Origin: Myxococcota bacterium
Lineage (GTDB): Bacteria; Myxococcota_A; Polyangia; Nannocystales; Nannocystaceae
NCBI GenBank assembly: GCA_039028615.1
Contig: JBCCHT010000003.1
Span: forward strand, 96,001 to 160,000
Direction: 5' to 3'
Length of the DNA: 64,000 nucleotides
In this document: positions 1-64,000 of the stretch, in pieces
Numbering within the stretch: the first letter of the stretch is position 1
Layout: each line of letters opens with the position of its first letter
The notes under the pieces: model-generated
What the model was told of the DNA's origin: nothing
Database searches by the model: none
What the model saw: the letters and a program-made list of their open reading frames with translations, nothing else
Program-made: the position numbers and the translations under genes

Positions 1-675
1 GGGGAGATCTCGGGGGGCGTCTGCCGGCCCGGTCCAGCCATCTTGGGTGGTGGTGACCAGGGTCGAGCGCGAGGTGTCGTCGTCCCGCCAGGGATCTCGC
101 GCGTAGACGCACTTGCCCGCGTGCAGCAGGTAGCCGTGGACTTCGTGGTGCCGAGCCACCACGACCAGGTAGCGGCGCAGGTGCATGCGGTGCCCGTGGA
201 CGAGCCGCAGTCGCGGGACCGGGCGCTGAAGCAGGGTGAAGCCCTGCTCCGCGGCGCTGTGCAGATCGAAGGGGACGGTCGGCACGCGGATGCCCCGTCG
301 TGCCTGGCGCGTCGGGTGCTTGAGGAACCACGACGAGCCCGCGCTCGCCTGGGCCTCGAAGCGGGCCCGGTCCGAGGGCAGATCGATCAAGAACGTCTCG
401 GGCATGATCGTGGCCGCGCGTGCCCGCCCCAGGTGCGTGCACAGGCGAGCCCACAGGATGCGCTTGGACGCCAGCGCGTCCGCGCCCGGTACCGCTCCGA
501 TGACGACGCCCGGCCGCGGCTTCAGGGCCCGCAGCTCGGACGATTGTCCCTTGCCCGAACGAAGAAGCACGAGGTCCGCAGCATCCGCTGCGGCCTCGTG
601 CAGGTTTGCGTCGGCGAGCGCACGGAGCCAGGTCGACGTCAGCTCGCTCGACGCGTAGTAGGTCGCGGTCGTGGC
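1..675 (-). CDS. Tubulin-tyrosine ligase/polyglutamylase (TTL/TTLL)-like ATP-grasp protein, partial (runs off window edge; not in ORF track)
   Basis: Hand translation gives 225 stop-free codons in frame with the upstream TAG (676-678): ...VIGAVPGADALASKRILWARL...IMPETFLI...WFLKHPTRQARRGI...LLQRPVPRLRLVHGHRMHLRRYLVVV...GYLLHAGKCVYARDPW. Motif order matches the TTL family (GAD.L..K..L; PETF; W..K; RGI; Q+Y..P.L..G.K..LR.Y; G...A). Start unclear: ACG at 672 lies 6 nt after GAGGAG; GTG near 570; or readthrough. Confidence 0.75.
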
Positions 676-1731
676 CTACTCCTCGATGTCCTCCTCGCCC
701 TCGACATCCGCACTCTCGGCCCCGACCTCCTCATAGTCGAAGTCCTCGGGCGGCGGAGGTGCCGTGTCGGGCACGAAGTCGGGCGGAGGGGGAGCGGGCG
801 GCGGAGGTGCCGAGTCGGGCACGAAGTCGGGCGGCGGATCGGTCGGCAGATCCGGTACGTCGGGAATGTCCGGCAGCAGCAGCTCCCAGTACATCCACTG
901 GGTGGGGAACTGCACTTCCACGTGCATGGGCTGGCAGGGCTGCAGCTCGATGTCCCCGTCCTCCGGGTAGCGGTGCTCGGTCTGCGTGGCGGCATCCCAG
1001 GCGCGAATGCGGGTGGCTCCGGCCAAGGCATGGAGTTCGCTGGCCATGATGGTGCCCGTCTGCAGGGGCAGGGTGACGAGGTTGTCGCCCGGCTCGAGCA
1101 TGATCGCCATCGACTCCACCGAGGCGACCGAGCCCACCATCGAGTAGGACGACGGGTTTACCGGTACGCCCGACTGGTGCTGGACCGCCACCACTTGGCC
1201 CGGCGAAAAGGGCAGGTTCGACCACGTCTGCCACGGCCGATGTCCACTGAAGCTCTGCGAGAAGGGATTCCACGTCCACGCGGACAGGACGTTGGAGTCC
1301 ATGTCGGCGAACAGCTCGGCCGTGTTCGCGATCTGGGCGTCGAGACACAGACCAACCTTCGTGAACCCCGGGAACAGCGGGGTCGGGACCACGGCCGCGG
1401 TGGCCGAGCCGAGGTTGGGGTATGTGACGGGCGCGACCGTGTAGAACCGAGTCGTGCCGTTGTTGGCACCCTGATCGATGAAGATTCCATCATCTGTCTC
1501 CGCGATGAGGGTCGAGTCGTCGCCGCCGGGCACCGCGTTGGGGCTGTCGCTCACCCACACGGCGTCCAGATCTCCGGGAGTCGGAGTCCAGGTGAGGACG
1601 ATGTTCGTGCCGTCCTTGCTGATGTCGACGGTCTCTCCCGGGTCGATCGCGTGCGCGTTCGTTCCGTACGAGTACGCGCACAAAGCGCAAGCCGCGGCGA
1701 TCCCCAAAGGCGCCCAACGATTCGATTCCAT
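676..1731 (-). CDS. Secreted beta-rich protein with Pro/Asp repeat linker and alpha-tubulin-like acidic C-terminal tail
   Basis: ATG at 1731 with GGGGAGA SD; signal peptide ending AHA; PPPDFVPD(S/T)APPPP twice; ends DYEEVGAESADVEGEEDIEE*. N-terminal ~290 aa align by eye with the 37560..39035 protein. Confidence 0.85.
   Translation of the reverse strand: MESNRWAPLGIAAACALCAYSYGTNAHAIDPGETVDISKDGTNIVLTWTPTPGDLDAVWVSDSPNAVPGGDDSTLIAETDDGIFIDQGANNGTTRFYTVAPVTYPNLGSATAAVVPTPLFPGFTKVGLCLDAQIANTAELFADMDSNVLSAWTWNPFSQSFSGHRPWQTWSNLPFSPGQVVAVQHQSGVPVNPSSYSMVGSVASVESMAIMLEPGDNLVTLPLQTGTIMASELHALAGATRIRAWDAATQTEHRYPEDGDIELQPCQPMHVEVQFPTQWMYWELLLPDIPDVPDLPTDPPPDFVPDSAPPPPAPPPPDFVPDTAPPPPEDFDYEEVGAESADVEGEEDIEE
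747..834. repeat. Intragenic direct repeat, 2 x 40 bp (1 mismatch), 48-bp period, encoding the Pro-rich linker
   Basis: cgggcggcggaggtgccg(t/a)gtcgggcacgaagtcgggcgg at 747-786 and 795-834. Confidence 0.9.
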
Positions 1732-1800
1732 TACGTTCTCCCCCAAACAGGCCCAATCATCCGGGCCTCCACACTGGGCACCCTAACGGTCCAGTTCTGC

Positions 1801-1840
1801 ATTGAATGTATTTTGAATTACATTTAATACCATAAATAAC
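1801..1840. promoter_or_regulatory. AT-rich operator/promoter-like inverted repeat in divergent intergenic region
   Basis: ATTGAATGTA (1801-1810)-N8-TACATTTAAT (1819-1828), 9/10 complementary, in a sharply AT-rich patch of a GC-rich window. Confidence 0.5.
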
Positions 1841-2041
1841 GTGTGCTTTCCCGTCATGAGTTTCTCGACAGGGACCCCCTTACAAGCGCGTGAACGCGAT
1901 TTCCCGAGTCGGGTGCGAGGCGCTGGGGCGCTCGACCGCATCGGTCGATGAAAGCCGTGCGAGAGCGACAGGGTCTCTGCTCTCACGTCGGTGCACGAGC
2001 GCCGCAGAAACTGACACGGGCCGACTCGGGTCGAAGCCGCG

Positions 2042-2929
2042 ATGTCCGAAAAGAGTGCCGAACTCGTCATCGAAGGCTTGTCCAAGACCTATCCCGGTGG
2101 AGTTCGGGCATTGCGTGGCGTCGACCTTCGCATCGCCCCCGGGATGTTCGGCCTGCTGGGTCCCAATGGCGCGGGCAAGTCCTCGCTCATGCGCACCATC
2201 GCCACGCTGCAAGAGCCCGACGAAGGCAGCATTCGCCTCGGTGAGCTCGACGTCTTGCGCGACAAAGATGCGGTCCGGGCGGTGCTCGGCTACCTGCCGC
2301 AGGACTTCGGGGTCTATCCCCATCTCGATGCGCTGTCCTTGCTCGATCACTTCGCCGTGCTCAAGGGCATCACCGCTCGCGGTCAACGAAAAGACGTCGT
2401 CGAGGCCCTGCTCAACCGGGTCAACCTCTGGGACAAGCGCAAGCAGAAGCTCGGTGGGTTTTCGGGGGGCATGCGCCAGCGCTTCGGCATCGCCCAGGCG
2501 CTGCTGGGCGATCCACGGCTGATCATCGTCGATGAGCCGACGGCGGGCCTCGACCCCCAAGAGCGCAGCCGGTTCCTGAACCTGCTGTCGGAGATCGGCG
2601 AGCACGTGGTCGTCCTGCTCTCGACCCACATCGTCGAGGACGTCGCCGACCTGTGCCTGCAGATGGCCATCATCGCAGGCGGGCAGGTGCTGCGCACGGG
2701 CCAGCCGCTCGCGGCCATCGACGAGCTCCGCGGGTGCACCTGGAAGAAGGTCATCACCAAGGACGAGCTGCCCGAGCACCGCGAGGAACATATGGTCATC
2801 TCCACCCGCCTGGTGGGCGGCCGCACCGTCATTCACGTCTTTGCCGAGGACGATCCGGGCGGGCAGTTCGCCGCCGTCGACCCCGTGCTCGAAGACGTCT
2901 ACTTCACCACCTTGGCCCACGCCGCGTAG
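2042..2929 (+). CDS. ABC transporter ATP-binding protein
   Basis: Walker A GPNGAGKS, signature FSGGMRQR, Walker B IIVDEPT, H-loop STH. Confidence 0.95.
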   Translation: MSEKSAELVIEGLSKTYPGGVRALRGVDLRIAPGMFGLLGPNGAGKSSLMRTIATLQEPDEGSIRLGELDVLRDKDAVRAVLGYLPQDFGVYPHLDALSLLDHFAVLKGITARGQRKDVVEALLNRVNLWDKRKQKLGGFSGGMRQRFGIAQALLGDPRLIIVDEPTAGLDPQERSRFLNLLSEIGEHVVVLLSTHIVEDVADLCLQMAIIAGGQVLRTGQPLAAIDELRGCTWKKVITKDELPEHREEHMVISTRLVGGRTVIHVFAEDDPGGQFAAVDPVLEDVYFTTLAHAA

Positions 2930-2941
2930 GGGACTTCGTTC

Positions 2942-5900
2942 ATGTTCCTCTCGTTTCTCAGTTTCGAGCTGCGGTACCGGCTGCGGCAACCCGCGGTCTA
3001 TATCTTCTCCGTCGTCTTCGCCCTGCTCACGTTCGCCGCGATCACCTCCGACGCGGTGGTCATCGGCGGCGGCGTGGGCCAGACGGCCATCAACTCGCCC
3101 TTCGTGATCACCCAGATGCTGGGGATCATGAGCGCGGTCTCGGTCATCCTCGTCACCGCCTTCGTCTCGACTGCGCTCACCCGCGACTTCGAACTGGGCA
3201 CCGACGCCCTGTTCTTCACCAAGCCGATCCGCAAGTTCGACCTGCTCGCGGGGCGCTTCGTGGGCGCGGTGCTGGTGGCCGGCATCGTGATGGTGGCCGC
3301 GGCGTTCGGGCTGATGGTGGGCTCGTTCATGCCCTGGCTCGACCCCGAGCGCTTGGTCGGGTTCTCGCTGGCGCCCTACCTGATGGCGCTTTCCGTATTC
3401 GTGCTCCCCAACTTGCTGGTGATGGGGTCGTTCTTCTTTTCCATCGCCACCCTCACCCGCCGGGTGCTGCCCGCCTATGTCGGCGTGATCGCGTTCTTCG
3501 TGATCTTCTCCGTCGCCGACTCGTTCATCTCCGATCTCGACAACGACCTCGTTGCGGCGCTGGTCGATCCCTTCGGCCTGGCCTCCCTGCAGATCTCCAC
3601 CCGCTACTGGACGGTCGCCGAGCGCAACGGCTCGCTGGTGCCGCTGACGGGGGCGCTGTGGCTCAACCGGGCGGTGTGGCTCGCCCTGGCCGCGGCCTGC
3701 TTCGCCTTCACCGTGCGGCGCTTCTCCTTTGCCGCGCGGGCACGCAAGCCCAAGAAGGCGGGGGCGCAGGCCGAGGCCTCGCGCACCGAAGCCCCGCTGG
3801 TGGTGGTGCGCCCGAACATCACGTCCAGCACCGCGCTGCACCAGCTATGGCATCAGCTGCGGGTCGAGCTGGGCACGGTGCTCCGCGGCAAGGCGTTCAT
3901 CGTCATCACGCTGTTCGGGGTGCTCAACGTGGTCGGCGGCGCGCTGGGGACCATCGACGAGGTCTTCGGCACGCCCATCCTGCCCGTCACCCACCTCATG
4001 GTGCGGGTCATCGATCAGGTCTCAGCGCTCTTCGTCATCATCGTCATCACCTTCTATGCGGGTGAGCTGGTGCATCGCGAGCGCCAGGTCGGCCTGCACG
4101 AGGTCCACGACGCCCTCCCCATGCCGGGCTGGGTCCCGCTGCTGGGCAAGCTCGGCGCGCTCACGGTGGCCGTGTTCTCGCTGCTGGTCATCGCCTCGAT
4201 GTCCGGGGTGATGATCCAGCTCTCGCAGGGCTACACCCACGTGGAGCTGCCGCTGTACGCCAAGGGGCTGTGGGGGCTGTCGCTGTCCCGCTGGGTGCTG
4301 ATCTGCGTGCTCGCCATGTTCTTCCAGGTCTTGGTCAACCACAAGTACCTGGGCTTCATGTTGATGCTGCTGTTTTACGTCTCGCAGGCGGCCCTGCCCG
4401 CGCTCGACCTGAACCACGGCTTGTATCGCTTCGGGTGGGCCCCCGGCACGCCCTACTCCGACATGAACGGCTACGGGCACTTCTTCTCGCCCGCCATGTG
4501 GTACCGCCTGTACTGGTCGGCCTTCGCGGTGGGCCTGTTGCTGGTGGCCAACCTGTTTTGGGTGCGAGGCACCGACAACCGCTTCCGCCTGCGCCTGCGC
4601 GAGGCCCGGCGTCGCACCTCGGGGCGCCAGACGGCCATGCTCGCGGTGGTGGCCGGCGTGGTCTTCGGCACCGGGGCCTTCATCTTTCACAACACGACGG
4701 TCCTCAACGAGTTCCTCACCCAGGACGACCAGCAAGCGGCGCAGGTGCGCTACGAGCAGACCTACCGCGACGAGTGGTACGGCGCGGTGCAGCCCCGGGT
4801 GACCGCGGCCGACCTCGACGTCGACATCTTCCCGCATCGGCGCGAGGTGAACATCGGCGGCACGATCACCCTGGTCAACAAGGCCGACACCCCCATCGAA
4901 AAGCTCTTCGTCACCGTCGACACCGATCTCGACGTGAAGTCGCTCGGCTTGCCCGACGAGGCGCTGCTCGAGCACGACAAAGAACTGGGCATCCGCATCT
5001 ATCGGCTCGAGCCGGCCATGGCCCCCGGGGCCACGCTGGAGTTCCCCTTCGCGCTGCACTTCTCCGAGCCGGGCTTCAAGAACAACGGCTCGAATACCGG
5101 GGTCGTCGAAAACGGCACCTTCTTCAATAGCGGCTGGGTGCCGCACTTCGGCTACGACAAGAACGTCGAGCTGCAAGATCCCAACGAGCGGCGCAAGCGA
5201 GACCTGCCCGAGCGCGAGCGGGCGCGACCCCCCACCGACATGGAGGCGCGCGCCAACACCTACCTCACCGCCGAGGGCGACTGGATCGACTTCGCCGCCA
5301 CCGTCAGCACCTCGTCCGACCAGATCGCGCTGGCGCCGGGCTACCTGACCAAGGAGTGGGAGGAGGGCGATCGGCACTACTTCCGCTACGAGATGGACGC
5401 GCCGATCCTCGACTTCTACGCGTTCCTGTCTGCCGACTACGTGGTGGCCCGCGACTCGTGGAACGACGTGGCGATCGAGGTCTACCACCATCACTCCCAC
5501 GGGATGAACGTGGCGCGGATGATCGACGCGGTGAAGAAGTCACTCGACTACTACACGACCAACTTCAGCCCCTACCAGCATCGCCAGGTTCGGATCGTCG
5601 AGTTCCCGCGCTACGCCAGCTTCGCCCAGTCCTTCCCCAACACCATCCCCTACTCGGAGAGCATCGGCTTCATCGCCGATCTCAGCGACGAGGAGCGGAT
5701 CGACTATGTGTTCTACGTGACCGCCCACGAGGTCGCCCACCAGTGGTGGGCTCACCAGGTGATCGGCGGTGACGTGCAGGGCGGCACCATGCTCTCGGAG
5801 ACCTTGTCGCAGTACTCGGCGCTCATGGTCATGGAAAAGGAGTATGGGCGCACCAAGATCGGCAAGTTCCTGAAGTACGAGCTCGACAACTACCTCGAGG

Positions 5901-6499
5901 GTCGCGGGGCGGAGTCCGAGCGCGAGCTGCCCCTGTCGCTGGTCGAAAACCAACAGTACATCCACTACAACAAGGGCAGCCTGGTCATGTATGCCCTGCG
6001 GGAGGCCATGGGCGAAGACGTGCTCAACGGCGTGCTCGCGGCCTATATCGAGGATGTCGGGTTCCAGCAGCCGCCCTTCACGGCGGCCACCGAGTTGGTC
6101 GATCGCATCCGGGCGGCGATGCCCGAGCGCTTCGACTACCTCGTGGAGGACCTGTTCGAGACCATCACGCTGTACGACAACCGGGCGGTGTCCGCGACCG
6201 CCAGCGAGACGTCCGACGGACAGTGGCAGGTCGATCTGGTACTCGACTCCCGCAAGGTCCACGCCGACGAGAAGGGCAACGAAGAAGCAGTCGCGCTCGG
6301 CGATTGGCTCGAGGTGGGGGTCTTCGGCGAGGACGAGGATGCCGAGCCGCTCTACCTGGAGTGGCACCGCATCGAGGACGAGCGCACCGAGCTGAGCGTG
6401 ACCGTGGGTGAGCGTCCGGCCCGGGCTGGCATCGACCCGCGGGTGCTCTTCGTCGACCGTGATTCCGATGACAACGTTCGTCGGGTCGACATCCCATGA
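2942..6499 (+). CDS. ABC-2 type permease fused to C-terminal M1-family aminopeptidase domain
   Basis: Two multi-TM halves in the first ~580 aa; gluzincin motif HEVAHQWW with downstream SETLSQY; YNKG motif; 12 nt after the ABC ATPase. Confidence 0.9.
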   Translation: MFLSFLSFELRYRLRQPAVYIFSVVFALLTFAAITSDAVVIGGGVGQTAINSPFVITQMLGIMSAVSVILVTAFVSTALTRDFELGTDALFFTKPIRKFDLLAGRFVGAVLVAGIVMVAAAFGLMVGSFMPWLDPERLVGFSLAPYLMALSVFVLPNLLVMGSFFFSIATLTRRVLPAYVGVIAFFVIFSVADSFISDLDNDLVAALVDPFGLASLQISTRYWTVAERNGSLVPLTGALWLNRAVWLALAAACFAFTVRRFSFAARARKPKKAGAQAEASRTEAPLVVVRPNITSSTALHQLWHQLRVELGTVLRGKAFIVITLFGVLNVVGGALGTIDEVFGTPILPVTHLMVRVIDQVSALFVIIVITFYAGELVHRERQVGLHEVHDALPMPGWVPLLGKLGALTVAVFSLLVIASMSGVMIQLSQGYTHVELPLYAKGLWGLSLSRWVLICVLAMFFQVLVNHKYLGFMLMLLFYVSQAALPALDLNHGLYRFGWAPGTPYSDMNGYGHFFSPAMWYRLYWSAFAVGLLLVANLFWVRGTDNRFRLRLREARRRTSGRQTAMLAVVAGVVFGTGAFIFHNTTVLNEFLTQDDQQAAQVRYEQTYRDEWYGAVQPRVTAADLDVDIFPHRREVNIGGTITLVNKADTPIEKLFVTVDTDLDVKSLGLPDEALLEHDKELGIRIYRLEPAMAPGATLEFPFALHFSEPGFKNNGSNTGVVENGTFFNSGWVPHFGYDKNVELQDPNERRKRDLPERERARPPTDMEARANTYLTAEGDWIDFAATVSTSSDQIALAPGYLTKEWEEGDRHYFRYEMDAPILDFYAFLSADYVVARDSWNDVAIEVYHHHSHGMNVARMIDAVKKSLDYYTTNFSPYQHRQVRIVEFPRYASFAQSFPNTIPYSESIGFIADLSDEERIDYVFYVTAHEVAHQWWAHQVIGGDVQGGTMLSETLSQYSALMVMEKEYGRTKIGKFLKYELDNYLEGRGAESERELPLSLVENQQYIHYNKGSLVMYALREAMGEDVLNGVLAAYIEDVGFQQPPFTAATELVDRIRAAMPERFDYLVEDLFETITLYDNRAVSATASETSDGQWQVDLVLDSRKVHADEKGNEEAVALGDWLEVGVFGEDEDAEPLYLEWHRIEDERTELSVTVGERPARAGIDPRVLFVDRDSDDNVRRVDIP

Positions 6500-6504
6500 G
6501 TCGG

Positions 6505-6539
6505 TGGGACAGTCGCGACACTGGCTCGCGACTGTCCCA
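6505..6539 (+). terminator. Stem-loop after ABC/M1 operon
   Basis: Perfect 14-bp stem tgggacagtcgcga / tcgcgactgtccca, 7-nt loop, 5 nt after the stop; no clear U-tract. Confidence 0.6.
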
Positions 6540-6670
6540 ACATTGACCGGTGAAAAATACGAGACCGTGACCACTATCTAAACTCTGTTCCAGCTCCGTT
6601 TCTCTTGGTAACATTGCCATCGGACTCGTACGCAAATACGCGACGAGATTTGGTGGGAGGCGACAACACA

Positions 6671-7687
6671 ATGGGGATGGACTGGCTTCGATGCGTGGCT
6701 CTGTTGAGCTGTGGTTTGGCGCTTGCGTGCGGCGATGTGGACGATCCGGCCGCGGGTGGCACTGAAGGCGAGGGGTCGACCGGGGAGGCGACCTCGGGCG
6801 AAACGCCGCCCGGGGGCACCGCGGTCAATGACGATGCGGCCGACACCAGCGGTGGTGGGGCCGAGGCCGACAGCGGTGGATCGGATGACTCGAGCGATCC
6901 TTCGGCGACCGACGACGGCAGCGAGGACGACACCACGACCGGTGACGATCCTCCGCCCTTGGCATGTCAGCCGGATCCGGCGCGCATGGTGGTGCTGGGC
7001 GACAGCATCGCGGCGTGTGCGGGCGTGGGCGGCATCAACTCCGACGACTGTGCGCCGCGCTTGGTTCACGACTACCTGGCCGAGCGCTTCGGCGACGTCA
7101 CCTACGAGAACATCTCCGTCGGCGGCGCGGTGACGACCGGGGTGTCGAACAATCAGATCTTCAACATCGAGGTCGGCCAGCCCGGCCACGTGTTCGTGAT
7201 GATCTACATCGGCGGCAACGACCTGGCGCCGTACATCTTCCAGTCCGACGAGGCGGCCATCAACGGCTGGGAGAACACCACCGGGCCCACGGTGGCGACG
7301 GCGTGGGAGGAGATCTTGGCGTTCTTCGACGACGAGACCAACTTCCCCGACGGGGTCACGCTGCTGATGAACACGCAGTACAACCCCTTCGACGACTGCA
7401 CGGCGCCGCCGTACTTCGTCAGCCAGGTGAAGATCGAGCTGCTGCACGCGCACAACGACGCGCTCACCGATCGCGCCGCCTCGCGTCCCTGGGCGTTCAT
7501 CGCCGACCAGCACCCGGTGTACCTGGGCCACGGGCACTACGTGAACGACTCGAACTGTCCGCACTACGACGCGAGCTTCGAGCCGTACATGAACGACCTC
7601 ATCCATCCCAACGAGCCGGGGCATCACAACCTCGCCGACGTGATGATCGAGGAGATGGAGGCCACGGTCTACGGCGAGTGCGAGTAG
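6671..7687 (+). CDS. SGNH/GDSL hydrolase lipoprotein
   Basis: GGGAGG SD; lipobox-like LALAC; acidic linker; blocks VLGDSI, GGND, DLIHPN. Confidence 0.85.
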   Translation: MGMDWLRCVALLSCGLALACGDVDDPAAGGTEGEGSTGEATSGETPPGGTAVNDDAADTSGGGAEADSGGSDDSSDPSATDDGSEDDTTTGDDPPPLACQPDPARMVVLGDSIAACAGVGGINSDDCAPRLVHDYLAERFGDVTYENISVGGAVTTGVSNNQIFNIEVGQPGHVFVMIYIGGNDLAPYIFQSDEAAINGWENTTGPTVATAWEEILAFFDDETNFPDGVTLLMNTQYNPFDDCTAPPYFVSQVKIELLHAHNDALTDRAASRPWAFIADQHPVYLGHGHYVNDSNCPHYDASFEPYMNDLIHPNEPGHHNLADVMIEEMEATVYGECE

Positions 7688-7711
7688 GCACGCGTCCGGG
7701 TAACGTGGAGG

Positions 7712-7742
7712 CGCCGACTCTCGCGAGTCGGCGTTTTCATTT
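7712..7742 (+). terminator. Rho-independent terminator
   Basis: 9-bp stem cgccgactc/gagtcggcg, 4-nt loop, followed by TTTTCATTT, between convergent genes. Confidence 0.75.
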
Positions 7743-8747
7743 GGTTGCGTCGCGGCGGAAGCGGGAGGGCGGCGACCCGGTCCAGCGGCGGAAGGCCCGG
7801 CGGAAGTTGGCGGTGTCGGTGTAGCCGAGCAGGTAGGCGATCTCGTCGATGGTGGTGCCCGACTCGAGGTGATCGGTGGCCATGCGACGCCGCAGGTCGT
7901 CGAGGATCGTGCGGTAGGAGGTGCCCTCGGCCCGCAGCCGACGATCGAGGGTGCGGGGCGTGACGTGCAGGCGTCGGGCCACGGTGGGGAAGCTCGGGAA
8001 CCCCAAGGGACGCTCCAGCATGATCCGACGGACGCGGATCTCGAACGATCGACCGCTGCCCAGGGCGTCCAGCTCGCGCTCGCAGAGGCGGGCGGCGAGC
8101 TCGAGCGCGCGGGGGTCGGCCATCCGCGGGGGGCGGGCCAACGCGGCACGCGGGATCCAGAAGCAGGCGCGGGGCGAGTCGAAGACCAGCGGGCACCCGA
8201 ACGCCTCTTCGGCCAGCGCCAGGTACTCGGGCGTGGGGAACGGGAACTCGGCCCCGAGCAGTTGGCAGGCTCCCATCGAGGCGTCGTGGAGCACGTTCTT
8301 CACGCTGAGCATCACCGCCTCGAGCACCATGGTTCGCGGGTAGCCCAAGGGGAGCAGCTCGCGGATCTCGATGCGGACGCGCTCGCCCTCGACCTCGTGG
8401 GTCAGCCCGAGCACGCTGATCCGCGAGGCGATGAAGCGCCGCAGCAGGTCGAGCAGCTCGGCCATGCTCGCCGCGCTCACGGCCGCCATCCCGAGCGCAC
8501 CGTGGGTCGAGGTCACGAGGTTGGAGCCGACCACGATCCCCAGCGCGGGCTCGCCCGACATGGCCACCGCATTGCGCGACAGCTCGGCGAACACATCGAG
8601 TCGGATCACCGCTTCGGGATCGTCGAGCGTGTCGACGGCCAAGCCGCTGCCCTCGAGCCACGACGCCGTGTCGACGCCCAGGCCGCGCAGGTACTCGGCG
8701 GTCAGGCGCACGTACTGCACGGCGAGCCTCGGTACGTGGGGTTCCAT
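7737..8747 (-). CDS. AraC-family transcriptional regulator (N-terminal ligand domain + HTH)
   Basis: C-terminal VARRLHVTPRTLDRRL...IAYLLGYTDTANFRRAFRRWTG; divergent from the alkB fusion. Confidence 0.92.
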   Translation of the reverse strand: MEPHVPRLAVQYVRLTAEYLRGLGVDTASWLEGSGLAVDTLDDPEAVIRLDVFAELSRNAVAMSGEPALGIVVGSNLVTSTHGALGMAAVSAASMAELLDLLRRFIASRISVLGLTHEVEGERVRIEIRELLPLGYPRTMVLEAVMLSVKNVLHDASMGACQLLGAEFPFPTPEYLALAEEAFGCPLVFDSPRACFWIPRAALARPPRMADPRALELAARLCERELDALGSGRSFEIRVRRIMLERPLGFPSFPTVARRLHVTPRTLDRRLRAEGTSYRTILDDLRRRMATDHLESGTTIDEIAYLLGYTDTANFRRAFRRWTGSPPSRFRRDATK

Positions 8748-8757
8748 GGCCCTTCGA

Positions 8758-8808
8758 TTGTCTATAAATGACCGGGTGTTTGTCCATAAATGACCTCCGA
8801 CAGTGTCC
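8758..8808. promoter_or_regulatory. Tandem direct repeats, candidate AraC-regulator binding sites
   Basis: TTGTCTATAAATGACC (8758-8773) and TTGTCCATAAATGACC (8780-8795), 22-bp period, plus partial TGTCC at 8804. Confidence 0.7.
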
Positions 8809-8860
8809 GTGGGGCTGCTACTTCCAATAGGCGCCATTCGTGGCGGGGGGAGGCATTGCG

Positions 8861-11071
8861 ATGGGCCTGGTAGCGATCCGTGCGAACAAGACCGCCAACA
8901 TCAACGGCGAGGATATCGAGGTCCAGGCGGGGGAGACCCTGCTCGACGCGGCGCTGCGGCAGGGCGTGGACTTTCCCAACAGCTGCCGCGTGGGGGGCTG
9001 CGCGAGCTGCAAGTGCCGCGTGACTTCGGGGCAGGTTCGCGAGCTGACCGAGACGGCCTACCTGCTCAGCGCGGAGGAGATCGCCGACGGCACGGTGCTC
9101 GCCTGCCAGAGCGTGCCCAAGACCGACGTCACCATCGAGGTCGACAACGCGGTCGAGGGCACGCGAGGAGTGGTGGTGGGGCAGACCAAGCTGACGCACG
9201 ACATCACGCGGCTCGAGGTGCTCACCGAGCACGCCCATGGCTACCGCGCGGGTCAGTTCGCTCAGGTCACCCTCGACGGCCTCGAGCACGCGAGCCGCAG
9301 CTACTCGTTTGCGTGCCCGCCTCGTCGCGATGGCCACGTCGAGTTCTTCATCCGCCACGTGCCCGGCGGGACCTTCTCGAGCGCGGTGCAGGAGACCGAC
9401 CTCGTCGGGCGGGGCGTGAACCTACGGCCCGCCGATGGGCAGTTCTACCTGCGTGACGGAGAGGGACCTCTGCTGTTCGTGGCGGGGGGCAGCGGGCTGG
9501 CCCCCGTGCTCGCCATCCTCGAAGAGGCGGCCGCCCGCGGGGTCGAGCGCCCCGTGGTGCTGCTGTTCGGGGCGCGGGAGCAGCGTGACCTCTACGCGCT
9601 CGACCGCATCCACCGGGTGGCGGATCGATGGCGCGGGTCGTTCACCTTCGTGCCCGTGCTCTCGCAGGTGCCGGAGGGCGACGGATGGGACGGCGCCCGG
9701 GGCATGGTCACCGACTTGATCCCCGCGCTGGCCGACGCGAACACCCAGGCCTACCTCTGCGGGCCCCCGGCCATGGTCGATGCCGGGGTCGAGCGGCTGA
9801 GCGAGCTGGGCGTGGGGCCGCGCTCGATCTTCTTCGACCGCTTCACCACGCGGGCGGATGCCACGGCGTCGGCGGGGGCGGCCACGGTGGCGAAGGCCGA
9901 GACCGATCGCCAGGCCGGGTTCCTCGACTACGCCAAGTTCTTCGGCTTCCACGCGGTGGGCCTGGCCGTGGCCGCGTCGTTCATCGCGGGAGGGTTGAAC
10001 ATCGTCGCCGGCCTCATCGGGGTCATCGCCGCCTATGTGCTCGGTGACCTGTTGCTGGGCGACGACGCCGAGCTGCCGGCCTACGGTCGCCCCGCCATCC
10101 TCACCGTGCAGCTGTGGCTCGCGCTGCCCCTGCTGCTGTTCATCAGCTTCGTGTCGGTGTGGACGGTGTGCCCCACCGACGTGCTCGGGTTCGGGGAGCT
10201 CGTGACCCGGCTGACGGGTTACGACGTGCTGGCGGCCCGGGCCGCGACCAGCTTCGGTCAGCACTTCGCCGGGTTCATCGCCACCGGCCTGATGATCGGC
10301 ATGGTGGGCACCATTCCCGCCCATGAGCTGACCCACCGCACCTGGGACCGCATCTCGATGTTCATTGGTCGGGGCCTGCTCGCCTTCAGCTTCGACACCA
10401 TCTTCGCCATCGAGCACGTCTACGGTCACCACCGCTACGTGTGCACCACCGAGGACCCGGCCACGGCACCCCGCGGGCGCAACGTGTATTGGCACATCCT
10501 CGTGTCCACCCTCGAGGGCAACATCAGCGCCTGGAAGATCGAGCGCGATCGCCTGGCCAAGCGCGGCCACCACGTGCTGTCCACGCGCAACGCGTTCCTC
10601 CGCGGCCACCTGGTGAGCGTGGGCTTGGTGGGGCTGGCCGGGCTCATGGGCGGCTGGACGGCAGCGGGCTACTTCCTGGTCTGTGCGCTGTGGGGCAAGG
10701 CCACCCTCGAGATCGTCAACTACATGGAGCACTACGGCCTGGTGCGGGACCCGGCCACTCCGGTGCAGCCGCGGCACTCGTGGAACACCAACCGCCGGAT
10801 GAGCTCGTGGACCATGTTCAACCTCACCCGGCACTCGCACCATCACGCGCAGGGCGAGGTGCCCTACCACGAGCTGCAGGCCTACCCTGACGCGCCGATG
10901 ATGGTCAGCGGTTATCTGTCGACCATGCTGCTCACCTTGATCCCGCCCCTGTGGTACGCGCTCATGGACCGCAAGCTGGCCGACTGGGATCGAAACTTCG
11001 CGACCGACCACGAGCGGATCCTGGCGCGCCAGGCCGACGAGCGGGCGTTCTCCGAGCCCGTGCATTCCTGA
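8861..11071 (+). CDS. alkB: 2Fe-2S ferredoxin / FAD-NAD(P)H reductase / alkane 1-monooxygenase (AlkB) fusion
   Basis: CRVGGCASC...C ferredoxin; RSYS, GGSGLAP, YLCGP reductase motifs; AlkB His boxes HELTH, EHVYGHH, NYMEHYG, LTRHSHHH. Confidence 0.92.
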   Translation: MGLVAIRANKTANINGEDIEVQAGETLLDAALRQGVDFPNSCRVGGCASCKCRVTSGQVRELTETAYLLSAEEIADGTVLACQSVPKTDVTIEVDNAVEGTRGVVVGQTKLTHDITRLEVLTEHAHGYRAGQFAQVTLDGLEHASRSYSFACPPRRDGHVEFFIRHVPGGTFSSAVQETDLVGRGVNLRPADGQFYLRDGEGPLLFVAGGSGLAPVLAILEEAAARGVERPVVLLFGAREQRDLYALDRIHRVADRWRGSFTFVPVLSQVPEGDGWDGARGMVTDLIPALADANTQAYLCGPPAMVDAGVERLSELGVGPRSIFFDRFTTRADATASAGAATVAKAETDRQAGFLDYAKFFGFHAVGLAVAASFIAGGLNIVAGLIGVIAAYVLGDLLLGDDAELPAYGRPAILTVQLWLALPLLLFISFVSVWTVCPTDVLGFGELVTRLTGYDVLAARAATSFGQHFAGFIATGLMIGMVGTIPAHELTHRTWDRISMFIGRGLLAFSFDTIFAIEHVYGHHRYVCTTEDPATAPRGRNVYWHILVSTLEGNISAWKIERDRLAKRGHHVLSTRNAFLRGHLVSVGLVGLAGLMGGWTAAGYFLVCALWGKATLEIVNYMEHYGLVRDPATPVQPRHSWNTNRRMSSWTMFNLTRHSHHHAQGEVPYHELQAYPDAPMMVSGYLSTMLLTLIPPLWYALMDRKLADWDRNFATDHERILARQADERAFSEPVHS

Positions 11072-11095
11072 GCGCTCCGGGGGGGAAGCGACCGG

Positions 11096-11131
11096 CGAAG
11101 GCCGCGGCGAGGAGACCGCGGCCTTCGTTCG
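11096..11131 (+). terminator. Stem-loop after alkB fusion
   Basis: 12-bp stem cgaaggccgcgg/ccgcggccttcg, 8-nt loop, weak T tail. Confidence 0.6.
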
Positions 11132-11258
11132 TCGGCCTGGACCCTGGAGCGAGCGCTCGGGGCGCGACCCGAAAACACGGCCAGAAACCCTCCTGGCGTG
11201 CCGCGTGGTGCCGAATCCCATTTGTTGCGAACAATGGGAGGCCAGGGTGGATACTCCG

Positions 11259-12323
11259 ATGATCGTGAACGCCTCGCTGCGAGACCGAACTTCCCGAATC
11301 GCTCCTTCCCGTGCCCTCGTGGGCGGGCTGTTGCTCTGCCTCGGGGGTGCTTGCACCTCGCCCGAAGAGGGCGGCGACGACATCGGTGGCGGCGACATCA
11401 CCGAGCGCGCTCGCGTCATCGAGTTCGGCTACTGCCCGCCGCACCTGTGCGGGCTCAACAGCGACTTGGCCGGAGCCGTCTCGTTTCACACCAAGGGCGA
11501 CGTCGCCAACGCGGGCATGCGCTTCGTCTCGGCGCACGCCCCCAGCGGAGAGCAGTATCCGCTGCGGGTGATTCGGGACGGGCTCGAGCTCGATCCTCCC
11601 GAGGGCGAAGGCGAGATCATCGACGGCACCGACCTCATCGGCAGCTGGTTCGTGTTCCAGCACGAGGACGACGGCCTCCAGACCATCGTGTACCTCGACG
11701 ACGTCATCCCGGGCGCGCTGCAGACCTACAACAACCCGGGCGTGGCCTATACGTCCTATCGCTTCAGCTATCGCGACGAGGACGAGGCCGAAGACGTCCG
11801 GCATCCGCTGTGCGGCGAGTTCCCCTGGGACGAGGACTACGAGATCGGCGAGATCGTCAGCACCGACGCGCTGGTGATCCAAAGCGAGTCCTACGACTGG
11901 CACGGTCGCGCGGTCGAGGAGCCCGGTGATTCGTTTCAGTGGGCGACGCTGGGGTGCATCGGGGGGGCCTACGCCAAGAAGGTGCTGATGGGCTACGACC
12001 CGCACCATCCCGCGCCCGGCGACACCAGCCTCCAAGAAAACGAGACCATGCTGCGCATGCTCACCGCGCGCTACTGCGACGGTGAGAACCACACCGAGCC
12101 GGGCACGCCGATCCGCTGGGAGAACGACCGCGGCTGGTCGTCACTGCACGAGGATGACGGCGTCACGATCGAGGCGATCTGGAACGAAGAGGGGGTCGTC
12201 TGCCTCGACGAGCCTCGCTACGCCGATCGGGCGGACGTGGAGGCGGAGTGCGGCGCCATCCCGCGCTGCGACGGCTTCGATCCGGCCCAGTATCACCTGG
12301 TGTCGTATCGCGTGACCGAGTAG
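11259..12323 (+). CDS. ADYC-domain exported protein (myxobacterial)
   Basis: Lipobox-like GGAC; GCIGGAYAK...MGY and RMLTARYCDGENHTEPGTPI...EAIW...VVCL match my recollection of the ADYC family. Confidence 0.7.
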   Translation: MIVNASLRDRTSRIAPSRALVGGLLLCLGGACTSPEEGGDDIGGGDITERARVIEFGYCPPHLCGLNSDLAGAVSFHTKGDVANAGMRFVSAHAPSGEQYPLRVIRDGLELDPPEGEGEIIDGTDLIGSWFVFQHEDDGLQTIVYLDDVIPGALQTYNNPGVAYTSYRFSYRDEDEAEDVRHPLCGEFPWDEDYEIGEIVSTDALVIQSESYDWHGRAVEEPGDSFQWATLGCIGGAYAKKVLMGYDPHHPAPGDTSLQENETMLRMLTARYCDGENHTEPGTPIRWENDRGWSSLHEDDGVTIEAIWNEEGVVCLDEPRYADRADVEAECGAIPRCDGFDPAQYHLVSYRVTE

Positions 12324-14951
12324 CTACTCGGTCGGCTCCGCCCCGAGGGTCGTGAGCAGGCGATCGATGTCGGCGTCGTGGCCCAGGGCGGCGACGTTGC
12401 GGAGGTGGTCCGCCGCCCGTTGCCGTGCGGTGCGGGCCGCCTCTTCGTTGCCGCGGTCGTCTTCGATCATCGCCACGCCGAGCTGGGCGCGAGCTAGGTG
12501 ACGCTCGACCCACAGCGGTGCCTGCTCACCCGCGGCCGCGATCACGGCCTCGAAACGCGCTCGGGCGGCGTCGCGCTTGCCCCCGATTCGCTGGATGTGG
12601 CCGCGGGCGACCTCGAGCATCGCGGTGTCCGGGGGCGGGGTCTGTTCGGCGACCGCGACCAGCCGCTCGAACGCCTCCACCGCGGTGTCTTGGTCCTGCA
12701 GCTCCAGCGACACCAGACCGAGCGAGTACAGGCACTCAAGTCGCATCGTCGGCTCTTCGGACTGCATGCGGTCGTAGGCTTCGCAGATGGCAGCGCGGGT
12801 CTGCTGGGCTTCGCGGGGGTCGGCGATGGCGTGGCTGTCGACGTAGCGGGCGCCCAGGGTCATGGAGTGGGAGGGGCCCAGGGCGGCCTCCAGCTCCTGC
12901 ACTGCGCGGTGGGTGAAGCGACGTCGGGCGTCGGCCTGCGGCTCGAGCAGCGCGAGGTTGACGAGGATGTTGGTCAGCTCCACCTCGCTCAGCTCGGCGT
13001 CTTCCTTCACGGCGAGCGCTCGCTCGAAGCGCTCGCGGGCGCCCTTGCGATCACCCGTGGCCAGGTGAGCCGTGCCCGCGTTGTTGAGCAGCAGGGCCCG
13101 GCCGAAGGCCGCGTGCGGGAACCGGCGGGTCATGGCTTCGGCGAAGGGCACATGGCCGAGGGCCTGGGCCTCGGGGTCGCGGCCCATGGCGGAGGCGTGG
13201 ATGTGCCGGGCGAGTGCTTCGAGGGCCACGGTGTCCAGGCCGATCTCGAAGGCGGACAGCGAGGCGTGATGCAGGGGCTCGGTGGAGCCGGCGAAGTCCT
13301 TGGTCTGCAGCAAGATCCGCCCCTGCGCTAGCTCGGCCTCGGCCAGGGTCGGCGCGTGACCGAGGGCGCGGGCTTCGGCGACGACCGTCTCCACGTCGGC
13401 CAGCGCTTCGGCGTAGCGCCCGGCGTGCTCGCGTGCCTGCACGGCGATGAGCCGCTCGCGGAGCTGTCGGACCTGGGCGGCGATTTCGGGCGGGGGCGGG
13501 GCCCGCTCGGCCTCGAGCCAGCGCGGCTCGTCGCAGCGCGCCAGCGAGGGCAGCCCCTCCGTCACGTTGACCACGCGGGGGAGGGTCTTGGCTGTCGTCT
13601 CGCCGAGCACGCCCACCGCCTCACCGAGCGCCAGCCGTCGCTCGTCGAAGCAGGTCATGCGGCGGTCGTACTGGGTGTCGGAGTACTCGCCGCGAAGGTG
13701 TCCCAGGCAGGCATCGCGACGCATGCTCACCCATTGGTCGCCGTAGTCGTCGAGAGCGGCGTCGACCAGCGGCTGGGCCTCGCGAGCATAGGGGCGCTCG
13801 GTTCGGAGCAACGCCTCGGAAATGGCTTGGCGGCGGGGCTCGTCCCAGACCTCGGCCAGCGCGGCCTCGTTGCCTGTGCACGGCTCGATGGTCTCGACCG
13901 GCGGCGTCGGGGCGAGGCCCCATGCGCTCAGGCCCACGCCGAGCCCCAGGGCCACGGCGCCCGGGATGGCGAAGCGTCGCCACGGGGAGATCAAGCAGCG
14001 CCCGAGCGCTTCGGCCACGTGCTCCATCGAGGGAAAGCGGCGCTTCGGATCCGTCTGCAGGCCGCGCTCGATGATGGCGATCAGGCGCTTGGGTACATCG
14101 GTCTCGGGGAGCGCCCGGCGATCGCCCTGAGCAATGGCGTGCAGCAGCGCGAACACGGTCGCCCCGGCGAAAGGGCGCTGCTGGAACAGCGCCTCGTACA
14201 AGGCCACGAAGAACGAGAACTGGTCCGAGTGCGCGTCGCCCAGCGCCCCGCGGACGACCTCGGGCGCCATGTAGGCCGGCGTGCCGCTGAGGCCGGAGCG
14301 AGCGCTGCGGTCTTGTTCCTCTTCCGATTCCCCGAGCGTGGCGGAGTTGGTCAGGGTGCGGCGCAGGGTCTGGTCGATGCGCGCGATCCCGAAGTCGCTG
14401 ACCTTGACCTCGTTGGACTCGCTGAGCAGCACGTTGTCGGGCTTGAAGTCGCGATGCACGATGCCCTCGCGGTGGGCGGCATGCAGCCCCCGCGCGGCGG
14501 CCTCGTACGCACGCACCACCTCGGGCCAGGGGCGCGGCTGCTGGTGCCAGTCGCGGAGCGTGCCCCCGAGGATCCGCTCCATCGCGATATAGACCTGGTC
14601 GCCTTGCTCGCCGAGCTCGAACACGGTGACCACGTTGGGGTGCACCAGCCGGGCCATGACCCGCGCTTCGATCATCAGCAGCTCGCGGTGGGCCGAGCGC
14701 TGGTGGGGGCGCAGCACCTTGAGCGCGACCTCGCGATCGAGATCGGGGTCTCGCGCGACGAAGACCTCGCCCATGGCGCCCTTGCCGAGCAGCCCGAGGA
14801 TCTCGTAGCGACCGATCGTTCGCTTCGTGGGCGCGGACGTGCCCTTGCCGAAGAGCTTGGCCATGACCGACTCCTCGACCTCGCGCTGACGCTCGGGGGA
14901 GACCGGGCCGTCGGCGAGACCGTCGAGCGTGGCGACTTCGTCCTCAGTCAC
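12324..14951 (-). CDS. Membrane Ser/Thr protein kinase with Cys-containing extracytoplasmic region and TPRs
   Basis: [32 protein letters not shown] segment; TPR-like helices. Confidence 0.92.
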   Translation of the reverse strand: MTEDEVATLDGLADGPVSPERQREVEESVMAKLFGKGTSAPTKRTIGRYEILGLLGKGAMGEVFVARDPDLDREVALKVLRPHQRSAHRELLMIEARVMARLVHPNVVTVFELGEQGDQVYIAMERILGGTLRDWHQQPRPWPEVVRAYEAAARGLHAAHREGIVHRDFKPDNVLLSESNEVKVSDFGIARIDQTLRRTLTNSATLGESEEEQDRSARSGLSGTPAYMAPEVVRGALGDAHSDQFSFFVALYEALFQQRPFAGATVFALLHAIAQGDRRALPETDVPKRLIAIIERGLQTDPKRRFPSMEHVAEALGRCLISPWRRFAIPGAVALGLGVGLSAWGLAPTPPVETIEPCTGNEAALAEVWDEPRRQAISEALLRTERPYAREAQPLVDAALDDYGDQWVSMRRDACLGHLRGEYSDTQYDRRMTCFDERRLALGEAVGVLGETTAKTLPRVVNVTEGLPSLARCDEPRWLEAERAPPPPEIAAQVRQLRERLIAVQAREHAGRYAEALADVETVVAEARALGHAPTLAEAELAQGRILLQTKDFAGSTEPLHHASLSAFEIGLDTVALEALARHIHASAMGRDPEAQALGHVPFAEAMTRRFPHAAFGRALLLNNAGTAHLATGDRKGARERFERALAVKEDAELSEVELTNILVNLALLEPQADARRRFTHRAVQELEAALGPSHSMTLGARYVDSHAIADPREAQQTRAAICEAYDRMQSEEPTMRLECLYSLGLVSLELQDQDTAVEAFERLVAVAEQTPPPDTAMLEVARGHIQRIGGKRDAARARFEAVIAAAGEQAPLWVERHLARAQLGVAMIEDDRGNEEAARTARQRAADHLRNVAALGHDADIDRLLTTLGAEPTE

Positions 14952-15586
14952 TGCTGTCCGTCGAGCTCCTGCCGTACCTTCACGGCCCAGGTCTGGAGCC
15001 CCATCACGGTGGACTGGGCTTGCTCGGGGCTCTCGGCGAGCTCCTCGACGATCTGCGCCAGCCGGGCCTTGCCTCGCCGGATGCGGGTGTAGACCGTGAA
15101 CTTGGAGATCCCGAGCAACTCGCCGATCTCCGCGCCCTCGAGGCCCTCGAGGAAGGCGAGCTCGAGGACGATCTGCTGGTCGAGCGACAGTCGCCGCAGA
15201 CCTCGGACGAGCAGCACGGTTTCTTGCTGCCGCGAGACCATCGAGGTCATCGATTGCGAGGTCGAGTCTTCACCCACGAACACGTCGCTGAAGTCGTCGA
15301 GCTCGCGCTTGCGCTTGACCGACTTGCGGTAGTGACGACGCAGCTGGTTCATGGCCGCCGCGAACACGTAGGAGCGGAAGGCGCCCGCGTCGTCGACCCG
15401 GTCTCTGCCCTGCGTGCAGGCGAGCATCGTGTCGGAGACGAGGTCGGCCACGTCGTCGGAGTTGCGTACCTTGTTGTGGAAGAACCGGGTGAGCAGGCCG
15501 ACGTAGCGCCGGACGAGCTCGGCCCCCGAGCGCTCGTCGCCACCCCGCCAGGCGTCGAGCAGCTCCCAGTCCTCGGCCTTGCTCAT
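14948..15586 (-). CDS. ECF sigma-70 factor, translationally coupled to the kinase
   Basis: sigma2 (ELLDAWRGGD...DLVSDTML...FRSYVF) and sigma4 (EIGELLGISKFTVYTRIRRGK); ATGA overlap with the kinase start. Confidence 0.9.
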   Translation of the reverse strand: MSKAEDWELLDAWRGGDERSGAELVRRYVGLLTRFFHNKVRNSDDVADLVSDTMLACTQGRDRVDDAGAFRSYVFAAAMNQLRRHYRKSVKRKRELDDFSDVFVGEDSTSQSMTSMVSRQQETVLLVRGLRRLSLDQQIVLELAFLEGLEGAEIGELLGISKFTVYTRIRRGKARLAQIVEELAESPEQAQSTVMGLQTWAVKVRQELDGQQ

Positions 15587-15657
15587 CGCGGCGAGGCTAA
15601 CGTGGACCCGCGGCCGTGCGCCATAGGGAGGAGGCCGACATTCGGCGTGGGCGGCAC

Positions 15658-18600
15658 TCAGGGGTGCTCTTGGAGCCACTGCTCGAGTTGCTCGACTTGG
15701 CCCGGCTGCACGAAGTCGGCGGTGCCCAGCAGCTTCAGGGCATCACGTACGAGGGCCTTGGCGCGCTCGCGGTCGGTGTCGGTGGCCCACAGCGCCCGCG
15801 CCAGCGCGAAATCGATTTCAGCCTGGTTGGTGGGCATCTGCTCGCTGCGACTGGCCATCTCCTTGGCCCGCTGCATCCACGGCAGAGCGGTTTGCGCCTG
15901 GTCGCTCGCCAGGTACGCCTCGCCGACGAGCATCATCAGGGCGCCGCGACCGTCTTCGGGCAGCAGCGCTCCGTCGTTGATGGTGTCGACCAGGGGCGCG
16001 GCCTCGCGAAGGATGAGGTCGTGGCGCCCCACGTAGTGGGCTTCCATCGCCACCCCCAGCACCGACCAGGCGACGCTGGAGTGGGCATCGGGAAGGGTGA
16101 CACGGCGGATCTTCAGGCCGCGCTCATGCAACGCCAGGGCGCGCTCGTGGTCGCCCAGCTCCCCCACGGGCAGGGCCAGGGTGTAGACCGCGTCGGCGAT
16201 GCGGGCGTGGTCCTTTCCCAGGCTGCGCTCGTACACCCCGAGCGCCTCTTCGTAGTTGTCGATCGCTGCCTTCATGTCCCCCATGGTGGCGAGGGTCTGG
16301 CCCCGGTTGATGAGCGCGTTGCCGATGTCGGGGTGATCGGTGGGCAAGGTCTTGCGGCGAATCGCCAGGGCCCGGTCGCTGATCTTCAGGCCTTCGTCGA
16401 GGCGACCGGTGACGCGACTGACGAGCACGAGGTTGTCCAGCGGTGCGCCGAGCTTGCCGTCGAGCCCGGCGGTGTCGAAGATCTCGACCGAGCGCTCGAG
16501 GTGCTCGCGGGCGCGCTCGTACTCTCCGATGTTGAGCAGCGCCGCCGCGAGGTCGTTGTGGGCCGAGCCGGTCTCGGGGTGATCGAGCCCGTAGGATTCC
16601 TTGTAGCGGGTCAGCACCAGCTCGAGGTTCTCGGTCGCGCGCACGGGCTCGCCGAGGCGGTCGTGGACCACGGCCATCGTCTTGAGCGTGTCGCTGGTGC
16701 GGGAGCTGTCGTCGCCGAGCACCCGCCGAAACACCTCGAGGGCGGAGCTCATGCGCTCGAGCGCCTCTTTGTAGTTGCCGGCCCCGAACTCGAGGGTGCC
16801 GAGGTTGAGCTCGATGCGCGCGTGCTGGACCTCGTCGAGCGCGGCCGCATTGGCGAGGATCTCCGCGTGCCGGGCCCATCGCCGCCCCTGGGTGTGTTGG
16901 GCGAGATCATGGCCGACCAGCTCGACCAAGACCCGCGCCGCGTACGAAGCCAGCGCGTCGGCACCGGCCGCCCGCGCGACGAAGAAGCCCTCCTCCAGCT
17001 GGGCCGCGGCGTCGTCGTAGCGACCGATCGCATATAGCGTGCGGCCTTGCCTCACCAGGGCGGAGGCCAGCAGGTGCTTGTGCTCCAGCGCGCGGGCTTC
17101 GGGGAGGTTGTCCTCGAGGAGCGCGAGGGCGTCCTTGAAGTGGCCGGAGGCGCGGAGGTTCGATGCTTGCTCGAGCCGGGCCCGGATCTGAGCCACACGC
17201 TCGGCGAGCTCCGGGTCGTCGGGCAAGGGCATGCGGTGCCGCAGCTGCGCCGGGTCGGCACAGGGCGTGACGCGAAACCGGGCGGTGACGGCTTGGATGG
17301 CCCGGTTGAGCACGGCCGCGTCCGCCTCGGCCAACAGCCGTAGCTCGCCGCGCAGCATGGTCAGGGTGGTGTCGAAGCACTCGTCCTGTCGGGCGTGCAG
17401 CGAGGGGGGCACCGAGTTCGGCTCGGCGCAGCTTTCGTAGCGCAGGTCCTTCCACTGCTGCGCGCGCTCGTCCAGGCGCGGCTCCAGGTGGGCCCATGTC
17501 GACGGGGCGTAGCTCAAGCCGGTCTCGAGCATGCCTTCTCGGGTCTGCTGGCGGACCTCGTCGTTCCAGACCTCGTCGATGGCGGCGGCCGAGCGACGGC
17601 ACTCGGCTAGGCGCTGTCGTTCCACCACCAGGTTGGAGCCGTACACCGCCCCGATGCCCGCGAGGCCGAGTCCCACCGCGACGATGCGGCGTCGGGTTCG
17701 GGTGGGATCGCGGCTCAGGGCGTCGTCGAGGTCGGCGAGCGAAGGCCAGCGATCGGCCGGCTTGGGCGCGAGCCCTCGTACCACGATCTCACGCAGCCAT
17801 CGCGGCACGCGGGAGCCGGCCGGGACCGACTGGAACTCGCCCCGAGTGACGGCGGCGACGAGTGCGGGCAGCGAATCGGCAGGGAAGGGGCGCTGCCCGT
17901 ACAGCGCCTCGTAGAGCGTCACGCAGAAGGCGAACTGATCGCTGCGAGAATCGGTGGGCCGACCCGCGTGCTGCTCGGGCGCCATATAGGCGGGCGTACC
18001 CATCACCGCGCCCGTGCGGGTGAGGTTGGCCAGGAACTCGGACGAGGTCAGCGAGCTGGTGCTCACCTGCGAGCTGATCTCGGGGTCGATGCCCGTCTGG
18101 CTCCCCGTGGGCGTGGCCAGGCCGAAGTCCATCACCAGGATGCGCCGCGGCGGGCCGCCGCCCTCGCTCGGCTCGATCATGAGGTTGTCGGGCTTGAAGT
18201 CCCGATGGACCATGTCCTTGACGTGGGCGGCATGCAGCCCGCGCCCCGCCTCGCGCATCACCGCCACGATCTCGCGCCAGCTTCGGTTCTCGCTTCGCAG
18301 CCACTGCTGAAACGTGACCCCGTCGATGAACTCCATCGCCACGAAGACCTGGCCCTCGTGCTCGCCCACGTCGTGCACGGTGATCACGTTGGGGTGCTGC
18401 AGGCGCGCGAGGGCCTGGGCCTCGCGCATCAGCCGACCGCGCCCCTTGCTGGTGTCGATGGAGCCGATCAGCGCGGGTCGGAGCAGCTTGATCGCCACAC
18501 GCCGCTCGAGCTCTGGATCGTAGGCTGCATACACGACCCCCATGCCGCCCGAGCCCAGCACGTCGAGCACCACGTAGCGACCCAAGGAGTCACCCTTGAG

Positions 18601-18687
18601 CAGGCGAACGGGCTCCGACGACGAAGAATTACGACCGGTGGCATCGGTCTCCCCCAGCAGGGTGTCTCCGAACTCGGTCTCCTCCAC
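15658..18687 (-). CDS. Membrane Ser/Thr protein kinase with TPR repeats
   Basis: [32 protein letters not shown]; multiple (G)xDHP-type TPRs. Confidence 0.92.
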
Positions 18688-18858
18688 GCAGACCCAAGGG
18701 TACCGCTGCGGCGAGGTGTGGGCGACCCACGGCGACGGCGAACGACGTGCCGGTCGGGATCGGTGTTTCGTCGGCCTCGGAGCGTAGGCATGGGCACCCG
18801 TTGTTCATGCTGCGTACGGTCGCGGGGGCCGGCCAATCCGGGTAGGGTCGTCTTCGCC

Positions 18859-19734
18859 GTGCCCGCCCGCCACCGCATCCTCGTTGCCTTGGTCTTGGGG
18901 TTGGGGACGGCCGCACCCGGCTGCAACAACCGCCTGTTCCTTCACCCTAGTCACGATCCCGTCGCCACTGCGGCCGAGCGGGTCGAGATCGGGACGATGC
19001 ACCGCCGACTCGAGGGGCGTCCGCTCGAGGCCTTCTACCGCGAGTACGGGACGCAGGGGCGCCCGCCCGGCGTCTTCGTCCTCGCGTTCACGGGCAACGC
19101 GGGGCGAGCGGAGCGACTCGTCGATGCGGTCCCCCGGGTGCTGTCGCCCTGGAACGAGCAGGGGATGGCGGTGCTCGCCGTCAACTACCCCGGCTTCGGC
19201 TCGATGCCCGAGCCGGGGCCGGCCAACCTGCGGCGTCTCGGCGTGGCGGCCGAAGAGGCCTATGCCTACGCCGTCGAGCGGGCCGCAGGCGCGCCCATCG
19301 TGATCTACGGCATCAGCATGGGCACGACCGCGGCGTTGCACATCGCGGCGTCCCACCCCGAGCAGCCGCCGGCCGGGCTGGTCCTCGATCGCGGCCCCAA
19401 CATCCCGCGCATCGTGATGGGGCGCTTCGGCTGGTGGAACCTGTGGCTCGCGGCGGGACCGGTGACGCTGAGCCTGCCGCGCTCGGTCTGGAGCCGCGGC
19501 AACGCCCGGCGCATCGATGACGTGCCCGCCGTGTTCGTGCTCGGGACCACGGACACGCTGGTCACCCCGCGCAACGGGGGCTCGGTCATCGCCAAATACG
19601 ACGCGCCGCATCGGGTGGTGCAGCTCGACATCGGCCACAACACCTCGGTCACCGCCGACGAACACCCCGGGCTCGTCGAGGGACTGACGTGGTTGTGGAC
19701 GCAGGTCGACGCGGGGCCGCCCGGCGCTCGCTGA
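18859..19734 (+). CDS. Alpha/beta hydrolase lipoprotein
   Basis: 3' part of ORF 17968..19734; signal ending APGC; NYPGFG, nucleophile elbow GISMG, D (GTTD) and H (GHN). Confidence 0.8.
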   Translation: MPARHRILVALVLGLGTAAPGCNNRLFLHPSHDPVATAAERVEIGTMHRRLEGRPLEAFYREYGTQGRPPGVFVLAFTGNAGRAERLVDAVPRVLSPWNEQGMAVLAVNYPGFGSMPEPGPANLRRLGVAAEEAYAYAVERAAGAPIVIYGISMGTTAALHIAASHPEQPPAGLVLDRGPNIPRIVMGRFGWWNLWLAAGPVTLSLPRSVWSRGNARRIDDVPAVFVLGTTDTLVTPRNGGSVIAKYDAPHRVVQLDIGHNTSVTADEHPGLVEGLTWLWTQVDAGPPGAR

Positions 19735-19746
19735 GCATCGCGGCGA

Positions 19747-20838
19747 TCAGACGGGTCGATACACGAGCACGTCGCAGATGGGGTCCGAGCCCACGCCTTC
19801 CTGCCCCGTGATCATGATCCGCAGGTCGTCCCCGCTCCCTACGCTGGTGATGCCCCCCGCGAACCCGACGTACTCGGGCGGGAGCTCGGTGACCGACAGC
19901 GCTTGCAGGTCGGTATCGAAGCTCGCGATGGCTCGGGTCGGTGCATCGAAATCGCTGAGGGTCACGTACAGGGCACCATCGGCGGCCAGCGTCAGGTAGA
20001 TGGCCGCGGTCAGCGACACGGGCCCGGCGACCTGAGTGCCGCGGGCGTCGTACTTGCGCAGGTTCACCGGGTCGCCGCTGTTGAGGGGGTTGGAGACGAT
20101 CGAGGTCAGCACGTAGTGATTGCCGCTGGCATCCACCGCGACGTCGAGCGGCACCTCGTGCACGTCGATCGAGCCCACCACCGTGCCGCTGCCCGGCTCG
20201 ATGCGCAGCACCTGGCCGTTGCCGGGCGCCCCGTTGCACGCGTACAGCGACTGTTCACCGTCGACCACTGCGTGAGTCAGGCCCAGCAACAGCGCGTCGG
20301 GAATGGTGACGCCGTCTTCGCCCCACAGCGGCTCGCCCGTGGCCCCGTCCCACTTGAGCAGGCGCTCGCCGCTGGTATTGCCCCCCTGGCTGACGACCAC
20401 GCCGCCCGCGTCGTCGAGCGACAGGTCGGTGCCGAAGCTGGTCGAGATGCTCGGGTTCGCGACCGTCTCGAGCATGCCGTCCGCGTAGCGCTCGAGATCG
20501 TCCTGGTTGTAGTTCCACAGGAAGATCTCACCGCCCGCCCCGACGTCCATACCCTTGGTCGAGACCACCGAGTTCACGTCGATGATCGTGTCGAGCTCGA
20601 GCTGCCCCGAGGGTGGATCGCCCGAGGTGCTCTCGTCGGCGGAAGTCTCCGTTCCGGCCTCGGTCGTGCCCTCGTCGGTCTCGTCGACACTGCCGCTGGA
20701 GTCGGTCAACGGCGCAGCCGTCGTCGTGGTCATACCCGTCTCGCCGGCCGCCGTGTCGGCTCCGCTTCCGCTCTCGTTCGCTTCGGGGGTGCAGGCCAAC
20801 AGCAGCGAGGCGATGGCGGTGAGGCGAGACCAGGTCAT
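19747..20838 (-). CDS. Lipoprotein, probable beta-propeller
   Basis: MTWSRLTAIASLLLAC lipobox; Thr/Glu linker; repeated beta units such as DVAVDASGNHYV and LAADGALYV. Confidence 0.7.
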   Translation of the reverse strand: MTWSRLTAIASLLLACTPEANESGSGADTAAGETGMTTTTAAPLTDSSGSVDETDEGTTEAGTETSADESTSGDPPSGQLELDTIIDVNSVVSTKGMDVGAGGEIFLWNYNQDDLERYADGMLETVANPSISTSFGTDLSLDDAGGVVVSQGGNTSGERLLKWDGATGEPLWGEDGVTIPDALLLGLTHAVVDGEQSLYACNGAPGNGQVLRIEPGSGTVVGSIDVHEVPLDVAVDASGNHYVLTSIVSNPLNSGDPVNLRKYDARGTQVAGPVSLTAAIYLTLAADGALYVTLSDFDAPTRAIASFDTDLQALSVTELPPEYVGFAGGITSVGSGDDLRIMITGQEGVGSDPICDVLVYRPV

Positions 20839-20897
20839 GCCCGAGTCTATCAAGTCCGACGAACGCACCGAGTCGTGGGGGCTATGATGTGCGCGCC

Positions 20898-21680
20898 GTG
20901 GGCGACACCTACGATCCCGAGCTCTACGATCTGTTTCATCCGCCCCAGGCGGAGGACAGCGACATCGCGCTCTACCAGCAGCTCGCGTGCGACAGTGGGG
21001 GCCCGGTACTCGAGCTGGGCGTGGGCACGGGGCGGACGCTGCTGCCCATCGCCCGTGATGGCATCCCGATCGTCGGCATGGATACATCGCCTCGCATGCT
21101 CGAGGCGTTGCGCCAGCGGCTCGCCGCCGAGGAGCCCGAAGTCCGCGCCCGCGTACGAATCGAGAACGGGGACATGCGGCAGTTCTCGCTGGACGAGACC
21201 TTCTCGCTGATCACCATCCCGTTTCGGGGATTCCTGCACAACCGCACCAAGGGGGATCAGAAGGCCTGCCTGCGTGCATGCCATCGGCACCTGCGCTCGG
21301 GCGGGGAGCTGGCCTTCAGCGTGTTCCACCCTTCACTCGAGTTCGGCCGCGACGACGACTCGCTGGTCTCCGGGGTGTGGCGCTGGCGAGGCAGCCGCGA
21401 GCGCGAAGACGGAGGCCACGTCGATCTGTCCGAGTGCACGATCTACGACACCGAAGCGCAGCGGCTCTCGGCTCGCCTGCGCTACGAGGCCTACGACGCC
21501 CGCGGTCGCCTCGAGTACGCCCACATGCATCGCCTCGAGCTGGGCTACCTGTACCCCACCGACATCCGCGGCCTGCTCGGCGAGATGGGCTTCGTCGACG
21601 TTCACATCGAGGGAGGCTTCGCGGGCGCTCCCTTTGCCGAGGACGCCAAAGAACTCATCGTGCGGGCGCGTCGACCGTGA
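20898..21680 (+). CDS. Class I SAM-dependent methyltransferase
   Basis: VLELGVGTGR motif I, GMDTS, GDMRQF, LRSGGEL; start GTG 20889 or 20898. Confidence 0.9.
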   Translation: MGDTYDPELYDLFHPPQAEDSDIALYQQLACDSGGPVLELGVGTGRTLLPIARDGIPIVGMDTSPRMLEALRQRLAAEEPEVRARVRIENGDMRQFSLDETFSLITIPFRGFLHNRTKGDQKACLRACHRHLRSGGELAFSVFHPSLEFGRDDDSLVSGVWRWRGSREREDGGHVDLSECTIYDTEAQRLSARLRYEAYDARGRLEYAHMHRLELGYLYPTDIRGLLGEMGFVDVHIEGGFAGAPFAEDAKELIVRARRP

Positions 21681-22644
21681 GCCCCAGCTCGTTCATCAGC
21701 ACGCGCAGGGGCTCTTCGACCCCGCTTCGATGCAGGAGGCTGAGGACGGGCTCGATGACCCCGTTGAAGATCCGCTCGAGGGCCGCGGCATCGTGCAGCG
21801 TCATGGCGCGGATCTTGGTGATGCCGTCGCGATAGGCCTCGACCATGCGATAGACGCAGTACGAAGCCGCCCCGGAGGGAAAGATGATCGCCTGGGCGGC
21901 GGCGAGGGCTTCGGCGTCGTCGCGGGCGCGCTCGACCAGGGACTCGAAGTGGTCGCGATCGGGGTGCGGCGCGGTCAGGCCGTACAGGATCGCGAGGTTG
22001 TTGCGCGGCCGAGCCCAGTCGGCACTGGCTGGTTGGTCGAGCGCATCGCGGAGGTCGTCGCTCACCTGGATGAGCCGTCCCAGCGGGCCGCCCAGGGCAT
22101 CGAGGGCATCGGCCAGCGCAGGCGAGGCACCGCCGATCGTCCCGCCCATGGCCAGTGCACAGCCGAACAGCGGCGGGGTCTTGAGGTCGACGACCCGCCA
22201 GTACTCGTCCTCGTCGGCGCAGGGCTGGATGTCGATGTGCTGGGCCATCGAGGTCTGCATGTTCATGCGCGCCAGCCGAACCGTGAGGTCGTGCTCTACT
22301 GCCGCCTCGAGGCCGCCCTCGGCGATCGCTCGCGATGCCGCCGACTGGAAGCTGAGCGCCATGTTGGCGACTTGCCCCGGTCCCAGCGTGCGATAGAGGC
22401 CATCGGGTTCCTCGTCGAGCATGTCGTCGACGAGGTGGATGGCCCCCAGCATGGAGAAGATCGCGATGGCGGCGGGCAGCGAGCGCTCGGGTTCGCTACC
22501 GACCGCGACGCAGGCCCACGGACAGTAGTCCCAGCAGGGCATGCCGCCGCGGAGCACCGTGCGCAGGACGAAGTCCCGCATCGGCGGGATCCCGTCCAGT
22601 TCGGGCATCGCCAGCAGACTCTGCTGGATTTGTTGCAGCGCCAT
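21655..22644 (-). CDS. Isoprenyl-diphosphate-synthase-fold prenyltransferase (ComQ-like)
   Basis: Asp-rich motifs HLVDDMLD and QVSDDLRD, Q..D (AQHID), KT motif (LKTPPLF); lacks the RRG after the first motif typical of chain-elongating synthases. Confidence 0.8.
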   Translation of the reverse strand: MALQQIQQSLLAMPELDGIPPMRDFVLRTVLRGGMPCWDYCPWACVAVGSEPERSLPAAIAIFSMLGAIHLVDDMLDEEPDGLYRTLGPGQVANMALSFQSAASRAIAEGGLEAAVEHDLTVRLARMNMQTSMAQHIDIQPCADEDEYWRVVDLKTPPLFGCALAMGGTIGGASPALADALDALGGPLGRLIQVSDDLRDALDQPASADWARPRNNLAILYGLTAPHPDRDHFESLVERARDDAEALAAAQAIIFPSGAASYCVYRMVEAYRDGITKIRAMTLHDAAALERIFNGVIEPVLSLLHRSGVEEPLRVLMNELGLTVDAPAR

Positions 22645-22662
22645 GCGCGGGCGAAACGGAGA

Positions 22663-22977
22663 CTAGCTGGTGGTCTCGGTGGGCGTCGCCTCGTGCCAGA
22701 CCGTCCAGGCGGCGAGCTCGGAGCGGGTGTCGGTCGCGTTCCACACCTGCCAGCCATGCATCTGCGACTGGGCTTTGGCGGCGCCCCAAGGGGTCCAGGC
22801 GCTGAGCTGAGCGCTCTGCTCTTGGGCGCCCCAGGGGTCCCAGTGGTTGAGCTGGGCGTTGGTGCCCCCGGTCAGCTCGCCATCGTGCTGGTAGTCGCAG
22901 ACGCGGCGCAGCGCGACGGCCCAGGGATCATCGTCGCCATTGGCGATCAAGCGCTGATGAAAATCCTTGATGTCCAT
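22663..22977 (-). CDS. 104-aa Trp-repeat peptide, candidate multi-core RiPP precursor
   Basis: MDIKDF...DGELTGG then four 15-aa units with WxxW (W46/49, 61/64, 76/79, 91/94); stop 18 nt before the prenyltransferase ATG. Confidence 0.75.
   Translation of the reverse strand: MDIKDFHQRLIANGDDDPWAVALRRVCDYQHDGELTGGTNAQLNHWDPWGAQEQSAQLSAWTPWGAAKAQSQMHGWQVWNATDTRSELAAWTVWHEATPTETTS
22681..22860 (-). repeat. Four degenerate 45-bp tandem units encoding WxxW cores
   Basis: NAQLNHWDPWGAQEQ / SAQLSAWTPWGAAKA / QSQMHGWQVWNATDT / RSELAAWTVWHEATP; DNA similarity visible between 22781-22813 and 22826-22858. Confidence 0.85.
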
Positions 22978-23028
22978 GCCGAACAACCATGCCTGATGTC
23001 GCGATGAGTTACTCGGCGTTCGCTCACG

Positions 23029-23074
23029 ACTTGGACACGAATCGTGCCGCCCGATTTCGCTTTTCGTGCCAAGT
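23029..23074 (-). promoter_or_regulatory. Candidate regulatory repeats upstream of the peptide gene
   Basis: TCGTGCC at 23042-23048 and 23064-23070 (22-bp period; GGCACGA on minus strand) plus imperfect inverted ACTTGGACACGA / TCGTGCCAAGT. Confidence 0.35.
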
Positions 23075-23126
23075 CGCGGACTCGCCCTGAAGGTCCGTAT
23101 CCGGAACCCGGGGCTGCGACGGTCGT

Positions 23127-23552
23127 TCACTCGGACGAGACGGTATCGGAGCCTGGTGTGATCTCGACCTCGACCCACGCTGGCTCACGCTCAGGCACGT
23201 CGAAGCTGACCCGCACGTTGTCTTCGGGGGGGGCCTTCACATCGGCGGGGCGACTGAAAGAAAAGTGGCCGTCCTCGTCCGTGGTGATTTGAAAGTCGTG
23301 TTGCCACCCGGTCCAGGAGACCGAGAGGTTGACGTAGGGGAGCTCCGCATCCGCGGTGTCCACAGTGCAACGCGCACGCCCCTCGAGGGTGAGTCCCTCG
23401 GTGTCGGAACCTATCGCCGACAGTTCCGTGAAGGTCGCCGCGTCGGCCGGACACTTCGCCCCTTCGAAACCGTATATGTAGTCCGGCTGCTGGACTGTGC
23501 TGCAACCGATGAGAGGGAGTGCGAGTACTGCTACCGATTGGAGTCGTTTCAT
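23127..23552 (-). CDS. Hypothetical lipoprotein
   Basis: MKRLQSVAVLALPLIGC lipobox; small beta-rich domain. Confidence 0.65.
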   Translation of the reverse strand: MKRLQSVAVLALPLIGCSTVQQPDYIYGFEGAKCPADAATFTELSAIGSDTEGLTLEGRARCTVDTADAELPYVNLSVSWTGWQHDFQITTDEDGHFSFSRPADVKAPPEDNVRVSFDVPEREPAWVEVEITPGSDTVSSE

Positions 23553-23944
23553 TTTCGTTGCCAGTTGGTGCTCGCGATGCCTACCGGCATCGAGTTCCAC
23601 AGCTCACCGGTGCGGGGGGCCGTGGATGAACGCGTTGTCGGCCGAGGACCACGTTTCGGTGACGGTCGCCGCCCGCGTTGTTCCAGAACGAGCTGCCTTG
23701 GATGGACCCTGAGGTGGGTGACTACGGCGAACGTCATGGGGTGGAGCCCGGCTCGGTCGCTCAGGTGGCTCGAGCCGGGGCATGGGGTAGATGACGACCT
23801 CCGCCCCAATCATTCATCCCGATCGATTTTTCCTCGCAGTGGATGGAGACCCGGCCGGTCGTGGGATGGAGGAGACCGTCCGACCACGATGGCGCGATGG
23901 GTAACGTCGAAGTCGAAGCCGCCGAAATCCGACGTTCCGCAGGC

Positions 23945-25207
23945 TCAGCCACCAAGCGGCGTATAGAGCACTTGGCACCCCGGCGGTAGGTCCTCGGCCC
24001 AGTGCCAGGCCAACAGCGAGCACTCGGAGCCGCGCAACGCCTGACGCAACGAGACGAATTGCTGGACGGTCATCCCCGAGTCCTCGATGCGAACCGTGAT
24101 GTCGGAGGAGATCGTCGCTGCCCATCGCTCGATGCCGGAAGGGTCGGCGATCGTCGCACGGAGCTTCACTTCACCGTGTGCGGTCTCGCGAACCTCGAAG
24201 TGCTCGCCGTTCACACCCACGACGAACGACGCCGACTCGAGCGGTCGATCGTCGATGATCGTCTCCGCGCCGAAGTGGCGTTCGCCCAGCTGGACCACCA
24301 GCACGTAGTCTGGCCCCTTCAGAGCCTCCGCGATCGACACGAGGGCCGACGCAGGCGCATCTCGGCTGGCAAAGACCAACACTTGCCACTCGTAGTCGTC
24401 CGTGGCAGGCGACTGCACGCCGATCGCGGAGAATTGCTCGGTCAGCCAGCGCTCGAGCTCTGCACCGTCGTCCGGGACCCCGCCACGGAGGGGGAGGGTC
24501 GGCCCTCCCGGCAATGAGATCTCGGTCGCGCTCACCTGCACGGCGATCCCCTCGCGCAGGACGGCACCCTCGGTCTTGGCCTCGGGCAACACCGCCTCGG
24601 TCTGTACCGACATCCTGGGGTAGGCAAACAGCCCGATCGCCTCACGAGCGAGCGGGGCGGGGATCTCGGCGTCGAGCAGCACGCGATGGAAGATCAAGCC
24701 ATCAACCGATACGCGATCGAGCACCCATGGCATGACATCACCCAGCTCGATGCGGTCGAACTGGCAGCGGCGCATCACCTCCGGCCGGCGTTGTTCGGGA
24801 GGCATCGTGCCGATTTCATCGAACACCGTGGTGTCGACACAGACTCGAGCGCGCCAACGTCGGTAGCGCTCGGCCTCGGCCTCGGTGGCCTGGTACTCGA
24901 GCAAATTGGGCCTCGCGGGATGCTCGTCCCTGCCCCTCCAGGCGAAGATCTCCAGTCGATGCTTCAGCTCAGGTGTCAGGCCGGGACAACTCCGGAGCAG
25001 CAGGTCTCGAACCATCGCATGACCCAAATGACGGTCTGGGGTCAGGTCTCCGTACCAGGCTGGATGTTGGTTCCGCAGCGCCTGCGTGCGCGTGACTCCC
25101 TCGCGGAGGACGTCAGCATTACACTCGATCCGGTCCCTCTTCGAGCACCCCACGACAAGGCTCGCGGACAGAAGGCAGCTGATGATCGAGGTCCTCGAGC
25201 CTCGCAT
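23945..25207 (-). CDS. Hypothetical lipoprotein, possibly with degenerate ExbD-like C-terminal domains
   Basis: LVVGC lipobox; paired Cys; VLVFASRDAPASALVSIAEAL and ITVRIEDSGMTVQQFVSLRQAL resemble ExbD periplasmic motifs. Confidence 0.55.
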   Translation of the reverse strand: MRGSRTSIISCLLSASLVVGCSKRDRIECNADVLREGVTRTQALRNQHPAWYGDLTPDRHLGHAMVRDLLLRSCPGLTPELKHRLEIFAWRGRDEHPARPNLLEYQATEAEAERYRRWRARVCVDTTVFDEIGTMPPEQRRPEVMRRCQFDRIELGDVMPWVLDRVSVDGLIFHRVLLDAEIPAPLAREAIGLFAYPRMSVQTEAVLPEAKTEGAVLREGIAVQVSATEISLPGGPTLPLRGGVPDDGAELERWLTEQFSAIGVQSPATDDYEWQVLVFASRDAPASALVSIAEALKGPDYVLVVQLGERHFGAETIIDDRPLESASFVVGVNGEHFEVRETAHGEVKLRATIADPSGIERWAATISSDITVRIEDSGMTVQQFVSLRQALRGSECSLLAWHWAEDLPPGCQVLYTPLGG

Positions 25208-25465
25208 TTTTCCGAGTATAGCGGAGAGGCGTGGTCCCACGGATGCGTATGACCCTCGGGGCACACGCCGATATTCCGACGAGAATTCGTCCTCGCGCGC
25301 AACACCTCGTGTTCACTCCAAGTCTCCCCGGAAGATGCAAACCACCGCCAAAGAGGAACCACAGGGCCACCGCTACTACTTCTAGCGCAACGCGCCGAGC
25401 ACCCAGCGCTGCTGATAGGCGGCGCTGGGGTTGTCGACCTGTACCGTGATCGTGCCGTCGCCGAC

Positions 25466-26182
25466 TCACAGATTCAGGTGCGTCTTGATCGTGGAGCACC
25501 ACGCCTTTTGGAAATCGTTGGGGCTGTCGTAGTAGCCGCCCGAGTGGCTCTTGTACTTCTTGGTCATCAACCCGGGCGCGCCATCGGGGAGGCCGAAGAA
25601 GTGGCCGACCTCGTGGCGCTTGTCGTAGAGCTTGCTGACGTTGTCGGCGGCCACGATGTTGGGCGCGTAGTACTTGCCGGGCACGTTGCCCGAGCCGCTG
25701 CTGGTCTGGGGCTTGGCGGTCACCTTCTCGAAGAACGCGACGTGGAAGAAGCGCGGATCGGGCGGGGCAAAGCCCAGGGCGCGCAGGGCCGCTTCACCGT
25801 GGAGCGTGTAGTACTTTTTGCTCGGCTTCACCTTGCCGGAGTCGGTGACGAAGATCTTTTTCTTGCCGGGTAGCTTGCTCTCGTCGTTGCCTTCGTTGAT
25901 GACCCCGTCGATATGCGTGAGGTCTTCGCAGTTCGCATTGGTGCCGTCGATCCACCACTGGACCTGCTCGACCCATTGGCTGGCTTCTTTGATCTTGGCC
26001 GCCTTGGGGCCGCTATAGAACTTGATGTGGAGGTCGAGTCGGGTGCTCTCCTTCTCGTCGTTGTCGGGCTGGCCTTGTTCCTCGCCGGACGGGTTCTGCC
26101 CGGCGTCGTCTTCTTTGGGGGGCTCGGGGGCGTCGAAGGACAGCCCCAGGAGGGAAATACCGATGAGCAATACGCGTAGCAT
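25466..26182 (-). CDS. Secreted metzincin-like zinc metalloprotease domain protein
   Basis: Signal MLRVLLIGISLLGLSF; HEVGHFFGLPD (HExxHxxGxxD) followed by Met-turn GLM. Confidence 0.65.
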   Translation of the reverse strand: MLRVLLIGISLLGLSFDAPEPPKEDDAGQNPSGEEQGQPDNDEKESTRLDLHIKFYSGPKAAKIKEASQWVEQVQWWIDGTNANCEDLTHIDGVINEGNDESKLPGKKKIFVTDSGKVKPSKKYYTLHGEAALRALGFAPPDPRFFHVAFFEKVTAKPQTSSGSGNVPGKYYAPNIVAADNVSKLYDKRHEVGHFFGLPDGAPGLMTKKYKSHSGGYYDSPNDFQKAWCSTIKTHLNL

Positions 26183-26295
26183 GGAGGTCTCTCGCTGTGT
26201 GTCAGCGGGAGACGGACGGCCACGCGAGTCGATTGCAAAAAGTACGAGCAAAGGGCTCGACCCCACGCGAGCGCGGGGTCGAGCGCTCCGGCTGG

Positions 26296-27402
26296 CTAGT
26301 CGGCGTTCACGGCCTCGCAGGCGGCGTCGAAGAGCGGCTGGCAAGTAAAGAACGCACCCGGGCTCACGGCCGCGTGTCCCAGCGACGCCGAGAACAGACC
26401 GTCGCAGTGGCTGAACGTGCCCTGCTCGGTGCTCCAGCCGTCGAGCGAGCTGCGGTTCAGGGTCACCTCGAACGAGCCGGGGCCGCTGCCGACCGACGCC
26501 AGGGTCAGGGTGGTGCCGTCGCAGCTGAACTCGGCCTCCTGCATGCAGCTGGCGTCCATGTTGGCGTTGGCGTGGGCCATCATGGTCTCGAGCGGGTCGG
26601 TGTACACCGGGCACTCGGTCATGCAACCGGTGGTGTCGTCCGGCACGCCGCAGCCGCAGATCCCCGCCTCGGTCTTGTCCGGGTCGTCGGGGCACTCGTC
26701 GGCCTCGGTCTCCAGCACGAGGACGGGAGCGTTGCCCGACTCGATGGAGTCGAAGCGAACGCGCCCGGGGCTCGAGTCGTCGCGCTTGCGGACGATCCAG
26801 CCGCCGATCGGCATGCCGTTGACGACATCGGCGGTCACGTCGAACTCGATGATCCCGTCGTCACCGTTGGCGATGTCGTGGCTGGCGGTCGCGGTGGTGT
26901 CGTAGGGCGGGGTGCCCTGCTGCCCGTGCTGCCAGCGGGGGTCACAATCGATGGAGGTATTGCTGGTGTCGGTATCGTCGGGGCAGGTCCAGGTCGCGTT
27001 GTTGGTCCACGCCTGCGTCATCGCGTGCACATCGAGCGTGCCGCCGGCCGCTGGCCAGTTCGCCGCGGGCACGGCCACGCTCAGCTGCAGGGTGGCCGAG
27101 ATGATGGAGTCGGTGCCGACGACCGCGTCGATATCCGCGGGGTCGAACTGGATGAGGCTGCGGTGCTTGCCCGACTGCTTGATGCTCAGGAAGGTCTGGT
27201 CGCTGTCGGATTGATAGGGGCGACCGAAGCGGATGAAGGTGTCGGCCGAGGCGTCGACGGTGGCGCTCGAAGAGCGAAAGTCGACCTCGCCCTCAGCGAC
27301 GTCGAGGTCGTCGATGAGCTCGTCTTCGACGATGCAGCCGGAGAACGTGGACAGAGCGAGGGCACAGAGGCCGAGGGTTGCGGGATGTTTGATCATGAAC
27401 AT
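26296..27402 (-). CDS. DNRLRE-domain exported protein with Cys-rich C-terminus
   Basis: Lipobox FSGC; ADTFI...RSLIQFD...SATLQL...ATW...FDVT...PVLVL pattern; DECPDDPDKTEAGICGCGVPD repeat. Confidence 0.7.
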   Translation of the reverse strand: MFMIKHPATLGLCALALSTFSGCIVEDELIDDLDVAEGEVDFRSSSATVDASADTFIRFGRPYQSDSDQTFLSIKQSGKHRSLIQFDPADIDAVVGTDSIISATLQLSVAVPAANWPAAGGTLDVHAMTQAWTNNATWTCPDDTDTSNTSIDCDPRWQHGQQGTPPYDTTATASHDIANGDDGIIEFDVTADVVNGMPIGGWIVRKRDDSSPGRVRFDSIESGNAPVLVLETEADECPDDPDKTEAGICGCGVPDDTTGCMTECPVYTDPLETMMAHANANMDASCMQEAEFSCDGTTLTLASVGSGPGSFEVTLNRSSLDGWSTEQGTFSHCDGLFSASLGHAAVSPGAFFTCQPLFDAACEAVNAD

Positions 27403-27733
27403 GGGAGCGAGTCCTTGCCGCCGCGCCCGATAGATGAAGGCCGGCGTGCGTCAGCCGAGGGAGTCCCGATCGATCGCGAATCCTCTCAAGCGTTCATGAA
27501 AAAGTTCGGAGGCCGGTCGCCCTTCGATCGGTTGGGGGCAAAGAGGCCCCAGACGTGTCGGGCAGAACCGACAGGTCGATCGATTTCGTGACCGAGCGTT
27601 CGAACTCGAAATGTACGGCGCGCCCGGTTGGATCCCTCGACCCACGGAGGGCGCAACGAACAGCGGCTCGGGCTTCGCCCGCCCTTGCGAGGCGGACACG
27701 AAGCTCGAGCCGTGCAGGGACTCGGGAGGAAGG

Positions 27734-28390
27734 TCAGGCGGCTTGCTCGAGCCCGCCGTCGCCGGGCAGCCCGAACTCCTTGCGAACCGCGGCCAGGGGC
27801 TCGGACCAGCGATGATCCCAACGGACGCCGAACAGCGGCTTGGCGGCGCGCCCGATGTTCCAGCCCCGCGTCACCGCTTCCATGGTGATCGCGATGTCCT
27901 CGGGGTGCTTGATCGTGGTGTGCAGCAGCCCGGCGGAGAGGATGGCCAGCGGAGGAGGGCCCTCGATCTGCGCCAGGTAGAACGACTGCAGCCCCAGCTC
28001 ACCGGGCACGTCCGTCTCGAACCCCGTGAGCACGTGCCAGATGTCGTGGGTCTGCTCGAAGTGCGAGTTGAGCCAGCCCATGCCGTCCTTGGGATGACGA
28101 CGAAACAACGCCGCGGGGTCGAGGCCATTGGCGCGGAGGTGATCGGCAAACACCCGCCCGAGGGAGCCGGGCGGCAGCCGTCCCAGCGTGTCGAGATCGG
28201 GGCACTCCATGGACCACGGATTCGCCAAGAAGGCGGCGATGGCCGGGTTGCCGCTCAGTTTTTCCAGGGCCTCGGGGTATTCGCGCTGGGTGGACTCGAT
28301 GAGGTCGAAGACCTTGTCGAGCTGGTTGGGGTCGCGAACCAATTGGACGTAGGTCCAGGCCGCGCGAAGGGTCTGTAGGGGTCCGGGCAT
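27734..28390 (-). CDS. Coq4-family protein
   Basis: LPPGSLGRVF and HDIWHVLTGFETDVPGE (HDxxH-x11-E). Confidence 0.85.
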   Translation of the reverse strand: MPGPLQTLRAAWTYVQLVRDPNQLDKVFDLIESTQREYPEALEKLSGNPAIAAFLANPWSMECPDLDTLGRLPPGSLGRVFADHLRANGLDPAALFRRHPKDGMGWLNSHFEQTHDIWHVLTGFETDVPGELGLQSFYLAQIEGPPPLAILSAGLLHTTIKHPEDIAITMEAVTRGWNIGRAAKPLFGVRWDHRWSEPLAAVRKEFGLPGDGGLEQAA

Positions 28391-28474
28391 GAGCGTCCCT
28401 TTTTTCGATTGCCTCACCATCCAGGATGAGGCCACGCTGTGGACCAGCAACTCGCGTTTGCTCAGTTCGGCTCG

Positions 28475-29092
28475 ATGCCCACAAACACCCAAAATCGCCG
28501 TCGTAGACCCCAGCAGGACCGGTCTCGGTCCACGGTCGAGGCCATCGTCGATGCAGCCGCTCAGATTTTGGAGGCGCAGGGTCCCCAACACGCCACCACC
28601 AACCACATCGCCGAACGCGCCGGGGTCAGCATCGGGACGCTCTACCAGTACTTCCCCAACAAGCAGGCGCTGTTCACCGAGCTGGCGCGGCGCTTCATCG
28701 AGGAGCTGGGCACGGCCACCGAGGAGTCGCTCGAGAGCATCTCCATGGGGCCGATGCAGGAGGTGGTGCCACAGTTTCTGCACACCCTGGGCCGGTTGCA
28801 CGGCACCTCGCCGCGCCTTCGCAGCTTCCTGTTTCAGCAACCGGGCAGCCAGGTGCTCATGCGCGACTTCAACGAGCGGATCGAGGCGGTGGTCGCTCGC
28901 GTGCTGGCGCGGCGTCCCGAGTTTCGCGATGGCAATCCCACGCTGACGGCCCAGGTCGTGGTGCGAGCGGTTGACGGCGTGATGCGAGACACCACCCTGC
29001 GCGAGCCCGAGCGGGTCCACGAGCGTGCGTTCATCGACGAGCTGTCGCGTCTCGTGCTCGGCTATCTCATGCTGAGCGCCACCGGGGGCTGA
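28475..29092 (+). CDS. TetR/AcrR-family regulator
   Basis: PQQDRSRSTVEAI...IAERAGVSIGTLYQYFPNK; divergent from the Coq4 gene, with AGCAA-N7-TTGCT at 28446-28462. Confidence 0.92.
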   Translation: MPTNTQNRRRRPQQDRSRSTVEAIVDAAAQILEAQGPQHATTNHIAERAGVSIGTLYQYFPNKQALFTELARRFIEELGTATEESLESISMGPMQEVVPQFLHTLGRLHGTSPRLRSFLFQQPGSQVLMRDFNERIEAVVARVLARRPEFRDGNPTLTAQVVVRAVDGVMRDTTLREPERVHERAFIDELSRLVLGYLMLSATGG

Positions 29093-29099
29093 GGCCGGC

Positions 29100-29798
29100 T
29101 CAGCCGATCCCGAGCCGTCGCTTGAGCTCGGTGACCAGGCGTCGTCCCACCGCGGCATGGCTGCCGTCGTTGAGTTCGACCCGGGTGCTGCCGCCGTCCG
29201 CATGCAGGGCCACGACGGCGTGGATGTTGACCAGCTCGGAGCGGTGCGTGCGGAAGAAGCCGTGCGCGCTCAGTCGCTTTTCGAGGCTGGCGAGGCTGTC
29301 GTCGAGCACGAGCTCCCGTCCCGCGTGGGTGAACACGGTGTACTTGTCCTCCGCGTGGAAGCGGGTGATCTGGGCGGCATCGATGACGTGCACGGTGGCC
29401 CCGTCGCGGGCGGTGATCCGCGGGGGCCCGGACGCGGCGGGATCGGGTGCCGCCGTGCGGGCCCGGGCGCGGGCGATCGCCTCGGCGAGGCGGTCCTTGG
29501 AGATGGGCTTGAGCAGGTAGTCCACCGCGTCGACCTCGAAGGCGCGCAGGGCATGCTCGGCGTGGGCGGTGGTGAACACCACGGGGGGCAGGCTGGGCTC
29601 TTCGGCCAGCTCGAGGCCGTCCATCTGCGGCATGTCGATGTCGAGCAGCAGCAGGTCGGGAGGCGAGGCGCGGACCATGTTCAGGGCCTCTTCACCATCG
29701 GCGGCTTCACCCGCGACCTCGACTCCGTCCATGCGCTGGAGCATGCGGACCAACCGGCGGCGGGCGGGCGCTTCGTCGTCGACGACCAGGACTCTCAT
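29100..29798 (-). CDS. LytTR-family response regulator
   Basis: Receiver VVDDE, LLDIDMP, DYLLKP; LytTR FFRTHRSELVN. Confidence 0.93.
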   Translation of the reverse strand: MRVLVVDDEAPARRRLVRMLQRMDGVEVAGEAADGEEALNMVRASPPDLLLLDIDMPQMDGLELAEEPSLPPVVFTTAHAEHALRAFEVDAVDYLLKPISKDRLAEAIARARARTAAPDPAASGPPRITARDGATVHVIDAAQITRFHAEDKYTVFTHAGRELVLDDSLASLEKRLSAHGFFRTHRSELVNIHAVVALHADGGSTRVELNDGSHAAVGRRLVTELKRRLGIG

Positions 29799-30886
29799 GA
29801 TGCGCGGCTTTGTGCGGGATGGGTGCGGGGCACGACGAGCTCGACTCGATAGCCACCGTCGATGCCGGGGCCGGCCGAGAACCGAGCCGCCTTGCCGTAG
29901 AGCAGCTTCAATCGCTTGGCCACGTTGGCGTGACCGACCTTGGTGCCCGGGGACTGCGAGTGTCCGGGGCCGTCGTCGCGGACCTGGAAGCGGAGGTTGT
30001 CGCCCTCGGCCGTGACCTGCACCCAGACCTTGCCGCCTTCGCGGCGGGCCGCGATGCCGTGCTTGACCGCGTTCTCCACCAGGGGCTGGATCAGGAAGGG
30101 CGGCACGTCGACCGACTCGACGCCGTCGTCGACGTCGACGCGGCTGCTCAGGCGCTCGCCGAAGCGGAGCTCCTCGAGGGCGAGGTAGCTCCGCACCGCA
30201 TCGAGTTCACGGCGGAGGCTGACCTGGCCCCGCTCGGCGCCCTCGAGCGAGTAGCGCAGCAACGCGGACAGGCGCTCCACCGCCTCGACCGCGGCCTCGG
30301 AGTCCTCTTCGGCCAGCGTGGCCACGGTGTTGAGCGCATTGAACAGGAAGTGCGGGTTGACCTTGGCCTGGAGGTTGTCGATCTGGGCGCGGAGCAGGGC
30401 TTGTTGGGCTTTTTGCTCGCGGAGCTCGACGGTACGGATGCGCTCGAGGAGCCGGTCGTAGGTCACGCTGCCCATCATCACGATGGCGGTGATCACCACT
30501 GCTACGCGCCAGATGTCCTCGCGGTTGATCGTCACGCGTACGTCGGCGAGGAGGGTGAGGTGCAGCAGGCCGAGCGCCAGCTCCACGCCGATCAGCACCC
30601 CCACGATGACCGAGATGCCATGCGCCGCCGCCCGCCGCAGCGGGCCGCCCTCGATGAGGGTCGTACCCCAGCCGTACACGTAGATCGCGGTGGTGGCCAT
30701 GCCGATGCACACCGACAGCAGCAGGTTGGCCCCGAAGACGATGAACCACCGCGCCCACGGCTCGTCGTCTCCGTTGAGGGCGAAGGTCAGGATGGTCGCG
30801 ATCAGCAGGTGTGACCACCACTGCCCTCGAAGCGCGCGGATGTAGTCCGCGTTCCGTTCGAGGCGGCTGTTGTGGAGCGAGGTCAC
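29795..30886 (-). CDS. LytS-type sensor histidine kinase
   Basis: Four TM segments; NPHFLFNALN, QPLVENAVKHG, DDGPG; ATGA overlap with the regulator; start uncertain. Confidence 0.9.
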   Translation of the reverse strand: MTSLHNSRLERNADYIRALRGQWWSHLLIATILTFALNGDDEPWARWFIVFGANLLLSVCIGMATTAIYVYGWGTTLIEGGPLRRAAAHGISVIVGVLIGVELALGLLHLTLLADVRVTINREDIWRVAVVITAIVMMGSVTYDRLLERIRTVELREQKAQQALLRAQIDNLQAKVNPHFLFNALNTVATLAEEDSEAAVEAVERLSALLRYSLEGAERGQVSLRRELDAVRSYLALEELRFGERLSSRVDVDDGVESVDVPPFLIQPLVENAVKHGIAARREGGKVWVQVTAEGDNLRFQVRDDGPGHSQSPGTKVGHANVAKRLKLLYGKAARFSAGPGIDGGYRVELVVPRTHPAQSRAS

Positions 30887-31052
30887 GGGGAGGTTTCCGA
30901 GTATAGCGACTGCTCGGGACCGCCCGGCACCGAGGAACCGGGGGCCGACGAGCGGTGCCCCTGCCCGGACGAACGGTCGCGCGGAGGCGACCGGCGGCGG
31001 GGCGAGCCGACGGCTGTCGCGTCGCGCGGCGGGGAGCGCGTTGGCGTGCCGC

Positions 31053-32582
31053 TCAGATGCCGCTGCGCTCGCACGCCAGGATGCGCTCGAAGGTCGACCA
31101 CGCGGGGCCACCGACGGCGCGCAAGCGTGCGGCGAGCAGGCGGTTGTCGAGCGCCCGGGTCAGTCGCTCGTAGGGCGCGGACTGGCGTCGCAGGTCCCAC
31201 AGGCGCTGGCTCAGATGGTCGACCTCCCCGCGAATCTCGAGGTAGTCCCGATAGCTCGGCGAGTGCTCCAGGTGCTCGGCGATCGCGTCGTGCTGCTCCG
31301 CGATGACGTGGGGTTGCTCGGGGTGCCAGGGGTCGTCGAGCACGGGCCAGCGCGCGAGCAGGTCGGCGGCGGCACGGCGGTAGGCGTAGTCCTCGTCGCG
31401 CTGGGCATCGTCGAGGCGGCGGGTGACCGCCTCGAGGTCGTCCCCGAGGCGCTGAAGCTCGACGTAGGCCTGTGCCTCGTTGCCCTCGAGGTGCAGCTGC
31501 CGAGCGAGCGCCGACACCACGGCGTCTTCTTCGGGCAGGCTCACCTCGAGCTGGGGGCCCTTGGTCGGCGCGGCGTGTCGGAGCCAGCGCTCGGCGGTCG
31601 TGGTGGGCACGTCCGCCGACGACGAGGCGATGCGGACTCGGGTATGGGCCTCGAGCAGGGAGATGTGCCGATCGCCATCGAAGTCGAACTGCTCGATCGG
31701 CTGCGGGTGCCCCTGTCGATCGCGCCCGCGCAGCGCGTTGAGAAAATGCAGCCCGTAGCCCTCTTGCGCCGCGCGATCGGGGTTGGGATCGCAGCCGGTC
31801 GCTTCGAGATCCCACGGGGCGGAAAACAGCCCGCAGCGCTGGCCCACGCTGGCCCCCAGCTGGGCGTCGGCGCCTTGGAAGACCAGCTCGCCGAACCCCC
31901 CGGAGAAGCAGGTCGTGGCCACGACGCGGACCGGGCGGGGGCTTCGGTCGAGGCGCTCGGCCAGGTCGACGACCGCGAGCTCGCTCTGCTCCCACAGCGA
32001 CACCGAGTTGAAGCGGGGCTCCGTGCCCAGGTTGCCGTGGCCGCCCAGATACAGCAGCAGCGGCTCGGGGCCGCCGGCCAGCGCGTGGTCGAGGGCCTGG
32101 ATCACCCCCTGCGCGGTGGCGGGCTCGGCCGTGTCCAGGGCGGTCGCGCGGTAGCGGAGGTCTCGGCCGCCTCGCGGAGCGAACAGGTCGCCGAGGGCCG
32201 CCACGACCGGGTCGGGCTCGCGACCGGGGGCCAGCACCTGCACCGTGGCCGTGCCCGGGCCCGCGCCGAAGAGCACCCGACCTCCCGGGCCGAGGACCTC
32301 GGCCGCCAGCGCGATGTCCTGCTCGAGCGACACCTGGTTGAGCTCGGGGATCGCCCCGCTGGCGGCGGCGATCCAGCGCGGCGGCACGGCGGGATCGAAC
32401 GGGGGCAGGGGAATGGGAGCCGGGGGGGCAGGGACCCCGGGCAGTCGCACCGAGGGGGGCACGGCGGGAGCCGGCGGGGGCTCTTGGACGGCGGGCGTGG
32501 GGGCGCTACGCGGCCGACTCTGGGTCTGGCATGCACCGACCAGGCCGACGACGAGGGCGAAGAGCGGCCGAACGCGGAGCAC
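31053..32582 (-). CDS. Lipoprotein with caspase/legumain-like (clan CD) Cys-peptidase domain and coiled-coil C-terminus
   Basis: LVGAC lipobox; LLLYLGGHG and VVATTCFSGGF His/Cys dyad; DFDGDRHISLLEAH. Confidence 0.7.
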   Translation of the reverse strand: MLRVRPLFALVVGLVGACQTQSRPRSAPTPAVQEPPPAPAVPPSVRLPGVPAPPAPIPLPPFDPAVPPRWIAAASGAIPELNQVSLEQDIALAAEVLGPGGRVLFGAGPGTATVQVLAPGREPDPVVAALGDLFAPRGGRDLRYRATALDTAEPATAQGVIQALDHALAGGPEPLLLYLGGHGNLGTEPRFNSVSLWEQSELAVVDLAERLDRSPRPVRVVATTCFSGGFGELVFQGADAQLGASVGQRCGLFSAPWDLEATGCDPNPDRAAQEGYGLHFLNALRGRDRQGHPQPIEQFDFDGDRHISLLEAHTRVRIASSSADVPTTTAERWLRHAAPTKGPQLEVSLPEEDAVVSALARQLHLEGNEAQAYVELQRLGDDLEAVTRRLDDAQRDEDYAYRRAAADLLARWPVLDDPWHPEQPHVIAEQHDAIAEHLEHSPSYRDYLEIRGEVDHLSQRLWDLRRQSAPYERLTRALDNRLLAARLRAVGGPAWSTFERILACERSGI

Positions 32583-32674
32583 GTGGGGGCAGCGTAGCAG
32601 CCCAGCTCCACCTGTAAGGAGGTTCAGGCAGATCGCGTGCGTGAATGTCGCGGAGGGATTTCTCGAATTTTGGG

Positions 32675-32700
32675 TGCGACAACGGCCGATCGCGCTCGTC
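32675..32700 (+). promoter_or_regulatory. Candidate ECF promoter TGCGAC-N16-CGTC
   Basis: 64 nt upstream of ATG 32765; same motif at three other gene starts. Confidence 0.55.
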
Positions 32701-32764
32701 CTGTCCCACGCAGCCGGACGCGGCCCATCGCGACGCTGCCCCCACCCACGAAGGATTCCCACCG

Positions 32765-33436
32765 ATGACCAAGACCGCCACCACCCTCTGTGCCCTGTTC
32801 CTGCTCAGCGCCGCCGGCTGCGACGACAAGAAGGGCGACGACAAGAAGGAAACCGCCGCCAAGGGCGACAAGGCCAAGGGCGACGCCAAGGCCAAGGGCG
32901 GCGGCGATGCCAAGGCCGAGGAGAAGAAGCCGGCCGAGCCCCCCGCTCCCAAGATGGCCGCCGCCGAGATCAAGGAGTGGCAGGTCAAGCTCATGCTGCC
33001 CGAGGGTGCCGCGGTGACCGAGCTCGAAGAGGGCGACGCCGACATGGAGATGCCCGACAGCGCCACGGTCACCACCGAGAAGGCCTGCGGCTACGACATC
33101 GACCTCACCCGCCACTGGAAGAAGAGCCTCGACAGCATGTACGAGAACTCCAAGAAGGCGGCCGACGGCCTGACCGAGATCGAGTTCCTCAAGGACGAGA
33201 AGACCGACACCGGCTACACCGTGCACTACAAGGGCAAGGCGCCCCTGGGCGACATGTACGGCGCGAGCACGGGCGTCGTGATCGGCGACCGTCTGGTGCT
33301 GTGCGACTCGGGCCTGGGTCGCCAAGAGAAGCACGAGGCCGCCTGCGTGCTGGCCGTGTGCAGCACCGTGGCCGGAGCCGAGGCGGGAGCCCCCGCCGAC
33401 GCCAAGGGTGACGCCAAGGCCGACAAGGCCGGCTGA
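32765..33436 (+). CDS. Hypothetical lipoprotein (paralog of 61566..62183)
   Basis: LSAAGC lipobox; Lys/Ala/Asp linker; LPEG motif and terminal Cys helix. Confidence 0.8.
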   Translation: MTKTATTLCALFLLSAAGCDDKKGDDKKETAAKGDKAKGDAKAKGGGDAKAEEKKPAEPPAPKMAAAEIKEWQVKLMLPEGAAVTELEEGDADMEMPDSATVTTEKACGYDIDLTRHWKKSLDSMYENSKKAADGLTEIEFLKDEKTDTGYTVHYKGKAPLGDMYGASTGVVIGDRLVLCDSGLGRQEKHEAACVLAVCSTVAGAEAGAPADAKGDAKADKAG

Positions 33437-33548
33437 TCTCGTCGGCACAGTTTGGGCGTCGGTTTGGGCTTAGTGGGGACGAGGCTCGATCCGGCGTCCG
33501 TTTATTGGTTTTCAGCACGCGCGCGCGAAGCTGGGTACTCTGCCTCGC

Positions 33549-34373
33549 GTGAGCACCCCTCGTAAGCACGGAGAGCCGCGCGGCTCGGCCCCTCGCCAAG
33601 AGCCCCTCTACGATCTGGGCATCCCCACGCCCTCCCACGCCGAGCGGGCTCGCACGCTCGTCGCCAGCGCGACCAACGGCGTGCTCTCCACCCACGCCGT
33701 CGAGCTCGACGGCCACCCCTACGGCTCGCTCGTGATCTTCGCCGTTCACGACGGCGCCCCCATCTTCCTCGTCAGCGAGCTCGCCGAGCACACCCGCAAC
33801 CTCCGGGCCTCGTCGCGATGTTCCCTGCTCGTCACCGAGATCGGCCCCGACAACCCCCTCGCCCTCGGTCGGCTCACCTTGGTCGGCACCTGCGAGCCCA
33901 TCCCCGACGCCGAGCGAGCCGCCGCTCAGGCCTCCTTCCTCGAGCGTCACCCCCCCGCCGAGTACTACGCCGATTTCGAAGACTTCAACCTCTGGCGCCT
34001 CACCGTCACCGGCATCCGCTACATCGGCGGCTTTGGCCGCATGTCCTGGGTCGACCTCGAAGCCTGGAACGAAGCCACCCCCGATCCCATCGCTCCCAAC
34101 GCCACCGGGATCATCACCCACATGAACGACGACCACGCCGACGCCCTTCGCCTCTACTGCGAAGCCTTCAGCAAATCCGGCCCCGTCCCCCAAGCCACCA
34201 TGACCGGCGTCGACCGCTACGGCTTCGAAATCTCCGCCGAAACCAAGTCCGGCCCCCGCCCCGTCCGCATCGCCTTCGACGAGCCCGTCACCACTTCCAC
34301 GGAAGTCCGCCAACAAATGGTGACCCTAGTCAAACGAGCCCGCACCCAACTCGGCGTCACCAAACCCACCTGA
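33549..34373 (+). CDS. HugZ / pyridoxamine-5'-phosphate oxidase-like protein with DUF2470-type C-terminus
   Basis: GHPYGSLV, SELAEHTRNL, RLTLVG, YIGGFGRM, HMNDDHAD, GVDRYG. Confidence 0.88.
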   Translation: MSTPRKHGEPRGSAPRQEPLYDLGIPTPSHAERARTLVASATNGVLSTHAVELDGHPYGSLVIFAVHDGAPIFLVSELAEHTRNLRASSRCSLLVTEIGPDNPLALGRLTLVGTCEPIPDAERAAAQASFLERHPPAEYYADFEDFNLWRLTVTGIRYIGGFGRMSWVDLEAWNEATPDPIAPNATGIITHMNDDHADALRLYCEAFSKSGPVPQATMTGVDRYGFEISAETKSGPRPVRIAFDEPVTTSTEVRQQMVTLVKRARTQLGVTKPT

Positions 34374-34613
34374 CGCCCCGCGCTGCCCACCACGGGTCGC
34401 TGTCACCCAAAAGCCCCCGCGCCCCGAGCGGATGGGCGCCATTGGCTGGAAATTCGAGGTGGCCCCGACCGTCACGCGCTGGCCCAGTGGGGGCGAGTTC
34501 ATTCGCCAGGATTGCTGCTCGAAGGACTCCGAAGAGGTCGCTAAGCCGCAGATGAGCAGCCTCCAGGTCGCGCCCGACGGCGGCGGCACCGAGGCCCCAG
34601 ACGACGTCGAGGG

Positions 34614-34779
34614 CTAAAGCTCATCTCAAAAACCCTCGCGAGGCGATAACGCGGCCCCGTCGACGAGGGCCGCGTTGCCAATTCTTGAAGTACGCCCAGT
34701 ACGCCTGCGAATTGGCGCCTTGCCCTCGCCGACGCTGACCACGTTCTCACCCCACGAGGGTTTTTGAGATGAGCTTTAG
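34614..34779. mobile_element. 166-bp non-autonomous MITE/REP-like element
   Basis: Perfect 25-bp terminal inverted repeats ctaaagctcatctcaaaaaccctcg / cgagggtttttgagatgagctttag with TA near both ends; internal hairpins (aacgcggccc...gggccgcgtt; gccaattc...gaattggc); no transposase. Confidence 0.8.
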
Positions 34780-34815
34780 AACAGTGCACCTGAGCCGCCA
34801 AGGGCAGCGGGTCCG

Positions 34816-35073
34816 TCAACAACTTCCCGACGGCTTGGCGCCGAGCTCGTTGCACAGGCCGAGCAGGGCGTTGCGCTCGACCAACGGCGTGCCCCGATTC
34901 ACCGTGAAGTACTCGTGCCAGGTCGAGAATCCGGGCGGAGTGAAGCACTCAAAGCAATCTTCCAAGACCGCGTCCTCCTCTCCGGAGGGGATCTTCACCG
35001 TGCTCGCTCGGTTGCCGATCCGCCCTACCTTGAAGTCCTTGTTCTGACGCGCCTTCTTGCTCCCCCCGGACAT
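34816..35073 (-). CDS. Small hypothetical protein (85 aa, four Cys)
   Basis: MSGGSKKARQNK...CFEC...; mostly G/C-ending codons; no family recognised. Confidence 0.4.
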   Translation of the reverse strand: MSGGSKKARQNKDFKVGRIGNRASTVKIPSGEEDAVLEDCFECFTPPGFSTWHEYFTVNRGTPLVERNALLGLCNELGAKPSGSC

Positions 35074-35224
35074 CGGGACAAGCCCGCGGAGGGGGCGTGC
35101 TCGGCGGAAGGCTCCCGCCGAGTCCGTTGCGCTTCGTGATCGTTCAATCCTGGGTAGCTTCATGGCGTGGGCTCCTGTTGATCGTCAGGCCTGACCGACC
35201 GATGGGCTACCCCCCGATGCAGGG

Positions 35225-35415
35225 GGGTCTTGGCGACGATGAGTCCAACCCAAAGCGTCACCGTTCGCCCAGCACCGCCCCTGCCGCCAGCGACCGCGCC
35301 CCGCCTACCGCCATCATCACCGCGATGTCGTGCTTCTTGCGACGCACCAGCAAGCTGGCGATGAGCGACGACGCGGCCACCACCACCATCAAGCCCAGTA
35401 CCAGCGACGGCGGAT
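35225..35415 (-). pseudogene. FtsX/LolE-like permease fragment
   Basis: LVLGLMVVVAASSLIASLLVRRKKHDIAVMMAVGGARSLAAGAVLGE resembles the FtsX R..EIA..KA.GA....E motif; stops at 35258, with a hydrophobic continuation (TLWVGLIVA) in another frame. Confidence 0.45.
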
Positions 35416-35658
35416 AGACCGCTCGAGGTCCGATGCAGATGGCAGCAGGCCCTCCACCCGAAGCCATCATTGATGCGAGCCAAGGGCGCGGCTGACCCCG
35501 CGTAGCCAGAAGGGGCCCCCGGTCGCGCGGAGACGGCGACTATTCGTAGGCCGAGCGCTCGATCCCCCAATTCGCCGTCGAGCACGTCCGGGGTAGCGTC
35601 TGGCGTCAACAGGGGAAGCCGTCTCCGAAACCAGCAGAGCCTTCGCCTCCCCACACCC

Positions 35659-36537
35659 TCACCCCCGCCCCCGCATCACCTCCACCAACACCTCCAAAAA
35701 CACCCGAGTCTTCGGCGGCACAAACTTCCCCGATCCCCAAACCGCATGAATCGGCACCTCCCCCCCATGCCACCCGGGAATCACCCGCACCAACCTCCCC
35801 GCCTCAATCTCCCCCCACGCCAACGACCACGGCACAAACCCCACCCCAACCCCTTCACTCAACAAATAAACCAGCGAACTCGACGAGTTGAGCACCACCT
35901 TCCCGGGCGTCTCCAGCTCCAACCGCTCGTCCCCCGGCCCCACGAACCGCCGCCGCGTCGGCAGCTGAGAATGCACCACCCACGGCACATCACTCAGCTG
36001 CTCCGGCCTCTCGATCTCCCCCAGCCGCCGCGCAAGCTCCGGTGAAGCCACCACCACATCCCGGTCCACTCCAAGCCGCCGCACTCGAAGATCCGAGTCC
36101 ACCAGCGGCCCCACGCGAATCGCAAGATCGAACTCGTCCTCGATCAAGTCTCGGTTCGAGTCCGACAGATCGAGCCGCACCGACAGCCGCGGGTACCGAG
36201 CCGTCATCCGAGCGACCGCGGGCGTCACCAACCAAGCATCCACCACCGACGACGCCGTGACCCGCAGGGTACCGACCGGCTCGCCCATCGCCGCCCGCAC
36301 GTCGCGGAGCCCTTCGCTCCACGCCTCCGTCATCGCGCGCGCCCGCGGCAGGAAGCGCTCGCCGATCTCCGTCAGTCGCTGACGCCGGGTGCTGCGCTCG
36401 AGCAGTCGCGCCCCGCAGACCTCCTCGAGCTCCTTGAGGTGAGCACTGACCACGCTCTTCGAAAGCCCGAGCCGCTTCGCCGCCGCGGTGATCGAGCCGC
36501 TCGCCACGATCTCCACGAACACCGCGGCCCGGGGCAT
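35659..36537 (-). CDS. LysR-family regulator
   Basis: FVEIVASGSITAAAKRLGLSKSVVSAHLKELEE...RSTR; DLAIR; alternative TTG start at 36564; TGTTCGC-N5-GCGGACA dyad at 36554-36572. Confidence 0.92.
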   Translation of the reverse strand: MPRAAVFVEIVASGSITAAAKRLGLSKSVVSAHLKELEEVCGARLLERSTRRQRLTEIGERFLPRARAMTEAWSEGLRDVRAAMGEPVGTLRVTASSVVDAWLVTPAVARMTARYPRLSVRLDLSDSNRDLIEDEFDLAIRVGPLVDSDLRVRRLGVDRDVVVASPELARRLGEIERPEQLSDVPWVVHSQLPTRRRFVGPGDERLELETPGKVVLNSSSSLVYLLSEGVGVGFVPWSLAWGEIEAGRLVRVIPGWHGGEVPIHAVWGSGKFVPPKTRVFLEVLVEVMRGRG

Positions 36538-36684
36538 GTGCCATAGCGTTGATTGTTCGCTCAAGGCGGACAGTGTATCCGTTCGACGCTGGATAGTCGC
36601 ATTGGGTTTCTCATTGTAGAACAATCTCGAGCCGGGGCGTGCCGCTCGGCTCCCACCGAAAACCCCGTTCGGAAGACGAATCCA

Positions 36685-37476
36685 ATGATCGATCACGAGA
36701 ATCAACCGCGCCTGCGCAACGCCATTGGTCTGTATCTCGATGGCATTCGAGACGGGCATCCACGCGAGGCCATCGCCCGCTACACGGGCGCCCGCTACAC
36801 CCAGCACTCCACGGGAGTCGCTGACGGTCGCGAGGGGTTCATTGCGTTCTTCGAGCCGTTCCTCGCCCGCAATCCCGACCGCGACATCCAGGTCATCCGC
36901 GGCTGGGAAGACGGGCAGTATGCGTTCGTGCATGTGTTCCAGTCGCTCAACGGCGGCGAGGCGCAGTGGGTCACCGCGGACTTCTTCGACACCGATGCCG
37001 ACGGCAAGATCATCGAGCACTGGGACGTCATCGCGGAGTACGCCGACTCCACGCCGTCGGGTCACACCAGCATCGACGGCCCCACCGAGATCGTCGACCT
37101 CGACAAGACCGAGGACAACAAGCAGCTCGTCCGCGACATGATCACCGACCTGCTGATGCGCGGCGGCGACGTGAGCCGGGCCGACCAGTACATCAGCCGG
37201 GACACGTACATCCAGCACAACCGCGAGGTCGCCGATGGCTTCGAGGCCTTCAACGCGCTGCTGCAGGCCGAGCCGCGCCCGCTGTGGTACGAGCGGATCG
37301 TGCTGCTGGTCGGTCGCGGCAACTTCGTGGCCACGCTGTGCGAGGCGAAGTGGGAAGGCCAGCCCTACGCCCAGGTCGACATCTTCCGCGTCGAAAACGG
37401 TCGCATCGTGGAGCACTGGGACAACGTCGAGCCGTGTCCTCCGCCCGAAGAGCTGGCCAATAGCGGCAAGTTCTAG
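36685..37476 (+). CDS. Tandem SnoaL/NTF2-like domain protein
   Basis: Two repeats of Y(T/I)QH...VADG...G(K/R)I(I/V)EHWD. Confidence 0.88.
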   Translation: MIDHENQPRLRNAIGLYLDGIRDGHPREAIARYTGARYTQHSTGVADGREGFIAFFEPFLARNPDRDIQVIRGWEDGQYAFVHVFQSLNGGEAQWVTADFFDTDADGKIIEHWDVIAEYADSTPSGHTSIDGPTEIVDLDKTEDNKQLVRDMITDLLMRGGDVSRADQYISRDTYIQHNREVADGFEAFNALLQAEPRPLWYERIVLLVGRGNFVATLCEAKWEGQPYAQVDIFRVENGRIVEHWDNVEPCPPPEELANSGKF

Positions 37477-37502
37477 CCCGTTCGGTCGGGCCCGAAAAAC
37501 GA

Positions 37503-37535
37503 AGGGGCACGCGCGGTCGACCGCGGCGTGCCCCT
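37503..37535. terminator. Hairpin between convergent genes
   Basis: aggggcacgc...gcgtgcccct stem enclosing gcggtcgaccgc. Confidence 0.55.
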
Positions 37536-37559
37536 CGTCGTTCGGCGCGACGTTCGAGC

Positions 37560-39035
37560 TTACGGGCAGTCGTGCACGCCCAGGCCGCTGAAGTCGTCGA
37601 TGCCGAAGCTGCTCCACTGGGCGGAGGGATCGAACTCGTCCGTACCCTCGGGGTCACCGGTCTGCACGGAGCAGTCGCGGCGCATGCCCGAGTTCAGGGT
37701 GCTGACGCCGTCGACGTTCCACTGCGCGCCGGGGTCGAAGCCGATCTGGCCGATGACGTCGAGCGCGACGCCCTCGCAGCGCAGGACCACGGTGTCGTCG
37801 CCGTTCCAGAAGTTCTGGCCGTTGACGATGTCGCAGGGGGTCGTGTCGTCGGCATTGTCGTCGCAGAGCACCGCGACGCCGCCGGGCTCGATGGCCCCGG
37901 AGAGCGCGATGGTGTTGCCCACCGCCGGGTTGCCGCCGCGGTAGATCTGCACGGAGCAGTCGTCGAGGTCGAAGTCGACGGCAGTGGGGTTGTAGATCTC
38001 GACCGCCTTATTGAAGAAGGTGCCCTCGACGTACTCGCTGAAGTACGGGGTGCGCAGCGGCCAGCCGGTGGGCTCGTCGACGTAGACCCACAGGGCCTGC
38101 CCGGGCTCGACGGCGAAGTTGGTGCCCCAGTCGGGCGCGAAGAACTGCTCGGTCTGCTGCCCGCCGAGGTCCCACTGGTCGAGCTGGGTGATGCTGGGCT
38201 CGCGGGCGGCCAAGCCCTGGGCATCGGTGGCGGACATCGACAGCGGCACGGTGGCGAGGTTCTGGCCCTCGGCGAGGGTCCGCGCGATGTCGGTGGCGAC
38301 GGGCACGGTGCCGGTCTGGGTGTAGCTGGTGCCCGCGCTGCCGTCGGTGCGCACGGCGACGGCATCGCCCGCGTTCCACGAGAAGTTGGGCGCGGCCCAG
38401 GCGGGGTCGGGGTGCCCGGGGGCGTAGAAGACCTGGTACGGGAACCAGCGCTTGACCTCGATGACGCCGGGGATCTCCGCGGCGAGGCTGGCCGCGTCGA
38501 GGCTGGCCGTGTCGAGCAGCGGGAAGCCGAGCATGGTGTAGCCGTCGGAGCTCAGCGGCTGCACGAACTTGCCCGCGATGGTCGACAGATACTCGTCGGG
38601 GCCGTCGGTCTCGATGCGGTAGTAGTAGCTGGTGGTGTCGTTGCCGCCGACGTCGGTGAAGCTGGCGGTGGCCAGGTCGTCGCTCAGCAGCACGGAGCCG
38701 GCGTCACCCGGGAAGAAATAGGGATCGGTGGAGCGCCACACGTCGTAGACGAAGTCGCCGCCTTGGTCGGTCCAGGTCAGGTCGATGTCGGCGCCGGCTT
38801 GGGCGATGCCGAGGTCGAAGCCAGCGACCTGCGCCACGGTGGGCAGGGGGCTGACGAGGTCGTCGGCACCCGCCTCGATGCCTTCGCTTTCGTCCTCGAT
38901 CCCCAGCTCACCGAATCCATCGTCGGTGACGCTCGAGCAGCCGGCCAGCGCAATGGCGGCCACCACGATGTGGCTGGCGCGAAGAGAGGAGAAGGAAGCG
39001 GAGCATCGGGACGTGAAGTTGCGCATATCGAACAT
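37560..39035 (-). CDS. Lipoprotein with beta-rich module and C-terminal lamin-tail domain (LTD)
   Basis: LAGC lipobox; YFSEYVEG..NKAVEIYNPT...NGDDTVVL...DVIG LTD as seen on extracellular nucleases; N-terminal module similar to 676..1731. Confidence 0.8.
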   Translation of the reverse strand: MFDMRNFTSRCSASFSSLRASHIVVAAIALAGCSSVTDDGFGELGIEDESEGIEAGADDLVSPLPTVAQVAGFDLGIAQAGADIDLTWTDQGGDFVYDVWRSTDPYFFPGDAGSVLLSDDLATASFTDVGGNDTTSYYYRIETDGPDEYLSTIAGKFVQPLSSDGYTMLGFPLLDTASLDAASLAAEIPGVIEVKRWFPYQVFYAPGHPDPAWAAPNFSWNAGDAVAVRTDGSAGTSYTQTGTVPVATDIARTLAEGQNLATVPLSMSATDAQGLAAREPSITQLDQWDLGGQQTEQFFAPDWGTNFAVEPGQALWVYVDEPTGWPLRTPYFSEYVEGTFFNKAVEIYNPTAVDFDLDDCSVQIYRGGNPAVGNTIALSGAIEPGGVAVLCDDNADDTTPCDIVNGQNFWNGDDTVVLRCEGVALDVIGQIGFDPGAQWNVDGVSTLNSGMRRDCSVQTGDPEGTDEFDPSAQWSSFGIDDFSGLGVHDCP

Positions 39036-39100
39036 CTCTGACGGGGCGCGGGTCTCGGGGGACCGGGCGCGAGCGAGGAGTCGTCGAGCCTCGCATGTCA

Positions 39101-39126
39101 GACGGAGCGAAAGGCGACCGGTCGCA
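39101..39126 (-). promoter_or_regulatory. Candidate ECF promoter TGCGAC-N16-CGTC
   Basis: Plus-strand GACG (39101-04)-N16-GTCGCA (39121-26), 65 nt upstream of ATG 39035. Confidence 0.55.
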
Positions 39127-39333
39127 CGAAAAAATCAGTGTTCGTAGCGACTTCGCGCGGCCATGACGTGCTGCAACTCTCACTACTCAACGGGCGCGCG
39201 ATCGTGGCCGCGCGGTCCCGTTCAGGTGGCAGTTTCGGCCGGCGAAAATGGCCGGCGCGGCGTGGGGGCGACGCCGCGCCGCGCGGGCTCGCACGGCCCG
39301 GCAGGGAGACTCGCGTCGGCGAGCCGTCGAGGT

Positions 39334-39720
39334 TCAGCCTTCGCTCGCGGGCGGCTGCCACAGCTCGAAACGGTTGCCGTCCGGATCCATGGCCCAGCCG
39401 AAGCGACCGAACTCGCTCTCTTCGATCTTGTCGTCGACGGTGACGCCCGCTTCGCGAAGCTGAGCTAGCATCGCATCGAGATCGTCGACCCGGTAGTTGA
39501 CCATGAAGGGGGCCGGGCTCGGTTCGAAGTACTTGGTGTCTTGAGCGAAGGGCGACCACACCGTCGAGCCCTTGCGCTCGGGCTCGTCGGGGCGCCGCCA
39601 GTGGAACACCGCACAGCCGTGCTCGTGCTCGATGCCCAGGTTGTCGCGATACCAGTCGAGCAGCGACTTGGGGTCACGCGACTTGAAGAAGACTCCGCCG
39701 ATTCCTTTGACTCGTTCCAT
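39334..39720 (-). CDS. VOC/glyoxalase-family protein
   Basis: MERVKGIGGVFFKS...NYRVDDLD...DPDGNRFELW; GGAGG SD. Confidence 0.9.
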   Translation of the reverse strand: MERVKGIGGVFFKSRDPKSLLDWYRDNLGIEHEHGCAVFHWRRPDEPERKGSTVWSPFAQDTKYFEPSPAPFMVNYRVDDLDAMLAQLREAGVTVDDKIEESEFGRFGWAMDPDGNRFELWQPPASEG

Positions 39721-39982
39721 TGAACCGCCTCGTGTGGGAAGGTGGCTCAGTTTCGCATTGCGCGCGGGGTCGACGGAGCCGAGTTCGGTCCGCGTCACCT
39801 CACGAACGATGCGCGCGTAGGCTGAAACCCCAACTCCTTTTCGAGATCCATCGTCGTGGCTGCGAGGAGGGTCTATGGTCGGGTCGATCGCGGAATGAAT
39901 CGCTTGGCAACCGGTTCGGCTCCAGCGTCGCAACGCTGCGGTCCGAGCACGTGCCCCCCACACGTCCCCGGATGCGCCGCGT

Positions 39983-40008
39983 CGCGACCGTACGCCCCAA
40001 CCCCCGTC
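39983..40008 (+). promoter_or_regulatory. Candidate ECF promoter CGCGAC-N16-CGTC
   Basis: 34 nt upstream of the sppA ATG. Confidence 0.5.
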
Positions 40009-40042
40009 TGTTCCGCCCCTGCTCGAGGAAACGAAACTCCCC

Positions 40043-41938
40043 ATGAAGCACGAGTTGTTGACCGCTGCATTGCTCGTAGGACTCGGCGTCGGCTGCAAGC
40101 CCACTCCCGCCGACGACAAACCGGCCGCCCCCGCCTCGAAGTCCGACGACGGCGACGACGCGTCGCCGATGGGCCTGCCGCCCTTTGCCAAGTTCTTCAC
40201 GTCGGGCCTCGACAAGCCCGGTCCCTACGAAGAGCCCCGCGAGTCCGAGAACTACGAGGACGGCGCGGCCCATCACCTGGTGCTCGAGCTGAGCGGCACC
40301 ATCGGCGAGGTCCAGTCCTTCGACATGTTCGGCGGCGGCGAGGTGACCAAGCCGCTGCGCGAGCTCACCGATGGCCTGAAGAAGGCGTCTGCCGACGACA
40401 ACGTGAAGGGCCTGGTGATTCGGTCCGCCAACGTGGCGATCGACATGGCCACCGCCGAGGAGCTGCGCGGCCACCTGCTGGCGTTCAAGGGTGACGGCGC
40501 CAAGAAGGTGCACTGTCACGCCGAGGTGGCGAGCAACGCCACGTACTACCTGCTGACCGCCTGCGACCAGCTCGTGCTGGCGCCGCTGGGCGAGCTGGTG
40601 ATCCCCGGGCCCGCGGCCACGCCCGTGCACGTCAAGGGCTTGATGGACAACCTCGGGGTGAAGGCCGACTTCCTCCACGTGGGTGCGTTCAAGGGCGCGG
40701 CCGAGCCGTTGACCCGCGAGGAGCCCTCGCCGCAGATGATGGAGGTGCTCGGCACGATCGTCGATCGCAGCTACCAGACCCAGCTCGACGGCATGGAAAA
40801 GGGCCGAGCGATCGACGAAGCCGGCGCCAAGGCGGCCATCGACGAAGCCATGGTGCTCGGGCCCCAAGCAGTCGAGCGCAAGCTCGTCGACGGCATCGCG
40901 ACCTGGGAAGACTTCCTCGCCAAGGCCACCGACGGCCAGGCGTGGAAGAAGTGGCGCAAGGCCAAAAACCCCCTCGCCGACTTCGGCGCCCTGCAGCGCT
41001 TCTTGGGCATCCTGCCGCCCGAGCGACCCTCCGGGCCCCACGTCGCGCTGGTCTACGCGGTCGGCAACGTCATCGACGGCAAGGGCGGCGGCACCGTGGG
41101 CGCGCGCCAGGAAATCGCCTCGCGCACCCTGGTCTCCGCGCTGCGAGCGATGGCGGCCGACGACTCGATCAAGGCGGTCGTGCTGCGGGTCAACTCCCCC
41201 GGCGGCAGCGCGCTGGCCTCCGAGCAGATCTGGCACGCGGTGGCCGAGGTCAAAAAGCACAAGCCCGTCGTCGTCTCCATGGGCTCGGTGGCCGCGTCGG
41301 GCGGCTACTACATCTCCACCGGGGCCAACGAGATCTTCGCCAACGCCAATACGTTGACCGGCTCCATCGGGGTCGTGGGCGGCAAGATCGTCGTCGGCGA
41401 TGCGCTCGAGTCCATCGGGGTGAAGACCTACGAGGTGCACCGCGGCGAGCGGGCCCTGATGGGTTCCCCGATGCAGCCCTGGAGCGACAGCGAGCGCGCC
41501 ATGATCCAGGGGATGATGGAGCACACCTACGAGGAGTTTCTCGTCCACGTGGCCGACGGCCGCAGTATGGAGCGAGACGCGGTCCACGAGATCGCCCAGG
41601 GGCGGGTGTGGACCGGCGTCGACGCCAAGGCCCACGGCCTGGTCGACACCATCGGCGGGCTCGATGACGCCCTGGCCCGCGCCCGAGAGCTCGGCGGCGT
41701 GGGCGAGGACGCGGACCTCGAGGTCTACCCGGGCGAGCCCACCGTTCGTGATCTGATCACCAGCTTCGGCCCGGTGCAGAGCGGGGTCCGCTCGATGCGG
41801 TGGAAGGCCGCGATCGAGGAGCTCGCCGCGGTGGCCGGCCCCCAGCACGCCCGCACGGTCTCGGCGCTGTTGCAGACGGTCACCGACCTTCGCGATGCGC
41901 GTCTGTGGGCGGTGAGCTGGGTTCCGCCGCTGCGCTGA
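40043..41938 (+). CDS. sppA: Signal peptide peptidase SppA (long, two-domain form), lipoprotein signal
   Basis: [46 protein letters not shown]. Confidence 0.93.
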
Positions 41939-42056
41939 GCCTGGCGCCGCCCCCGGGGTAGGTCCCTGTCCGCCCGCGACGGTCGCGTCGTCCTGCAATT
42001 TGCCCCACACTGGACCGTTGGGTCGGCGGGGCATTTCTGCGAAAATACGAGGGCAG

Positions 42057-43811
42057 ATGTCGGACGTCGCGGTAGACCTCGGAATTCAACGGGCACTCGT
42101 GCCTGTTTCCGAGCGCCCGCGGTCGGTGGCGCTGTATCGGATCCCGGTGACGCTGATGTTGCTGGGCCTGTTCATGATGGCCCTGCAAGCGGGGCAGCCC
42201 CTGCTCGGCCTGGCGATGCTGATGACGGCGGCCACCACCACGCTGGGGTGCGCGCGCTGGAACCACGCTCGCCAGGGCTCGGTGGCGCTGTCGTTGCGGG
42301 ACCAGGCCGATCGCAAGCTGGTGAGCGGTCGCTACGGCGAGGCTCGGGCGCTGTACGAGCGGGCACTGGCGCTGAGCGAGCGCGAGCTGCCGCCGGCCGC
42401 CCCCGAGCTGCTGCTCAACTACTACAGCCTCGCCGCGGTCAACTCGATGCTGCACGACAATGCTCGGGCGGGCCGCTACCTCGAGGAGCTGCTGTCGGGG
42501 CTGGGCGATCGGGTGCCGCGGCCGTGGTCGGGTCACGTCGCGTGGCTCATGCGGAGGGTCGCGCACCACCATTCGCTGCGCGGGCATCACGTCGAGGCGG
42601 AGCGCCTGTGCCGACGGGCGCTCGAGCTGGTCGGCGATGCGCCCGGGGCCGATGACAACTCGGTGCGCAGCCTGGTCGACGACCTGGCCTGGGTGATGCA
42701 CCACGGCGGCAACTACGTCGAAGCGGAGCGGCTGTTCCGCGAGGCGCTCAGCATCCACGAGCAGTTCCGCGACGTGGCGCTCGAGCTGGCTCAGCGACCG
42801 CGGCCGGGGGCCAAGCCGGGGCGCTCGCCCTACCGCGAGCCGGGCCCGGCCACCGCTTCCACCACCGGAGGTCTCGATCGCGCGGTGGCCTTCAGCCTGC
42901 TCGGCCTCGGCTGGACGCGCTACGAGCGAGGCGACTACGGCGAGGCCCAGCGCTGCTTCGAGCGGGCGCGGCTCATCGCCAAGCGGCTCTCCAACGGGAC
43001 CCGAGGCGAGGCCAAGGGCAACGGCGGGCTGTGGCTCGAGGTCCTGCGGGCCGTGGCCGCGGTGGCGGTGACCCGCGGCGAGTACGACGAGGCCGAAGCG
43101 CGCTACGAGCAGGCCCGCCACTTCAACGCGACCGACGAAGGATCGATCCCAGACGCCGCGCTGCTGGTGGACATGAGCTGGCTGGCCCGGTGTCGCGAGC
43201 GCTGGGACGAGGCCGAGGCCATGGCCCGCCAGGCGCAGAGCAAGGTCGACGAGTCGAGCGAAGAGATGGCGACCATCGCCACCGCGCTGCACGAGAGCAT
43301 GGCCGAGCTGCGGCGTCGGCAAGGTCGGGCCCGCGAAGGGCAGCGGCACATCGGCACCGCCCAAGAGCTGGCGTCGCGTTGCCTGGGCGTGGAGCACCCG
43401 CGCATGGCCAGCATCCTGGCGGTGGCGGCTCGTCTGCACGTGCAGCGCTCCGAGCATCCCGAAGCCGAGCGATGCGCTCGCCGGAGCCTGGCGCTGCTCG
43501 AGTCGGGCGTGGGCGCCGAGCACCCGCGCAGCGCCGAGGCCTACCTGGGGCTGGGCGAGGTGCAGCTGGCGCGAGGGCAATGGACGCAGGCCGAGCACAG
43601 CCTGGGCCTCGCGCTGCGGCGACGCGAGCGGGCGCTCGGAGTCGAGCACCCCGAGCTCGTGGATATCCTCGAAGCCCAGCAAACGTTGCTACGGAGCATG
43701 GGTCGCGAGGACGAAGCTCGCCCCGTCGCCGACCGGCTGGCCCGTCTCCGCGCCTGCAGCGAGCCGCCAGCGCGGACCGCTGGCGGTGATAGCATCCCCG
43801 CCCAGCCATGA
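42057..43811 (+). CDS. Membrane-anchored TPR protein
   Basis: Two N-terminal TM segments; many TPRs with G(V/A)EHP motifs. Confidence 0.8.
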   Translation: MSDVAVDLGIQRALVPVSERPRSVALYRIPVTLMLLGLFMMALQAGQPLLGLAMLMTAATTTLGCARWNHARQGSVALSLRDQADRKLVSGRYGEARALYERALALSERELPPAAPELLLNYYSLAAVNSMLHDNARAGRYLEELLSGLGDRVPRPWSGHVAWLMRRVAHHHSLRGHHVEAERLCRRALELVGDAPGADDNSVRSLVDDLAWVMHHGGNYVEAERLFREALSIHEQFRDVALELAQRPRPGAKPGRSPYREPGPATASTTGGLDRAVAFSLLGLGWTRYERGDYGEAQRCFERARLIAKRLSNGTRGEAKGNGGLWLEVLRAVAAVAVTRGEYDEAEARYEQARHFNATDEGSIPDAALLVDMSWLARCRERWDEAEAMARQAQSKVDESSEEMATIATALHESMAELRRRQGRAREGQRHIGTAQELASRCLGVEHPRMASILAVAARLHVQRSEHPEAERCARRSLALLESGVGAEHPRSAEAYLGLGEVQLARGQWTQAEHSLGLALRRRERALGVEHPELVDILEAQQTLLRSMGREDEARPVADRLARLRACSEPPARTAGGDSIPAQP

Positions 43812-44995
43812 GCGTGATCGAATCCCAACCACGGGGCCACCGACGTCGATGGCCCCCGGCGACCGCGTTTGCGGCATGTCTGGTCCTGCTCGGCCTCGGT
43901 GGCCCGGGATGTTCGAAGCAGGACGAGCCGAAGCCTTCCGAGGCATCGTCCGCTTCGAGTCCGGCAGCCAAGCCCGAGGCCCCGCCGCCCGCTCCCCCCG
44001 TACGGGAGCCCTCGCTGCTCGACGGCATCATCGATCGTGCCATCGAGTCCCCGCCCGACGGTGGTAGCACCTACCGCGTCGATGCCTACGTGGGCGCCAT
44101 CGTCACCGAGCAGCTCCGCGGCAGCCCGCTGCCCTTCACCGCCTGGCGCAACGACACCGGAGACACGGCGCAGCCCGAGGCCGGCTACCGGGTGGGCCCG
44201 CTGCAAGCCGACGACCTGTGGACGCGCCTGGGCCTGAAGGAAGGCGACATCATCCACGAGCTCAACGGGGTGTCGACCAGCGACGAGGACTGGATCGCCC
44301 AGGCCATGGATCGCGGCGAGAACCGGGTCACGGTCAGCATCTTCCGCGACGACGTCACCTCCGTGCTCAGCTATCGGCTGATGGGAGGCATGGCCTGGGA
44401 GGGTCTGCGGCTCTCCTTGGCCCCGCCCGCCCAGATGGTGCTGGCCGAGACGCCCGAGCCGGAGCCCGAACCCGAGCCGGAGCCCGAGGTCGCCGAGCCC
44501 ACCACGCCGCCCCGCGGCAGCGGTAGCGGCGGTCGCTTGCCTCGTCGTCCGCCCGCTCCGCCCAAACCGTCGAACTCGGGGGGCTCGAGCAGCTCGGGCG
44601 GCTCGACGCCGCCGAGCTCGGGCAGCGGGTCCCGATACCCCCGGGGCACCAAGATCGTCGCCAACTGCACCAGCGACACCCGCTGCACCCTGAAGAAGGC
44701 CTACTTCGACAGCGTCGTGCGCAACCCGTCGAAGCTGCAGTCGCAGGCCAAGATCGTGCCCGCCATTCGCAACAACGTGCATAGCGGGTACAAGCTCAAC
44801 AACGTCAAGCCCGGCAGCGCGATCGACCAGCTCGAGTTCAAGTCGGGCGACAAGATCACCCACGTCAATGGCCGCGACCTCACCAACGACTTCGAGGCCA
44901 TGCAGGTCTACATGAGCTTGTCCAGCACCCGGCGGTTCAAGGTCCGCTATGTGCGTGGCGGCTCCGCCCGCACCAAGACGATCGACATCGTCTAA
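43808..44995 (+). CDS. Lipoprotein with two GspC-like PDZ domains and Pro-rich linker
   Basis: GYRVGPLQADDLWTRLGLKEGDIIHELNG and GYKLNNVKPGSAIDQLEFKSGDKITHVNG; ATGA overlap with the TPR gene. Confidence 0.75.
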   Translation: MSVIESQPRGHRRRWPPATAFAACLVLLGLGGPGCSKQDEPKPSEASSASSPAAKPEAPPPAPPVREPSLLDGIIDRAIESPPDGGSTYRVDAYVGAIVTEQLRGSPLPFTAWRNDTGDTAQPEAGYRVGPLQADDLWTRLGLKEGDIIHELNGVSTSDEDWIAQAMDRGENRVTVSIFRDDVTSVLSYRLMGGMAWEGLRLSLAPPAQMVLAETPEPEPEPEPEPEVAEPTTPPRGSGSGGRLPRRPPAPPKPSNSGGSSSSGGSTPPSSGSGSRYPRGTKIVANCTSDTRCTLKKAYFDSVVRNPSKLQSQAKIVPAIRNNVHSGYKLNNVKPGSAIDQLEFKSGDKITHVNGRDLTNDFEAMQVYMSLSSTRRFKVRYVRGGSARTKTIDIV

Positions 44996-46281
44996 TGGCA
45001 CGCCGTCGACGCCCCAAAAAGCGCGGTCGCCTGCGCGTTTTGTTTCGCGTGGTGCTCGTGCTGGCGGTCATCTCCGCCGTGCTCGGGGGCATCGGTGCCG
45101 GGGTGTTGGCCTTGGTCGGGATGCCGACCTACGAGGCGCCCTCGGTCAGCTTCGAGCTGCAGACCAGCCCCGAGCACGTCGCCCGCGGCAAGCGTCTGGT
45201 GAGCATGCTGTGCAATCGGTGCCACTTCGACGGCAAGACCGACACGCTCAGCGGGCGCTCGCTCGACGACATCACCTCGCGGCTCGGGGACCTGCGCGCG
45301 CCCAACATCACCCGCGACCCGGAGTTCGGAATCGGCTCGTGGACGCCGGGCGAGCTGGCCCTGCTGCTGCGGACGGGGCTGCACCCGAAGACCGAGCTGC
45401 TCATCATGCCGCCGGTCATGCCGCGCTGGCCCAAGCTCGCCGACGACGATCTCATGGCGATCGTGGCGTTCTTGTACTCGGACGATCCCTGGGTCGCGCC
45501 CACGCAGTCGGAGCCCGAGGCCACCGACTATTCGCTGCTGGCGACCCTGCGCTCCTGGGTCACCTGGTCGCCGCTGTCGTACCCGCGCACGCCGATCGAG
45601 GCGCCGTCGCGCGACGGGCTCGAGAAGTACGGGGCCTACCTGGTCGACGACGTCTTCCACTGCGCCATGTGCCACACCGACGACTGGACGGGTCAGACCG
45701 GACCGGAGCTGCGCTCGCTGTCGAGCTACATGGAAGGCGACGTCATCTTCCTCGACGTCAACGAGGTGATCCTCCGCTCGGCCAACCTCACCCCGCACGA
45801 GACGGGCCTCGCGGGATGGACGGGCGATGCGATGCACAGGGCCTTGGTCGAGGGCTTCGACCCCGACGGCAACCTCGTGCGCTGGCCGATGCCGCGCTAC
45901 CCCGGGCTGTCTCGCTCGGACTCGGAGGCGATCTTCGCGTACCTCCAGACGGTGACCCCGGTCGAAAACGAGTGGGACCCGAGCCCGCCGTACCGCATCA
46001 TCGGGCGCAAGGCGGCCCCGGGGCGGCACCTATACATGACAAACGGGTGCCACTACTGCCACGGTGACCGCGAGAAGGGGCACGAGGGCCTGGCCGATCT
46101 ACGGGGCATCCCCGAGGAGCGGGCCACGGTCGAGGCGTGCACCGCCTTCGTCAAGAATCCCCGCGCGGCGGATCCATTTCATCCGATGCCCGCGTGGGAA
46201 GGGGTGATCGCCGAAGACGAGTACCCGGACCTGTGCGAGTACGTGCTGTCGCTGGGAAAACGCGCACCGATCGGCAAGTAA
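44995..46281 (+). CDS. Membrane-anchored tri-heme c-type cytochrome
   Basis: CNRCH, CAMCH, CHYCH; APNIT/SANLT motifs; TAATG overlap with the upstream gene. Confidence 0.88.
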   Translation: MARRRRPKKRGRLRVLFRVVLVLAVISAVLGGIGAGVLALVGMPTYEAPSVSFELQTSPEHVARGKRLVSMLCNRCHFDGKTDTLSGRSLDDITSRLGDLRAPNITRDPEFGIGSWTPGELALLLRTGLHPKTELLIMPPVMPRWPKLADDDLMAIVAFLYSDDPWVAPTQSEPEATDYSLLATLRSWVTWSPLSYPRTPIEAPSRDGLEKYGAYLVDDVFHCAMCHTDDWTGQTGPELRSLSSYMEGDVIFLDVNEVILRSANLTPHETGLAGWTGDAMHRALVEGFDPDGNLVRWPMPRYPGLSRSDSEAIFAYLQTVTPVENEWDPSPPYRIIGRKAAPGRHLYMTNGCHYCHGDREKGHEGLADLRGIPEERATVEACTAFVKNPRAADPFHPMPAWEGVIAEDEYPDLCEYVLSLGKRAPIGK

Positions 46282-46554
46282 ACCCGCGGGGTGGCTCGTC
46301 TACCGGGCAAGAGTTGTTGCCACGACCACCGCGGCGATCGGCCGCCCATCGGCGACGTTCAATAACGAGAAGAGGCATCCACGGGGGTGTACGCGGCCGA
46401 TCCTGCCGATCGGCGAAGTTGGCCGTCGGGCGATCGCTCGACGCGCGCACCGATTTCGATCGATCGTCTAAGTGTTTGAAATGACGTAGCCTTCGGTTTC
46501 GGTACCTCGCATGCACATTACGCAGGCATGCTCGCCACCAGCCCCCGAACGCGC

Positions 46555-47211
46555 GTGAGTGACAAGGCCTCCGATATCTCCGATTTTCAGCTGCTCGAGC
46601 AGTGGCGCGGAGGCGATCAACGCTCGGGGGCGATGCTCGTGTCGCGGTACATGGCCGTGCTGAGCCGGTTCTTCCGCAACAAGCTGCGCAACCCCGACGA
46701 TGCCAACGACCTGGTGAGCGAGACGATGCTCGCCTGCACCAAGGCCCGCGACATCATCGAAGAGGTCGACTTCCGCCGCTACGTGTTCGGGGTGGCCTTC
46801 AACCAGCTTCGCAAGCACTACCGCCGTGGGGTGAAGCGGGGCCGCGAGCACGACGACTTTTCCGACATCTGCGTGGGAGAGCGGGACAACCCCGCCTCGC
46901 CGGTCACCCTGATGGCTCGCCGCGGCGAGACCCGGCTGCTCGTGCGGGCCCTCCGTCGGATCCCGCTCAACCAGCAGCTCGTGCTGGAGATGTCCTTCTT
47001 CGAGGGCATGAGCGCCCCCGATATTTCGGAGATCATCGATATTCCGACGTCCACCGTCTACACCTGGCAGCGGCGCGGCAAGCTCCGCCTGGCCGAGGTG
47101 ATGCGAGAGCTGGCCGACGATCCGGCGCAGTACGAGTCCACGATGTCCGATCTCGAGTCCTGGGCCGCCCAGGTTCGCGCCCACTACTCGCGACCGGCCG
47201 CTTCCGCATAG
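46555..47211 (+). CDS. ECF sigma-70 factor (paralog of 14948..15586)
   Basis: QLLEQWRGGD...DLVSETMLAC...EISEII..PTSTVYTWQRRGK-type regions; clear similarity to the first ECF. Confidence 0.9.
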   Translation: MSDKASDISDFQLLEQWRGGDQRSGAMLVSRYMAVLSRFFRNKLRNPDDANDLVSETMLACTKARDIIEEVDFRRYVFGVAFNQLRKHYRRGVKRGREHDDFSDICVGERDNPASPVTLMARRGETRLLVRALRRIPLNQQLVLEMSFFEGMSAPDISEIIDIPTSTVYTWQRRGKLRLAEVMRELADDPAQYESTMSDLESWAAQVRAHYSRPAASA

Positions 47212-47221
47212 ACTCCACCTG

Positions 47222-50140
47222 ATGGTGGACGAGCGGACGCCGGCCGGAGTCTCGACGTTGCCGGGCTCGGAAGAGCCCCTGGCCGCACCCGAGGGCGTGG
47301 GCCTGTCCACCCTCGATCACGACGCCGCCCTGGCCAAGGTGCTCGGGGGGATGTTCGACGCGGACGTCGTGGCCGAGATGGTCATGCCCGGCGTCGGGCG
47401 CTTCGAGATTTCTCGGCGCATCGGATCGGGGGGGATGGGCAGCGTCTACGAGGCTCGCGATCCCGAGCTCGATCGTCGCGTGGCGATCAAGGTGCTGCAC
47501 GCCGACGCGGGCGCGCCCGACCGCTTGGTGGAGGAGGGCAAGGCCATGGCCCGCCTCAACCACCCGAACGTCGTCACCGTGCACGAGGTGGGGCGCTCCG
47601 ACGGCCGCATCTTCGTGGTCATGGAGCTGGTGGAGGGAGACACCCTCCGCCGCTGGCAGCAGGCGCGCGAGCGCTCGTGGGGCGAGCTCGTCGAGATGTA
47701 CCAGGACGTCGGGCGCGGCATCGCGGCCGCGCACCAAAGCGGGCTGGTGCACTGCGACCTCAAGCCCGACAACGTGCTGGTGGGCGACGACGGGCGCCCG
47801 CGGGTCACCGACTTTGGTATCGCTCGGCTGCATCGCCCTGAGCTGCGGGTCACCGACGACGGGTTCGACGAGGACGAGGCGGTCGGCAAGAACCAGACGC
47901 GGCTGGCGGGGACGCCCCGGTACATGTCGCCCGAGCAGTACTCCGGGGGGGTCATCGATCATCGCGCCGACCAGTTCGGCTACTGCGTGATGCTCTGGGA
48001 GGCGCTGTACGGCAGCTCGCCCTTCGCGGCGACGAGCGTGGCCGCCCTGGCCATCGCGATCACCCACGGGGACATCGAGGCGCCGCCCTCTGGGAGCGCG
48101 GTGCCGCCCTGGCTGCGGCGGATCTGCGAGCGCGGCTTGTCCCCGGACCCGGCCGAGCGCTGGCCGGACATGCCCGCCCTGCTCGAGGCGCTGGCCGCTG
48201 GCCGGGGCCGCGCTCGACGACGACGCATCGGCTGGGGGCTGGCGGCGGCGGGGTTGCTCGGGGCCGCGGGCTACGGCGCGCACCAGCTGCGCCAGTCGCA
48301 GATCGAGCAGGGCTGCGAGAGCGAAGGGGCGGCCATCGAAGAGATCTGGGGCGCCGAGCGGGCGGCCGAGGTTCGAGCCGCGATGGTGGAGGTCGGCGGC
48401 GAGCCGGCGAAGAGCACCGTCGATCGCGTGGAGCGGTGGCTCGACGAGCGGTCGGGGCAGTGGCGCGAGGTGGCCACCGAGACCTGCCTGGCGCGCGAGC
48501 TGAACCCCTCGACCGACACCGATACGCCGGAGCGCATCGCGTGGTGCCTGGCCGATCGCAAGGCCGAGCTCGAGATGACCGTCGAGCTGCTGCGCGAGCC
48601 CACGCGCTCGCTCATCGAGCACGCGGTGATCCTCGCCAGTCAGCCCTTCGACATCGAGGGGTGCACCGACGAGGCGGCTCTGTCTCGCATCGAGCTGCCG
48701 CCGCCAGACCAGCGGGAACGAGTCCGCGAGATCCACCGCGAGCTGATGCGGTCGGAGTCCACCGAGGCGGCGGGAGACCGAGCCGCGGCCGAGGCCATCG
48801 CGGCTCAGGCCCTCGAGGACGCGGAGGAACTCGGGTGGCCGCGGCTCGAGGGCAGGGCGCGCGGGACCTTGGCGTCGACCCTCGTGCAATCGGGACGCAC
48901 GGACGAGGCCCGAGCGGTGACATCGGAGGCGTACTTCTCGGCCGTTACGCAGGGCGACTTGCGGACGGCCAAGTACGCGGCCGAGCGCATGATCTACATC
49001 GAGGGCGAGCTGCGCGGAGAGCTCGAGCCGGCGCAGCTGTGGGCGCGGCTCGCCGACGTGTTGATCGAGCAGCTCGGTGAGCGGGGGACGGTGGGGGAGG
49101 TCTATCGGCTCGTTCGCTTGGCCGAGGCGCTGCGCTTCAAGGGACGTCGGGACGAGGCGCAGCCGCTCATCGAGCGCGCCCTGGAGATCACCGCCAATAC
49201 CCTGGGCACCGAGCATCCCCGCTACGTCTTCGTGCTCGGGGCGCTGTCCACCAACTTGCGCGAGCGAGGCCAGGTCGACGAGGCGCTCGTTCACCTGAAG
49301 CACGAGATCGAGATCAAGGAGCGGGTCTTCGGCCCCGACAGCCAGCAGCTGGCCACCTCGCTGCTGGGCCTCGGCGCCGCCCACAGCCAAGCGGGACGCA
49401 ACGCCGAGGCCAAGGAAGCCCTCCAGCACGCCCACGAGATCTTCCTGCGCACGGTCGGGCCACAGAGTGGTCGCGTCGCGTCGGTCTTGCTGAACCTGGC
49501 CGGAGCCGAGCAGGCGCTGGGCAACGAAGACGAGGCCATCGAGCTCCTTCGCAAGGCGCTGGCCGGGTTCGAGCGGGTGCTCGGGCCGCGTCACATGCGG
49601 GTGGGCATCGCGCTGAACAACCTGGGCAACGCGCTCAAGGACGCCGGGCGTCACACGGAAGCGCGGGATGCCTTGCTGCGGGCGCTCGAGATCTTCGAGA
49701 CCGAGCTGGAGTCCGACTATCCCCATGTGGCGTTCGTGGCCAACAACCTGGGGGAGCTGGAGTCCGTACTCGGCAACAAGAAGACGGCGGAGAAGTATCT
49801 CCAGCGCTCGTTGGCCATTCGTGAGCGCGAGCTGGGACCGGAGCACGTCCGCTGCCTCAATCCTCTGGTCGCGCTGGGCAACATCCGCCTCCATCAGGGA
49901 GACATCGAGGGGGCGCGGGCCTTCGCGGAGCGAGCCGACACGATTGCCCATGAAAGCCCGCCCTCTCACCGCATGCTGGCGACGATGCTCATGGCCAACG
50001 TGGTTGGGCTCGAGGACCCGGAGCGAGCGCGGGCACTGGTGCTGGCCCTGCGCGAAGAGTCGGTGAATGCGGGCGCCGACGGCACGGTCGCGGTCGAATA
50101 CGCCGATAACTGGCTGGCGGATCACCCCGCGCCGAAGTGA
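47222..50140 (+). CDS. Membrane Ser/Thr protein kinase (non-RD) with TPRs
   Basis: GSGGMG, VAIK, HCDLKPDN, DFG, GTPRYMSPE; TM; TPRs. Confidence 0.92.
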   Translation: MVDERTPAGVSTLPGSEEPLAAPEGVGLSTLDHDAALAKVLGGMFDADVVAEMVMPGVGRFEISRRIGSGGMGSVYEARDPELDRRVAIKVLHADAGAPDRLVEEGKAMARLNHPNVVTVHEVGRSDGRIFVVMELVEGDTLRRWQQARERSWGELVEMYQDVGRGIAAAHQSGLVHCDLKPDNVLVGDDGRPRVTDFGIARLHRPELRVTDDGFDEDEAVGKNQTRLAGTPRYMSPEQYSGGVIDHRADQFGYCVMLWEALYGSSPFAATSVAALAIAITHGDIEAPPSGSAVPPWLRRICERGLSPDPAERWPDMPALLEALAAGRGRARRRRIGWGLAAAGLLGAAGYGAHQLRQSQIEQGCESEGAAIEEIWGAERAAEVRAAMVEVGGEPAKSTVDRVERWLDERSGQWREVATETCLARELNPSTDTDTPERIAWCLADRKAELEMTVELLREPTRSLIEHAVILASQPFDIEGCTDEAALSRIELPPPDQRERVREIHRELMRSESTEAAGDRAAAEAIAAQALEDAEELGWPRLEGRARGTLASTLVQSGRTDEARAVTSEAYFSAVTQGDLRTAKYAAERMIYIEGELRGELEPAQLWARLADVLIEQLGERGTVGEVYRLVRLAEALRFKGRRDEAQPLIERALEITANTLGTEHPRYVFVLGALSTNLRERGQVDEALVHLKHEIEIKERVFGPDSQQLATSLLGLGAAHSQAGRNAEAKEALQHAHEIFLRTVGPQSGRVASVLLNLAGAEQALGNEDEAIELLRKALAGFERVLGPRHMRVGIALNNLGNALKDAGRHTEARDALLRALEIFETELESDYPHVAFVANNLGELESVLGNKKTAEKYLQRSLAIRERELGPEHVRCLNPLVALGNIRLHQGDIEGARAFAERADTIAHESPPSHRMLATMLMANVVGLEDPERARALVLALREESVNAGADGTVAVEYADNWLADHPAPK

Positions 50141-50144
50141 CGCT

Positions 50145-51104
50145 TCAGGGGACCCAGGGGTCGCTGGGGTGCGCGGCGCGGTGCTCCGAGCGACCGGCCT
50201 CGATCGCCTCGAGTCGCGCCTGCAGGCCAGGGAAGCGGGCTCGAATGTGCTCGGCCTGGCGAGTCAGCCCCTCGGCGTCACCGCGGGCGGCGAGTAGCTC
50301 GGCTCGCAGGAGGGCGGCCTCGGGCTCGAGGGACGACCCCAGCCGCTCGAGCACGTCGAGGTCGAGCGTGCTCAGCAAGGCTCGCCGATCGCCGAGGTGA
50401 CGAAGCAGCACGTGATAACGCAGCGGATCGTCGCGGCGCAGAGAGGGCGGGCTCGGGTCCGCGGGCGGTAGCGCGGTCCAGCGGCCCCAGGTCCGCACCT
50501 GATCGAGCTCGGGCTTCAGCGCGGCGAGCTGGGCTTGCTGTGGTGGGGTGGGGGCGAGCAGCTCGATGGAGACCGGCGGCTCGGCGTCGGTGGGAGCGGC
50601 GATGAGCTGGTCTTCGTCGGCGTAGCGGATGCGCAGCTGGTAGGGACCGGGCGCCAACCCTTCGGGCAGGGCGATCGACGCGTCGAAGAGCAGGCGCCGC
50701 TGCTCGCCCGGGCGCAGGTCGAAACCGAAGAGGCCGAGCTCTTCGTCGACCATGGGGTTTGCAGCGCGGTGCGCGGCCGGCTCGGTCTCGCCGCGGCGGG
50801 TGAGCGTGACCTCGACCCCGGCCAGCGAATCGAGGCCCGGCAAGGGCAGGCCGTTGACGCTCGCGCGCGAGTCCTTGGCCTGTACGGTCAGGCCGACGAG
50901 GAGCGGGAATCCGAGGACGTGGGTGGGGGCGACATCGACCTGCTGCACGCCGACTCCGGTTGGTTGCGAGGGGGCCGAGCCGTTGGAGGCGGCGGGGGGC
51001 GTCGCGGGGGTCGCTGCTCCGCCCCCGTCGGTGGACGCCGCCCCGTGGCTCGAGCACCCCGACAGGGCGAGGGCGAGCATCGTCCCGAGTGTCGCGAGTC
51101 TCAT
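50145..51104 (-). CDS. Lipoprotein, paralog of 51101..51961; candidate immunity protein
   Basis: LSGC lipobox; shares VLGFP, LPLP, (A/P)G.Y.L...Y, W..W and (Y/F)PGL motifs with its neighbour. Confidence 0.7.
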   Translation of the reverse strand: MRLATLGTMLALALSGCSSHGAASTDGGGAATPATPPAASNGSAPSQPTGVGVQQVDVAPTHVLGFPLLVGLTVQAKDSRASVNGLPLPGLDSLAGVEVTLTRRGETEPAAHRAANPMVDEELGLFGFDLRPGEQRRLLFDASIALPEGLAPGPYQLRIRYADEDQLIAAPTDAEPPVSIELLAPTPPQQAQLAALKPELDQVRTWGRWTALPPADPSPPSLRRDDPLRYHVLLRHLGDRRALLSTLDLDVLERLGSSLEPEAALLRAELLAARGDAEGLTRQAEHIRARFPGLQARLEAIEAGRSEHRAAHPSDPWVP

Positions 51105-51961
51105 GGGGTGGGCCGATTCATGGTGCGAGCGAACTCCAGCTCGCCGCCCGTGGTCTCGAGCTGGGTCATCCACCAGCCGAGCCCCGGGTAGTTGCTGCGC
51201 ACGGCCTGCACCTGGGCGGGTGCGGCGGGGTCGACGAGGGCATCGAGCAGCTCGGCCTTCCACGCCGCCGCGTAGGGGGCGTACAGCGGGTCGGGCGGGT
51301 CGAGCAGCGCGGGATCGAAGTGCTCGGGCGGCACCGGGCCGAACTTCAGCTGCCGCACCGTCTGGAGGTACTGAAGCCCGGCGATGCCGTGGGTCGGAGG
51401 CTGAGTGCGCGGGTCGTCGACGATGCTGGTCCCGAGCGCCGCCGCCCACTTCGACCACGAACCCGCCGGCCGAAGCTCGGGCGCCAGCGTGTTCCACCGT
51501 TGCGACTGGGCCTGGTCGGGCTCGCGGATCTCGAAGGTCGCGCTGCGCTCCTGGGTGCGCATGTCATCGCCATCGTAGTACAGCGACAGCGTGTAGGTGC
51601 CCGCGGGAGCCGAGGCGGGCACGACGTCGGCCAGATCGAGCATGACGTCGCGAGGGTCGTGAGGTCCCAGGCGAAACAGCGGTGAGCCGAGATGGTCGTC
51701 GGCGATGGGGCGGGCGACCCGGCGGACCAGGAGACGGCGCTCGTCGTCGGCCGACTCGAGGGTCAGCCCGATCGCGTCGGCCCAGTCGAAGAGCGTGGGC
51801 AGGGGCAGCTCGTTGATGCGCGCGGCTCGGGGCACGGGCGCCAGCGAGAGCGTGATGTGCATGGGAAAACCCAGCACGTACACGGGCTGGGTGGTGAGCT
51901 CGAGCAGCTCGACGCCGGCTTCGGGCACCACGGGCGGCGGAGACTGGGCCTGGTCGGACAT
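51101..51961 (-). CDS. Hypothetical protein without signal peptide; candidate immunity protein
   Basis: 6 nt after the metalloprotease gene; paralogous to the next gene; ATGA overlap. Confidence 0.7.
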   Translation of the reverse strand: MSDQAQSPPPVVPEAGVELLELTTQPVYVLGFPMHITLSLAPVPRAARINELPLPTLFDWADAIGLTLESADDERRLLVRRVARPIADDHLGSPLFRLGPHDPRDVMLDLADVVPASAPAGTYTLSLYYDGDDMRTQERSATFEIREPDQAQSQRWNTLAPELRPAGSWSKWAAALGTSIVDDPRTQPPTHGIAGLQYLQTVRQLKFGPVPPEHFDPALLDPPDPLYAPYAAAWKAELLDALVDPAAPAQVQAVRSNYPGLGWWMTQLETTGGELEFARTMNRPTP

Positions 51962-51967
51962 GGTGGC

Positions 51968-54019
51968 TCACCAACCCAGGGCTCGGAGGCCGCCGTTGTC
52001 TTCGAGATGCACGCGTCGCACCTCCTTGAGGTGGCGGCCGCACATGTTGGGGCCGATCTGGCCGCTCGTGCCGGGCGTGGGTTGCCGGGCGGCGTTGAGC
52101 ATCCAGACGTTGCTGTAGTTGAGGTGGCAGGTCTGCTGGCGCGGTGTTCGGTAGTCGAAGTAGCCGCACTTGTGCGGCATGCCGAACGCGTGCACGAACT
52201 CGTGGGCGAGGGTCTGCACGACCTTGGCGGTGTAGGAGCCGTGCGGGAGCCCGGTGGTTCGGTTCCGATAGGCGCCGTGGTGGGTGAACACGATGGTGCG
52301 CCCCGCGAAGAACCGACCCGCGGCGGTGTTCTCCGTGGGGCTGATGCCCGACGTGTAGAAATCGCCCGGCTCGGTGATCGTCGCGTGCACCGTGTTGGGC
52401 ATGCCGTAGCCGGGCGCGGTGAAGTTCGTGCCGTCGTAGCGACCTCGGGGATAGAAGTACAGCCGCGTGGCGTAGGCGTGGGCCAGCGAGCCATCGCCCG
52501 CCGTGAAATCGGGCTGGATGTCGTGGGGCTGGATGCGGATGCGGGTCTTGGGCGTGCCCGAGTCGTCGAAGGGCACGGCCGAGCGCACGCCGAACCCGAC
52601 GGTGGTGGTCCCGAAGCGCAGCCGCATGTAGTCGGCCGTGGGGTGGGTGCCGGGGATGTCGAAGTACTCGTAGTTGTTCACCCGCTGGAGGGTCACGTTG
52701 CCGGCGTAGAGCTGATTGCCGCCTCCGCCCGGCGGCAGCGGGTAGGGCATCATCGCGGCTAGGAGCAAGAACCAACCCGCGTCGTTGGCGTGGGTGAAGT
52801 TGGCGTTGAGGTAGGCCCCGGCCTGCGTCGACAGGCCGTTGTCCGAGGTGGCCAGCGGGTCTTGATCGGCCAGATCGGCTTCTTGGTGGAAGTTCAGCTC
52901 GGCGCGGGCCTGCTCGAAGTAGGGCGGGATGTCGGCCACGGGGATGTCGAGCGCGCTGGCCATCTTGCGGTACTCGACGTCGATGCGGTGGAACATCGTG
53001 ATGATGCCCGTCTGCGCGTCGAAGACCTCGACCCCGGCGGCCGGCTCGATGGTGGCCCGAACCACGAGGTTGTCGCCCGCGACGTTGGGGCAGTGAATGA
53101 CGACCTTGCTCTGGTCGTTGGTGATCTCCGTCTCGGCCTCGGTATCGGAGATCACGGTGAGCGTGTGGCCGCCCGCCTCCTCCCAGCGCGGGTTTTGATC
53201 GGGAGTGCCCTCGTTGTCGTTGGGATTGGCCCCGCCCGGAGCCGCCCCCGGGTAGTCGTTGCCATCGATATAGGGCGCCCATTGGCGGTGGACCTCCGGG
53301 TCGTTGTCGAACTGATCGTCCGGGTCGAGCAGGGTCCAGCGGATCTTGGTGTCGGGGGGCAAGGCGCCGCGGCGCGGCACGACGTCGACCGTGACCTCGA
53401 TGCACTGCACGTCGCGCTGGTAGTTGCCCGCCAGGTCCATGTTGAGGAACGCCCGCCCCAGGTGGTCTTCGCTGCGATAGCCCGGGCATGGCTCGCTGCG
53501 CTTGGGGTTGGTGACGCCGGGGGGTACAAAGCCGGGCTGGTAGAGGCCGCGGATCTCGGAGAATTCCAGCACCACGGCCGGGCGCGCGCGCAGGGTGGCC
53601 TGGGCTCGTTGTCCCGCGCGATTGGCCGGCACGCGGGCGCCTGCCCGAGCGGGGGGCACACGCCGGGTGATGACCTGGAACTCGACCTGCGTGTTGGTGC
53701 CTTCGGTGCGGGTGCCCTGCAGCCAGGGGGGGTCGACGGTGGTCTCGATGCGCGTCAGCGGCACGGGGGCATCGTCGCCGCGGTCGTCCCACAGCTGGAT
53801 CACCACGGGAATCGCTTCGGTGGCCTCGGCCTCGACGTCGACGGTCCACGGCTCGCTCTGCCCGGTGAGGTCGAAGTCACCCGCGGCGGTGATCAGGCTG
53901 CTGCGGCCGAGCGCTCGCGTGCCGACCTGCCCCAGGGCGTAGACCTGCTGGGTGCCTGCCAGCAGGGCGGCCGGGATGCCGACCAGCTTCGTGATGTTGA
54001 TGGTGACTAGCGATTCCAT
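51968..54019 (-). CDS. Multi-domain protein with C-terminal zinc-metallopeptidase motif; candidate effector/toxin
   Basis: HEFVHAFGMPH (HExxHxxGxxH), then CHLNY and MCGRH; no signal peptide. Confidence 0.7.
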   Translation of the reverse strand: MESLVTINITKLVGIPAALLAGTQQVYALGQVGTRALGRSSLITAAGDFDLTGQSEPWTVDVEAEATEAIPVVIQLWDDRGDDAPVPLTRIETTVDPPWLQGTRTEGTNTQVEFQVITRRVPPARAGARVPANRAGQRAQATLRARPAVVLEFSEIRGLYQPGFVPPGVTNPKRSEPCPGYRSEDHLGRAFLNMDLAGNYQRDVQCIEVTVDVVPRRGALPPDTKIRWTLLDPDDQFDNDPEVHRQWAPYIDGNDYPGAAPGGANPNDNEGTPDQNPRWEEAGGHTLTVISDTEAETEITNDQSKVVIHCPNVAGDNLVVRATIEPAAGVEVFDAQTGIITMFHRIDVEYRKMASALDIPVADIPPYFEQARAELNFHQEADLADQDPLATSDNGLSTQAGAYLNANFTHANDAGWFLLLAAMMPYPLPPGGGGNQLYAGNVTLQRVNNYEYFDIPGTHPTADYMRLRFGTTTVGFGVRSAVPFDDSGTPKTRIRIQPHDIQPDFTAGDGSLAHAYATRLYFYPRGRYDGTNFTAPGYGMPNTVHATITEPGDFYTSGISPTENTAAGRFFAGRTIVFTHHGAYRNRTTGLPHGSYTAKVVQTLAHEFVHAFGMPHKCGYFDYRTPRQQTCHLNYSNVWMLNAARQPTPGTSGQIGPNMCGRHLKEVRRVHLEDNGGLRALGW

Positions 54020-54034
54020 GGGCGTGATTCGGGC

Positions 54035-55936
54035 CTAGGGAGCGTCGTGGGCGGCGGCCAGGGCGTTCTGCGTATCTTCGTCGTAGTCGCCCGTGGGATC
54101 GAAGCCCTCGAGCGACTGGAAGCGGGCTACGGCCTCGCGGGTGAGCTCGTCTTCTTCGTCGGCGGGCGCTCGGAAGTCGATGGCCAGGTTGCGCAGGCGC
54201 TCGCGCGCACCCACGAAGGTCTCGATCTCACCCAGCGGCCCGAGGCTGATGTCCCAGGCGAACACGCCCTGGGTCTCGGTGTCCTGCACGTGCAGGTCGG
54301 CCGCACCATCGCCCAGCGGCACGTCGTGCTCGATGGTGGAATTCGCGTCGAGGTCGCCGCGGAACACCAGCCCGCCCGCGCGCAGCTGGTACTCGAAGGG
54401 GTTGTCGATCTCCATGTCGATGATGACGTGGACCTTGCGGCTCTCGAAGCGACGGACTTCCTTGGCCCGGGCCCGCCACTCGGGGTACTCGGCCGAGCCT
54501 CGCGCCGAGATGTCACCGCCGGGGGCAGGGAGGATGCCCGTGCGCCCGTCGAAGAAGAACAGCTCGACGCGTCGATCGCCCTGGTCGTGCTGACCGTCGG
54601 CCGCGTCTTCGTCGATCTCTTCGCCGCTGCGGTCGAGCGGGAAGTACTCGCCACAGCCGTGCGTGGTGAGCTCGACGTCCTCGGGCAGCGTGGTCTCGTC
54701 GTGGTTCATGTAGTCGCCCACCAGCTGGGCGCGGGTGAGCGGACCGATCGAGCCGTCGTCGTCGAGCTGCTCCCAGTTGGCCGCCCGGGCGTCGGCGGCC
54801 AGGGCGTTGTGCCACTGCTGGTAGGAGCGGGTGTGGTTGGCCCCGAGCACCAAGCCGCGCGAGGCGGCCAGCGACTCGATCATCAGGCCGTCTTCGTTGC
54901 GCCCCCAGCGTTTTTCGTAGGAGACGCCGGAGTCGTACCACTCCATCCACGCGTCGATGTCGTCCTTGAGGTAGGCCGCCATCGCGTCGGCACGCTCGAG
55001 GGAGAGCGTCTCGTTGTACTCGTCGTCGCCGCTGGTGTCGGTGTGGCCGACGAGCAGGAGATCGGCCCCGGGGTGCTCGTCGTACCAGGCCGTCATCGCG
55101 GTGAGGCTGGGCATGGCGGTGGGCAGCACGAAGCACTTGTTGGTCTCGAAGAATAGCCCCACCAGCTCGGCCAGGCGCACGTAGGGCTGGATGCTGACCC
55201 GCTCGGTCTCGTTGTGCGAGACCCGAAACTGCCGCCCGATGAGGCGCTGGTCGTCGGCCGGGTCGGTCTCGAGGAACACGACGGTGACGTCTTGCCCTTC
55301 GATGAGCACGTCGGCCTCGCGATCGGTCACGCGCGGGGCGTTAGTCCATAGGTCGACGGCCGACTCGCGGATCGAGTTGACGCCGTCCTGGTCGGCGAGG
55401 CGGACCCACGCGGTCGTGGTCCCGCCCCGGATGTCGAGCACCGCCAGGCCATTGCCGTCGGTGGTGACGCGCTCGGTCTGCCCCTCGTAGTTGAACAGGA
55501 CGTCGAAGGCCTGGCCGGTGAGGGGGTCACCGAATTCGTCGGTGAACTGGATCTCGAAGTGCAGGTCCTGGAGGTCTTCGGCCGGGGTCGGCTCGGGTTC
55601 CGGGGCCAGCTCGCTGAGGTCGACCGCGGGCGGGGGGCTGAACACGGTGCCGCTGAGGCGCGGCTGGGCCCGCAGCACGAAGCCCCGCTGCGACAGCCGC
55701 TGCCACAGCTCTTCGGTGTCGCGGGCGGAGAGGGGAGGCGTGAGGTCGGCGGGCAGCGTGCCCGGGCACTCGGCTCGAATCCGCCGCACGAAGGCCGGAT
55801 CGGCGAAGGCCTCGGCGAGGATGGAGTGCAGCAGCCCGTGCTCGACCCTGGTGTAGCCCGGCGCGCTGGCTTCCTCGGGCGATGAGACCAGGACGTAGCG
55901 GAGTCCGTCCCACCCCACGAATTGGAACTGAGCCAT
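54035..55936 (-). CDS. OmpA-like domain + peptidoglycan-binding domain protein
   Basis: LVGHTDTSG...YNETLSLERA...GCGE...DRRVELFF; C-terminal TREAVARFQ...TGDYDEDTQNAL; no signal peptide. Confidence 0.85.
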   Translation of the reverse strand: MAQFQFVGWDGLRYVLVSSPEEASAPGYTRVEHGLLHSILAEAFADPAFVRRIRAECPGTLPADLTPPLSARDTEELWQRLSQRGFVLRAQPRLSGTVFSPPPAVDLSELAPEPEPTPAEDLQDLHFEIQFTDEFGDPLTGQAFDVLFNYEGQTERVTTDGNGLAVLDIRGGTTTAWVRLADQDGVNSIRESAVDLWTNAPRVTDREADVLIEGQDVTVVFLETDPADDQRLIGRQFRVSHNETERVSIQPYVRLAELVGLFFETNKCFVLPTAMPSLTAMTAWYDEHPGADLLLVGHTDTSGDDEYNETLSLERADAMAAYLKDDIDAWMEWYDSGVSYEKRWGRNEDGLMIESLAASRGLVLGANHTRSYQQWHNALAADARAANWEQLDDDGSIGPLTRAQLVGDYMNHDETTLPEDVELTTHGCGEYFPLDRSGEEIDEDAADGQHDQGDRRVELFFFDGRTGILPAPGGDISARGSAEYPEWRARAKEVRRFESRKVHVIIDMEIDNPFEYQLRAGGLVFRGDLDANSTIEHDVPLGDGAADLHVQDTETQGVFAWDISLGPLGEIETFVGARERLRNLAIDFRAPADEEDELTREAVARFQSLEGFDPTGDYDEDTQNALAAAHDAP

Positions 55937-56093
55937 GACCGACCCAGCGTACCGTGTGGGTGGGGCGGGGCAACGGGTTTGTCGACGTGCGCGGATCGTG
56001 AAGCGCCGAGTGATGGGCGTTAGCGAGCAGGACCATCGTTCCCGGGCCGCGGTGCCCGTTCGTCATGCGGCTGAGTGGCCGGTGTGTGCCCCG

Positions 56094-57200
56094 TTAGAAC
56101 CACCGCGCCTTGGCGGTCTCGGCCGCCGTCGTGCAGCCTCGTTGCAAGGCCTGCTCTTGGACCCTGAAAAACTCCTCGGTGCTATCGGGCCCCTTCACCA
56201 AGACTTCGAGCGTCTCGGCGTAGCGAGCCTGGAGCAGCTCGGCGTGGGGCGTGCCTGCGTACACGTCGGCGATGCAGCCCACCGCGCGGGCGTAGACGCC
56301 ATTGCGTACGCGGTACATGGACCAGCCGATGATCTCGACCAGCTCGAAGCGCATCTCGTCCTTCGGGTCTTCGGGAAATTCGATGGTCTGACCGGCGATG
56401 GGCAGGTATGCGCGAGGTGGTCGACCGGCGGAGGACGCGGGTATCTCGGCGTCGAGAATGTCGAAGGCGGCGGCAAACGACTCGCGATACAGAAGGCCCG
56501 CCGCGCGCCAGATCTTGGTCTCGCGGTGCAGCGCCGGGTCGTCGAGGGCCGCGGCGATCTGCACCGCTTCGTCGGCGAGCGGGAGAATCTCGCTCCACGT
56601 ATGGGCGTTGTGCAGCAAGCCACACGCGACCATCAAGGCCCCGGCCAGCTCGGGGCTGCCGGGGGCGTACATGCGAGCGTGGTCGATGAGCTGGCGGGCG
56701 GCGACGAGGTCGTGGCGCTCGTACTTGAGGATGAAGAGGCGACCGGCGATGACCCCGGGGGCACCCACGGGCGCGTCGAAGAGGCCGCGGTCCAGCCACG
56801 CGATGAAGGGCTCCCACCGGGCTTTGCTCTCGTCCCAGCCCTCATTCGAACCGTAGGTGGACAGGCGCCACTGTTCGAGGTCGGGCTGGAGCTCGTACAG
56901 GCGCCCGATGACGCCGGCTGGCGCACCCGCATCAGTGGGGAGGTTCTGGACGTAGGCATCCCAGGCCGGAATGTCGCCGCTCAGCATGGCGGGCAGCGGA
57001 CCGGCGAGTTCGGGCGGGGGCGGCGGGACCTCGACCGGGGGAGGAGGCTCGGCCGGGGGAGGAGGTTCTGCCGCCGGAGCGGGCTCGGTCGCCGCGACGG
57101 GCTCGACCGCGGGCGGTGCTTCGGGGGCCGGCTCCGCTGGTGACTTCGTCGCGCAGGCCGTGGCGAGCAGAGCGACGAGTGCGGTCGTATGACGAGTCAT
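56094..57200 (-). CDS. Hypothetical lipoprotein, Pro-rich linker + helical domain
   Basis: LLATAC lipobox; PAPEAPP linker. Confidence 0.7.
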   Translation of the reverse strand: MTRHTTALVALLATACATKSPAEPAPEAPPAVEPVAATEPAPAAEPPPPAEPPPPVEVPPPPPELAGPLPAMLSGDIPAWDAYVQNLPTDAGAPAGVIGRLYELQPDLEQWRLSTYGSNEGWDESKARWEPFIAWLDRGLFDAPVGAPGVIAGRLFILKYERHDLVAARQLIDHARMYAPGSPELAGALMVACGLLHNAHTWSEILPLADEAVQIAAALDDPALHRETKIWRAAGLLYRESFAAAFDILDAEIPASSAGRPPRAYLPIAGQTIEFPEDPKDEMRFELVEIIGWSMYRVRNGVYARAVGCIADVYAGTPHAELLQARYAETLEVLVKGPDSTEEFFRVQEQALQRGCTTAAETAKARWF

Positions 57201-57270
57201 GGTCAATCCAGACTTCGAGTTTTGACCGACAATCTCGACGATCGCAACTCGGCTTGTCGGCCGGGCGACG

Positions 57271-57768
57271 CTAGCCCTGCTCGACGAACGATGTCGCGGC
57301 ATCGAAGAGTCCGTCGTCCAGATCGCCTTGCAGGGCTTCGGTGCGCTCGCCGATGAGCCGCACCAGCTCCGTACGGGCATGCGGATGGCTGACCCAAAAC
57401 GAGCGACGCCCGATCACCAAGCGCAACAGCCCCGTCCCGAAGCTGGCCCCGATGTCGGCCCGCAGCGTCTCCAGGATGACCGGCCATAGCCAGTGCAGCT
57501 CGGAGCCCTGGGTGATCAACATCTCTAGCTCTCGCACGTCCAGCTGACCGATGGGCTTGGACGTCGCCGTTTGATGGCGGCCGATGAGTCCGCCTCCGCC
57601 GTCGCTCGGCTGCGTCGGCGTCCAGCCCTCGAGCTCGGCCAGGCTCCGCGCCAGGTCCACGTGGTAGGGCCGCGCGTAGACCTTGGGCTTTTTTTCTCGC
57701 CCGCTGGGCTTCTTGCCGCGGCGCGTTCGCTCGCCCTCGATCCGCTTCGACTTGCTACGTCTCGCCAT
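57271..57768 (-). CDS. CdiI-like contact-dependent-inhibition immunity protein
   Basis: SLAELEGW...KPIGQLDVRELEMLITQGSELHWLWPVILETLR...LLRLV...FWVSHP resembles the CdiI EC536-type pattern (P+..L.VEDL...I.Q...L.P..LE.L) as I recall it. Confidence 0.6.
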   Translation of the reverse strand: MARRSKSKRIEGERTRRGKKPSGREKKPKVYARPYHVDLARSLAELEGWTPTQPSDGGGGLIGRHQTATSKPIGQLDVRELEMLITQGSELHWLWPVILETLRADIGASFGTGLLRLVIGRRSFWVSHPHARTELVRLIGERTEALQGDLDDGLFDAATSFVEQG

Positions 57769-57776
57769 GGGGACCC

Positions 57777-58721
57777 TCAGCCGTCGACCACCCTGGTGGC
57801 CAGAGCCGTGAGCCCCTGGCGGAGCGCCTCGCTCTCCGCTTCGGTCAGCATCGCCATGCGCCGCCCGAAGATCGACTCGAGGTCCACCCAGACGTCGAGG
57901 ACGATCTCGTCGAGCACGGCCTCGACCTCTTCGCCGACCTTCGAGCGTGCGCTGGCCGCCCGCATGGGGTTGACCATCGCCTTGGCCCACTCCAGCAGGC
58001 CATCGACGGGAAGGTGGGCGTCGGCATCGAAAGGGCGGCTCTCGTCGAAGCGGCAGTCGTCGAAGTCGGGGATCTTGAACTTCACCACCGGCCGTCCCGA
58101 CGCGGGCAGCTCGACGTCCGGCTTGAGCACGAAGCCCTCCGCCACGTTGCCCGCGAGCTTCGGCAGGCCCAGTCTCGCGGCGACCTTGCTGTCGTAGCGG
58201 ACGGGCAGGCGCTGCAGCTCTTGTCGGGTGCCCACGCCGAGCCGCGGGGGCGTCATCAACCCGACCTCTTCCGCGAGCGCTTCCAGCTGTCGATGGGCCA
58301 TGAACACGGCGTCGCCATCGTTCACCCGCAGGATGTCGAAGACCGCGTAGCGCAGGTCGGGCGCGTACCAGATCCCCGTCTGCACTGCGCCGATGCCCGG
58401 CAGCGCGGGCACGTCGTCGTGCGGATAGCGGCCGCCAAAGAGCTCGCCGTACAGGAACACGGGGCCCGTGGCGCCGAGCGTCCGATGCACATGCTGCACG
58501 CGGGCGCTCAGCTCGTTGCGCAGCATCTGCCAGCCGAAGAACGCCTCGTCCTCCTGAAGCCAGGCCTTGCGCTTGCCGATCTGCACGACCTGCCCATCGG
58601 TCGCCACCACCAGCTGCGCCCCGTGGATCTTCTCGGTCGCGACCCAACGCCCGCCCATGACCGCGTCGTCGGCCAGCGCGGTCGGGATCTTCGGGAAGGG
58701 GCGATGCTCCATGCCCGGCAT
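57777..58721 (-). CDS. Rnl2-family ATP-dependent RNA ligase
   Basis: Motif I WVATEKIHGAQ, GELFGG, FDI, EGFVLK, KFK...F. Confidence 0.88.
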   Translation of the reverse strand: MPGMEHRPFPKIPTALADDAVMGGRWVATEKIHGAQLVVATDGQVVQIGKRKAWLQEDEAFFGWQMLRNELSARVQHVHRTLGATGPVFLYGELFGGRYPHDDVPALPGIGAVQTGIWYAPDLRYAVFDILRVNDGDAVFMAHRQLEALAEEVGLMTPPRLGVGTRQELQRLPVRYDSKVAARLGLPKLAGNVAEGFVLKPDVELPASGRPVVKFKIPDFDDCRFDESRPFDADAHLPVDGLLEWAKAMVNPMRAASARSKVGEEVEAVLDEIVLDVWVDLESIFGRRMAMLTEAESEALRQGLTALATRVVDG

Positions 58722-59402
58722 TTACCCCGGGTCGGGCACCGGATGCACGCGCAGCATGCCCCGGATGGTCGCGGCGAGCGTGTCGATGAGCTCCGCCTCG
58801 AAGTCCACCCGCAGCGGGGCCATCTCGGGTCGCGTGAGCACCTCCGCCACGACCGGCGCGGGGTCGGCCATCTGCCGCAGGCCCACGACCAGCGCGTGCA
58901 GCCGCAGCAGCACCTTTGCTCCGCTGCCGGGCGGGAGCCCGGGAATCGCCTGCTCGACGCCCAGCGCCCCTTGGCCCATCTTCTCGAGCAGCATGCGCTT
59001 GAAGGAGACGGCGGTGTCCTCGTCGATGTTCTGCTCGAGCACGGTGTGCAGCAGCGGCAGCAGCACGGTGAGCGTGCCTCGCTGCACCAGGTTTTGCGTC
59101 ACGGCGGTGGCGAAGCGTTGCGGGGCATCGCCATCGGTATCCGCCGGGAGCTGCTCGAGCGCCTCGGTCACCGAGTCGAGCCACAGCGCCAGTTCGTCCT
59201 CGAGCGCGGCGAGGAACAGCTCTTCCTTGCTGCGGAAGTACAGGTACAGCGTGCCCTTGGCCAGGTTGCAGCGCCGGGCCACCTCGGCCATGGTGATCCG
59301 CTGGTACGGCTGACGCGCCAAGAGCCGGGCCGCCACCGCCAAGATGGCGCGGCGGCGGGCAGCCTTGTCCTCGTCCTTGCGAGCCCGTTGTTTTACGGCC
59401 AT
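58722..59402 (-). CDS. TetR-family regulator
   Basis: ITMAEVARRCNLAKGTLYLYFRSKEELF. Confidence 0.92.
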   Translation of the reverse strand: MAVKQRARKDEDKAARRRAILAVAARLLARQPYQRITMAEVARRCNLAKGTLYLYFRSKEELFLAALEDELALWLDSVTEALEQLPADTDGDAPQRFATAVTQNLVQRGTLTVLLPLLHTVLEQNIDEDTAVSFKRMLLEKMGQGALGVEQAIPGLPPGSGAKVLLRLHALVVGLRQMADPAPVVAEVLTRPEMAPLRVDFEAELIDTLAATIRGMLRVHPVPDPG

Positions 59403-59415
59403 GGGCGAGCGGGGA

Positions 59416-60858
59416 CTACCCGATGAGCTTGCGCAGCAGGCCCATCTTGCCTTCGTAGGGCGGGTACTTGACCGAGGGATCGAGGAAGTTGGCGGTCTTC
59501 ATGATGCCCTTTCGGTGCGAGAACACCTCGAAGGAGTGATGACCGTGGTAGGCCCCCATGCCGCTCTCCCCGATGCCGCCGAAGGGCAGGTCGGGGTCGC
59601 CCAGGTGGACGATGGCGTTGTTGATGCAGCCGCCGCCGAAGGAGATGCGCTCGACCACCTTGCGCTCGTCGTCGCGGTTGGTGGTGAACAGGTACAGCGC
59701 GAGCGGGTTGGGCCGCTGCCGCACCGTCTCGATCGCCTCGTCGAGCGAGTCGATGCGCAGGATGGGGAGGACGGGTCCGAAGATCTCGTCCGCCATCACC
59801 GGGTGATCCATGGTGATGTCGGTGAGCATGGTGGGCTCGATGTAGAGGTCGTCGACATCGTGGTGCCCGCCGTGGGCGAGCTTGTCTTCGTCGATGAGCC
59901 GCGTGAGCCGCTGGTGGTGCCGCGTGTTGATGATGCGACCGTAGTCGGGGCTCTGCTGCGGGTCTTCGCCGTAGAACTTGGGGATGGTCGCCTTGAGCCG
60001 GGAGACCAGGCCGTCGTGCACCGAGCTATCGACCAGGACGTAGTCGGGCGCGACGCAGGTCTGCCCGGTGTTGGTCCACTTGCCCCACGTGATGCGCCGC
60101 GCGGCGACGTCGAGGTCGGCCGAGGCGGTGACGATGGTGGGGCTCTTGCCGCCGAGCTCGAGGGTGACTCGCGACAGGTGCTCGGCGCCGGCCTTGGCCA
60201 CGATGCGCCCGATGTTGGTGCCCCCGGTAAAAAAGATGTGATCCCAGCGGCGCTGGAGCAGCGCTTGCGACGTCTCGATGCCGCCTTCGATGAGTGCGAC
60301 GAGTTCTTCGGGGAATGCCTCGCGCACGATCTCGGCGGACACGGCGGACGATGCGGGGGCCAATTCAGAAGGCTTGATTAGGGACACATTGCCCGCGGCA
60401 AGTGCCCCAATTAGGGGCGCAAACAGCAGTTGCACCGGGTAGTTCCACGGGCCGATGATCAGGTTCATGCCCAGCGGCTGATAGTGGATGTAGCTTCGCG
60501 AAGGCGCGACGGCGATGGGCGAGAAGCTCGCATCGGGCTTCATCCACTTCCCGATGTTGCGCAAGGCATGCTTCACCTCAGCCGTTACGTAGCCGACTTC
60601 GGTGACATAGGCTTCGGCCGTGCCTTTGTGCAGATCGGCATGTAGCGCATCGAGGATGAGCTTTTCCTTCGTTTGGAACGCATGAAGAAGCGCTCGCAAC
60701 GACTCTTCACGCGAGCTGCGTGAGAGGGTCTTTCCCGCCTCGAAGTGTTTCTTTTGCGCTTGGTACAGTTCGTCGACTCGGTCGGTGAGAGCCTGACCGT
60801 GAAGCTCGGGGGGACCCGCGGGAGTGGTGACCTTGGAAGCCGGAGCGGAACCGTCCAT
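59416..60858 (-). CDS. Aldehyde dehydrogenase (ALDH3 / fatty-aldehyde type)
   Basis: PWNYP, KPSE, FFTGG, LELGGKSP, GQTCVAPDY, EIFGP, PFGG. Confidence 0.95.
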   Translation of the reverse strand: MDGSAPASKVTTPAGPPELHGQALTDRVDELYQAQKKHFEAGKTLSRSSREESLRALLHAFQTKEKLILDALHADLHKGTAEAYVTEVGYVTAEVKHALRNIGKWMKPDASFSPIAVAPSRSYIHYQPLGMNLIIGPWNYPVQLLFAPLIGALAAGNVSLIKPSELAPASSAVSAEIVREAFPEELVALIEGGIETSQALLQRRWDHIFFTGGTNIGRIVAKAGAEHLSRVTLELGGKSPTIVTASADLDVAARRITWGKWTNTGQTCVAPDYVLVDSSVHDGLVSRLKATIPKFYGEDPQQSPDYGRIINTRHHQRLTRLIDEDKLAHGGHHDVDDLYIEPTMLTDITMDHPVMADEIFGPVLPILRIDSLDEAIETVRQRPNPLALYLFTTNRDDERKVVERISFGGGCINNAIVHLGDPDLPFGGIGESGMGAYHGHHSFEVFSHRKGIMKTANFLDPSVKYPPYEGKMGLLRKLIG

Positions 60859-60868
60859 GATGTAGGGG

Positions 60869-60897
60869 AATGTAAATGACCAAGGGTCACCTGTCAA
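60869..60897 (-). promoter_or_regulatory. Sigma70 promoter TTGACA-N17-TACATT with TGACC-N3-GGTCA operator in the spacer
   Basis: -35 at 60892-97, -10 at 60869-74, palindrome 60877-60889; the ALDH ATG is 10 nt after the -10. Confidence 0.8.
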
Positions 60898-60913
60898 TGC
60901 GGTTGGACCCTGC

Positions 60914-61549
60914 GTGGCTTCACATGAGACTCTCGAAGACATCGTGAAAAGCGCACCGCGCCGGCACGATCCCGAGGGTTCGAGGGCCGCAATCCTTGAT
61001 TCGGCCGAGCGTCTGTTCCTGGCGCGTGGCTTTGCCGGCACCTCGATGAGCGAGATTGCGAAGGCGTCGGGCGTCACCAAGAGCCTGATCCACCATCACT
61101 TCGGCTCGAAGCAGGCCTTGTGGCGCGAGATCAAGCGCCGCCGTTTTGCCGGCTATTTCAAGCAGCAGATGGCGCTATTCGATCGCGGTGGTCCCAGCGC
61201 CGAGCTGCTGCGCGAGTCGATGCAGGTCTACTTCCAGTTCCTGCGCGACAACCCGGACACCGTGCGGCTGATGTCGTGGTTGCAGCTCGAGGGCGATCGC
61301 GATCTCACGGAGATGGTTCAAGAACTCCGTGATGCGGGCATCGAGCATGTGCGGGTAGCCCAGGAGATCGGCGTGCTCCGCAAGGACGTACCGGCGCCCT
61401 TCGTGTTGATGACCTTCCTCGGGCTCATCAACGCATGGTTCGCCGACCCGTCTCACGACCACGAGCCCGAGACGGCCGCCGAGTATCTCGACACCGCCTG
61501 GGCCCTGTTTTCTTCGGGCGTGCTGCGGACTCGAACTCAGTCGGCCTGA
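60914..61549 (+). CDS. TetR-family regulator
   Basis: GFAGTSMSEIAKASGVTKSLIHHHFGSKQ; start may be GTG ~60944. Confidence 0.9.
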   Translation: MASHETLEDIVKSAPRRHDPEGSRAAILDSAERLFLARGFAGTSMSEIAKASGVTKSLIHHHFGSKQALWREIKRRRFAGYFKQQMALFDRGGPSAELLRESMQVYFQFLRDNPDTVRLMSWLQLEGDRDLTEMVQELRDAGIEHVRVAQEIGVLRKDVPAPFVLMTFLGLINAWFADPSHDHEPETAAEYLDTAWALFSSGVLRTRTQSA

Positions 61550-61565
61550 GTCCACCGCCAGGTCA

Positions 61566-62183
61566 CTACTTGGTGACCTTGATCGACTGACACGCCTCGA
61601 GGATCGTTCGGATCTGCGAGTCGCTGTACAGGCGCCCGGTGGGCGTACGGCAGCCGCTCTTGAGCGCACCGATGGGCTCGAGGTCGAAGTTGAGGCTATG
61701 GCCTTCGCCGCCGAAGTACTTGCCGTGCTGAATGACGTAGCCGTCGCCCTTTTCGGTGATCTTGGCTCCGTCGAGCAGCGAGTCGCCGGCTTCGATCTTC
61801 TTGATGACTTCGGCCGTCTCGAAGATCGTGGCGACCTCGACGGCAAAGACCTTCTCGTCGGTTGCCACCGTGAAGCCGCCGGGCTTCTGCGAGAAGGTGA
61901 CGCCCTCGGGGAGCTTCATCTCGATCTTGGTGCCTTCGAAGCCGGGGAAGAACGAGCTGACCTTGGCCGTGATGTCCTGCGAGACCAGAGTCAGGGGGGC
62001 TTCTGCCGCCTTCTCGGGCTCGGGGGCTTTGTCTTCGGCCTTGGCGGCATCACCCGACTTGGCTTTGTCGTCGGCCTTGGCCGACTTTTCGGGCGTGGCC
62101 GACTTCTTCGCCTCCTTGTCGCCGTCGCAGCCGGCCACGGAGAGGAGGAGTGCCACGGATACGATGGTGGTCAACTTGGTCAT
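61566..62183 (-). CDS. Hypothetical lipoprotein (paralog of 32765..33436)
   Basis: LSVAGC lipobox; Lys/Ala linker; MKLPEG, KGDGYVI, ILEACQSI. Confidence 0.8.
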   Translation of the reverse strand: MTKLTTIVSVALLLSVAGCDGDKEAKKSATPEKSAKADDKAKSGDAAKAEDKAPEPEKAAEAPLTLVSQDITAKVSSFFPGFEGTKIEMKLPEGVTFSQKPGGFTVATDEKVFAVEVATIFETAEVIKKIEAGDSLLDGAKITEKGDGYVIQHGKYFGGEGHSLNFDLEPIGALKSGCRTPTGRLYSDSQIRTILEACQSIKVTK

Positions 62184-62195
62184 GCGGGGACAAAA

Positions 62196-62221
62196 GACGC
62201 ACCGTCCCCGAGGTTGTCGCG
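62196..62221 (-). promoter_or_regulatory. Candidate ECF promoter CGCGAC-N16-CGTC
   Basis: 12 nt upstream of ATG 62183; shares GCGACAAC with the 32675 copy. Confidence 0.55.
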
Positions 62222-62237
62222 CAGCCGATGTAGAAAA

Positions 62238-63998
62238 TCATCGGACGGGGTGTACGAGCCCCAGGTTGGTCCGTTCACCACCACGTAACATCACGAAGGG
62301 TCGATCTTCGAAGTGCACGTCGCCCATGCCGTCGTGCTGCAAGACCTGGACTTTGCCCATCGAGTAGCCGCTCGGTCCGCTGTTCATGTAGTTGACGAAG
62401 AGCCGATAGGGATGGCGACGCGGCTGGTCGATCTCGAAAGACTCGGGGCCGAAGCCGGTCCGTACGTCTGCAGAGAACTCGCCGCCGAGGCCGACGGGCT
62501 GGGACGCGGACACCTGGACCCCGTCGGCATCCGAGATGAGCAGGTCGATGTCGGTGGCGTCCGTCTCCCAAGTGAGCACGAGCCGCATGGACGGCGTGTC
62601 GGCTTCTCGGGTCCCCAGGTCGTGGAGCTTGTCGCGGATGGCAGCCGTCTCGGCCGGCCGCTGCGCCATCCATACCGAGCCGATGAGCCCCAGGTCCTGG
62701 CGCATCAGGTCGGGCACACCCTCGAAGCGACCCTCGGGGTAGGGCCGGTCGATGCCCGCCGCGAGGACCTCGAAGGCCTCGTCGGCGTGCCCCTGGCGGA
62801 GCAGGGCCATGGCGAGGTTGCGGTGGCTGCTCGGGTGGTCGGGCCGCTGCGCGAGCGCCTTGCGGTAGGCGTCCACGGCCAGGTCGAGCGCCGCTTCGTC
62901 GAGCGACTCGAGGTGTGCCGCCGCGCCCCGCAGCATCTCGGCGCGCGAGGGATACAGGTCGATGACGGACCCGTAGGTCCGCGCGGCGATGTCGGCTCGC
63001 CCCACGTGCCGGGCCACCTGCCCCAGCGTCAGCAGGGCCAGCAGATCGGAGGGGCTCGCTTCACGCCACGCCCAGGCTCGCGCCCACGCCCACTCCGTCT
63101 TCCCGCGCCCGACGGCCTCGAGGATCTCGTTGCGGGCGTTGGCCCAGGGGTCCGGCGGCGTCGGGCTTCCCTCGAGCAGCTCTTCGTCGTCGAACCACCC
63201 GTGCGGGGCACCGTCGTTGGGGCGGAAGACCAGCGTCTGGGTGATCGTGGTGCGCTCGGCGTAGGAGCCGGATACGTCGAAGCGCCAGGTCTCGATCTCG
63301 TCGTTCAGGCACTGCAAGAACTCTTGCTCCTCCAAGCCGGTCTGGCGGACGCGGCGGATGTCGACGGCCTTGCCTTCCCGGTCGAGCTTGAATTGCACGG
63401 TGAGACGGCCCCGGAAGTAGGGGTCCTCGAGCAGCTCCGTCCAGAAGCAACCCTCGATCTCTCCCCAGTGCGAGCGGATTTCCGAGCGGACGGGGCGTCG
63501 GCCCATCGGGCCCTCGACCTTGGTCTTGCGGAACAGGACCCGCGCATAGCGACGCTCGGTGCGGCCGCTGAAGTGGGCAGCAGCGGAGTGGGAAATGTTG
63601 GCGCCTTCGATCGTGAACTTCGACTCTGCGCCCGTGGTCCCCGCCAGGCTGATCCCCACCGAGTCGTGACTCGCGGTGGGCGTGGCATCGACGATGGTGG
63701 TGAACTCGCGCTGGTCCATGTCGATGGTTGGCGTCTCGACGAATTCCTGGACGATGGTCGCGCCCACGGTCCCGTAGGCAGGGTCATCGACCGGCGGTGG
63801 CGGCGGAGCGGCGGCAGGGGCCTCGGCCGGGACGTTCATGCGCTCGTTCACCATGTCGTCCACCGTGGGCCGCGGGCGGCGAATGGGCGTGGTGACCAAG
63901 CGAGTGTCGAGCCTGGTCGTCGTGCGGCTCTCCAGGGGGCGCGCCTCGACCCTGATGACCCGCCGGAACTCGTTGTCCGGGTTGATGCGGAAGTTGGC
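62238..63998 (-). CDS. Large multidomain protein, partial: AgmX/PglI-like (TonB-C-like) domain, TPR and YfaP/DUF2135-like C-terminus
   Basis: Frame open to the window edge; GRLTVQFKLDREG...CL...W.F; TPR with RPDHPSSHR; LVLTWETDATDIDL...DVRTGFGPE. Confidence 0.7.
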   Translation of the reverse strand, partial: ANFRINPDNEFRRVIRVEARPLESRTTTRLDTRLVTTPIRRPRPTVDDMVNERMNVPAEAPAAAPPPPPVDDPAYGTVGATIVQEFVETPTIDMDQREFTTIVDATPTASHDSVGISLAGTTGAESKFTIEGANISHSAAAHFSGRTERRYARVLFRKTKVEGPMGRRPVRSEIRSHWGEIEGCFWTELLEDPYFRGRLTVQFKLDREGKAVDIRRVRQTGLEEQEFLQCLNDEIETWRFDVSGSYAERTTITQTLVFRPNDGAPHGWFDDEELLEGSPTPPDPWANARNEILEAVGRGKTEWAWARAWAWREASPSDLLALLTLGQVARHVGRADIAARTYGSVIDLYPSRAEMLRGAAAHLESLDEAALDLAVDAYRKALAQRPDHPSSHRNLAMALLRQGHADEAFEVLAAGIDRPYPEGRFEGVPDLMRQDLGLIGSVWMAQRPAETAAIRDKLHDLGTREADTPSMRLVLTWETDATDIDLLISDADGVQVSASQPVGLGGEFSADVRTGFGPESFEIDQPRRHPYRLFVNYMNSGPSGYSMGKVQVLQHDGMGDVHFEDRPFVMLRGGERTNLGLVHPVR

Positions 63999-64000
63999 GC

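Follow-up and report, generated by a model that had tools for sequence, protein, structure and literature searches.

Alpha-tubulin tails on bacterial proteins with an export signal and a TTL-like ligase encoded beside some of them: a candidate tubulin-code mimic

To our knowledge, the tail of alpha-tubulin and the TTL-family enzymes that write on it are regarded as eukaryotic features. Residue roles in TTLL6 are laid out in section 8 of bioRxiv 2020.06.07.139295, the part of that source used here, according to which R241, K283 and N264 are each required for activity, and the available portion of PMC12366701 describes TTLL11 as extending EE ends and not Tyr/Phe ends. TTL proteins have also been described in Nucleocytoviricota (PMC11915834) and, among bacteria, in Legionella (PMC4256840), while ATP-grasp ligases of another family are known to act on the ends of bacterial proteins (PMC4431377, PMC12239564). 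A search of the open-access literature found no report of bacterial proteins with tubulin tails. The tail peptide sequence discussed below itself turns up in one plant paper, in the portion of it available to us.

The locus described here lies at the left end of the window, by which we mean the whole 64,000-nucleotide stretch analyzed (G000:C3:96001-160000), from a 12.3-Mb Myxococcota genome with a GC content of 68%. Its gene content is suggestive of a Nannocystales-type myxobacterium, and the read set that matches best comes from a marine metagenome, a possible source of the genome. A gene for a protein with an export signal and a tubulin-like C-terminus is followed head to tail by a TTL-like frame (Table 1). 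The first-pass annotation had claimed both the carrier end and TTL-family motifs in the next frame, and both were present when the translation was reread. This arrangement of a tail carrier and a TTL-like ligase is real; its function is what we infer from the comparisons below.

Table 1. Coordinates of the features at the carrier-ligase locus
Feature	Position in window	Strand	Basis or remark
TTL/TTLL-family ATP-grasp ligase P0001, first 225 of 343 codons	1..675	-	continues outside window
Carrier-ligase junction GAGGAG-TAG-GCC-ACG	670..684	-	sequence
Carrier gene P0002	676..1731	-	signal peptide, beta-rich body, Pro-rich spacer and alpha-tubulin tail
Alpha-tubulin C-terminal tail, 20 aa, without terminal Tyr	679..738	-	19/20 identical to Bodo saltans alpha-tubulin
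Pro/Asp-rich spacer, PPPDFVPD units repeated	739..873	-	sequence
Extracellular body, about residues 30-280: FN3-like beta-sandwich, then second beta-rich region	892..1644	-	lead only
Sec-type signal peptide of carrier, about residues 1-28, end AHA	1648..1731	-	judged by eye from sequence

The carrier gene and its tubulin tail

The acidic end of the window carrier is a genuine alpha-tubulin tail, not just a sequence resembling one. When the last 24 aa of the carrier were compared with the PDB, all 22 matches at E<=10 were alpha-tubulin, as the annotated resemblance to an alpha-tubulin end had led us to expect. The best of them (E 2.3e-4) aligned to tubulin residues 430-450 of 451, and the two best entries, 9e2g and 9e78, are ones that we take to be trypanosomatid. 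The NCBI-named alpha-tubulin of Bodo saltans (P0272) has the C-terminus DYEEVGAESADVEGEEDVEEY, from which the window tail departs by a single Val-to-Ile change and by the missing terminal Tyr (19/20). Elsewhere in the window genome, the Bodo saltans 20-mer reaches a maximum of 11/20 over 21.6 million six-frame positions, which disposes of the caveat that an acidic tail could have converged on this sequence by chance. The D-Y-E-E-V-G start and the acidic run stand in register with alpha-tubulin residues 431-450, and the end is EE in place of the terminal Tyr/Phe. The match to tubulin is confined to the last 20 residues, and the carrier has neither the GTPase nor the intermediate domain of the tubulin fold. 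GC3 is 0.82 in the tail vs 0.85 in the gene body. It is virtually certain that the tail originated from tubulin and is under selection, and its sequence places it in the bodonid (kinetoplastid) type.

The carrier starts at an ATG at 1731 and comprises 351 aa, ending in PEDFDYEEVGAESADVEGEEDIEE before a TAG. A Pfam search with it gave no match. The first Atlas match of its body was fn3 (score 0.91), and its structure model, with a low-confidence mean pLDDT of 50.9 and weak FN3 matches, is too poor to fix the fold. Homologs keep the tail, as had been anticipated: P0007 (89% identical) ends in EEELEEF, and P0005 (52% identical) retains the tail from EVGAESAD onwards. P0006 (~40%) has the same body with a different C-terminal domain instead of the tail, and two tail-less paralogous bodies are encoded in the window genome, at C63 and C30. 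Since the body occurs without the tail in P0006 and twice in this genome, the tail is a module added to the body. The length of the spacer also differs between homologs.

A contig from Logan, whose sample may be the same one, was identical to the window sequence at 3001/3001 bases, with no difference; consequently, the TAG between carrier and ligase is not peculiar to one assembly. Pieces of a relative were present in read run X2, from which the carrier-ligase junction was absent. No RNA read set was among the listed matches to the locus, a promoter and terminator scan of the locus gave nothing above shuffled sequence, and plasmid and phage collections held no match to the carrier. Contig C32 of the same assembly begins with ~1.2 kb of low-GC, eukaryote-like DNA.

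The adjacent TTL-family ligase

The first-pass annotation had held the ligase frame to be absent from the ORF track. A GTG-started, open-ended ORF of 190 aa is in fact listed within it at 1..570. Extended leftwards beyond the window, the frame stays open for 343 codons, to G000:C3:95644, and contains the awaited E-x-N as LLELNKRP. Its membership in the TTL family, likewise proposed at the outset, was borne out by Pfam TTL (PF03133; 64.7 bits at E 1e-17, the cut-off being 20.1) and by a structure model of pLDDT 93.5, which shows the three-domain TTL ATP-grasp fold with TTLL6 as top structural match (TM 0.76). Other tail-linked ligases scored 78.2 (L078), 47.2 (L042) and 52.7 (G337) against the same Pfam model. 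With a profile of the ligase, TTLL6 matched along its entire length at E 2e-29 and TTL at 6e-21; the single-sequence PDB matches of the window ligase were mostly TTL.

No ATG, GTG or TTG occurs in ligase codons 1-35. These codons share the GC3 of 0.86 found in the rest of the frame, their translation can be aligned to the N-terminus of the family, and the model gives this part a pLDDT of 90-97. The orthologs from G337, L078 and Algimonas arctica have canonical starts. The ACG at 670-672 aligns with the GTG start of L018, the family start position, and the last two Glu codons of the carrier (GAGGAG) form a Shine-Dalgarno-like hexamer 6 nt ahead of it. As judged from these sequence features, the ACG is probably a non-canonical, coupled and weak ligase start. 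Gene calls for the 74%-identical sister of the window ligase (P0004, P0010) also start late. Read-through of the TAG into a carrier-ligase fusion was set aside because of the separate starts and gaps at the linked loci examined.

Relatives of the ligase were taken from a full HMMER scan; a word-based search gave one relative only. The best 150 comprise a 43-row clade with all the tail-linked enzymes, which fall together in one clade with a support of 0.974, and a larger group, a sub-alignment of which retrieved 34 IMG/VR loci, many labelled as giant-virus MAGs. By sequence, the closest relatives of the ligase clade are giant-virus TTLs. The window genome encodes a second TTL (C16), which forms a different branch with its orthologs, beside phosphonate-type genes and without a tail. 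The Pfam TTL match in G475, situated among cell-wall/division genes in a cluster, was read as a D-Ala-D-Ala ligase, and G471 and G474 gave weak ligase matches that represent ATP-grasp proteins of other kinds.

The ATP/Mg residues and R219 of TTLL6 are kept in the window ligase (K71, K119, D278, E291, N293 and R167, corresponding to TTLL6 K125, K174, D346, E359, N361 and R219), and all six are near-invariant in the 43-sequence clade. At the site of TTLL6 R241 (TTL R222), the window ligase has V190, and 36/43 of the clade have Ile, Val or Leu. The H-L-T-N motif (N264) is reduced in the clade, so that neither this second phosphate-binding Arg nor N264 is conserved; R126, present in 39/43, might substitute for the Arg. 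The K377 site holds Lys (K309) in the window ligase and K or R in 42/43 of the clade, where TTL has Tyr, and the K283 site is Pro in 43/43. Consequently, the enzyme has Lys and Pro in place of the donor-site Tyr and Glu of TTL proper, retains one of the two lysines required in TTLL glutamylases, and carries Lys/Arg where TTLL glycylases have a hydrophobic or polar residue. The virus-type group has the same changes at R241, K283 and the N264 motif.

With these three changes, both the donor residue and catalysis itself are putative. The constant conservation within the clade suggests that the enzyme is active and that its donor pocket is distinct. If the ligase modifies the tail, the residue added is probably Glu, favored by the retained K377 and by TTLL6 being the closest match of the profile. 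Tyr is disfavored because eight of nine linked tails already end in Tyr/Phe and because a MATCAP-type detyrosinase occurs in only one of the five genomes searched, not being found in the other four, the window genome included. Given the preference of TTLL11 for EE ends, the EE end of the window tail could still matter.

Tail carriers and ligases in other bacteria

Tubulin-type pieces sit on several unrelated secreted bodies across bacterial phyla. A GTDB motif scan for the tail gave 91 loci, which were sorted by hand. At 10 of them (in 9 genomes) a signal-peptide protein other than tubulin ends in the tail, and at 1 the graft is internal. Another 15 come from contaminant contigs with eukaryotic tubulin, and the remaining 65 match the motif only, chiefly in one actinobacterial family. 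By record, the tail-carrier hosts include Algimonas arctica (isolate), two Bacteroidota (one a SAG), a member of the Rhodobacterales and a Deltaproteobacteria MAG. Two tail-carrier records at 70% GC are titled Rickettsiales and Enterobacteriaceae, titles that we doubt. In the cultured A. arctica (KCTC 32513), whose carrier has 130 aa, tail and ligase lie amid ordinary bacterial genes. GC3 of the tail runs from 0.14 to 0.93 across hosts, tracking host GC, with the peptide hardly altered; codons that follow the host while the peptide stays constant point to selection on the peptide and argue against chimerism. Additionally, genome G337, reached via its ligase in a phylum sample of genomes, encodes upstream of that ligase a secreted carrier unrelated to the window carrier, with MopE-type repeats, whose last 49 residues match tubulin 403-451 (E 6e-20).

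A profile built from seven carriers gave 5912 matches among 8000 candidates, mostly tubulin pieces, and a rule-based pick from the best 120 of the 5912 yielded 44 carrier clusters, which include most of the query proteins and miss at least one carrier, P0199. When three window-type proteins are added to the 44 listed, 31/47 carriers share 17/21 or more residues with the tail of Bodo; the remaining 16/47 are not Bodo-like, and several of them resemble other eukaryote tail types by eye. Among the matches listed, the tail ends in Tyr/Phe in 25/44 and in EE in 18/44. The K40 loop is also present in 3/44 and in the G337 carrier (tubulin 30-54 in P0219). A piece in carrier P0235 is presumably a beta-tubulin tail. 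As the alpha tail, the K40 loop and the beta-tail piece are what carriers hold, the retained pieces correspond to modification sites. The start point of the tubulin piece differs widely between carriers. The sequences would be consistent with more than one donor and with the uptake of precisely those tubulin segments that are modified. Most carriers have a small His-rich domain behind the signal peptide, with no match in Pfam or Atlas, which the window carrier does not have.

The linkage of tail and ligase is recurrent but optional. As in the window, the ligase lies directly downstream of the tail gene in three of the nine tail genomes (L042, L064, L078); a fourth has it on another contig, and in the other five, mostly MAGs, no clade ligase was found. 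Indirect pairing comes from 5 of the 17 ligase clusters examined for it, which share with a carrier both the source and a longest contig of the same size (32361, 192601, 71628, 16348, 9470). A near-match of 4746/4745 was left out of this count, and a P0167/P0200 pairing (1355) was dropped because P0167 is not a ligase sequence. An encoded Tyr/Phe ends eight of the nine ligase-linked tails (P0007, L064, L078, L042, P0218, P0216, P0190, P0242), the window being the exception.

Strong clade-ligase matches are rare, occurring in 2/401 genomes of the phylum sample, 5/182 of G337's class and 1/401 of a further genome sample; the tails are even less frequent. Approached from the ligase, a tail gene stands at one of seven loci in five genomes, that of G337, and no carrier was found in the other four genomes; 5/6 of the tail-less genome loci form one side branch of the clade. 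A tail was found at 0/34 giant-virus-type ligase loci. A narrow scan of DNA with the ligase alignment gave nothing in GTDB and three loci in metagenomes: L018, a sister of the window enzyme without a tail gene at its locus; L019, without upstream DNA; and L020, a weak partial match. The pair nevertheless co-occurs far above what the rarity of each partner would lead one to expect. The first-pass suggestion that tail genes neighbor TTL-like genes in relatives therefore extends to unrelated carriers in other phyla. As for its companion, that the tail is the cognate substrate of the ligase, an obligatory partnership does not stand, as each partner was also found alone.

Candidate functions and comparison with known systems

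The reading that we tentatively favor, at slightly less than even odds, is that of an exported tubulin-code decoy against grazing flagellates, accompanied in some cases by a writer that is probably a glutamylase. The tail would be held to the protist sequence by protist readers of tubulin tails (motors, severing enzymes, MAPs or tail-modifying enzymes), and the exported carrier could act as a decoy or lure for bacteria-grazing flagellates. The ligase, having no signal peptide, may serve as an optional writer in the bacterial cytoplasm, where ATP is available, and would add a tubulin-code mark, most likely glutamate, to the Glu-rich tail before Sec export. A eukaryotic reader of the tail is likely, given how closely the tail follows that of a bacterivorous flagellate, its persistence where the ligase is missing and the K40 pieces, while the head-to-tail gene order makes it fairly probable that the ligase marks the tail. 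Mimicry aimed at eukaryotes, one of the two options in the first-pass annotation, fits the data better than its detyrosinated-substrate reading. On a wider and bolder view, it is possible that free-living bacteria of several phyla captured their grazers' tubulin modification sites repeatedly (the alpha tail, in some cases helix 12, the K40 loop or a beta-tail piece) and present these on proteins that they export, some with a giant-virus-related writer that marks the copy, and that the decoy engages bodonid readers.

A serious though unlikely alternative is a two-part effector, in which the ligase modifies the protist's own tubulin and the carrier, instead of being its substrate, acts against protists as a further factor or competes as a decoy. 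It would suit the giant-virus TTLs, which are the nearest relatives, share the active-site changes and have no tail genes, as well as the separate occurrence of tail and ligase and the host-tubulin roles proposed in the available parts of PMC11915834 and PMC4256840. However, the bacterial ligases as aligned lack both a signal peptide and a membrane anchor, unlike the viral-type ones in the alignment, the loci examined showed no delivery system, and the simpler explanation for a head-to-tail gene pair with so perfect-looking a substrate is that of enzyme and substrate. The recurrence of the linkage is also compatible with a purely bacterial use, where a tail captured once together with the ligase, as its acceptor, gives a tunable polyanionic end without a eukaryotic reader; the addition of Glu to bacterial protein ends by ATP-grasp ligases is established, as for RimK on S6 in the portion of PMC4431377 at hand. 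We consider this use decidedly unlikely, since in 2/3 cases the linked ligases are ~30-44% identical to their nearest listed non-self match while the tails are near-identical to protist ones, and the expected co-drift of tail and ligase is not seen. Tails moreover persist in genomes where the ligase was not found, and the pieces taken up include the K40 loop as well as tails of several eukaryote types.

The original proposal of a detyrosinated acceptor implies a true tyrosine ligase that re-adds Tyr to the EE end, which is now very unlikely. The window tail is EE-ended, like 18/44 of the listed carriers, and single-sequence PDB matches are mostly TTL, but the Tyr/Phe encoded at the end of 8/9 linked tails, the Lys at the K377 site where TTL has Tyr, the preference of the profile for TTLL6 and the failure to find MATCAP in the window genome and in 3/4 of the others searched all weigh against it. 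The module could also be real in the family while the window ligase, after losing its start, is decaying or barely translated and only the tail protein works. The lack of ATG, GTG and TTG before codon 36, the loss of the first strands and helix of the N-domain if translation began at GTG 570 and the frequency of tail-only genomes would agree with such decay; it is distinctly unlikely in view of an intact frame of uniform GC3 (0.86), of late starts in the 74%-identical sister (P0004, P0010), which suggest a shared, old lack, and of the ACG aligned with the L018 GTG start. The chance of an artefact, whether an accidental acidic tail or a chimera with eukaryotic DNA, is practically nil and is refuted for the family. 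Although C32 starts with eukaryote-like DNA and 15/91 GTDB motif matches are eukaryotic contaminants, the 19/20 match stands against a background maximum of 11, the tail codons are host-adapted, the same carrier-tail join recurs in other samples, and the A. arctica isolate has tail and ligase among bacterial genes.

These results emphasize that bacteria whose GC contents differ greatly keep a eukaryote-derived tail with hardly a residue changed, and that a TTL-like enzyme is encoded next to it in repeated cases. The transfer of a 20-50 residue peptide from eukaryote to bacterium, followed by strong selection, is surprising in itself. The locus offers a small, testable candidate enzyme-substrate pair for an uncharacterized TTL clade shared with giant viruses, as well as a possible new grazing defense, a bait for protist tail readers and perhaps a compact enzyme for defined tubulin modifications. 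If the wider and bolder view is true, a bacterial system would imitate a eukaryotic code in its substrate as well as in its writer.

It is important to consider how this candidate differs from the systems described so far. The TTL-domain proteins of Legionella, such as Llo2200, share a bacterial TTL domain and a proposed action on host tubulin; compared by description, they are candidate effectors of intracellular bacteria, and the available part of PMC4256840 does not name a tail-bearing partner. RimK with S6 (PMC4431377) and Pseudomonas rloABC (PMC12239564), as the accessible portions of both sources present them, likewise combine an ATP-grasp ligase with a Glu-rich protein end, but they belong to another ATP-grasp family, use native bacterial tails and have a cytoplasmic or membrane protein as partner. 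The Nucleocytoviricota TTL proteins (PMC11915834) are, in the present comparison, the nearest relatives of the ligase and have the R241/K283 changes and K377 in common with it, whereas those viral-type proteins that were aligned bear N-terminal hydrophobic anchors, which the bacterial ligases do not have, and the 34 viral loci retrieved here are without the tail. From eukaryotic TTL/TTLL enzymes (TTLL6, PDB 6VZT, bioRxiv 2020.06.07.139295; TTLL11, PMC12366701), known here through parts of these papers, the window ligase keeps the fold, the ATP/Mg and phosphate-transfer residues and K377. In contrast to them, it is a bare ~340-aa core with R241, K283 and the N264 motif changed and no linked eraser, and as candidate substrate it has a tail of 20-50 aa, borne by a protein that is not tubulin and carries an export signal. 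What the window carrier has in common with the eukaryotic tubulin code is the sequence of the tail itself.

Additional tubulin pieces and a His-rich domain in the carriers

In several of the carriers, the signal-peptide proteins that end in an alpha-tubulin tail, the tail is accompanied by the K40 loop, another modification site of alpha-tubulin (the carrier at locus L064 and the proteins or clusters P0219, P0237, P0242 and P0235). Furthermore, P0235 joins alpha helix 12 to a second piece, which we take to resemble the tail of beta-tubulin. Most carriers (e.g., L049, L078, L042 and L068) also have a His-rich domain of ~35 aa after the signal peptide. This domain had no match in Pfam or Atlas; it does match a protein on contig C200 of G337 (L178), a genome with tail and ligase, away from the tail locus there.

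Other TTL-domain genes

The source genome, G000, has a second TTL-domain gene (L002), convergent with what reads as a phosphonate cluster (PEP mutase, decarboxylase-aminotransferase). This neighbor recurs in G049 and G002, and the TTL-domain gene product may be a small-molecule ligase. Within the ligase clade, P0084 and P0071 are fused to the C-terminal side of two AhpC/TSA (redoxin) domains.

Eukaryotic DNA and isolated tubulin-like stretches

Short frames at the start of contig C32 of G000 match alpha-tubulin acetyltransferase (PF05301, E 6e-9), and GC content shifts from 40-49% in the first ~1.2 kb to 62-69% in bacterial sequence. This stretch is probably eukaryotic DNA that contains introns and was joined in error to the contig end. 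Eukaryotic alpha-tubulin sequence was also found on contaminant contigs of 15 GTDB representative genomes, isolates among them.

Coordinates of the features discussed
Feature	Locus	Position	Strand	Remark
Carrier	L064	1474-2931	+	Tail and K40 loop
Second TTL-domain gene	L002	G000:C16:117733-118782		Branch other than window ligase's
Low-GC piece with acetyltransferase-like frames	L181	G000:C32:1-1200		Contig start
NHL-type lipoprotein	L089	3436-4425	-	Internal LLEKDYEEVGTES
Phage gene (IMG/VR)	L157	frame from 3848	-	C-terminal KDYEEVGAES, then stop
Contaminant alpha-tubulin (GTDB)	L023, L027, L044, L053, L058, L060, L075, L080, L084, L086, L091, L096, L101, L102, L106			

The tubulin-like stretch of the NHL-type lipoprotein is internal, not C-terminal. 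The phage gene product reads as a sulfotransferase-like protein, and its end, which is either a chance likeness or a worn tail, consists of 10 residues identical to kinetoplastid tubulin.
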